Shown in pieces: positions 1-34,433 of a stretch of DNA of 34,433 bases. The translations under genes were made by a program, and so were the position numbers. The stretch comes from Candidatus Aenigmatarchaeota archaeon (GTDB lineage: Archaea > Aenigmatarchaeota > Aenigmatarchaeia > QMZP01), in NCBI GenBank assembly GCA_038999435.1, contig JAVZYR010000002.1:1-34433 (forward strand), given 5' to 3'. Each line of letters begins with the position of its first letter. The stretch's first letter is position 1. Below the pieces are notes generated by a model that did no database searches, was not told where the DNA came from, and saw only the letters and a program-made list of their open reading frames with translations.

Positions 1-2
1 TT

Positions 3-281
3 GTGCTTTTATTGCTAGCATTGGTTGGAGTGAAAACCGAGGAAACGTTCCTAAAAACTGAATGGGGTAAATGGGCATTCATACTTACAATAATGGCAAT
101 TGGTATTGCACTCTTTTTTGGTGCAGGTGGACAGAACCTTGTTGCAATGCCTGGATGGGCATTTAGCTCACAGCTTTGGACAGTTGTTTTCTTTGTTGTT
201 ATTTTGGCAATTGTCCTTTTAATGCTCGGTGGAGAGGAAAAAAAGAAAACTGCTGATGCTGGTGGTGGCAAACCCGGATAA
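3..281 (+). CDS. Integral membrane protein, C-terminal fragment (5' end lies outside the window)
   Basis: Frame is open to the left edge. Hydrophobic spans WAFILTIMAIGIALFF and LWTVVFFVVILAIVLLML are followed by a Lys/Gly-rich tail. No family recognised. Confidence 0.4.
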   Translation: MLLLLALVGVKTEETFLKTEWGKWAFILTIMAIGIALFFGAGGQNLVAMPGWAFSSQLWTVVFFVVILAIVLLMLGGEEKKKTADAGGGKPG

Positions 282-304
282 AAGGTTTTGACTTTGAATG
301 TTAT

Positions 305-967
305 ATGAAACAATATATTATTATTGGAATAATTATTGTATTTATTGGAATAATTTTAATTTATGAATGCGTTCAAACAATACAACAACAAGTGTTGAAA
401 GGAGGACCTGCAGTTAGTGGTTGGGTATATGTTATAGAAACTAGTGAAGGAATAAAACCTTATTTTGTAACAGAAAAGTTAGAAATATGGGACAAAGACA
501 AAATAAAGGAAAAAACAGGTATAAATGTATCAGTTGAGAAAAAAATTGTTCCACAAGAAATAATTGATTTTGCTGAAAATGAGCTATCTAAATGTCTCCC
601 TCCAAAATATATAATAGAAGAATGGGTGCCTTGTAATAATGGCTGGTTAGGTATATCTTCTAGTTATATGATTAATAATGAAACTAAAGGTTTTATTTTA
701 CCAAGAGGAATTTTACTTTATGTGCTCCCTTCTAATGAAATAGTAGTAAGTGCCAATTGTATTTGTGAGCCAGAGCAAAAAGAAATTGTACCACCTAAAG
801 ATAAGCAAGTAATGGAACCAAGAGAAAATATGACCGAAGAATGGCCTTGTGCAACTGATGATATTCTTGAACTAAGAAAGCAGAGCAGATCTGTAATTGA
901 CGAATATATAAAAACAATAAATGGAAGAATCTTATTTGATTATTATGCAACTTATGTATTAACATAA
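305..967 (+). CDS. Hypothetical membrane-anchored extracytoplasmic protein
   Basis: 220-aa ORF with N-terminal anchor YIIIGIIIVFIGIILIY and six Cys in the soluble part. Low GC. No family recognised. Confidence 0.45.
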   Translation: MKQYIIIGIIIVFIGIILIYECVQTIQQQVLKGGPAVSGWVYVIETSEGIKPYFVTEKLEIWDKDKIKEKTGINVSVEKKIVPQEIIDFAENELSKCLPPKYIIEEWVPCNNGWLGISSSYMINNETKGFILPRGILLYVLPSNEIVVSANCICEPEQKEIVPPKDKQVMEPRENMTEEWPCATDDILELRKQSRSVIDEYIKTINGRILFDYYATYVLT

Positions 968-1055
968 TACAAAAATCCTTTAGCTAACTTTAAATTTTTC
1001 ACTCAATCCAGATTGTTAATTCTGAATAAATAAGATAAAAACGAAAAATTTAAAA

Positions 1056-1817
1056 CTATTTTTCCTTTTTCTCTTTGAGCTCCTTTATAGTATCTGAAAG
1101 GGCTCTAAGTGTTGTAAGCATGGGTGTTAGTGCATCCCTCATAACACGCTCAAGAGATTCCATCCTACTTGCCATATCACCAAGCGATGCACGATAGCTC
1201 TCGAGCCCACCCTTAATTGCATCGATGTCAGATTTTTTAATACCAACAACGTCGCGCACAGCTGCTTCAATTGTCTCAAGCCTGCTTGTCAGATTATCAA
1301 GCCTCGCTCTTATTTCATCCCTTTCCCGCTCAAATGTCTCCCATCTTTCTGCAATTATTGCTTCTGCAATTTCCTCAATTTCAGCCCTTCTTTCAATAGG
1401 TTCTTTTGCCTTTAGTGGTGGTATCCTCATCTCCTCTGTTGGCATCTCCTCTTCTATTTCCGGTCTTTTTGGTGGAAGTTCTGGAGGTTTCCATTCTTCC
1501 ATCCCAGGTAATGGCACCTCAGGCAAGGCCTCAGCCGGCACACCTGGCCTTGCAAGCCTTGGTGGTCGCTCTTCAGGAAGCTCTTCAAAAGGTATTGGCC
1601 TTATGGCAGGTGCAGGCATTATTTCTTCTCTTCTTGGCAGGCCTGGCTCAACAGCCTTTTTTACAATCTCTCTTAGTGCAGCATCTACATCCTTTGGTGA
1701 ATAACCTTCATCTTTCATTGTTTTTATAATTTGTGGTTCTGAGAAGCCCTGAGCAGAGAGCTCTTTTGCCCTCTCTGCTGCTGTGATCTTTGGTTTTTTC
1801 TTAAAAAGAGAGATCAT
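1056..1817 (-). CDS. Hypothetical protein: small N-terminal helical domain, Pro/Glu-rich linker, C-terminal coiled coil
   Basis: 253-aa ORF. N-terminus is AERAKELSAQGFSEPQIIKTMKDEGYSPKDVDAALREI (UBA-like look). About 85 aa are Pro/Glu-rich. The C-terminal heptad region (RLDNLTSRLETIEAAVRDVV) resembles the downstream neighbour 1845-2246. The plus-strand ORFs overlapping it are low-complexity shadows. Confidence 0.6.
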   Translation of the reverse strand: MISLFKKKPKITAAERAKELSAQGFSEPQIIKTMKDEGYSPKDVDAALREIVKKAVEPGLPRREEIMPAPAIRPIPFEELPEERPPRLARPGVPAEALPEVPLPGMEEWKPPELPPKRPEIEEEMPTEEMRIPPLKAKEPIERRAEIEEIAEAIIAERWETFERERDEIRARLDNLTSRLETIEAAVRDVVGIKKSDIDAIKGGLESYRASLGDMASRMESLERVMRDALTPMLTTLRALSDTIKELKEKKEK

Positions 1818-1844
1818 ATTTATTTTTCTCCTTTCTTTTATAAA

Positions 1845-2246
1845 TCACTTCATCCTCTCCTCAATCATCCTTTCAACTTCTTGCTTTGTGATAAATTGCG
1901 ATTTGAGTGGGTTATATATCTCTATCAGCTCTTCAAGTTCCCTTATCTTGGATGTGGTTGCAACCCTCTTCAGTTGTTCAACAATCTCCTTTACTGTTGT
2001 CTCTATCTTTGCTATTCTATCTTCAATCTGAGAAATCCTATCATTAAGCTCTCTTGCCATGTTTGTCATACTTTTTTTCTGCTCAAAAAGGCTTGCTTCC
2101 ATATTATCAGCCCTTGTAGCAAACGTGTCTGCCTTTTCCTCAAGAACACGTAGACGGCGTGTATCTGTATTTGTACGCTCTATGAGTTCATTGAGTATAT
2201 CGCGGACAGTTAATTTTTTTGGTGGAACTTTCTCAGGTCCTGCCAT
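1845..2246 (-). CDS. Hypothetical coiled-coil protein (likely paralogous to the C-terminal part of 1056-1817)
   Basis: 133-aa ORF, 27 nt upstream of and co-directional with 1056-1817. Heptad-rich (RISQIEDRIAKIETTVKEIVEQL). No family recognised. Confidence 0.6.
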   Translation of the reverse strand: MAGPEKVPPKKLTVRDILNELIERTNTDTRRLRVLEEKADTFATRADNMEASLFEQKKSMTNMARELNDRISQIEDRIAKIETTVKEIVEQLKRVATTSKIRELEELIEIYNPLKSQFITKQEVERMIEERMK

Positions 2247-2282
2247 AATATTTATTTCTCCCGATAATATTAATAATCAGCT

Positions 2283-4523
2283 ATGGTATGCACATGTCCC
2301 TATGAGTATAATGAGGATAAACTAAGAATAAAGGTAAATTGCCTTGGTTCTATTTACGGCTCATCTATAGAAGATTTTCCAGAATGTATGGGCCGTGTCA
2401 TAGACATACTTCTTGAAATAAAAAAGGTCAATTCTATCGTTCTTGCAAGACAGAGAGAATATGAATACGATGAGAGACAGGTCAGGATGCTTCAAGAGAT
2501 TTCTGCAGTCATAGAATGGGCAATATCAGAAAAGCTCATAGCATACAACATGGAATGCAAGGCATATCCTGATTGGAACAAGACCCTGCAATATCTCATT
2601 TTTGAATTGATTAGAAAAGACCCGGTTGGTGCATATGTTGAGCTATTAAGGGAGATAAGAAATGTTAGATATAAGGCAAAAAAAGAGCCAAAATGCGCTG
2701 AAATGCTTGAAAAGTATATCTCAGATGTTCTTGATGTGCTCAGGGAAAAATTAGAAACAACAGAACTGATAAGATCTGCCAAACCTATGCTTGCAACGTA
2801 TAAATTTGGCGATAGAACGATATACAGAGATATATTCAGACCAACAACAAGGCCAAATTTTATGTTCACAAGATACATGGTAACACCACCAGAAGGTGCT
2901 GTATCTGTTGACAGATATATGGTTGGGGATACAAAAGTAGAGATATTCAGGGTGCCGCACACAACGCAATATCTCTATTTCACGCTTCCACCAGAATTTC
3001 GGCTTACAGAAGAAAAATATGCTATACTCGATGCTGCAAGGCAGACGATGGCTGCACACAGACCATTGACTGCTGAACTATTGAAGTCAGAGCGCATAAT
3101 TGAGATATTCTATAATATAAGCAAGGATGTGATAAGAGAGACAGCAGATAAGATGGGGATATACCTCTCTGCTGCTGATATAAAAACCCTTGCAACGATT
3201 CTCACACGATACACTGCAGGATATGGCATACTTGAGATACTGCTTGCAGATGAAAAGATTCAGGATATATACATCAACTCTCCGATTGAGAAAACACCGA
3301 TATTAATAAGCCATGCAGATTGGCATGAATGCTCAACGAATATCATCCCTACATATGAGGATGCCGATGCATGGGCAACGCGGTTAAGGATACAATCAGG
3401 AAGGCCATTAGATGAAGCAAATCCTGTGCTTGATACAGATGTGACAATACCCGGCATAGGTGCAGCGAGGTTTGCTGCAATCACACGAAGCCTTTCACCA
3501 GAGGGACTTGCATTTGCAATACGTAGGCACAGATTCAAACCATGGACGCTAAATCTTTTTATAAAGAACAGGATGCTAAATCCACTTGCAGCAGGCCTTA
3601 TATCTTTTCTTGTTGATGGTGCGGTCTCGATGCTCGTTGCAGGTGGACGTGGTGCAGGAAAGACATCATTGCTTGCAGCTATCATCCTTGAGATACTACC
3701 ACAAATACGTATTGTCACGATAGAAGATACGCTTGAACTTCCTGTTAGGCAGCTCATAGAACTTGGTTACAACATCGAGTCAATGAAATCGCGCTCTGTC
3801 ATAACAAGGGTTGAGACAGAGATGCCTGCTGATGAGGCGCTCAGGACATCGCTTAGGCTTGGTGATTCCTCACTCATTGTCGGTGAGATTCGATCCCTTG
3901 AAGCAAAGGCGTTGTGGGAGGCAATGAGGATTGGCGCACTATCAAATGTCGTTGCTGGTACAATCCATGGCGAGTCTGCTTATGGTGTTTATGACAGGGT
4001 TGTAAATGATTTAGGCGTCCCTCCAACTTCATTCAAAGCATCAGATATCATTATCATATGCAAAATGCTAAGGTCTGCTGATGGCCTACATAGATTTAGA
4101 AGGATTACAGAGATAGTTGAGGTGAGAAAGAAATGGGAACATGACCCAGTAAAAGAGGGCGGGTTCGTTAATCTCATGGAATATCGAAGCAAGGACGATG
4201 AACTTAAACCAACAGAAACATTGCTGAATGGTGAGTCAGAAATATTGAACAGGGTTGCTTCGATGGTGCGGGAATGGGCTGGAAATTGGTCAGCAGTATG
4301 GGAAAATATAAATCTAAGGGCAAAGATAAAACAAAAAATAGTTGAGACAGCAGAGGAACTGCGCAGGCCAGAGCTGCTCGAGGCTGAATGGGCAATCAAG
4401 TCGAATGTACGCTATCATTTACTAGCAGAAAGCATAAGAAACGAGGTTGGTTTTGCTGACCCAAAAAGGATTTATGATGAGTGGTTAAAATGGTTTAAGG
4501 AGGAGGTAAAAAGACATGCCTGA
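2283..4523 (+). CDS. FlaI/PilB/VirB11-superfamily secretion (type IV filament) ATPase with a long N-terminal extension
   Basis: 746 aa. Walker A VAGGRGAGKTSLL, Asp box RIVTIEDTLEL, Walker B SLIVGEIRSLEA, His box AGTIHGESA. About 300 aa of N-terminal region begin with a Cys-containing stretch (MVCTCPYEY...VNC). Confidence 0.85.
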   Translation: MVCTCPYEYNEDKLRIKVNCLGSIYGSSIEDFPECMGRVIDILLEIKKVNSIVLARQREYEYDERQVRMLQEISAVIEWAISEKLIAYNMECKAYPDWNKTLQYLIFELIRKDPVGAYVELLREIRNVRYKAKKEPKCAEMLEKYISDVLDVLREKLETTELIRSAKPMLATYKFGDRTIYRDIFRPTTRPNFMFTRYMVTPPEGAVSVDRYMVGDTKVEIFRVPHTTQYLYFTLPPEFRLTEEKYAILDAARQTMAAHRPLTAELLKSERIIEIFYNISKDVIRETADKMGIYLSAADIKTLATILTRYTAGYGILEILLADEKIQDIYINSPIEKTPILISHADWHECSTNIIPTYEDADAWATRLRIQSGRPLDEANPVLDTDVTIPGIGAARFAAITRSLSPEGLAFAIRRHRFKPWTLNLFIKNRMLNPLAAGLISFLVDGAVSMLVAGGRGAGKTSLLAAIILEILPQIRIVTIEDTLELPVRQLIELGYNIESMKSRSVITRVETEMPADEALRTSLRLGDSSLIVGEIRSLEAKALWEAMRIGALSNVVAGTIHGESAYGVYDRVVNDLGVPPTSFKASDIIIICKMLRSADGLHRFRRITEIVEVRKKWEHDPVKEGGFVNLMEYRSKDDELKPTETLLNGESEILNRVASMVREWAGNWSAVWENINLRAKIKQKIVETAEELRRPELLEAEWAIKSNVRYHLLAESIRNEVGFADPKRIYDEWLKWFKEEVKRHA

Positions 4524-4674
4524 GGATGGAAGGGTAAGGGTTAAAAGATGGATATGTATAGTTTGTGGAAGCGTTTTTGAAAATCACAGCCCTCCAATAA
4601 AATGTCCAAATTGTGGTGCGAGCAAAGAGGACTTTATGCTTGAAGAGGCTTTAATAAAAAAGAAGAAAAAATAA
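4516..4674 (+). CDS. Small rubredoxin-like zinc-ribbon protein (52 aa, below the ORF-track cutoff)
   Basis: ATG overlaps the ATPase stop (ATGCCTGA) and follows GGAGGAGG. Translation is MPEDGRVRVKRWICIVCGSVFENHSPPIKCPNCGASKEDFMLEEALIKKKKK. The CxxC...CxxC pattern resembles the C-terminal rubredoxin-like domain of rubrerythrin. Confidence 0.5.
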   Translation: MPEDGRVRVKRWICIVCGSVFENHSPPIKCPNCGASKEDFMLEEALIKKKKK

Positions 4675-4676
4675 AT

Positions 4677-6572
4677 ATGCATCGTGTTCTTGAGGCATCA
4701 GGCAAAAAGGTCATACTTTTAGGTAATGAGGCGGTTGTGAGAGGTGCATTAGAGGCAGGCGTAGGGTTTGCAACAACATATCCTGGTACACCTGCATCAG
4801 AGATTGGAGATACATTTTCTGAAATTGCAAAAGAGGCAGGTATTTATTTTGAGTACTCAGTCAATGAAAAGGTGGCAACAGAGGCTGCAGCAGGAGCTGC
4901 ATGGTGTGGTGTACGTTCTCTTGTTTCATTCAAACATTTTGGTTTGAATGTTGCAGCAGATTCGGTGTATCCAATTGCATTTCATGGTGTAAAGGCAGGT
5001 ATGGTTATAGTTGTTGCCGATGACCCTGGTTGCTGGTCATCAGGTCAATCAGAACAAGATAGCAGATGGTATGCCCGACTCATGCACATCCCAATGCTCG
5101 AGCCCTCAAACCCTGAAGAATGCAAGAGCTTCACAAAGCTTGCATTTGAGCTTTCAGAAAGATTTGGCATCCCTGTTTTTATTCGACTTACAACACGGGT
5201 TAGTCATGCAAGTGCAGGTGTAAGACTTGGAAAGATTGTCAAAGGGATGACAAAAGGGAGATTTGTAAAGGGTGATGAGAAATGGCATAACATGCCACCA
5301 AGGATTCTTACAAGGCATAATGAGATAAACAAAAAACTGGCTGAAATCAGAGAATGGGCAAAGGAAAAGGGCCTCAATCAGATCTACTATAAAGGTTCAG
5401 AAAAACAGTTTGGAATAATTGCAAATGGGGCTGCATTTAACTATGTCATGGAATCACTAAAATTGTTTGGGCTCAAGATTCCTGTGCTTAAGCTAAACAT
5501 GACATGGCCTTTTCCAGAAAAAACAATTTCAAGATTCATAAAAGGTCTTAAATCAGTTCTGATTGTCGAAGAGCTTGAGCCAATAATAGAAAAAGAAGTT
5601 GAAGGGATAGCAAAGTCTGTTAATCCAAAATTAAAAATACACGGCAAGGATATATTGCCAGAATTTTGCGAATTAAGACAGGAGACAGTTGACAATGCCC
5701 TTGCAAGATTAACAGGGGCGAGGCAGAAAATAAAAGACCTCGAGATTAGTGGCAAAAATCTTTCGAAGATAGAATTTCCGAAAAGGACACCAACACTCTG
5801 CCCTGGCTGTCCACACAGAGCAACTTTTTGGGAGGTAAAGGCAGCCACAACATCTGATACGGTGTTTGGTGGTGATATTGGTTGTTACATCCTCGGCATA
5901 CACAAACCGATTGAGATGCAGGATTTCATCATCTCAATGGGTGCAGTACAGGGTCTTAGCCATGGTATCAGTAAGGTGTCTGATAAACAGCAGGTTGTGG
6001 CATTTATCGGTGATAGCACATTCTTCCATGCAGGCATACCAGGGCTCATAAACATAGCATATAATAGCTCATCACCTCTTGTCGTTGTGCTTGACAATTT
6101 TGCAACTGCCATGACAGGCCACCAACCACATCCAGGGACTGGCGAGACGGGTATGGGTGAGCAGGTAGAAAAGATAAAAATAGAAGACATAGCTACTGCA
6201 TGTGGTATAAAGGAGATTGCTGTGATTGATATCTGGGATGTGAAGGGTAGCATTGCAAAGATAAGGGAGATGTTACAAAAACCAGGGCCCAAGCTTGTCA
6301 TTGCAAGAGGAGAGTGCAGGCTGCAATTTATGAGAAGGGCAAGACGGGCTGGTACAAAAATACCTACTGCAGAGATTGACCCAAAAAAATGCAGCAGATG
6401 CTCTGTTTGCGTCTATAAATTTGGCTGCCCTGCAATACATAGGGATAGGAAAAAGGATTTGTATTACATCGACCCTGATATGTGCTGGGGATGTGGTGTG
6501 TGCATATCTGTATGCCCATTCAGTGCAATATCTTTCAAAAAGGAGGAAGGGGATGAAAGCAAAACTACTTGA
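4677..6572 (+). CDS. iorA: Indolepyruvate:ferredoxin oxidoreductase, alpha subunit
   Basis: 631 aa. N-terminal TYPGTPASEI, TPP-binding GDSTFFHAG, and two C-terminal [4Fe-4S] motifs (CSRCSVCVYKFGCP, CWGCGVCISVCP). Confidence 0.9.
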   Translation: MHRVLEASGKKVILLGNEAVVRGALEAGVGFATTYPGTPASEIGDTFSEIAKEAGIYFEYSVNEKVATEAAAGAAWCGVRSLVSFKHFGLNVAADSVYPIAFHGVKAGMVIVVADDPGCWSSGQSEQDSRWYARLMHIPMLEPSNPEECKSFTKLAFELSERFGIPVFIRLTTRVSHASAGVRLGKIVKGMTKGRFVKGDEKWHNMPPRILTRHNEINKKLAEIREWAKEKGLNQIYYKGSEKQFGIIANGAAFNYVMESLKLFGLKIPVLKLNMTWPFPEKTISRFIKGLKSVLIVEELEPIIEKEVEGIAKSVNPKLKIHGKDILPEFCELRQETVDNALARLTGARQKIKDLEISGKNLSKIEFPKRTPTLCPGCPHRATFWEVKAATTSDTVFGGDIGCYILGIHKPIEMQDFIISMGAVQGLSHGISKVSDKQQVVAFIGDSTFFHAGIPGLINIAYNSSSPLVVVLDNFATAMTGHQPHPGTGETGMGEQVEKIKIEDIATACGIKEIAVIDIWDVKGSIAKIREMLQKPGPKLVIARGECRLQFMRRARRAGTKIPTAEIDPKKCSRCSVCVYKFGCPAIHRDRKKDLYYIDPDMCWGCGVCISVCPFSAISFKKEEGDESKTT

Positions 6573-7167
6573 TGAATATAACATTGTGGTTGTTGGTGTA
6601 GGTGGGCAAGGGCTGTTAACGTTAGCAGGTGCTATTGCACGGGCTGCGCTTGAGCATGGCTATGAGGTTAGGGCAGCTGAATTACATGGACTCTCACAGA
6701 GATTTGGTTCAATCGAGACAAGCCTACGTTTTGGGAAAAATATCTATTCACCTATTGTTAGGCAAGCATCCGCAGACTTGGTAATTGCATTAGAACCTGC
6801 AGAAGCAATAAAGGCATGTTATTATGCAAGTCAAAAAACAGCATTCCTTCTCGATACAAAACCAATCGTGCCGAACATAATGTATCAGGAAGGGATAGAA
6901 TATCCTAGTATAGATGAGATTAAAGCTCGAATAAATATATTTTCAAAAAAGATTATAACTGTCAATGCATCAGAAGATACAAAAGCGCTAACAGGCAGCA
7001 CAATTCAAGCAAACATATATCTTCTTGGTAGGGCTGCTTCAGAAAGCCTGATACCTCTTAAAAAGGAATGGTTGATAAAAGGGATTGAAGAGGTTGTACC
7101 GCCTGCTACGGTCGAGGCGAATAAAAAAGTTTTTGAGGCAGGATGGAGAAGCAAGTTTAATTTTTGA
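6553..7167 (+). CDS. iorB: Indolepyruvate:ferredoxin oxidoreductase, beta subunit
   Basis: Start chosen at the ATG preceded by AAGGAGGAAGGGG, overlapping the iorA end. Sequence MKAKLLDEYNIVVVGVGGQGLLT is typical of the gamma/beta-type oxidoreductase subunit. The track ORF start at 6376 lies inside iorA. Confidence 0.85.
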   Translation: MKAKLLDEYNIVVVGVGGQGLLTLAGAIARAALEHGYEVRAAELHGLSQRFGSIETSLRFGKNIYSPIVRQASADLVIALEPAEAIKACYYASQKTAFLLDTKPIVPNIMYQEGIEYPSIDEIKARINIFSKKIITVNASEDTKALTGSTIQANIYLLGRAASESLIPLKKEWLIKGIEEVVPPATVEANKKVFEAGWRSKFNF

Positions 7168-7184
7168 TTTTTTGTTGCTAAGCT

Positions 7185-8540
7185 TTACAAACCAGTTTTG
7201 AAAATATATGTTGTCTGATTGTAAGCTCCTCTACCTTCACAAATCAGCTCATTCTCAGATTTTATAATTTCAAAAAGATTATTCCTTTTTTGTTCGCATT
7301 CTTTTGTGTTACAAGGGAAGGAATCAGGAGTGAAAATTATATAAGAACTTGAATTTTTAAACTGGCGATATGCATCAAATGCGCCTTCCAAAGAATAATA
7401 ACCTGTTATGCGATTATCAACATATTTTGCTATCAAGGGTGTTGAACTTAGAATATGACCTGGGCCCAGCTGACATTCTGTCAATATATTCGGTTTTTCA
7501 ATCTGCATTGTATTCAAATAATATCCAATTATACCGATTGAGGCTATTGATAGCGCAATCATTAATGGGAGCAGATTTTTAGATTTCATTTTTGAAAACT
7601 TTTCAGCAAATCCGTACGAGCTGAGTAGTGCCAGATAGGGTGTAAATGGAATTGCAAACCGTACATCTTTATGCACTAATAATGTAAAATAACTAAAGAA
7701 CAAAAGTAGACAAACGACCAAAATGTTCAAATCTTTTTTAAGCCACAATTTTTTCTTGAAATAAAAATAAAAACCGGCAATTGTGAAAATAAAAAACAAA
7801 TTCTGGACTGGTAGCACCCAAAAATAAAAACTAACACCTAAATCATACAACCAAAGATATTCTCCATACACTGCTTCTACAGCATAAGGAAATGGTGCCA
7901 AGGCTGAGCCATATGTTATTTGGTTAAAAACAAAATATGGGATCACGATACAGAATCCTATCAAAAAACTTGCTATCGACTTAATTTTTTTCCTTTTTAA
8001 AAAATCAAGAAATAGCAAACAAATAATCGCCAAAAATACAAGACCTTGAGGGAATCTTGTTAGGAAGGCCAAACCAGCAGCCAAACCAGAAAAGATAGGC
8101 TGTTTCTTAATAAAAAACCATATTGCTACTAGAGCAAAAAAAGTTGATGGGATATCTGTAAGCAAAGAAAGGGAGAGAGAGAAAAATATTGGTGTAATTG
8201 ACAAAATTACTGCAGCTAATAAACCAACCCTTTTATTAAAAATCTCTTTTCCAATCAAAAAAACCATAAAAATACAACCTATGGAAAACAGTAAAGCAAT
8301 TATATGACCAATTAAAATCACATCTTGCCCAGCAAACCAAAAAAAACCCAAAATTACAGGTATTAGTAGTGGTCTGATAGGTTCCCAAAGTCCGGCCTGA
8401 CCACCCGAATAGAGCCATTTGCCCATTCCTATGTAAACAGATTCATCCCAATCAACAAGAGGCCATCTTGCTAAAATAAAAAATTGTATGACAGAAAAAA
8501 CCGCTATCAATAAATATACATTTTGATCAAGTCTGATCAT
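7185..8540 (-). CDS. GT-C fold glycosyltransferase, ArnT/PMT_2 (GT39/GT83-like) family
   Basis: 451 aa with more than 10 predicted TM spans. An acidic DE motif sits in the first loop (WPLVDWDESVYIGMGKW). A C-terminal soluble domain is present. Confidence 0.7.
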   Translation of the reverse strand: MIRLDQNVYLLIAVFSVIQFFILARWPLVDWDESVYIGMGKWLYSGGQAGLWEPIRPLLIPVILGFFWFAGQDVILIGHIIALLFSIGCIFMVFLIGKEIFNKRVGLLAAVILSITPIFFSLSLSLLTDIPSTFFALVAIWFFIKKQPIFSGLAAGLAFLTRFPQGLVFLAIICLLFLDFLKRKKIKSIASFLIGFCIVIPYFVFNQITYGSALAPFPYAVEAVYGEYLWLYDLGVSFYFWVLPVQNLFFIFTIAGFYFYFKKKLWLKKDLNILVVCLLLFFSYFTLLVHKDVRFAIPFTPYLALLSSYGFAEKFSKMKSKNLLPLMIALSIASIGIIGYYLNTMQIEKPNILTECQLGPGHILSSTPLIAKYVDNRITGYYSLEGAFDAYRQFKNSSSYIIFTPDSFPCNTKECEQKRNNLFEIIKSENELICEGRGAYNQTTYIFKTGL

Positions 8541-8542
8541 AT

Positions 8543-9640
8543 CTATCTAGGTAAATTCATTTTTAATATTATAGCCAAAATAATATGTCTTAGGATAACA
8601 AGTATAAATGATGCTATAAAAAACACAGACCACACATAATTACCAAAGTAAAAACCAATTTGTTTATAAAAAGTATAATGATAGGTAATGAAGAAAAGGA
8701 TAGCTATGTTAACTATTTCTAAAGAATAGAAAAATTTCAAACTGGGTCTAAAAAGAACATAGAAAGGTAATAACCAAAGAAGATATTGAGGAGAAAAAAC
8801 ACTATTGAACAAAATAAATATTAAAAGCAATAAAAAACACAATTTTGCATATGAAACAAAACGATATTTGATTAGTATTAGAAAATAGAAAATTCCGATA
8901 AATGAAAACGTTAAAATTGATATTATATTTCTGTTTACTGGACTGAGGGCTATAGGTATAAACCAAATAGAATCTGGATTTGGGCCTCTTGAAAAATGAA
9001 AATTAAATATATTCCACCAACCAGAAAAATTTATTATCATAAAACCTAAATTTATCGCAAGAAATACGCTAATAAAAGTTATTAATATTTTGAAAATATG
9101 ATTTCTAGATTTTCCAAGAAAAAGTGGTAAAAGAAATAAAATTGGAAAAAATTTGGCACAAAAACCTAATGATAAAAAAACAGAAGCACATGTAAATTTT
9201 TTTCTTTCAGACAAATACAGGGCTATAGCAGTAAACATTACTGCTATTATATCCCAATTGTAAAAAAGGAACCAAATAAAAGAAGGTGCTAAAACCCAAA
9301 AAATAATTAGATATTTTTTATCAATTTTCTTTAAAATAGCAATTTTATACAATACAAATGATGTTATAATAGCAAAAACACTCAGAACAGTCAATGACAG
9401 AATTAGATACCATTTCTCACCACCCAACTGACCCATTACATGTATGAATAAACCTGTCAAAACAGGATATTCAATTAATTTGTTCACGTATGGTAAGCTT
9501 GGGTCAACTGCTATTTTTTGGAATTGCCCTATATCCGTATATCTTACAAGTCCTGGGATTTCAGAAAACAGCTCACTTTTTAAGAAAAAACTTGCCATGC
9601 AAGCCAAAATGGTAAGTACTATTATATGAGTTAATCTCAT
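8543..9640 (-). CDS. Polytopic GT-C-like mannosyltransferase (DUF2029/GT87/PIG-V-like)
   Basis: Start set at MRLTHIIVL (ATG 9640), which has GGAGG 12 nt upstream. Motif LIEYPVLTGLFIHVMG lies after TM1 and many TM spans follow. The stop is 2 nt before the start of 7185-8540. Very AT-rich. Confidence 0.55.
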   Translation of the reverse strand: MRLTHIIVLTILACMASFFLKSELFSEIPGLVRYTDIGQFQKIAVDPSLPYVNKLIEYPVLTGLFIHVMGQLGGEKWYLILSLTVLSVFAIITSFVLYKIAILKKIDKKYLIIFWVLAPSFIWFLFYNWDIIAVMFTAIALYLSERKKFTCASVFLSLGFCAKFFPILFLLPLFLGKSRNHIFKILITFISVFLAINLGFMIINFSGWWNIFNFHFSRGPNPDSIWFIPIALSPVNRNIISILTFSFIGIFYFLILIKYRFVSYAKLCFLLLLIFILFNSVFSPQYLLWLLPFYVLFRPSLKFFYSLEIVNIAILFFITYHYTFYKQIGFYFGNYVWSVFFIASFILVILRHIILAIILKMNLPR

Positions 9641-9787
9641 TAGAAAAAGTCCTCCAGTATTTTTAATAGATTTTGGTTGATTATGGTGTTTACAGGAATC
9701 ACTAGCAATAAAAAAATAAACAGAATTGAAGCAAAAATTGTTATGTGCCAATCCATAATTTATTTTTAATGTTTGCGAATTATTAAT

Positions 9788-11020
9788 ATGCTCTGGGTAA
9801 CAGTTCTCAATTATGTGGTATGGTATATATTTATTTTTTTAGCAATATTTTGGCTTTTGGTTTTGCTCAGAAACAGACATGGTCTGAAAAAAAGACAAAA
9901 GCTATCACATTATCCAAGTGTTACAGTTCTGATACCTGCACATAATGAGGAGAAAACTATCGCAAGGACCATAAAATCTGTGCTAAGCCTTGATTGGCCA
10001 AAAAATTTACTTGAGGTAATAGTGATAAATGATGGCTCAACTGACAAAACAGCAAAAATTGTAAGGTCTTTCAAAACAGTGAAGATGATTAACAATAAGA
10101 AAAATATAGGCAAAGCAGCAAGCCTAAACAAAGGCATAAAAGCAGCAAAAGGAGAGCTTATCGCATGCATAGATGCCGATTCAATAGTGGAGAAAAAGGC
10201 TTTAAAAAAAATGGTCCCATTCTTTTCAGACCCTGATGTTGCTGTAGTCACACCTGCATTGAAGGTATGGAAAACTTCAAATCTACTTGAAAAGGCTCAG
10301 CATGCCGAATATTTTCTGAACATATTTATGAGAAAGATGCTTGCACTTATAGATGCTGTGCATGTCACTCCAGGTGTTTTTTCTGTGTACAGAAAATCTG
10401 TTTTGAGAAAGGTTGGTGGCTTTGAGCCAGGAAATCTCACAGAGGATATGGAGATTGCGCTTAGGATACACAAAGCGGGATATAAAATAGAAAATAGCAC
10501 GGATGCATCCTCTTATACTTTATGTCCTGCAAAAATGAAAGAGCTCTTTGTACAAAGGATAAGATGGTATAGGGGCGCAATTGAAAACTCGATAAAATAC
10601 AGATCTATGTTCTTCAATCCAAAATATGGCAATCTTGGTCTTTTCTTTCTCCCTTTAAATTTCATTGCAATCATTTCAATCATAGTCCTTTTCTTTATTA
10701 TACTCAACAACGTAATTAATTGGATTTCAGGTATTGCATGGAAAGCATTACTAATTAATTTTGATATCAAAACAATGGCTGCGACTATAAATCTTCCTGA
10801 GATCTTGGCAAATATGCTCAATACATCTTTTATATTAGCTATAATCAGTATTATAATCGCATCTGGCATTCTATGGTTTTCGTTCAAAATGTGCAGATCG
10901 TCTATAAAACATAACAAATCTGGTTATCTTTTTTACATATTAATGTTCCCTCTTATAATGATGATATTCTGGGCCTTTGCACTGATTGAAACAATCATAG
11001 GTAAAAAAAGGAGATGGTAG
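9788..11020 (+). CDS. Processive family-2 glycosyltransferase (cellulose/chitin/PNAG-synthase-like)
   Basis: VTVLIPAHNEE, INDGSTD, CIDADS, TEDMEIA and the QxxRW motif (QRIRWYRG). N- and C-terminal TM segments. An alternative TTG start at 9773 is possible. Confidence 0.85.
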   Translation: MLWVTVLNYVVWYIFIFLAIFWLLVLLRNRHGLKKRQKLSHYPSVTVLIPAHNEEKTIARTIKSVLSLDWPKNLLEVIVINDGSTDKTAKIVRSFKTVKMINNKKNIGKAASLNKGIKAAKGELIACIDADSIVEKKALKKMVPFFSDPDVAVVTPALKVWKTSNLLEKAQHAEYFLNIFMRKMLALIDAVHVTPGVFSVYRKSVLRKVGGFEPGNLTEDMEIALRIHKAGYKIENSTDASSYTLCPAKMKELFVQRIRWYRGAIENSIKYRSMFFNPKYGNLGLFFLPLNFIAIISIIVLFFIILNNVINWISGIAWKALLINFDIKTMAATINLPEILANMLNTSFILAIISIIIASGILWFSFKMCRSSIKHNKSGYLFYILMFPLIMMIFWAFALIETIIGKKRRW

Positions 11021-11674
11021 ATGGCAAAAAAATCAAATACAGGGCTTATCATATCAGCAGCAATTATCGCAGCTCTACTCTTTTTAGCAGGTTTTGGAAT
11101 TGGATACACATTAAACATGTTTAGACTTTCAGATATAGAGAGAAGAAGCCAAGAAATGTCCACAACTATTCAAAATCTTCAGCTGCAATTTCTCTTCTTT
11201 GATGTGTTTGGAAAGAATGTAAGTTGTCCTGTGCTAAAGGATATTATGAGCTATACTGTGAAGGAGTATGAGAGGATAGGAGGCAAGCTTGCTAACAAAG
11301 AGCTTGAACAGTATAGTAATTATGAAATGCTCCTAAAGGATTATTACATATCCTCTATAAACTATTGGCTCATGGCAAAGAAGCTTGAACAATTATGTGG
11401 TCCTGTACACAAAACAGTGCTATTTTTTATATCTAAGAGCTGTGACCCAATGATACCAAATCCGTGCGATGACCAGGCATTTGTTTTGTCATACATGAAG
11501 CAACAGATCGGAGATGAACTACTTGTATTCACAATCAGCGCTGATATACAAGAACCTGCCATAAAAGCCCTTATAAACTACTATAATATCACAGAGTATC
11601 CAAGTATCGTTGTAGATGAAAATGTTTATAGTGGTTTTCAGAACCTTGAAAAGCTTAAAGATATTTTAAAATAG
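11021..11674 (+). CDS. Membrane-anchored protein with a thioredoxin-like fold and atypical Cys pair
   Basis: ATG directly follows the GT2 stop. TM anchor is LIISAAIIAALLFLAGFGIGY. The C-terminal half is VLFFISKSCDPMIPNPCDDQ...YNITEYPSIVVDENVYSGF, with a beta-alpha-beta plus cis-Pro pattern like Trx/DsbA but C-x7-C instead of CxxC. Confidence 0.4.
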   Translation: MAKKSNTGLIISAAIIAALLFLAGFGIGYTLNMFRLSDIERRSQEMSTTIQNLQLQFLFFDVFGKNVSCPVLKDIMSYTVKEYERIGGKLANKELEQYSNYEMLLKDYYISSINYWLMAKKLEQLCGPVHKTVLFFISKSCDPMIPNPCDDQAFVLSYMKQQIGDELLVFTISADIQEPAIKALINYYNITEYPSIVVDENVYSGFQNLEKLKDILK

Positions 11675-11677
11675 TCT

Positions 11678-12760
11678 ATGCCAAGGTTTTTCAAGTTTTG
11701 TCTTGTTGGTCTTTCAGGCATTTTTATAAATGAGGGTTTATTATGGCTTTTTACAGAATGCTTTGGAATTTTTTATCTAATCTCATCTTTGATAGCAATC
11801 GAGTGCTCAATCATTTCAAACTATTTTTTAAATGAATTTTGGACTTTTAGGGATAGAGGTGGAAAGGCTTCTCTGAAAAGGTTCCCCAAATTCAATCTCG
11901 TTTCTTTTGGAGGTCTTCTAATAAATTTTTCAGTGCTATTTCTCTTAACAGAGGCAGGAGTACACTATCTCCTCTCAAACCTATTTGGTATAGCACTTGC
12001 AACGTTTTGGAACTATTTCTTAAATCTTGGATGGACATGGAAAGAAGATATAAAAAGAAATATTACTGAAATAAGGAATCCTTATTATTCTATCATCATC
12101 CCAACATACAATGAAAGGGATAACATAAAAGGCTTAATAAAAAAGATATTACAGACAATGACGGGAAATAGATTTGAAATTGTAATTGTTGATGATAACT
12201 CACCAGATAGGACAGCAGATGTTGTGAGAGAGATGCAGAAAAAGAACAAAAACATAAAACTTGTATGCAGGAAAAGGAAAGCAGGCCTGTCTTCGGCTGT
12301 GCTTGATGGCTTCAAAAGGGCAAAGGGAAATATTTTGGTGGTGATGGATGCTGATTTTTCGCATCCACCTGAGAAATTAAGGGAGATTTTGGTATATACA
12401 AAAAATCATGACATAGTCATAGCCAGCAGATATATCAAAGGTGGTGATATTGAAGGATGGGGTATAGGAAGAAAGATTATATCAAGGGTTGCAACGCTTC
12501 TTGCAAGGCCACTAACATATGTTAGCGATCCAATGTCAGGATTTTTTGCAATAAGGCGATCAAGCCTTCCAAAAAAACTGAGCCCGAAAGGTTTCAAGAT
12601 ACTTCTTGAGATTTTAGCAAAGGGTGATTACAAAATAAAAGAGGTGCCATATGTTTTTGTGAATAGAAAAGCAGGTAAGAGTAAGATGGGTACAAAAGAG
12701 ATTCTGAATTATATCGCACATTGCATGGCTCTTTATAAAGATAAATTACTCAAAACATAA
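11678..12760 (+). CDS. GtrA-like membrane domain fused to dolichyl-phosphate mannose synthase-type GT2
   Basis: N-terminal about 125 aa with four TM spans (FCLVGLSGIFINEGLLWLF), then DPM1-type motifs IIIPTYNERDNI, VDDNSPDRT and MDADFSHPP. Confidence 0.85.
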   Translation: MPRFFKFCLVGLSGIFINEGLLWLFTECFGIFYLISSLIAIECSIISNYFLNEFWTFRDRGGKASLKRFPKFNLVSFGGLLINFSVLFLLTEAGVHYLLSNLFGIALATFWNYFLNLGWTWKEDIKRNITEIRNPYYSIIIPTYNERDNIKGLIKKILQTMTGNRFEIVIVDDNSPDRTADVVREMQKKNKNIKLVCRKRKAGLSSAVLDGFKRAKGNILVVMDADFSHPPEKLREILVYTKNHDIVIASRYIKGGDIEGWGIGRKIISRVATLLARPLTYVSDPMSGFFAIRRSSLPKKLSPKGFKILLEILAKGDYKIKEVPYVFVNRKAGKSKMGTKEILNYIAHCMALYKDKLLKT

Positions 12761-12767
12761 ACTTTAA

Positions 12768-14207
12768 ATGGCAAAATTTTTCATCACAACACCGATATAT
12801 TATGTTAACCGTACACCTACAATAGGAACTGCATACACAACCATTGCTGCAGATGTGCTTGCGCGATGGCATCGTTTAAAAGGGGATAATGTATTTTTTT
12901 TAACAGGTCTTGATGAGAATAGTATAAAGACACTTCATGCAGCAGAAGAAAAGGGTTACAAAGATATACAGAAGTATGCCGATGACATGGCAAGACAGTG
13001 GGTTGAGATATGGAAAAAGTTGAATATAAGCTATGATGGCTTTATTAGGACTACAGAAGATAGACATAAAGGTGTTGTGGTTGAATTTTTCAAGAAAGTA
13101 TATGAAAAAGGTGATATCTATAAAGGGACATACAAAGGCCTTTATTGTGAGGGTTGTGAGGCATTCCTGACAGAATCTGAGCTTGAAGGTGGGCTGTGTC
13201 CATTACACAAAAAAAGACCAAAAGAGCTTTCTGAGGAAAACTATTTTTTTAGGCTTTCAAAATATCAAAAACAGATTCTGAATTTTATAGAGAGCAATCC
13301 TGATTTCATACAACCAGAGAGCAGAAGGAATGAAGTAATAAGCTTTCTGAAATCAGGCCTTAAGGATATAAGCATATCAAGACCTGGTCTGAGATGGGGC
13401 ATACATCTTCCGATAGATAAAAACCATAGATTTTGGGTATGGTTTGATGCACTTCTAAACTATATCTCTGGTTCTGAAGGGAGATGGCCTGCGGAACTGC
13501 ACCTTGTTGGAAAGGACATTATTAGATTTCACTGTATAATTTGGCCTGCAATGTTAATGTCTGCTGGTTATCAACTTCCGAAAAAGGTTTTTGCCCATGG
13601 CTTTCTCACAACAGGAGGACAAAAGATATCAAAGAGTCTTGGTCATGCCATCGAGCCTTTGTATTTTGCAGAAAAATATGGTCTTGATGTCTTAAGGTAT
13701 TTTCTTATGAGGCATGTCCCATTTGGCGAGGATGGGGAATTCTCAGAAGAGGCATTGATAGAGAGGCTGAATGGCGAACTTGTTGCAGATCTTGGAAATC
13801 TTGTTTATAGGGTTTTGACCTTGGCTGAAAGGTTTGATGGAGAAATAAAGGGAAAGGATGAACTTAGCAGTAGGCTGAATTTTGAAAAGATAGATGGATA
13901 TATGGAAAGGTTAGAATTCCATCATGCACTTGAAGAGATATGGACATTCATTAAAGCAGTAAATAGATATGTAAATGAAAAGGAGCCATGGCGGTTGAAA
14001 GGCAATGACTTGGCAAATGTACTGTATAATCTTTTAGAATCACTAAGAGTGATAGCAATCCTCATATATCCTTTCATGCCAGGCACGGCTGAGGGCATAT
14101 GTCAGCAGCTTGGGATTAGACTTGGGACATTTTCAGAACTGAAATTTGGCAAATTTAAAGGAAAGCCTAAAAAAGGTGAGATGCTTTTTAAAAAGCATGG
14201 TCAGTAA
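12768..14207 (+). CDS. metG: Methionyl-tRNA synthetase, short form without C-terminal tRNA-binding appendix
   Basis: TTPIYYVN, AYTTIAADVLARW, a single zinc knuckle CEGCEAF...CPLH, VWFDALLNY, and KMSKS-type KISKS. The HIGH position reads TIGT (see findings). Confidence 0.9.
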   Translation: MAKFFITTPIYYVNRTPTIGTAYTTIAADVLARWHRLKGDNVFFLTGLDENSIKTLHAAEEKGYKDIQKYADDMARQWVEIWKKLNISYDGFIRTTEDRHKGVVVEFFKKVYEKGDIYKGTYKGLYCEGCEAFLTESELEGGLCPLHKKRPKELSEENYFFRLSKYQKQILNFIESNPDFIQPESRRNEVISFLKSGLKDISISRPGLRWGIHLPIDKNHRFWVWFDALLNYISGSEGRWPAELHLVGKDIIRFHCIIWPAMLMSAGYQLPKKVFAHGFLTTGGQKISKSLGHAIEPLYFAEKYGLDVLRYFLMRHVPFGEDGEFSEEALIERLNGELVADLGNLVYRVLTLAERFDGEIKGKDELSSRLNFEKIDGYMERLEFHHALEEIWTFIKAVNRYVNEKEPWRLKGNDLANVLYNLLESLRVIAILIYPFMPGTAEGICQQLGIRLGTFSELKFGKFKGKPKKGEMLFKKHGQ

Positions 14208-14277
14208 AACACAAAGATTACAATAATTTTAAAAACTTTTCGGAGCAAGTTTAAAAAATTTTTCTTTAACATTGAAG

Positions 14278-15126
14278 ATGAGGTATCTTATATTTGGAGA
14301 TATTCACGGTAAACATCTGGATGTGCTGGAAAAGACTTTAAATTCAGAAAAGCCTGATATGATAATATGCCTTGGTGATTTTGATAACACAGATGTTGTG
14401 AGACAATGGATTAAGATACAGAAAAATTATCCAGCTTTGACTGTTCCTGGAAATCATGACCATGCTATACTTAAGGCCATTCCAATATGGACATCTATAT
14501 GGGATGTATCAGAAGATGAGGCAGAAGAATACACTCAAAAGCTTCACGAAGATTTGCATTCTGACAAGGAATGTCTGAATTTTATAAAATCACTTATTTA
14601 CGGAAAAACAGAATCTAAAGAAGATAATGCAGAGTATTTCATATTTAATCAAGTATCTGAAGATCTCAAAAGATTCGAAAATATATTGTTCTCCGACAAA
14701 GAATACTCTAATTTTATAAAAACAGGTGTTTACAAAAGAACGTATATGTTAGAAAGAAAAATTAGAATAGGAAATAAAAACACTGTAGTGGTTCACGGTG
14801 GTTTTGCAGGTGATATTAATAGCTGGTCAGAATGTCCAGAAGAGTACAGGCCACTTTGGTATAGGATTAGGGAAATTCAACATGCAAAGGAAAACTTTGA
14901 AGAGATGGAGAAAAGAGGATATGAGCTTATGATAAGAGGACATGACCATATGCAACAATGTATAGCAAAAATAGGGAATAATATCATAAATTTTGAAGGC
15001 AATATTTCTTTTTGCACAATTGAAGAGGGTCTGTATATCATAAATCCTGGTGCCTATTTTGATGGGGATTATGCGATTATGGATGTTAAGGATAATATTG
15101 AGGTGAGATTCAAAAATCTGAGATAA
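14278..15126 (+). CDS. Calcineurin-like metallophosphoesterase with a large internal insertion
   Basis: Motifs GDIHG, GDFDN, GNHDH, VHGG and RGHDH. About 110 aa are inserted between GNHD and VHGG. A TTG start at 14272 is also possible. Confidence 0.75.
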   Translation: MRYLIFGDIHGKHLDVLEKTLNSEKPDMIICLGDFDNTDVVRQWIKIQKNYPALTVPGNHDHAILKAIPIWTSIWDVSEDEAEEYTQKLHEDLHSDKECLNFIKSLIYGKTESKEDNAEYFIFNQVSEDLKRFENILFSDKEYSNFIKTGVYKRTYMLERKIRIGNKNTVVVHGGFAGDINSWSECPEEYRPLWYRIREIQHAKENFEEMEKRGYELMIRGHDHMQQCIAKIGNNIINFEGNISFCTIEEGLYIINPGAYFDGDYAIMDVKDNIEVRFKNLR

Positions 15127-15237
15127 TAAGCTAAATTTTTTATTAAAATCTGCCTAATAGCTATGTTTAATAAGGTATATCTAAATATATATTTTCATTT
15201 ACCGAAAATGCTTTAAATAGCCTGGGACAATTCTATA

Positions 15238-15253
15238 TTGCCATATATTGTAT
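15238..15253. promoter_or_regulatory. NrdR-box-like palindrome, distal
   Basis: ttgCCATATATTGtat matches the remembered bacterial NrdR-box consensus acaCwAtATaTwGtgt at 11 of 16 positions. It could equally be a TATA element. Confidence 0.3.
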
Positions 15254-15267
15254 GGCTAAACTTAAAA

Positions 15268-15283
15268 ACGCTATATATAGTAG
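15268..15283. promoter_or_regulatory. NrdR-box-like palindrome, proximal
   Basis: acgCTATATATAGtag has a perfect 10-bp palindromic core and matches the consensus at 13 of 16 positions. It ends 2 nt before the nrdD ATG. Its centre is 30 bp from the distal box. Confidence 0.35.
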
Positions 15284-15285
15284 GT

Positions 15286-17502
15286 ATGAGATGTCCGTTC
15301 TGCTTTTCAGGTGAGACTAAGGTCCTGGATAAGCGTGAAGTAGGCAAAGGAAATAAACGAAGGCGAGAGTGCCTAAAATGCGGGAAAAGATTTACAACTA
15401 TTGAAAAGCTTGAAGGTTCTATCGTTACCCAGATCAAAAAGAGGGATGGCAGGATTGTGCCGTTTGACCAGGAAAGGATAACAGAGGCTATATGGAAGGC
15501 TGCACAGGCGGTTGGTGGTAAGGATAAGGAATTGGCAAAGCGGCTTTCTGACCAGGTTGTTAGGACGATCGAAGAAAAGTTTGGTGGTGTAACAATACCA
15601 ACCGTTGAGCAGGTACAGGATATTGTTGAAAAGGTGCTTGTTGAGAATGGTCATTATAAAACAGCCAAAGCATACATCCTCTACAGGGAACAAAAGGCAA
15701 AGATAAGACAAACAAAGGACGTTTTTGTAGATGTTGAGCAAACAATCGATAGCTACCTAAAACAATCAGACTGGAGAGTTAGGGAAAATAGCAATGAAGC
15801 GTACTCTTTTTCAGGCTTATTGTTATATGCAGCAGGAAAGGTTATGGCAAATTACAATCTTACAAGAATGTATACACCTGCAATAGCAGAGGCACATAAA
15901 AAAGGATATTTCCACATTCATGACCTTTCACATGGCGTGATTGGTTATTGCTGTGGTCATAGTCTTAAAAATCTGTTGCTTTGGGGTTTTGGTGGTGTGC
16001 CAGGAAAAGCAGACTGTAAACCTGCAAAGCACATGTCAACTATTGTGCATCAAATGGTCAATTACATCGGCTGTCTGCAGATGGAATTTGCAGGTGCACA
16101 GGCATTTAATTCTGTTGATACGTTGCTTGCACCTTTTGTTCGAGCCGATAATTTGAATTACAAGGAAGTAAAGCAGAATATGCAACAGCTAGTCTTTTCT
16201 CTAAACATACCATCAAGATGGGGTTCACAGTATCCATTTAGCAATCTCACATTTGATTGGACAGTACCAAAGGACCTTGTTGATCAAAAGGCTATAGTTG
16301 GTGGTAAGGAACAGCCTTATACATATGGCGAGCTACAATCTGAAGTAGATATGATAAACAAGGCATTTCTTGAGGTTCTGATGGAGGGTGATGCAAATGG
16401 TAGGATATTCACATTTCCCATACCAACATATAACATTACGAAAGGATTTGATTGGGAAAGCGAAAATGCCCAACTATTGTTCGAGCTGACAGCAAAATAT
16501 GGCAGTCCGTATTTTCAGAATTATGTTGGTTCTGATCTCGATCCTGGCTCAATTCGTGCAATGTGCTGTAGATTGAATATAAATCAAACAGAGTTACTGA
16601 GAAGGCCTGGTAATATGTGGGGCCCTGGTGACAGCACAGGCAGCATAGGTGTTGTAACGATAAATTTGAATAGGCTTGCCTATGAGGCAAGGGATGAGGC
16701 TGAATTTTTTGAGAAATTAAAACAGTACATGTTGCTTGCAAAGGATAGTTTAGAGATAAAGCGAAAGGTTATTGAGCAAAATCTTCAGAACAATCTCATG
16801 CCATATACAAGGCGTTATCTTGGCACATTTGCAAATCATTTTTCAACAATTGGTCTTTGCGGCATGAACGAAGCATGCCTGAACCTATTAGGAAAGGACA
16901 TAGCAAGCCCTGAAGGCAAGGAGTTGGCAATAAAGACGCTGAAATTTATGAGGGATATGCTTACTGAATTCCAAAAAGAAACAGGAAATCTTTACAATCT
17001 TGAGGCAACACCAGCTGAGAGCACATCATATAGACTCGCTCGACTTGATAAGCAAATGTATCCTGATATCATAACAGCAGGAAAGGATGTGCCATATCTG
17101 ACAAACTCTACACAACTTCCTGTTGATTATACAGATGACCTGATATTCGCGCTTAGGCATCAGAATGACATTCAGCCGCTCTATACAGGTGGAACAATAT
17201 TTCACACATTCCTTGGCGAGCGAATATCAGCAGAAGCAGCAAAGAAGATTGTAAGGTACATATCTCATAACACAAGGTTACCATACTTTTCAATTACACC
17301 AACATTTTCAGTATGCAAAGACCATGGATATGTGGCAGGTGAACACTGGAAATGCCCTGTTCAAACAAATGGGCATACATGCGGCAAGCCCTGTGAAGTT
17401 TTCAGCCGAATAGTTGGCTATTTCAGACCTGTGCAGATATGGAATGATGGCAAGCGAGAGGAATTTGGGCAGAGAAGAACATTTAGGATTGAAAATTTTT
17501 AG
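15286..17502 (+). CDS. nrdD: Anaerobic (class III) ribonucleoside-triphosphate reductase with N-terminal NrdR-like zinc ribbon and ATP-cone
   Basis: Start at ATG 15286 (MRCPFCF...). ATP-cone is KKRDGRIVPFDQERITEAI...AKAYILYREQK. The catalytic body follows. C-terminal Cys cluster is CKDHG...CPVQTNGHTCGKPC and the glycyl-radical motif is RIVGYF. Confidence 0.92.
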   Translation: MRCPFCFSGETKVLDKREVGKGNKRRRECLKCGKRFTTIEKLEGSIVTQIKKRDGRIVPFDQERITEAIWKAAQAVGGKDKELAKRLSDQVVRTIEEKFGGVTIPTVEQVQDIVEKVLVENGHYKTAKAYILYREQKAKIRQTKDVFVDVEQTIDSYLKQSDWRVRENSNEAYSFSGLLLYAAGKVMANYNLTRMYTPAIAEAHKKGYFHIHDLSHGVIGYCCGHSLKNLLLWGFGGVPGKADCKPAKHMSTIVHQMVNYIGCLQMEFAGAQAFNSVDTLLAPFVRADNLNYKEVKQNMQQLVFSLNIPSRWGSQYPFSNLTFDWTVPKDLVDQKAIVGGKEQPYTYGELQSEVDMINKAFLEVLMEGDANGRIFTFPIPTYNITKGFDWESENAQLLFELTAKYGSPYFQNYVGSDLDPGSIRAMCCRLNINQTELLRRPGNMWGPGDSTGSIGVVTINLNRLAYEARDEAEFFEKLKQYMLLAKDSLEIKRKVIEQNLQNNLMPYTRRYLGTFANHFSTIGLCGMNEACLNLLGKDIASPEGKELAIKTLKFMRDMLTEFQKETGNLYNLEATPAESTSYRLARLDKQMYPDIITAGKDVPYLTNSTQLPVDYTDDLIFALRHQNDIQPLYTGGTIFHTFLGERISAEAAKKIVRYISHNTRLPYFSITPTFSVCKDHGYVAGEHWKCPVQTNGHTCGKPCEVFSRIVGYFRPVQIWNDGKREEFGQRRTFRIENF

Positions 17503-17525
17503 TAAAATAAGAGCTTGCGAAGTTA

Positions 17526-19028
17526 TTATTCTATTTCTGATATCAAATTTAATCCATTTATAAATGCCTCAACACTTGCTACAACTATATCTGTTCCAAC
17601 ACTGTTTGCAGTAAAAATTTTTCCTTTACTTTTTAATTTTATATCAACTCTCACAGCTGCATCACTTCCTCCAGTAATTGCATCAACATGATATTCTAAA
17701 AATTCAAATGGAATATCACTGCAGATATTTCTTATCGCATTTATTGCAGCATCAACAGGTCCATCACCTGTGGCTACAGCCTTTTTTTCTACTTGTTTTT
17801 CTCCATCAGTTATCAGTAATGTAACTGATGCCATTGGTTGTGTTACATATCCAGAAAAAGCAGCAAGTCCTCGCAATATAATTTTTTTCTTCCTTGAGAT
17901 ATGCAAAACACTATCAGCAACTTGTTTTACATCATAACTTGTTAGTCTTTTACCTTTATCAGCCATACTTTTTAATTGACTGCAAATTTCATTTATTTTA
18001 TCTTCACTAACTTTAATTTTCATTTCTGATAAAATGCTTTTTATGGTATCTTTTCCCATCAGTTTACCAAGAACAAATTTTCTTTCTGTATTGAAAATTT
18101 TTGGGTTTATAGATTCATAAGTTTTAGGATTTTTTATTATCCCATTAACATGAATTCCTGCTCCATGAGTAAAAGCATTTTCTCCTACAATTGGTTTATT
18201 TTTTGCAATACCAATTCCAGTAATTTTTTCAATTAATGATGACGTTTCTAATATTTTTTTGAAATTTATTTTTACATCATAATTATAAAGAAATTTTAAA
18301 GCCGCTGAAACTTCTTCTAATGCTGCATTTCCTGCTCTCTCCCCAAGCCCAATCATTGTTACATCTACTATATCAGCGCCATTTTTTACTGCAGCTAGTG
18401 TATTTGCAGCTGCTAAACCGAAATCATCATGACAGTGAACACCTAATAAAATTTTTGCCTTTTTACTATTCTTTTCATCTTTTAATACTTGGAAAATTTT
18501 TGAAATTTTTTCTGGTGTTGCAATCCCAACTGTATCCGCAACAGTAAAGCATTCAACATCCAAATTTATAGCCAAATTTATAATTTCTTTTAGAAAATTT
18601 ATATCTGTTCTTGAGCCATCTTCGCAGCACAAATCAACTTTTAAATTATTTTTTTTACAAAATTTAACGCATTCTAAAATTTTTTCTTTTAATTTTTCTC
18701 TTGATATCATCAACTTATACTTTAAATGTAATTGAGATGTAGGTGCGACCAAAAATATCCCGTCAACACCACATTCCAGTGCATAATTAATATCTTTGAT
18801 ATTAAGTCTTGAGAAACTAAAAATTTGTGATTTTAGATTACTCTTAACAATTTCTTTAATTGCTTCTCTTTCCCCCTCACTTGCCACTGCTGAGCCAGCT
18901 TCAATAGCATCAACATTTAATTCATCGATTGCCTGTGCTATTTTAACCTTATCTTTAACACTTAATGCTATTCCAGGCGTTTGTTCCCCATCTCTTAAGG
19001 TGGTATCTAAAAATTTTATCACTTTCAT
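17526..19028 (-). CDS. 2-isopropylmalate / (R)-citramalate / homocitrate synthase family enzyme (LeuA/CimA-like)
   Basis: LDTTLRDGEQTPG, HCHDDFGLAAANTLAAV and GERAGNAALEEV, plus a C-terminal LeuA-type regulatory domain. Markedly lower GC than the flanking nrdD. Confidence 0.85.
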   Translation of the reverse strand: MKVIKFLDTTLRDGEQTPGIALSVKDKVKIAQAIDELNVDAIEAGSAVASEGEREAIKEIVKSNLKSQIFSFSRLNIKDINYALECGVDGIFLVAPTSQLHLKYKLMISREKLKEKILECVKFCKKNNLKVDLCCEDGSRTDINFLKEIINLAINLDVECFTVADTVGIATPEKISKIFQVLKDEKNSKKAKILLGVHCHDDFGLAAANTLAAVKNGADIVDVTMIGLGERAGNAALEEVSAALKFLYNYDVKINFKKILETSSLIEKITGIGIAKNKPIVGENAFTHGAGIHVNGIIKNPKTYESINPKIFNTERKFVLGKLMGKDTIKSILSEMKIKVSEDKINEICSQLKSMADKGKRLTSYDVKQVADSVLHISRKKKIILRGLAAFSGYVTQPMASVTLLITDGEKQVEKKAVATGDGPVDAAINAIRNICSDIPFEFLEYHVDAITGGSDAAVRVDIKLKSKGKIFTANSVGTDIVVASVEAFINGLNLISEIE

Positions 19029-19201
19029 ACTATTTAAGATAAAATTGTAAAATTTAAATTATTCTTTTTGATATTGCCTTTACCAAGTTTTCGCCATCTG
19101 CTTCTATTCCTGTATATGCAAGTTCATAAATATAACATAAATCCTGCTTAATTTCCCTAAGGGGTTAAATATTTAAATTTTACTTCTCATAAGTAATAAT
19201 T

Positions 19202-20179
19202 ATGACAATCACAGACCTAACAAAGGTTAGAGCAAGAAGGCCTCTAGAACAAGCTATAATCTTAAATAGAGCAATAGAGAGGACCTTTCCCGTGTCCAAA
19301 GAGCCTGATGAAAGCGAGATTTTAGATCCAAGATATGTAGTTGCAGAGATATGTCCACACGAAGGAAAAAAGCTTGTCAAGATTGTAAAAAAGGAAAGGG
19401 AACTCGATTTTAAAAACATGGTGTTAGCAGAAGGTATAAATCAAGAAGGCAATCTTTTAAAGCTTTATAATGATAAGCTTGAGTTTCTTAACAACATAAA
19501 AGGCATGCTTGGGGCAAAATATGATGAGATGAGAGAGGAAGTAAATAATTATTATAATCAACTTGAAAACCTTTATAAAAAATATGATTTTTTGTTTAGG
19601 GGCGGAAGTGCTGTAGAAAATTTTACAATAAAAACATTCACAAATGAGAAAAAAAAGACATTGGAAGAATTTGATAAGAAAAAAGACAGATTTCATAAAT
19701 ATTTGTTCAGCCAGATTCAACCTGAAGTTGCAGAATGGATTAAAAATCATCTTGAATGTGTACTTCTTCCTGGTGTTGTGCTTGGTAGAAGTAAAGGTTG
19801 TGATATTGTCCTGCCCGAATCTGATAATACAGTTTCAAGGGTTCATGGGATGATAGAAAAAGAAAAAGATAGGATAGTTTACAGACATTTAGGATGGCAT
19901 GGAACCAAGGCGATAAGATTTTGTGCAGATAAAAAAGGTAAATTTGGATACATCCCTGATGAGATTGATTCTGGTATGCTGATAAATCTAAATGAATTAA
20001 ATCACCAGCTATGCTACATATTTCCAGGTATAATAAGTTCAAAAATTGCTAGCGATGCAAAGAATATGATAAAAATTATATATGGTTACGAAAACCCTCT
20101 ATCATATATTGCTATAGAGAAATGGCCCATTGATGCTGAGCCCAACAAGGATGTGAGGAGGTTTGGCTATGTCAAGTGA
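19202..20179 (+). CDS. Hypothetical protein with C-terminal FHA-like domain
   Basis: 325 aa. VVLGRSKGCDIVLPESDNTVSRVHGMIEKEKDRIVYRHLGWHGTKAI fits the FHA pattern (GR...SRxH...G-T), but the usual SxNG is replaced by GWHG. The N-terminal 190 aa are unrecognised. Confidence 0.55.
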   Translation: MTITDLTKVRARRPLEQAIILNRAIERTFPVSKEPDESEILDPRYVVAEICPHEGKKLVKIVKKERELDFKNMVLAEGINQEGNLLKLYNDKLEFLNNIKGMLGAKYDEMREEVNNYYNQLENLYKKYDFLFRGGSAVENFTIKTFTNEKKKTLEEFDKKKDRFHKYLFSQIQPEVAEWIKNHLECVLLPGVVLGRSKGCDIVLPESDNTVSRVHGMIEKEKDRIVYRHLGWHGTKAIRFCADKKGKFGYIPDEIDSGMLINLNELNHQLCYIFPGIISSKIASDAKNMIKIIYGYENPLSYIAIEKWPIDAEPNKDVRRFGYVK

Positions 20180-21077
20180 TACAAAAGTTGAGATAAGAAA
20201 AAGCAATTTCAATTTTAGGGAAGGGATATTAGAAAATCCAACTGATGTTTATGTTTATTTTTCAACAAGACTGATAAGAGAAAGAGGGGATACATCATAT
20301 TGTGTAAAAAAGGGGGAATGGTCCTATCCTATGTCAAATGGAAAGATTATACACATGAATCTAAAAAATATTGCAAGAAATAAAAAACTTGTCATAGGAA
20401 GAACCAAAAAGCCATTTCCAAGTATAGAAAATAATTATCTTGGTCTAGAAAACAGTGAAAAAATATCTGCAATAAACGAGACAAATAATGCATTGCAATA
20501 TCTACCCGATTTTGAAACAAGGAATTATGAAGAGCTTATACTCGAATATCTGAGAGATAATTTTTATGTCCCAACAGAGGATATAGATATACCGCTAAAT
20601 TGGTTTAATGATGATGGGATAAGCAGAAGGCATGGTGAGTTTTATTTTTTGAGGAGGGATAACAAAACAGGATTATATTTTTATGATATGAGTAGGAATG
20701 GTGTGATGTTGTGTGTTAAAGGGGATAAGAAAAAACTGGAAGAATTCATTGATGAAATTGTCAGGGAATACTCAATAGACAGACAAGAAGGAATTGAGGA
20801 TTTGATAGAGCCAGACCAATTCAATTCTTATATAAACAGAATTGGTGATATGGCAACAAAAAATCAGCAAATAACAGTTTACAGCATAATTAACAATACA
20901 GTTTTTACAGAAAAGTATATGCCACATATAGAAAGTGAAAAGATCCAAAGATTATATCATTTACCAATATTGCTTGATTTTGAAAATAGAAACTATAGCA
21001 TGCTTTTCTTAGGTTCGGTGAAGGATAAAAACTACAAAAACAGATTGATAATTTCAAATACCCCTTTAAAATTTTAG
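20169..21077 (+). CDS. Hypothetical protein with FHA-like domain
   Basis: ATG at 20169 lies 8 nt after GAGGAGG and overlaps the upstream gene by 11 nt. GISRRHGEFYFLRRDNKTGLYFYDMSRNGVMLCVKG matches the FHA core (SRRH...DxSxNG). A candidate GR (LVIGRTKK) lies about 70 aa upstream. Confidence 0.5.
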   Translation: MSSDTKVEIRKSNFNFREGILENPTDVYVYFSTRLIRERGDTSYCVKKGEWSYPMSNGKIIHMNLKNIARNKKLVIGRTKKPFPSIENNYLGLENSEKISAINETNNALQYLPDFETRNYEELILEYLRDNFYVPTEDIDIPLNWFNDDGISRRHGEFYFLRRDNKTGLYFYDMSRNGVMLCVKGDKKKLEEFIDEIVREYSIDRQEGIEDLIEPDQFNSYINRIGDMATKNQQITVYSIINNTVFTEKYMPHIESEKIQRLYHLPILLDFENRNYSMLFLGSVKDKNYKNRLIISNTPLKF

Positions 21078-21090
21078 GATAAATATTTAG

Positions 21091-21780
21091 ATGATACGTG
21101 GTATACAAAAAGTATCTTTTATTGATTGGCCTGGAAAGGTATGTACAGTGCTGTTTGTCGGAGGATGTAATTTCCGGTGCCCATTTTGCCAAAATCCAGA
21201 ACTTGTGCTAAGCCCAGAGAACTTGCCAAATATAAGTGAGGATGAATTGATGGTATTTCTTAAAGAGAGGCAGGGATGGATAGATGGCGTTTGTATAACA
21301 GGAGGGGAACCAACAATATGGGCAGGACTACCACAGTTAGTTCAAAAGATAAAATCACTTGGTCTTGGCATAAAGCTTGATACAAATGGGAGTATGCCTG
21401 ATGTGATTGAGAAAATGATAGATAAAAAAATGCTAGATTATATAGCCATGGACATCAAGGGCCCGATTGAAAAATATGAAAAGATTACAAGGACAAATAT
21501 TGATACAGAGAAAATAAAAAGGTCTGTTGAGCTAATCAGAAAATCTGGCATACCTTATGAATTCAGATCAACGGTGCTACCAAAACTGCACAGCAAGGAA
21601 GATATATTAAAGATAGCAAAATGGCTTAAAGGGGCTGAACGTTTTGTTCTTCAGCAATTCAGACCTGAGAAGACAATCGACCCTACATTTCAAGCTGAAA
21701 AGCCATTTACAAAAGAAGAGCTTGAGGAGTTTAAAAAGGCATTAAAACCATATTTTAAAATTATAGAGGTGAGAGCATGA
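21091..21780 (+). CDS. nrdG: Anaerobic ribonucleotide reductase activating protein (radical SAM)
   Basis: SFIDWPGK, CNFRCPFCQN (CxxxCxxC), ITGGEPT. 229 aa. Confidence 0.88.
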   Translation: MIRGIQKVSFIDWPGKVCTVLFVGGCNFRCPFCQNPELVLSPENLPNISEDELMVFLKERQGWIDGVCITGGEPTIWAGLPQLVQKIKSLGLGIKLDTNGSMPDVIEKMIDKKMLDYIAMDIKGPIEKYEKITRTNIDTEKIKRSVELIRKSGIPYEFRSTVLPKLHSKEDILKIAKWLKGAERFVLQQFRPEKTIDPTFQAEKPFTKEELEEFKKALKPYFKIIEVRA

Positions 21781-22001
21781 AGAAAGGCATAACAAAGGAT
21801 ATGACCTTAGGAGAGATTGTGCGCAGGTATCCTGAGGTTTTGGATATCATGTTCAAATATGGCTTACACTGTCCAACTTGTCCTGTTGCTGCTATGGAAA
21901 GCTTGGAAGCAGGCGCAAAAGGGCATGGCATTGATGAGAGAAGATTGAATAAAATGCTCGAGGAAATGAATCTAAAAATAAAAAAGGGTAAGGAGAAATA
22001 G
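21777..22001 (+). CDS. DUF1858-type small redox-disulfide protein (hybrid-cluster-protein-associated family)
   Basis: ATGA overlap with the nrdG stop. MTLGEIVRRYPEVLDIMFKYGLHCPTCPVAAMESLEAGAKGHGID carries a CPTC motif. Confidence 0.7.
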   Translation: MKKGITKDMTLGEIVRRYPEVLDIMFKYGLHCPTCPVAAMESLEAGAKGHGIDERRLNKMLEEMNLKIKKGKEK

Positions 22002-22005
22002 AATT

Positions 22006-22572
22006 ATGTATTATATTGCAACAATCAAGGGAAAGGTGAGCGTGCATCCGAGCAAATTCGAAATGTCAAAAAAGGATGCCATCAAAACAAGCCTTGAGGA
22101 GAAGCTCGAAGGTTTGGTTGACAAACAAATAGGTATAATCCTTGCTGTCACGCGTGTTGGGGAGATAGAAGAGGCAAAGATATATCCAGGTAATGGTTCT
22201 TTACACTATCCAGTTGAATTTGATGTGCTTGTATACTATCCTGAGGAACATGAAATCGTGATTGGTGATGTTATAGATGTCACAGAGTTTGGCGTTTTCG
22301 TACGAATCGGTCCACTTGATGGAATGATACATGTTTCACAGTTGATGGATGATTTTGTTTCATTTGATTCAAAGAATGCAATGTTTGTTGGTAGAGAGAC
22401 AAAATGGACCTTAAAAGAGGGGGATATTGTGAGGGCAAGGATAATATCTGTTTCGCTTGGCAAGGAATATAAAATAGGTCTGACAACACGCCAACCAGGG
22501 CTTGGTGGCTTACACTGGAAGGCAAGAAAAAAAGAGGTTGGAAAGCCTGTAAAAAAGGCTAAAAAGAGATAA
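22006..22572 (+). CDS. rpo7: DNA-directed RNA polymerase subunit E' (Rpo7)
   Basis: N-terminal Rpb7-like domain plus an S1 domain (GDVIDVTEFGVFVRIGPLDGMIHVSQLMDD). Typical position upstream of spt4. Confidence 0.9.
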   Translation: MYYIATIKGKVSVHPSKFEMSKKDAIKTSLEEKLEGLVDKQIGIILAVTRVGEIEEAKIYPGNGSLHYPVEFDVLVYYPEEHEIVIGDVIDVTEFGVFVRIGPLDGMIHVSQLMDDFVSFDSKNAMFVGRETKWTLKEGDIVRARIISVSLGKEYKIGLTTRQPGLGGLHWKARKKEVGKPVKKAKKR

Positions 22573-22573
22573 C

Positions 22574-22774
22574 ATGGTAGAAAAGGAGAAGGTTTGTAAA
22601 AATTGCAAGATTTTTGTAAAGGGTGATAAGTGCCCTATCTGTCAGGGAACAGATTTTTCAAAGACATGGAAGGGGGTTGTTTATATATCTGACCCTGATT
22701 CTGAGATTGCAAAATTACTCGGGTTCAAGGTCCCTGGTAAATATTGCATTTGGGTTAAAACAAAGCCGGTGTAA
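22574..22774 (+). CDS. spt4: Transcription elongation factor Spt4 (RpoE'')
   Basis: 66 aa with zinc ribbon CKNC...CPIC, then WKGVVYISDPDSEIAKLLG. Conserved rpo7-spt4 pairing. Confidence 0.8.
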   Translation: MVEKEKVCKNCKIFVKGDKCPICQGTDFSKTWKGVVYISDPDSEIAKLLGFKVPGKYCIWVKTKPV

Positions 22775-22930
22775 TCTTATTATTGAAAAATGGTATTTTT
22801 AATCTAATCATCAGGTAGGGCAAGCCCTGTTTGTATATGATAACCAAACATAACTTTGGTTAGGTATGATATTACTAGATTTTAGAAGAAATATAAACAA
22901 GTTTATAAAATAGCCAAACTATTAAAGAAT

Positions 22931-23248
22931 ATGAAACTTGAAGTTGTTCAGGAAAGGGACAATCCTATACTAAAAAGAAAGGAATTGCTGTTAAACATAG
23001 AACATACTGGAAAGGCAACACCTACAAGGGTTGAGTTACTCCCAGTTATAGCAAAACAGGTAAATGTAGATGAAAAGCATATTATCATCGATTATATAAG
23101 AACATCTACAGGCACAAATAACTCATTGGTTAAGGTACAAATCTATCAAAATATTGAGAATATACCAAGGGAAAAGACGATGAAAATGGCAAAGAGGACA
23201 AAGGTAAAGGCATCAGAGAAAACCGAAGAGGCTAAAAAGGAGGAATAA
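22931..23248 (+). CDS. rps24e: 30S ribosomal protein S24e
   Basis: [25 protein letters not shown]... with a Lys/Glu-rich tail. Followed by S27ae, as in most archaea. Confidence 0.9.
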
Positions 23249-23249
23249 A

Positions 23250-23465
23250 ATGGGAGAAAGGAAAGTAAAGAGAAAGGGAAAAAAGACGAGAAAAGGAAGA
23301 AAACATGAAGCAAGCAAGATTTACAAAATATACAAAATAGAGGCAGGAAAAATAAAGAGGGAAAGACGGACATGCCCAAGGTGTGGTGCTGGTGTTTTTT
23401 TGGCTGAACACAAAGGAAGGTTATATTGTGGAAGATGTGCATATACAGAGATTGAAAAAGGTTGA
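23250..23465 (+). CDS. rps27ae: 30S ribosomal protein S27ae
   Basis: Basic N-terminus and zinc ribbon [29 protein letters not shown] lies upstream. Confidence 0.85.
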
Positions 23466-24095
23466 TTATCTATTCCGTCCTATCACAATTCTTTTGTAAT
23501 TATATATGCAAACACTTTCAAAAATATTTTTAAATTCATAAATCTCCTCGTTTTTCAAAATCTCAAATTCACTTTTTACTAATCTCTTTTCAACTTCATC
23601 AGCTGGAACATCTTCTTCTGTTGTGTAAACAATCACTATCCCATCTTTTTTCATATTTGGCTTGAGCGCATGTTCAATAGGGCCAAGTATGTATTCTCCA
23701 TCAAGCTTCACACCGTTATAAAAATAATTCATCAATATATTTCTATTTGGTCCTGGTGCAAAGAGTGTTACAAGCCCAAACTTGTCTATGCCAAATTCAT
23801 CGGCAATAGATCGAAGGTCATTTTGGCCATATATCCATTTTTTCTTAAATTCGATCTTATCATTATAGGTATGTTTAATTTTTTCCCATCTTCTCAAGTA
23901 GGTAGACTCTGGGTCACCATCAATGGCTATCAATTTTTTGATTTTTTTATCAAGTACTGACATCATAGCATCTGCATAAGGCATCCATCCACACCCAATA
24001 TCACAAGCATATATATTGGATGGTATGAAAGGGAGATTCTTCGCAAGTATTTTATAAAATTTTTTATTAAATTCATTTAACACATTTTTTGACAT
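23466..24095 (-). CDS. Putative class I SAM-dependent methyltransferase-like protein
   Basis: Motif I-like ACDIGCGWMP, an acidic residue after beta-2 (LIAIDGD), and LVTLFAPGP. Low GC. Its end abuts the rps27ae stop with no spacer. Confidence 0.45.
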   Translation of the reverse strand: MSKNVLNEFNKKFYKILAKNLPFIPSNIYACDIGCGWMPYADAMMSVLDKKIKKLIAIDGDPESTYLRRWEKIKHTYNDKIEFKKKWIYGQNDLRSIADEFGIDKFGLVTLFAPGPNRNILMNYFYNGVKLDGEYILGPIEHALKPNMKKDGIVIVYTTEEDVPADEVEKRLVKSEFEILKNEEIYEFKNIFESVCIYNYKRIVIGRNR

Positions 24096-24116
24096 AAAGA
24101 TTTTTTAAGTAAAAGT

Positions 24117-24635
24117 TTAAATTCTTTCAAGCTCTTTGTAGGCATATGCATGTGTTTTTCCAGCAAGCAGCGCCTCTATCACTCTACATGCTGTTTCAAG
24201 TCCTTCACCTTCTCCAATCACAGCAACACTTGAACCATATACTGATACAAGTGTTCCGGTTGCACCTTCTATATAACGGCGTGCAGCGCCTGCCCTGCCT
24301 ATAACTCTTCCCATAAGCCTTTTGATGCATTTCTCGCTTTCACCCTTTATGCTTATAATCTCAAGACGCCATCCTGGTTTAAGTAGATTATATGCCCGTT
24401 CAGGGCTGAATCCTCTTCCTATTGCTTTTGTTATGTTTGTTGCAATTTCAACGCCTTCTGCAGGGCCTGTTATCTCTATTGTTTCATCTTTTATATTTAA
24501 TCTAACACCAAGCTTCTTTTGAATAAATTTTTTTACCTCTCCTTTTTTTCCAATCAGAACTGCAATCCTTTCTTCTGGTATTTTAACAATCTCTGATGCA
24601 AAAAGTCTTTTACCAACGAGTTTGTATTTTGTCAT
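24117..24635 (-). CDS. Two-KH-domain RNA-binding protein (Dim2/Pno1-like)
   Basis: VLIGKKGEVKKFI and GRVIGRAGAARRYIE (GxxG loops). Overlaps the aIF-1A stop by 4 nt. Confidence 0.8.
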   Translation of the reverse strand: MTKYKLVGKRLFASEIVKIPEERIAVLIGKKGEVKKFIQKKLGVRLNIKDETIEITGPAEGVEIATNITKAIGRGFSPERAYNLLKPGWRLEIISIKGESEKCIKRLMGRVIGRAGAARRYIEGATGTLVSVYGSSVAVIGEGEGLETACRVIEALLAGKTHAYAYKELERI

Positions 24636-24913
24636 TTAATATAGCCTTTGTTCCTCAACCATGTTGCATGTGTTTTTGTGTATATCCACAGGATATCACC
24701 TTTTTCTGTGCTCTCCACTTCCCATGGCTCAATAAGTACGACATCACCAATATTTATGTTTGCTTTTTTTCTAAATTTTCCTGGTATTCGGCATATCCTT
24801 TTGTAGCCATCTGTACATGCAACTTTAAATCTCGAGCCGAGCATCTCCTCTATCACACCCAAAACTTGCCTACCTTCTGGCAATCTCACCCTTATGGGTT
24901 CTTCCTCTACCAT
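24632..24913 (-). CDS. eif1a: Translation initiation factor aIF-1A
   Basis: S1-like OB fold: RVRLPEGRQVLGVIEEMLGSRFKVACTDGYKRICRIPGKFRKK..IGDVVLIEPWEV. Confidence 0.9.
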   Translation of the reverse strand: MVEEEPIRVRLPEGRQVLGVIEEMLGSRFKVACTDGYKRICRIPGKFRKKANINIGDVVLIEPWEVESTEKGDILWIYTKTHATWLRNKGYIK

Positions 24914-24915
24914 AT

Positions 24916-25857
24916 TTAATATCTATATCCAAGCATAAGTTCTATACTTATTGGTTGAAAGAAATCATCATCTATGATTTTGAAGAATACGAACTTTACA
25001 GGTCTTACCATTTCACGTGAACCGATGGAAAATCCATTTTTTGATGCTGCCCATATCACTACTGCTTGCAACAACTCATCATAGCCATCACATGTTTTTT
25101 CTGGCAGCCATGCTGTGCTATTGGTGAGCACAAGCCCGCCTGCATCATTTTCAAAAATCAATATCGACTTTGCATCTGTGCTTGCTGATACATTACTTGC
25201 AAAACTAAAATTCCATGGTTCAGGCCATGTTTGGCCTGTGCTATTTTTTGCTGCATGGAAATAGTTGTAAATAGGCCATTCGTGCTCTTTAGGGGTAATA
25301 GCCCAACTTGCATTTCCAGTATTTTGGCCTGACCAAGTTAATCCAAAAATATCACTTTGCACATCATCAATTTCAAATTCATTTGAAAAATCTCTTGCTT
25401 CAACCACAAACTTACCTTTATTTATAAAATCGCTTATTGCATCCTTTGTCAATCCATGGTTTCCAACAAGGAGAACAACCTGACAACTTCCTGTTAAACT
25501 TGTTATCGAAAATTGTATATGCTCTTTGTTTAATGTCTGCCCTCTTAACCTTTGTGAAGTCCATCCTTCATTGTTTGTGCACACAGCTATGCTTTCAGGA
25601 GGTGCACTGATGTTGATATGATAAACTATATTCTCTGGAAGGATTTGTTGCATTTTATATTCTATCTCTGTTCTATTAAGCCAATTTATACCAGAGGCAT
25701 CAAGGCTGAAGAGCATGTCCCATCCAAGAAGCTTTAGTTTTGCCTTTTCCCAATCTGATGTAGTACTTGGAAGGAATGAGAATTGAGAGAGGATTGTAAA
25801 TAGCAACAATCCAATTATCATAACCTCAACAACATGTACAAAGCCTCTCATAAACAT
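24916..25857 (-). CDS. Secreted protein with possible class III (type IV pilin-like) signal peptide, N-glycosylation sequon rich
   Basis: N-terminus MFMRG/FVHVVEVMIIGLLLFTILSQF has a basic-Gly cleavage-type motif followed by a hydrophobic helix. At least seven N-x-S/T sequons. No family recognised for the body. Confidence 0.4.
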   Translation of the reverse strand: MFMRGFVHVVEVMIIGLLLFTILSQFSFLPSTTSDWEKAKLKLLGWDMLFSLDASGINWLNRTEIEYKMQQILPENIVYHINISAPPESIAVCTNNEGWTSQRLRGQTLNKEHIQFSITSLTGSCQVVLLVGNHGLTKDAISDFINKGKFVVEARDFSNEFEIDDVQSDIFGLTWSGQNTGNASWAITPKEHEWPIYNYFHAAKNSTGQTWPEPWNFSFASNVSASTDAKSILIFENDAGGLVLTNSTAWLPEKTCDGYDELLQAVVIWAASKNGFSIGSREMVRPVKFVFFKIIDDDFFQPISIELMLGYRY

Positions 25858-25892
25858 TTAAATATTGCAAATAATTATTAAAAGAGGTCAGA

Positions 25893-26516
25893 ATGAACCT
25901 AAAAGCATATCTCAAATCAACTTTTGGAAAGGATATTTTTAGCCATTTAAAGAAGGATGATATTCTTGAAGAAAGAATAAGGGTTGAGAAAAGGATTGAG
26001 CAGATATCAAGGGATATAAAGGGCATACAGGAAAAGATAAGGCAACTCATGATTGATGCAAAAGGTCAACCAAGGGCATACAAGCTGCTGAATATACAAA
26101 AAATAAAGGCATTGAGAATGGAATCTAATACAAAGGCACAGGAGGCTGAAAAATACATAAAGGAGCTACAAATCCTTTTGTTACTTGATGCACTGAGAGA
26201 ACATCAGAAGTTGAAGACGAAATCAGAGTTTATGGAAAAGGTGCTGAATTCTGATATAGAGCATCTTTCAGAGGTGCTTTTTACAGAGGATGTTAAGAAT
26301 GCAGTGCGAGAAGGCAAGCTTGATGAAGTAAAAAACAGGCTCAAGGATATATTTGCAAAAGAAGAGATGCCAGTTGATGCAGAATCTCAAGAGCTTTTGA
26401 AAACGATTGAAGATCTCGAAGAGGTTGATGAGGAGACGGCTTTAAAGATTGCTGAGGAAAAGGCAAAAAATATTGCCGAGACACCTCTCAAGAAAAAGGA
26501 GCTTGAAGAGGAATAA
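25893..26516 (+). CDS. Helical protein with ESCRT-III/Snf7-like layout (candidate CdvB-like)
   Basis: 207 aa, all-helical heptad-rich sequence. The N-terminal half is basic and the tail strongly acidic (EDLEEVDEETALKIAEEKAK...KELEEE). RISRDIKGIQEKIRQLMIDAKGQPRAYKLL resembles the Snf7 helix 1-2 region. Judged by eye only. Confidence 0.4.
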   Translation: MNLKAYLKSTFGKDIFSHLKKDDILEERIRVEKRIEQISRDIKGIQEKIRQLMIDAKGQPRAYKLLNIQKIKALRMESNTKAQEAEKYIKELQILLLLDALREHQKLKTKSEFMEKVLNSDIEHLSEVLFTEDVKNAVREGKLDEVKNRLKDIFAKEEMPVDAESQELLKTIEDLEEVDEETALKIAEEKAKNIAETPLKKKELEEE

Positions 26517-26556
26517 AATAGGAATTTTATTTATTTTACTTTTTTTGAATATCTAT

Positions 26557-26730
26557 ATGAAAGGTGCAGGTGCAATGGCAATATTTGGCATAATCATGCT
26601 GATAGCTGCGGTTGGGGCAGTATTTCTTTCTATATGGGGGATACAAACAGGTCAAGCAAATTACTATTCATTCCTTACGCCAGCAGGGCTTTTTATGATG
26701 GGCCTTGTATGTATATTTTCAAAAGGATAG
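26557..26730 (+). CDS. Small two-TM membrane protein (57 aa)
   Basis: MKGAGAMAIFGIIMLIAAVGAVFLSIWG...GLFMMGLVCIFSKG. The track ORF start at 26449 overlaps the upstream gene. A 7-T run (26540-26546) precedes the chosen ATG. Confidence 0.4.
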   Translation: MKGAGAMAIFGIIMLIAAVGAVFLSIWGIQTGQANYYSFLTPAGLFMMGLVCIFSKG

Positions 26731-26741
26731 GTATTTGGTAT

Positions 26742-27698
26742 CTATTTTATTATGTATTTTATCAGTGCCATCCTCATGTATACACCATTCTTTGATTGTT
26801 CAAAATATCGAGCCCTTGGGTCGCTGTCAATCTCTTTATCTATCTCATTCACTCTTGGAAGTGGATGTAATACGATCGAATCTGATTTCATATGATTTAT
26901 CATCTCTTTATTTAACCTAAACTTGCTATATGCATCTTTTATTTCTTCAATGCCTTCAATATCTTTGTATCTTTCGAGCTGAAGCCTTGTTACATACAAC
27001 ACATCAAGTTCTGGAAGTATTTCTTTTGGTTCATCGATTTCGTAAAATTTAACCCCTGTTTCAGTTGCCTTATTTTTGAACCAATCTTTTATATCATTTT
27101 CTATGTTCAAAGGACCTGGAGAGATAAAATATAATTCGTTCTGCTTTTGTTGTGCAAGAAGGTATGCTAATGAGCGTACAGTCCTTGATTTTTTATTATC
27201 ACCCATAAAACCAACTTTTAGACCATCTACCCTCCCTATCTCCCTGTTTATTGTATAGATATCAAGCAGAGACTGTGTTGGATGTTGGTTATCTCCATCA
27301 CCTGCATTTATTAATGGTATGCGAGCATATTTTACCGCACGTTCTGCAGAACCTCTTTCAGGATGGCGCAGCACGATTATATCGCCATAATCGCTTACAA
27401 CCCTTATCGTATCCTCCAGAGATTCCCCTTTGGCTGCACTTGAGAAGGCAGGTGCATTTTCTGTTGAAATATAACTTCCACCAAGCCTTGTCATTGCAGA
27501 CTCAAAACTAAATCTGGTTCTTGTACTCGGCTCATAAAAAAGACTGATAAGGATTTTACCCTTTGCTATATCAACTGGTTTTTCTTCTTCACATCTTCTC
27601 CTCATCTCATTTGCTGTTTGAAAAAGTTCTTCAAGTATAGCCCTTTCTTTGAATTGCCTTGTATCGAGAATATGAGGATAACCTGTCCAGTATTTCAT
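26742..27698 (-). CDS. pyrB: Aspartate carbamoyltransferase catalytic subunit
   Basis: STRTRFSFE, HPTQ and HPLPRVNEI motifs. 318 aa. No pyrI nearby. Confidence 0.9.
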   Translation of the reverse strand: MKYWTGYPHILDTRQFKERAILEELFQTANEMRRRCEEEKPVDIAKGKILISLFYEPSTRTRFSFESAMTRLGGSYISTENAPAFSSAAKGESLEDTIRVVSDYGDIIVLRHPERGSAERAVKYARIPLINAGDGDNQHPTQSLLDIYTINREIGRVDGLKVGFMGDNKKSRTVRSLAYLLAQQKQNELYFISPGPLNIENDIKDWFKNKATETGVKFYEIDEPKEILPELDVLYVTRLQLERYKDIEGIEEIKDAYSKFRLNKEMINHMKSDSIVLHPLPRVNEIDKEIDSDPRARYFEQSKNGVYMRMALIKYIIK

Positions 27699-27742
27699 AA
27701 TCTCTATTAAAGCATAACATTTTAAACCTTTTATAATAATTT

Positions 27743-28885
27743 ATGGGAGACCTGCGTGAAAGCCTGTTAAAACAACAGCTTCATAAAGAGATTGCAACTG
27801 CTCGAACACTTGAGGCAGAGGGCAAACATAAAGAGGCTGCTTCTCACTATGTAAAGGCTGGTGCGATATACAGGCGTTTGGCTGTGAATTATCCAAAAGA
27901 AAAGGCAGAAGCTATGTTTTCTACTGCAATACAATATGAAAGTCTCGCAAATGTGATGAAAAACAAGGATGTGATACAGACCGCAAAAGAGACATCAGAA
28001 GGACTTTATGAAAAGTTAATGGAGAGCCTTATTGTTACAACAAAACCAGATACAGGATGGAATGATATAGGAGGATTAGAAGAGGCAAAAAAGGTGATAA
28101 AGGAAGCAATTATACTACCATTTATAAAATCAAAACCAGCATTTGTCAAGGCACCTCGCACAATTTTGCTCTATGGCCCACCGGGTACCGGTAAAACACT
28201 ACTTGCAAAGGCTGCTTGCAACTCTCTTGATGCTGCATTCTTTGAGGCAAAGTCATCAAATCTGCTTTCAAAATATTTTGGTGAATCAAACAAGCTTGTG
28301 GCTGCACTTTTCGGAAAGGCAAGAAAGCTACAGCCATCTGTCATATTTATTGATGAGCTTGACGCGCTGGCTGTTTCAAGAGGCAAGGATACATCAGAGG
28401 CAGGAAGGCGTGTGCTGAGTCAGTTTTTACAAGAGATAGAAGGCTTTAATACATCAGAAGATAAGGTTGTGGTAATGGGTGCAACGAACAAACCATGGGA
28501 CCTTGACGAGGCGATGATAAGTAGATTTAGAAGAAAGATATACGTGCCATTGCCAGACTATACAGCAAGATTAGATATATTCAGGATACATCTTCATGGT
28601 GCACAGTTAGCAAGCGATGCATTACTGCATGAACTGGCAAGAAAGACAGAGTTATGGTCAGGAAGAGATATCGCAAGCCTATGTGAAGAGGCAATCATGC
28701 ACATGGTAAGAGAGCAAAACCCATCCTTGCATGACCTGAGTGGGGTTCAGATTGAAAAATATAATCTGAAAACGAGACCGATCACAAAACAGGACTTTGA
28801 TTTCGCATTTAGCAAGATAAAACCGACAACAACACAAAAAGATATAGAAAAATATGAGAAATGGAAGGATGAATTTGGCGGTTAG
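27743..28885 (+). CDS. vps4: Vps4/CdvC-type AAA+ ATPase with N-terminal MIT domain
   Basis: MIT-like helices (ARTLEAEGKHKEAASHYVKAGAIYRRLA), Walker A GPPGTGKT, Walker B VIFIDELD, SRF, and a Vps4-type C-terminal end KWKDEFGG. Confidence 0.85.
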   Translation: MGDLRESLLKQQLHKEIATARTLEAEGKHKEAASHYVKAGAIYRRLAVNYPKEKAEAMFSTAIQYESLANVMKNKDVIQTAKETSEGLYEKLMESLIVTTKPDTGWNDIGGLEEAKKVIKEAIILPFIKSKPAFVKAPRTILLYGPPGTGKTLLAKAACNSLDAAFFEAKSSNLLSKYFGESNKLVAALFGKARKLQPSVIFIDELDALAVSRGKDTSEAGRRVLSQFLQEIEGFNTSEDKVVVMGATNKPWDLDEAMISRFRRKIYVPLPDYTARLDIFRIHLHGAQLASDALLHELARKTELWSGRDIASLCEEAIMHMVREQNPSLHDLSGVQIEKYNLKTRPITKQDFDFAFSKIKPTTTQKDIEKYEKWKDEFGG

Positions 28886-28939
28886 ACAAAGACCGAAAGT
28901 TTTATAAGGCTTAATTTTAATTATTAACTTGTGATAAAA

Positions 28940-29242
28940 ATGAAAAAACAAGAAATCAAGTCTCAAGAAATCAAGTCTTTATATGAACAATGGTATAAAG
29001 AACATGTTTCAGGTGATGATGATAGAGGTTTGTATGGAATAGTATACTTATACTCTAAACAAAATTTTAGAGAAAAAATAAAAGGAATAGCTGATAATAC
29101 AATTCCAGGACAGGGCCAATATATCAATGATGAAATGGACAAATTCCTCAAAGAAATTGAAAGAGTGGCTAAAAAATTAGGACATGTAAAGAATGCTGAA
29201 TATATCTCACAAGCCATCAAAAAAATAGAAAATGATGATTAG
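28940..29242 (+). CDS. Hypothetical small protein
   Basis: 101 aa from the ATG (GTG at 28931 also possible). Starts with the tandem QEIKS-QEIKS. Low GC. No family recognised. Confidence 0.4.
   Translation: MKKQEIKSQEIKSLYEQWYKEHVSGDDDRGLYGIVYLYSKQNFREKIKGIADNTIPGQGQYINDEMDKFLKEIERVAKKLGHVKNAEYISQAIKKIENDD
28949..28978 (+). repeat. Perfect 2 x 15-nt tandem repeat (caagaaatcaagtct) inside the 5' end of the ORF
   Basis: Read directly from the sequence. It encodes QEIKSQEIKS. Confidence 0.9.
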
Positions 29243-30639
29243 ACCTTCAGCACATCCTTTGTAAAATAATCATACAAAAAAATCCTGAAATTTTCATCCT
29301 TTCTTATAGACCTGAGTATGGTAGCAGTATCAAGAATTTTAAAGCCTTCAGATATAGCCTTTGCAATATGAGAAGGTATACCTTTTGCCATAAGTATATC
29401 TGTCTTGTCACTCAGGCTATCATTCAGTTTACTTTTTGCATCCTGAAAAACCCTTGGTATCTCAGCAACCCAATGTTCTTCTTCAACCATAATCCTGCCA
29501 AGTGGTCTGTACTTTTTGAGAAATTCACTTGACCTATCAAGGACAAGAACAGCAGGCCCATGTACCTTTTTAACAGCAGGGAGCTTTGGTACCTGAAGTT
29601 CAAAAAATAGTATCGCGTTCTGATCATTCAACATGGTATTCCAACCAGTCACCTGAAATTCGTATTCCTGCAAAATATCAACAATCCTCTTTGCACATCT
29701 ACGCAATTGTGGCACAAGCACATCAGGTACCACATCAGGCCTTTTTATCACTAATCCGAGCAATTCAGTCCTTCTTGCTTTCAATATTTTATGTAATGTC
29801 GATACCTTGATGCTTAGTTTCTTTTTGAAGAAAAAACTTTCTGATGGTTTTTTGAGGAATGCCTTGCACACGCTTACAACCCTTATGAATTTTTCACAAG
29901 ACACAACAGCTGCAACATTTCTTTTTGGGTCAACAGGGTCTATGACAATCAGTGGATGATTTGGGAACATTTTCTTTACATCCTCAGGATTTTTGTGATG
30001 CTTTCCTGGATCTATGATAACCTTTCCTGGTTCCCAGTTAGATGCTGCCTCAAGCCATTTTTTAAAGTTGTTATAATATACAATCATAAGCTCACAGAGA
30101 TATCCTGAGAAGCCTTGCACAATCAAATCAGAACCATATATCCCATTAGCTTTTGCAAACTGTTTAAGTAACCTCACATCATTTTTTTGTTCTGGCTTGA
30201 GATTTGCAAGAAGCCATTGATTGTGAAAAGGCGTTCTGTCCACAGCTGATTTTATTTTCTCAGCTGATGCAACTTTATAGCATGGCACGATATCAACATC
30301 AAAGCCGTTTATGTTGGAACGCACATATGGATGCTCAGCGTATGCTATCTTGTATCTTCCTTTTAATCTTTTCACAATATCCGTGCCATATTCAAGGCCG
30401 AGCTTCTCAAGTTCCTGCCTTGGCACATTTTCTGGAAAAAGAAGGAAGATGTCAAATTCCTTTTTATCCTTCATCCATGTATCCCTGATGAATGAACCTG
30501 CAAGCGTGACATCTACGCCATGTGGTTTTGTTATATCCAATGCAGTGCGTAGCACCTTGTCTGTTATTTCTTTTATTTGCTTCTTTTCAGCAGGGGATGG
30601 TGTTATACGTCTCAGAACACGTTTTAAAATTTCATCCAT
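29239..30639 (-). CDS. cca: CCA-adding tRNA nucleotidyltransferase, archaeal class I
   Basis: 466 aa. LAGSFIRDTWMKDKKEFDIFLLFP (GS...DxD-type nucleotidyltransferase motif), YAEHPYV and RTPFH. Length and order are typical of archaeal Cca. Confidence 0.88.
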   Translation of the reverse strand: MDEILKRVLRRITPSPAEKKQIKEITDKVLRTALDITKPHGVDVTLAGSFIRDTWMKDKKEFDIFLLFPENVPRQELEKLGLEYGTDIVKRLKGRYKIAYAEHPYVRSNINGFDVDIVPCYKVASAEKIKSAVDRTPFHNQWLLANLKPEQKNDVRLLKQFAKANGIYGSDLIVQGFSGYLCELMIVYYNNFKKWLEAASNWEPGKVIIDPGKHHKNPEDVKKMFPNHPLIVIDPVDPKRNVAAVVSCEKFIRVVSVCKAFLKKPSESFFFKKKLSIKVSTLHKILKARRTELLGLVIKRPDVVPDVLVPQLRRCAKRIVDILQEYEFQVTGWNTMLNDQNAILFFELQVPKLPAVKKVHGPAVLVLDRSSEFLKKYRPLGRIMVEEEHWVAEIPRVFQDAKSKLNDSLSDKTDILMAKGIPSHIAKAISEGFKILDTATILRSIRKDENFRIFLYDYFTKDVLKV

Positions 30640-30739
30640 ATTTATTATTTTCAGTTAAAATAAACAAACATTTTAAACTAAAAATTATCTATTTTTTGGT
30701 GGCAACAAATATATTTAAATATGGTTGCTAAATTTTACT

Positions 30740-31465
30740 ATGCTTGAAACAATGGTTTTTGACGAGCCAATTACAAAGCTTGCCTCAGAACCTAAAACTT
30801 GGGTTATGAATGGGCTTGAAGGGCTCATCGAACTTGCATGTAGATATCGGAGGATTCCTGTAGTTGACAGAGGAGGCAACTTTAACGGTATCATAACTAC
30901 CACAGATATACTTCGGGGCATACGCGACATGAAAAACAAAAAAATTCAGGGTACATCAGCAAAAAATGTACCATCTCTAAATTCAGAATCAACATTTAAG
31001 GATGCGCTTTTGCTTTTTAAACAACATGGCAGGGGCGGGTATCCAATATTAGAGGGCAGGAAGCTTCTATCCATTATCACAGAATGGGATATGATAAAAT
31101 GGATAAGAGATGCGACAGGGATTAAAGTGAAAGACATCATGACACCAAGGGTGATTGTAGCAAAAAGTCATTGGCCAAACCATGCGATTGTTGATGCAAT
31201 GGCATTTGGGCCATATAGGAGGCTTCCAGTTGTGAAGAATGGCTTGCTGATTGGAATCCTAACACCTGCAGATTTGCTCAGCAGAGAAGGTAAAACAGCT
31301 GAGGAAATCATGACAAGGGATGTTGTAACAATAAAACCAAATAAAGATATAAGCGAGGCTGTAGAGATTATGAGAAAGAACAAAATTGGCGGACTTCCTG
31401 TGGTTGAACATGAAAGGATTTTGGGTATCATTACAGAAAGGGACATACTGGAGGCGATAGCATGA
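30740..31465 (+). CDS. CBS-domain protein (two CBS pairs)
   Basis: Repeated CBS signatures IPVVDRGGNFNGIITTTDIL, YPILEGRKLLSIITEWDM, LPVVKNGLLIGILTPADLL and LPVVEHERILGIITERDIL. A TTG at 30725 or ATG at 30752 are alternative starts. Confidence 0.8.
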   Translation: MLETMVFDEPITKLASEPKTWVMNGLEGLIELACRYRRIPVVDRGGNFNGIITTTDILRGIRDMKNKKIQGTSAKNVPSLNSESTFKDALLLFKQHGRGGYPILEGRKLLSIITEWDMIKWIRDATGIKVKDIMTPRVIVAKSHWPNHAIVDAMAFGPYRRLPVVKNGLLIGILTPADLLSREGKTAEEIMTRDVVTIKPNKDISEAVEIMRKNKIGGLPVVEHERILGIITERDILEAIA

Positions 31466-31884
31466 AAATGGAAAAATTGCTTAACGAAATGAAAGAATGT
31501 TTGGTGGTGGTTGAAGGCAAGAGGGATGCAAAGGCACTGGAAGCAATAGGATTAGATAATGTCATAACAATAAATGGCCAATCACTGCCAGCACTCATCT
31601 CAAGGATACAGAAAGAACACAAAGACAGAAAGGTCCTTATATTGACAGATTTTGACAAAAAAGGCAGGCAGATTTATGCTAAAATAACACGCATGCTTCA
31701 AGCATATAAAATACCTACAAATTCAGGTTTGAGATATGCCCTTAAAAGGGTTGTTTCAAATACTGGAAAGGTAAGGATTGAAGAAATAAAGGAGGTTGAT
31801 TTGTATGGCAAAGATAGCGCCTACTTCAATAAAATATATCATCCGTGCTCTCTTCAAAGCGGATGGAGTTGTAGAGAAGCCTGA
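31462..31884 (+). CDS. Small Toprim-domain protein (COG1658 / RNase M5-like)
   Basis: LVVVEGKRDAKALEAIG (catalytic Glu) and VLILTDFDKKGRQI (DxD). ATGA overlap with the CBS gene. The 3' end overlaps dnaG by 80 nt. Confidence 0.7.
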   Translation: MKMEKLLNEMKECLVVVEGKRDAKALEAIGLDNVITINGQSLPALISRIQKEHKDRKVLILTDFDKKGRQIYAKITRMLQAYKIPTNSGLRYALKRVVSNTGKVRIEEIKEVDLYGKDSAYFNKIYHPCSLQSGWSCREA

Positions 31885-32941
31885 TATAATAGGGGCTGTT
31901 TTTGGTCAAACAGAAGGATTAATGGGCCCTGAGCTAGACTTGAGAGAACTTCAAAAGACAGGTAGATTAGGTAGAATCGACGTTGTGGTAAAAACTGAAA
32001 AGGGTAAAACAGAAGGTGAGATTATCATACCTTCTGCGCTTGATGCATCAGAAACTGCACTCATTGCTGCTGCAATTGAAACAATTGATAGGATAGGTCC
32101 TTGCACTGCAGAGATAAGGATTGAGAGCATAGAAGATGTTCGGGCAACAAAAAGAGAGTATGTGATATCACGTGCAAAAGAGATAATGGAGAGATTTAAA
32201 ACAGCCGCACCTGATATATCAAAACTATCCGAGGAGATAAAAGAATCAGCACGGGCCGGTGAAATATCATCATATTATGGCCTTCCATGTGGGCCAGATA
32301 TACCAGAGACAGAGGAGATTATTGTTGTAGAAGGGCGGGCCGATGTCATAAATCTGTTAAGATATGGCATAAAGAATGCGATAGCAATTGAGGGCACATC
32401 TGTTCCAGAAGCTATAGTTCAGTTAGCAAAGGAAAAGAAAGTAACCCTTTTTATAGACGGCGACAGAGGCGGAGAGCTTATAGCAAAGGAGTTTGAACAG
32501 ACGGCAAAAGTGGATTTTGTAGCTGTTGCGCCTGCAGGAAAAGAGGTTGAAGAGCTGACACAGAAAGAAGTTCTTAAGGCACTAAGGGACAAGATACCTG
32601 CTGAAAAATTTTTTAAAAAAGTCAAACCAGAACAAAAGATTGCACAAAAGGCATACATAAAAGATGCGGAATTTTATAAAAAAATACTTGAAGAGCTTGT
32701 TGGTACAAGGGCAGCATGTATATATGATGAAAAACTTAGGTTGCTTGGAAGGGTGCCAATCAAAGAGCTTGAGGGTAACTTAAAAACGATTGAAAAGCCA
32801 TATCTTGTGATAATGGATGGCAAGATTGATTTCAGGACGGCATTGGCAGCAAGGCGTGCCGGTGTTAAGATCATTGTCGGCACTGATAAGGAACAAATAG
32901 GATTGCCGATAAAGATTATAACAAAACAAGAATTAGGATAG
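31805..32941 (+). CDS. dnaG: Archaeal DnaG primase-like protein (exosome-associated)
   Basis: ATG lies 9 nt after AGGAGG. KYIIRALFKADGVVEKPDIIGAVFGQTEGL, Toprim IIVVEGRADVINLLRYG and FIDGDRGGELI. Confidence 0.92.
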   Translation: MAKIAPTSIKYIIRALFKADGVVEKPDIIGAVFGQTEGLMGPELDLRELQKTGRLGRIDVVVKTEKGKTEGEIIIPSALDASETALIAAAIETIDRIGPCTAEIRIESIEDVRATKREYVISRAKEIMERFKTAAPDISKLSEEIKESARAGEISSYYGLPCGPDIPETEEIIVVEGRADVINLLRYGIKNAIAIEGTSVPEAIVQLAKEKKVTLFIDGDRGGELIAKEFEQTAKVDFVAVAPAGKEVEELTQKEVLKALRDKIPAEKFFKKVKPEQKIAQKAYIKDAEFYKKILEELVGTRAACIYDEKLRLLGRVPIKELEGNLKTIEKPYLVIMDGKIDFRTALAARRAGVKIIVGTDKEQIGLPIKIITKQELG

Positions 32942-32972
32942 ATTTTTAAAATTTTTTACAATAATAAAGAAA

Positions 32973-34028
32973 ATGGTAGGCATACCATTGTATTCGGAAA
33001 TAAGATTGCCACCAGTTTTGAACAATTTGCAGCTTGGTTCGTTTCTTTACTATTTGAAATGGCAAAATGATAGACATGATTTGGAGAGAATAGCAAACTC
33101 ATTTAAAAAAGGAATTTCAAATCATCTGCTTGAGAAATCAAAGCCGCCAATAGAAGAGGTACTTGAATTTGGGGGATTAAAAATAAAGGTACTTTTGGAG
33201 GAGACAGAAGGTAGCATATCATATGAAAAGGTATTACAGGAATTAAAAAAATATTTAAATCACCTCACCGAGGAATGGCAAAACCAAAGACTTAAAAAGA
33301 ATTATAGAACTATAGATGGTTCGCTTTATATTGATTTGAAATTGGTTGAAAAGAAAATTGAAAAGCTAAAATATGAAAACAAAAAGGAACCAGGTATAAG
33401 AACAGAGCTAAAACTTATTGAACCATTACCATCCATACCAGATAATATAAAATTTATATTTGAGCATGATTATTCAGTACCATCTGAAACAAATGCAAGA
33501 TACTGGATGGAGAGCAATGAAATGCTATGTGAAGGAGAAAAAAGATGTATTGGATATTATGATGAGAGTGGCAATCGTGTTAAAAGGTTTAAAGAGATAT
33601 TATACGAAGAATCGCTGAATCTTTTAGGAGAAGAACCAAAGCATCTTGTAAGAGTTCCATACGCATTTGATAGCATTATTTTTATACATCAACTTGAGCC
33701 AAGGGAAAGAAAAGAATATTCAAAGATTATTTCAGCACTATCCAAAAAAGCACCTAAAAATATAACTCAAAAAAGTAACTTTGGTGATATCCAAAAAATA
33801 AAACTGATAATGCTAGAAAATGCAGAAAATAAATTAAAGGAACAAAAATTAATCGATGATGAATTTTTGAGTTGCTATGAACCGAAGTTGATTAATGGAA
33901 ATATTTTTATAAAACTTGATGGTTTGTCAAAAAAGATTGAAGATTATGAACAAGAGTTTAAATCATCTTACATCGAACAAAATCTTTATATAAATGCCAT
34001 AGATAGGGCTGTTTTTGTAAATAAATGA
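32973..34028 (+). CDS. Hypothetical protein with an internal duplicated module
   Basis: 351-aa ORF with very low GC. aa 113-135 TIDGSLYIDLKLVEKKIEKLKYE resemble aa 306-328 LINGNIFIKLDGLSKKIEDYEQE. No family recognised. The stop is 2 nt from the tRNA 3' end. Confidence 0.5.
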   Translation: MVGIPLYSEIRLPPVLNNLQLGSFLYYLKWQNDRHDLERIANSFKKGISNHLLEKSKPPIEEVLEFGGLKIKVLLEETEGSISYEKVLQELKKYLNHLTEEWQNQRLKKNYRTIDGSLYIDLKLVEKKIEKLKYENKKEPGIRTELKLIEPLPSIPDNIKFIFEHDYSVPSETNARYWMESNEMLCEGEKRCIGYYDESGNRVKRFKEILYEESLNLLGEEPKHLVRVPYAFDSIIFIHQLEPRERKEYSKIISALSKKAPKNITQKSNFGDIQKIKLIMLENAENKLKEQKLIDDEFLSCYEPKLINGNIFIKLDGLSKKIEDYEQEFKSSYIEQNLYINAIDRAVFVNK

Positions 34029-34029
34029 G

Positions 34030-34282
34030 TGGGCCCGCCCGGATTCTCTCTGGAAACCCTCAAGGTTTCCAGCCATCCGGGAGCTGTTCCGCTTCGCTCC
34101 ACAACGCTTTCCGGAAGCGGTCAGCTCCTTCACAAAGTCAGACATCATTCAGAGCATTTATGCTCGGTGCGCGTCTGGCTTTGTGTTTCCGCGAGCGCTT
34201 TCTTCTTGAAAGAAAGGGCTCTTTGAACCGGGGTCACGGGCTCCCGAAGCCCGGATGCTAGACCAAGCTACACCACGGGCCC
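34030..34282 (-). tRNA. tRNA-Pro (anticodon CGG at 34244-34246) interrupted by a 178-nt intervening sequence in the T-loop
   Basis: Minus-strand 5' exon: GGGCCCG UG GUGU AGCUUGGUCUA GCAU C CGGGC UUCGGGA GCCCG UGAC CCCGG UUCAAA. 3' exon: U CCGGG CGGGCCC A. All four stems pair perfectly or with G-U pairs. G37 and A73 are present and no CCA is encoded. Confidence 0.8.
34044..34221 (-). other. Non-canonical tRNA intron / intervening structured RNA (boundaries +/-2 nt because of an A run)
   Basis: GC-rich relative to everything around it. Paper folding gives hairpins at RNA nt 67-85, 118-131, 155-203 and 212-232. The ORFs called across it on both strands are spurious. Confidence 0.6.
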
Positions 34283-34315
34283 ATAAAATTTTTAATTTTT
34301 TTGCTTATTATTTTT

Positions 34316-34433
34316 ATGAGAAGATATTTAAGTGAAATAATCAGCTCCAGTGAATTTTGTGTGATAGACACATCCGTTTTAACACATCCATTTGACAATA
34401 TCTGTAGAGAAATGTTCGATATCCGAAGTTATG
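34316..34433 (+). CDS. 5' fragment of an ORF running off the right edge, possibly PIN-domain-like
   Basis: MRRYLSEIISSSEFCVIDTSVLTHPFDNICREMFDIRSY is open to the window end. VIDTSVL resembles the first acidic motif of PIN domains. Very tentative. Confidence 0.25.
   Translation, partial: MRRYLSEIISSSEFCVIDTSVLTHPFDNICREMFDIRSY

Follow-up and report, generated by a model that had tools for sequence, protein, structure and literature searches.

The tRNA-Pro(CGG) gene and its surroundings

The window analysed here is the whole 34,433-nt stretch of contig JAVZYR010000002.1 from an Aenigmatarchaeota archaeon. At 34282-34030, on the minus strand, it carries a tRNA-Pro(CGG) gene in which parts of 61 nt and 14 nt are separated by a 178-nt insert. 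The 5' exon (34222..34282, minus strand; tRNA positions 1-59) contains the acceptor 5' strand, the D arm, the anticodon arm (CGG, G37) and a 4-nt variable loop, and it ends with the T-stem 5' strand CCCGG and then the T-loop sequence UUCAAA. Read from 34282 to 34222, it is GGGCCCG UG GUGU AGCUUGGUCU(A) GCAU C CGGGC UUCGGGA GCCCG UGAC CCCGG UUCAAA. The 3' exon (34030..34043, minus strand) supplies U60, the T-stem strand CCGGG, the acceptor strand CGGGCCC and the discriminator A73. It is directly followed by CUC, so the gene does not encode a CCA end.

An earlier note on this DNA had read the locus as a tRNA-Pro(CGG) gene whose T-loop is interrupted by an intron, with joined exons that form a textbook 75-nt tRNA lacking an encoded CCA, and ARAGORN, which it had proposed as a check, agrees. 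When the exons (61+14 nt) are spliced in silico, ARAGORN's call is a tRNA-Pro(cgg) of exactly 75 bases, whose cloverleaf is perfect and whose GC content is 69.3%, i.e., the tRNA is complete once its exons are joined, as in archaeal tRNA genes with introns. In the raw window, ARAGORN detects the 5' part but misplaces the 3' end (34191-34283). The exons, aligned with orthologous and intron-less genes, are also well preserved: relative to the syntenic orthologue (L003), the sole stem change is a compensatory G-C to A-U replacement in the anticodon stem, and one variable-loop base differs as well. Two assemblies that diverge by about 1% elsewhere carry the gene in identical form, and the 61-nt 5' exon has zero exact-pattern matches in the species-representative genome collection.

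Next to the gene lie an orphan ORF and a DnaG-like gene. Placement of the host among DPANN archaea, probably in the Aenigmatarchaeota, draws on named DnaG homologues. Both ORFs beside the tRNA gene are orphans, with no homologues found beyond the species, and on the contigs of the next-closest DnaG homologues (P0004, P0030, P0006 and P0091) synteny is lost wherever the DNA is present. An archaeal class I CCA-adding enzyme gene (29239..30639, minus strand; Pfam tRNA_NucTransf2, CAA_C and NTP_transf_2) lies 3.4 kb away.

Composition and fold of the intron

The intron (34044..34221, minus strand) is a series of four hairpins with short linkers. Its GC content is 53%, compared with a window mean of 36%, and the most GC-rich 178-nt stretch of the window (57%) begins at 34077, inside the gene, just as the earlier note had it. 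The length and high degree of structure remarked on there are equally evident: the intron has a minimum free energy of -75.7 kcal/mol (z = -6.13 relative to dinucleotide shuffles, with 0/200 shuffles equally stable), and the entire precursor has z = -5.87. The predicted fold places the four hairpins where they had been drawn by hand, at intron nt 1-29, 37-91, 94-142 and 150-172. The intron's coding potential is nil (it contains short frames only).

Hairpin 1 belongs to what we call module 1 (intron nt 1-36; 34186..34221, minus strand), a hairpin of the form GAGC-C-CUUUCUUUC-AAG-GAAGAAAG-C-GCUC followed by GCGGAAA, which supplies the helix immediately 3' of the 5' splice site. Hairpin 2 (34131..34185, minus strand) pairs CACAAAG with CUUUGUG and continues through an internal loop to a UAAA-capped tip (apical GAGCA-UAAA-UGCUC); no second copy of it was found elsewhere. 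Hairpin 3 (34080..34128, minus strand) is a rod built from GGAGCUG/CAGCUCC and CCGCUUC/GAAGCGG, and its 5' strand is module 2 (AAGGAGCUGACCGCUUCC). Hairpin 4 (34050..34072, minus strand) has the form CUGGAAACC(U)-UGA-(G)GGUUUCCAG. Its 5' strand includes UGGAAA, which is also the 3' end of the 10-nt intron in the relative L003. The tail AGAGAA (34044..34049, minus strand) carries the 3' splice site pairing. Hairpins 2-4 have no orthologue for comparison.

Insertion site and splice motif

The sequence at the junctions is UUCAAA|...|U CCGGG, and the A run makes the insertion point ambiguous between 57/58 and 59/60, as had been recognised from the outset. We chose 59/60 because it is the only register that fits the bulge rule of bulge-helix-bulge (BHB) geometry. 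The site is not 37/38, as the earlier note had said, and it is one known for T-loop introns of ARMAN-2. In its geometry, position 59/60 mirrors the canonical 37/38 site: each comes after nucleotide six in a 7-nt loop that caps a 5-bp stem, and in both the 3' cut falls two nucleotides past a short exon-intron helix. The canonical archaeal intron, at 37/38 and of the hBHBh' type, is reportedly the one described by Marck and Grosjean in 2003. The present intron differs from that type in its T-loop location, in a central helix of 3 bp plus a mismatch and in a local outer hairpin that leaves the motif open.

The 3' junction is the better formed of the two. The GAG of the intron tail pairs with U54, U55 and C56, and the last AA of the intron plus U60 form a 3-nt bulge beside the T-stem, giving a T-stem/AAU bulge/3-bp helix half-motif (hBH). 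This is the pairing that the earlier note had proposed, and it remains the best 3' half-motif. At the 5' junction, A58 and A59 stand before hairpin 1, which the junction abuts, i.e., the 5' site is relaxed, and the intron thus has the relaxed (hBH/BHL) type of motif. Because a local hairpin provides the helix 3' of the 5' site, the whole is a multi-helix junction rather than a closed BHB. A helix of 3-4 bp with UUCA plus a 3-nt bulge ending in U60 recurs in 7/9 of the distinct T-loop introns that we examined.

Some features of the junctions count against BHB-type splicing. Our motif scan for a strict hBHBh' (3-nt bulge, 4-bp helix, 3-nt bulge) found no closed motif across both real junctions, in line with the earlier failure to draw one. 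The sole strict-looking 5' half (AGCC/GGCU plus UUCA/GGAA) requires hairpins 1 and 4 to be melted, and the central helix contains an A57xA mismatch. RNAfold slightly favours other registers, in which UUC pairs with GAA (intron nt 33-35) or with nt 176-178, the latter with a 1-nt bulge. No splicing endonuclease gene was found in the 20 of about 35 window ORFs that were scanned, nor in the L001 gene listing. Diverse DPANN endonucleases bear a specificity loop that has been linked to disrupted tRNA genes (PMC5829648).

The missing strict BHB and the failure of standard finders on this gene could also mean that a repetitive insert has inactivated tRNA-Pro(CGG) and that another tRNA-Pro decodes in its place. 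We consider such a pseudogene highly unlikely. The exons are flawless, with only the two differences from the orthologue described above, and the whole gene is the same in both assemblies. Moreover, the insert sits at the one T-loop position that mimics 37/38, its UUC-pairing tail and AAU bulge are kept as in relatives, and the same genome's initiator tRNA, an essential type, has an intron of the same kind.

A family of introns with a shared 5' module

That initiator tRNA (iMet) gene lies 5.6 kb from the tRNA-Pro(CGG) gene and has a 255-nt T-loop intron. The first 36 nt of the tRNA-Pro intron, i.e., module 1, are identical (36/36) to the start of the iMet intron (L001 16867-16902), and module 2 is 18/19 identical between the two. 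The modules are adjacent in the iMet intron and separated by hairpin 2 in the tRNA-Pro intron. Module 2 occurs twice in the iMet intron (L001 16906 and 17002) and again in the 37/38 introns of L010, L022 and L007. The iMet gene also has a second D-region insert, of uncertain extent.

Module 1 has the marks of a conserved RNA structure. Across 11 distinct copies, its basal helix shows 100% pairing; five pairs are changed on both sides, and the covariation score is 0.533, compared with 0.213 for shuffled alignments (0/500 shuffles reach the observed value); as a control, windows slid along the sequence pair at most 59%. With our covariance model of the module (R1), the copy in the tRNA-Pro(CGG) gene scores 35.9 bits. 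R1 matches lie where introns at sites 59/60 and 37/38 begin, in tRNA genes for Pro, iMet, Thr and Gly, and the Pro, Thr and Gly cases include related metagenome contigs. The model also picked up copies on which it had not been trained: a tRNA-Gly 37/38 intron (L021) and a contig of the viral collection (L038). Similar introns are therefore found in tRNAs of other identity and at other positions, as in paralogous or transposed intron families, and the tRNA-Pro intron belongs to a lineage-specific family whose conserved 5' module consists of a covarying hairpin with CGGAAA after it.

The 24-nt module-1 core has zero exact-pattern matches in the species-representative genome collection and zero matches in our metagenome scan, and nothing similar to module 1 turned up in Rfam or in the literature that we searched. 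Searching the viral contigs with GCAAAAGCGTNNACGGAAAA gave eight matches, seven of which appear to be a conserved protein-coding stretch (its coding nature being inferred from conservation across the seven contigs) and score only 13-17 bits with R1; we rejected these.

The orientation of the copies bears on how the family moves. Nine of the 11 module-1 copies are in sense orientation and lie exactly at 5' splice sites. The antisense copies, at L012 and L038 (the second on a predicted viral contig), each sit immediately beside a tRNA gene, flanked by direct repeats of the tRNA 3' part from G53 onwards. Module 1 together with its companions could be a DNA-level miniature mobile element that targets near-palindromic tRNA loop DNA, with the intron as its footprint and with sense insertions inside the loop tolerated because they can be spliced. 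Besides the antisense copies, the identity of copies within a genome and the module-sized indels and tandem arrays described below would fit such an element, and reviews regard archaeal tRNA-intron transposition as a DNA-level process (PMC4090602). However, the window shows no terminal inverted repeats, target duplication or second tRNA 3' part, and no transposase or integrase gene is adjacent. The predominance of sense copies at 5' splice sites is also consistent with RNA-level selection, and the two antisense cases could be rearrangement scars. We therefore regard this origin, which is compatible with splicing, as somewhat unlikely.

Intron length among relatives

At the same T-loop site, the closest relative (L003, and also L016) has an intron of only 10 nt (UUUUUGGAAA), in which UGGA pairs with U54-A57 and leaves the AAU bulge. 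Introns of 33-72 nt occupy this place in L010/13/29, L022, L021 and L024. Together with the window's gene, they form a tRNA-Pro length series at one site of 0, 10, 33-72 and 178 nt. Inserts are carried by 15/23 related tRNA-Pro loci, and all joined sequences that we tested were called as tRNAs.

Length also differs between near-identical strains. In iMet, the intron measures 255 nt in one assembly but 143 nt in a second one of about 99% identity, and the change consists of two module-sized indels (61 and 51 nt) with direct repeats at their bounds. In the tRNA-Thr intron of L024, a 42-nt unit is repeated 3.8 times with 99% identity. One attractive possibility is that introns are nested in the tRNA-Pro gene, with module 1 as a 36-nt mini-intron and a second, 142-nt intron at the same junction.

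Searches for other RNA classes and mobile elements

A long, highly structured insert might also be an intron of the ribozyme type, whether self-splicing (group I/II) or other, or else a known small RNA gene that sits within the tRNA. We consider this possibility practically negligible. A group I or II intron would need several hundred nt or more, and the insert, at 178 nt, falls short of that. On the tRNA-Pro locus, no Rfam family reached its gathering score and the only match at E<=10 was a truncated tRNA (E=2.6); on the sister iMet intron, there was no match at E<=1. The Rfam scan that the earlier note had suggested thus offers no trivial explanation for the insert. The intron had no BLAST match in phage and plasmid collections, and an element bounded by att sites is not indicated either: TCCGGGCGGGCCCA is single-copy in 21 kb, and there is no recombinase nearby. 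Duplication of the tRNA 3' part is seen in the unrelated loci L012 and L038.

Guide RNAs were considered separately. The intron contains one near-C box and three CUGA motifs, but not in a valid box C/D arrangement (the near-C box and two CUGA are in hairpin 2 and the third CUGA is in hairpin 3), and no Rfam snoRNA or sRNA family matches within it. By eye, there is no ACA box after the hairpin 2 stem, so we rejected an H/ACA reading on inspection only. A K-turn in hairpin 2, assessed by hand, was likewise rejected, as there are no tandem G-A pairs with a proper non-canonical stem. We also dismissed T-run depletion as a sign of selection for read-through: the intron has no T run longer than three, but 17% of random 178-nt windows likewise lack T4.

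These results weigh on the earlier note's conclusion that the structure argues for a selected, functional RNA released on splicing, i.e., a linear or circular 178-nt scaffold, guide or regulator. In its favour are the very stable, self-contained fold, the high GC content (unselected sequence should drift towards AT in a genome with 36% GC), the lack of long T runs, the intron's identity in two assemblies that differ elsewhere, and the stability of circular tRNA-intron RNAs in other systems (PMC4536317). However, the nearest relative manages with just 10 nt at the site, and the intron is a mosaic of modules that are common to other tRNA introns. The sister intron gains or loses whole modules between nearly identical assemblies, without harm. 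Zero differences in 253 nt is not significant when about 2.5 are expected at 1% divergence, and the T-run statistic is unremarkable. Since there is also no Rfam family or C/D arrangement (H/ACA being excluded by eye only), we think it unlikely that the released RNA was selected in this way, and the conclusion is not supported.

Proposed explanation

We favour the reading, with a probability of roughly 75%, that the 178 nt are an archaeal protein-spliced (BHB-type) T-loop intron at 59/60 of a functional tRNA-Pro(CGG) in a DPANN host, that the intron belongs to a spreading, module-accreting family and that the released RNA has no function of its own. This rests on sequence comparison and structure modelling. 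Because its hairpin modules recur in other tRNA introns, the insert looks like a known kind of archaeal tRNA intron taken to an extreme, and not like a new RNA gene.

The gene would be transcribed as a 253-nt precursor in which the four GC-rich hairpins fold locally and draw the T-loop ends together. U54-U55-C56 would then pair with G-A-G near the intron 3' end, with the A-A-U60 bulge stacked on the T-stem (hBH), and A58-A59 plus the first intron base would lie between this short helix and the module-1 hairpin, as the relaxed 5' site. A broad-specificity splicing endonuclease could cut after A59 and before U60, and an RtcB-type ligase would join the exons and probably circularise the intron. 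The CCA-adding enzyme encoded nearby would complete the tRNA. Most likely, the released intron RNA has no function of its own. The host archaeon is probably heat-loving, and in such a thermophile the stable hairpins probably keep a long insert compact and splice-competent.

As for the family, we infer that it spreads between 37/38 and 59/60, since both sites occupy position six in a 7-nt loop closed by a 5-bp stem, and that it grows by insertion or duplication of hairpin modules. Its target loops appear to begin with UU (tRNA-Pro and tRNA-Thr) or CUU (tRNA-Gly UCC). A more specific and tentative proposal, which we rate as possible but rather doubtful, is that module 1 is an undescribed mobile intron element of Aenigmatarchaeota-like DPANN, which colonises 7-nt UU/CUU loops on a 5-bp stem by DNA-level moves or rearrangement and then accretes hairpins.

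Comparison with known systems

Long, structured archaeal tRNA introns have a precedent in the Haloferax volcanii tRNA-Trp intron (about 100 nt), which encodes a box C/D guide RNA. There, the intron is functional before or after excision, whereas the present one lacks any C/D/C'/D' arrangement and its body is unconserved in the nearest relative. The canonical 37/38 introns offer a likeness beyond geometry, in that related contigs carry module 1 at 37/38 of tRNA-Pro, tRNA-Thr and tRNA-Gly.

The closest parallel in position comes from Candidatus Micrarchaeum ARMAN-2, where pre-tRNA-Cys(GCA) has a 59/60 intron with a relaxed hBH/BHL motif that is cleaved in vitro by its endonuclease, and pre-tRNA-Pro(GGG) has introns at 53/54 and 59/60 (PMC3239211). 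The two cases share a DPANN host, the 59/60 site, a bulge and helix that are well formed only on the T-stem side, and the involvement of Pro isoacceptors. However, the ARMAN-2 introns are drawn as a simple short hairpin or loop, whereas this one is a 178-nt modular domain of four hairpins, and cleavage was assayed there, whereas splicing here is predicted from sequence.

Transposed tRNA intron families are known from the Thermoproteales (Fujishima et al. 2010, as summarised in PMC4090602 and PMC4033280). As far as those summaries describe them, they resemble the present family in the recent spread that they imply and in their heavily disrupted genes. They differ in belonging to another phylum, and the present introns exceed theirs in length several-fold, appear to grow through duplicated or inserted modules, include tandem arrays and have in common a defined covarying hairpin with an invariant CGGAAA after it.

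Disrupted tRNA genes can also arise when mobile elements integrate into tRNA 3' halves, as in a Caldiarchaeum population study (PMC3293823) and in the integration route of Randau and Soll, as it is cited in PMC4033280. L012 and L038 resemble such products, being a tRNA with a short module-1 insert and a duplicated tRNA 3' part. The window's gene, in contrast, has a single 3' part with no recombinase and no duplication, and it is intron-like and not an att pair.

Biological meaning

Reviews usually describe protein-spliced tRNA introns as short (under 100 nt) and as numbering at most three per gene. The use of 59/60 as an intron site in DPANN is already known from ARMAN-2 (PMC3239211). What this lineage adds is a pair of length series, in tRNA-Pro and iMet, and a covarying module at both sites, which together make intron gain, hopping and growth testable within one lineage. 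If module 1 is indeed a mobile element, its targets would be the anticodon loops of tRNA-Pro, tRNA-Thr and tRNA-Gly plus the universal T-loop, and it would build introns of 178-255 nt, the longest protein-spliced ones seen here, as well as four-intron genes. In that event, splitting the region from the T-loop to the 3' end may also shield tRNA genes from integrases that use it as an att site.

There is a practical side as well. Standard tRNA finders miss or mis-call such genes, so the tRNA complements of DPANN genomes of this kind will look incomplete, and R1 or its motif could recover missed tRNA genes. Finally, should the hairpin-rich RNAs form stable circles after excision, they would constitute an abundant and unexplored class of RNA in these cells.

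The interrupted tRNA-Pro(CGG) gene

The 5' part of the gene, read directly from the sequence, is the 61 nt from 34282 (-). In order, these nucleotides supply the 5' strand of the acceptor, a D arm whose stem is flanked by wobbles (G10-U25 and U13-G22), an anticodon arm (CGGGC-UUCGGGA-GCCCG, with anticodon CGG and G37) and, after a variable loop of 4 nt, CCCGG and UUCAAA. The 3' part, U-CCGGG-CGGGCCC-A, follows at 34043-34030 (-) after a 178-nt insert, and CUC comes directly next, so no CCA is encoded. ARAGORN detects a tRNA-Pro(cgg) in the raw window but misplaces its end at 34191. Once the exons are joined, it calls a tRNA-Pro(cgg) of exactly 75 bases whose cloverleaf is perfect. The anatomy of gene and intron is established, and this is a real, probably functional tRNA-Pro(CGG) gene interrupted in its T-loop.

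Every particular of what an earlier note had observed at this locus was confirmed, including its claims that the insert is the GC-richest stretch of the window and forms four hairpins. The best 178-nt stretch for GC falls inside the tRNA-Pro gene, and the intron is 53% GC vs a window mean of 36%. Folding reproduces the same four hairpins, with a minimum free energy of -75.7 kcal/mol (z = -6.13; 0/200 shuffles were equally stable). When searched against Rfam, the locus gave nothing at gathering score, the sole match being a truncated tRNA (E=2.6). Its size and the Rfam result exclude both a self-splicing intron and any known RNA gene.

Splice junctions and the 59/60 site

The T arm has the geometry of the anticodon arm, i.e., a 5-bp stem and a 7-nt loop, and sites 59/60 and 37/38 both follow the sixth loop nucleotide. 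In a standard bulge-helix-bulge (BHB) motif, loop nucleotides 1-4 pair with the intron immediately upstream of its final two bases, which together with the first base of the 3' exon make up the 3-nt bulge beside the stem. The corresponding U54-A57 pairing is complete (4/4) in the closest relative (L003), metagenome contig L022, the initiator tRNA gene described below and both L021 genes, with bulges AAU, ACU or AGU. It reaches 3/4 in L010 and in the window, and the register does not fit the two T-loop introns of L024.

At the window 3' junction, the pairs are U54-G, U55-A and C56-G, followed by an A57xA mismatch and the bulge A-A-U60. Towards the 5' junction, this short helix is separated from hairpin 1 by A58-A59 and the first intron base, and because the opposite strand is discontinuous, the result is a multi-helix junction. 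The window junctions form no strict closed hBHBh', just as the earlier note could draw no strict 3-4-3 BHB, and the motif as modelled is of the relaxed hBH/BHL type. The note's proposed UUC/GAG pairing with an AAU bulge and a relaxed 5' site fits the T-loop intron register; when the tRNA stems are enforced, RNAfold permits competing registers for UUC as well.

This site has precedent. In the DPANN archaeon ARMAN-2, an intron of this relaxed motif type, likewise at 59/60, is cleaved in vitro by the ARMAN-2 endonuclease, and tRNA-Pro(GGG) has introns at 53/54 and 59/60 (PMC3239211). DPANN endonucleases with an extra loop go with heavily disrupted tRNA genes (PMC5829648). The window intron is a relaxed-BHB intron at an already known non-canonical site, extreme in length: protein-spliced tRNA introns have been described as shorter than 100 nt (PMC4033280).

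Inserts at the same position in relatives

The closest available relative, L003 (DnaG 73% identical, partial synteny), has tRNA-Pro(CGG) in the same neighbourhood with just 10 extra bases, UUUUUGGAAA, at the identical position, and an independent JGI contig (L016) has a tRNA-Pro gene identical to that of L003. Between the spliced window and L003 tRNAs, the differences are a compensatory G-C to A-U replacement within the anticodon stem and a single base of the variable loop. This pattern indicates tRNA-type constraint on both genes.

Scanning metagenomes for the D-arm sequence specific to this lineage yielded 23 tRNA-Pro loci, 15 of them with inserts. T-loop inserts at the same position measure 52 nt in L010, L013 and L029, 38 nt in L022, 33 nt in L021, and about 54 and 72 nt in two adjacent tRNA-Pro genes of L024. 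Many of these genes have long 37/38 or 53/54 introns as well, and all joined sequences tested were called as tRNAs by ARAGORN. A tRNA-Pro(CGG) gene on L007 (about 2449-2260 (-)) has two apparent anticodon-loop inserts, after U33 and after G37, and its joined sequence is called tRNA-Pro(cgg).

A sister intron in the initiator tRNA gene

The intron was queried by BLAST against all sequences fetched. On the contig containing the window (L001), intron nt 1-36 have a 100% identical copy at 16867-16902, there is a further 29-nt copy at 16932-16960, and nt 91-109 match 16903-16921 at 18/19 positions. These copies lie within an initiator-type tRNA-Met(CAU) gene (AGCGGGG...CCCCGCUA; 16730-17135 (+), 406 nt, 5.6 kb past the right end of the window), which has three G-C pairs in its anticodon stem. 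Its three inserts are a 46-nt intron at 14/15, which has a strict H-B-h' motif and contains a copy of the spliced junction GAGCA|GCCU; about 30 nt (boundaries approximate) in the D region, ahead of the 3' strand of the D-stem; and, at 59/60, a T-loop intron of 255 nt, which begins with the same 36 nt as the window intron.

In a near-identical second assembly (L002, gene at 9195-9488), the exons are identical and the T-loop intron is 143 nt vs 255 nt. Two whole modules, of 61 and 51 nt and bounded by direct repeats, account for the difference, so modules of this intron turn over at strain level. Hairpin 2 of the window intron sits exactly between module 1 (nt 1-36) and module 2 (the 5' strand of hairpin 3), which are neighbours in the initiator intron. 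By sequence comparison, the window intron is a mosaic of shared modules.

A pseudogene would also account for an interrupted tRNA, but this is unlikely: the exons are flawless and show compensatory evolution, the junction motif is common to relatives, and the initiator tRNA has the same kind of intron. The earlier note's further argument, that the structure of the insert points to a selected functional RNA released on splicing, fared less well. The stable fold and the GC content do speak for independent function, but a long insert also requires stable local hairpins, both to avoid disturbing tRNA folding and to approximate the splice sites at high temperature. The insert is also missing in the nearest relative, L003; it has no Rfam family, no C/D layout and, by inspection, no H/ACA layout; it is composed of a mosaic of modules; and sister introns tolerate module loss. 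We consider independent function improbable and unsupported, and the released intron most likely has none.

Module 1

Module 1 has a 4-bp helix and a C-C mismatch at its base, then a U-tract/A-tract helix and a variable tip; 1-3 nt separate this hairpin from an invariant CGGAAA. The same architecture also begins other T-loop introns (L010 and both tRNA-Pro genes of L024) and 37/38 introns (tRNA-Pro(CGG) of L022 and tRNA-Thr(GGU) of L024). The basal helix varies (GAGC/GCUC, UGAC/GUCA, ACAC/GUGU, GGAC/GUCU, UAAC/GUUA, AGAC/GUCU), and in a 7-sequence alignment all 63/63 cells are paired, with four pairs changed on both sides. Covariation scored 0.519, against 0.187 for shuffled alignments (0/500 reached it), and slid controls pair at <=57%, which establishes the covariation. 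A covariance model built from this alignment (R1) found two untrained matches, the 5' end of the tRNA-Gly(UCC) 37/38 intron of L021 and the IMG/VR contig L038. Across 11 distinct copies, the helix is 100% paired, with both-sided changes in five pairs.

The helix always starts 0-1 nt past the 5' splice site, so its most economical role would be the intron-side helix of the splice motif. CGGAAA is invariant despite its distance from the 3' splice site. Its CGGA is complementary to UUCG (nt 32-35 of tRNA-Pro CGG) and largely to T-loop UUCA, which might let one intron suit both 37/38 and 59/60. In the module hairpins of the window (34204-34212) and of related introns, the loop is UUCAAGAA or UUCAAAAA, similar to T-loop UUCAAAU, and some introns contain degenerate copies of nearby exon arms, e.g., GGAGCUUCGCUCC in an L022 intron vs GGAGCUUCGGGAGCUCC in its own anticodon arm.

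Some of the inserts that module 1 opens are long. The 37/38 intron of the L024 tRNA-Thr(GGU) gene (2724-2463 (-)) measures 190 nt and includes 3.8 copies, 99% identical, of a 42-nt unit. The L021 tRNA-Gly(UCC) gene (about 727-430 (-), 306 nt) has four inserts: about 51 nt in the D/26 region, about 118 nt at 37/38 (beginning with module 1), 31 nt at 53/54 and about 34 nt at 59/60. ARAGORN calls its joined exons tRNA-Gly. Archaeal tRNA genes have been described with up to three introns (PMC8450103).

Two further loci have a different arrangement. In L012 (176-371 (+)) and in L038 (about 880-690 (-), from a viral collection), a complete tRNA is followed by 111 and 58 nt, respectively, and then by a second direct copy of the tRNA 3' part from G53 onward. 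Module 1 lies antisense in these spacers, where R1 scores it at 44.7 and 45.7 bits. The arrangement resembles an att-type duplication enclosing a very small insert and hints that module 1 can also be moved or rearranged at the DNA level. The window itself shows no att-type integration: there is a single tRNA 3' part and no recombinase.

Genomic context and host

Two ORFs flank the tRNA gene: window 32973-34028 (+), 351 aa, which terminates 2 nt from the tRNA 3' end, and L001 11344-12459 (+), 371 aa, whose called start is just 33 nt upstream of the tRNA 5' end, the expected place of the tRNA promoter. Neither has a Pfam domain or, in a large protein collection, a homologue beyond the species. 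The flanking orphan protein is present on two NCBI assemblies, GCA_038999245.1 (JAWAAG010000002.1, L001) and GCA_039091665.1 (L002), which are 98.3-99.3% identical over 12 kb and do not differ at the tRNA-Pro locus.

The window genes are archaeal, including an anaerobic ribonucleotide reductase, a class I CCA-adding enzyme (29239-30639 (-), near the CCA-less tRNA gene), a Vps4/CdvC-like AAA ATPase (27743-28885 (+), in a putative DPANN genome) and DnaG-like Toprim proteins. The latter is split into overlapping ORFs (31462-31884 and 31796-32941 (+), about 138 and 378 aa), both with Toprim domains; L003 has the same split, which makes an assembly error improbable. Nearly all named homologues of the DnaG-like protein are "Candidatus Aenigmatarchaeota/Aenigmarchaeota" (50-58% identity), and judging by these annotation names, the host is probably a DPANN archaeon of that phylum. 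Its relatives were recovered from metagenomes of hot-spring sediment and hydrothermal vents, and the GC content of the tRNA exons (69% vs 36% for the genome) suggests a thermophile.

A modular intron family

Shared modules place the window intron in a modular intron family, for which we found no description in Rfam or the literature searched; likewise, a limited literature search found no description of long modular introns in Aenigmatarchaeota. There is a likeness in Thermoproteales, where alike introns across different tRNAs were interpreted as transposition (PMC4090602). In the host, the endonuclease would splice out the intron, the excised RNA would circularise, and introns of this family would spread between 37/38 and 59/60.
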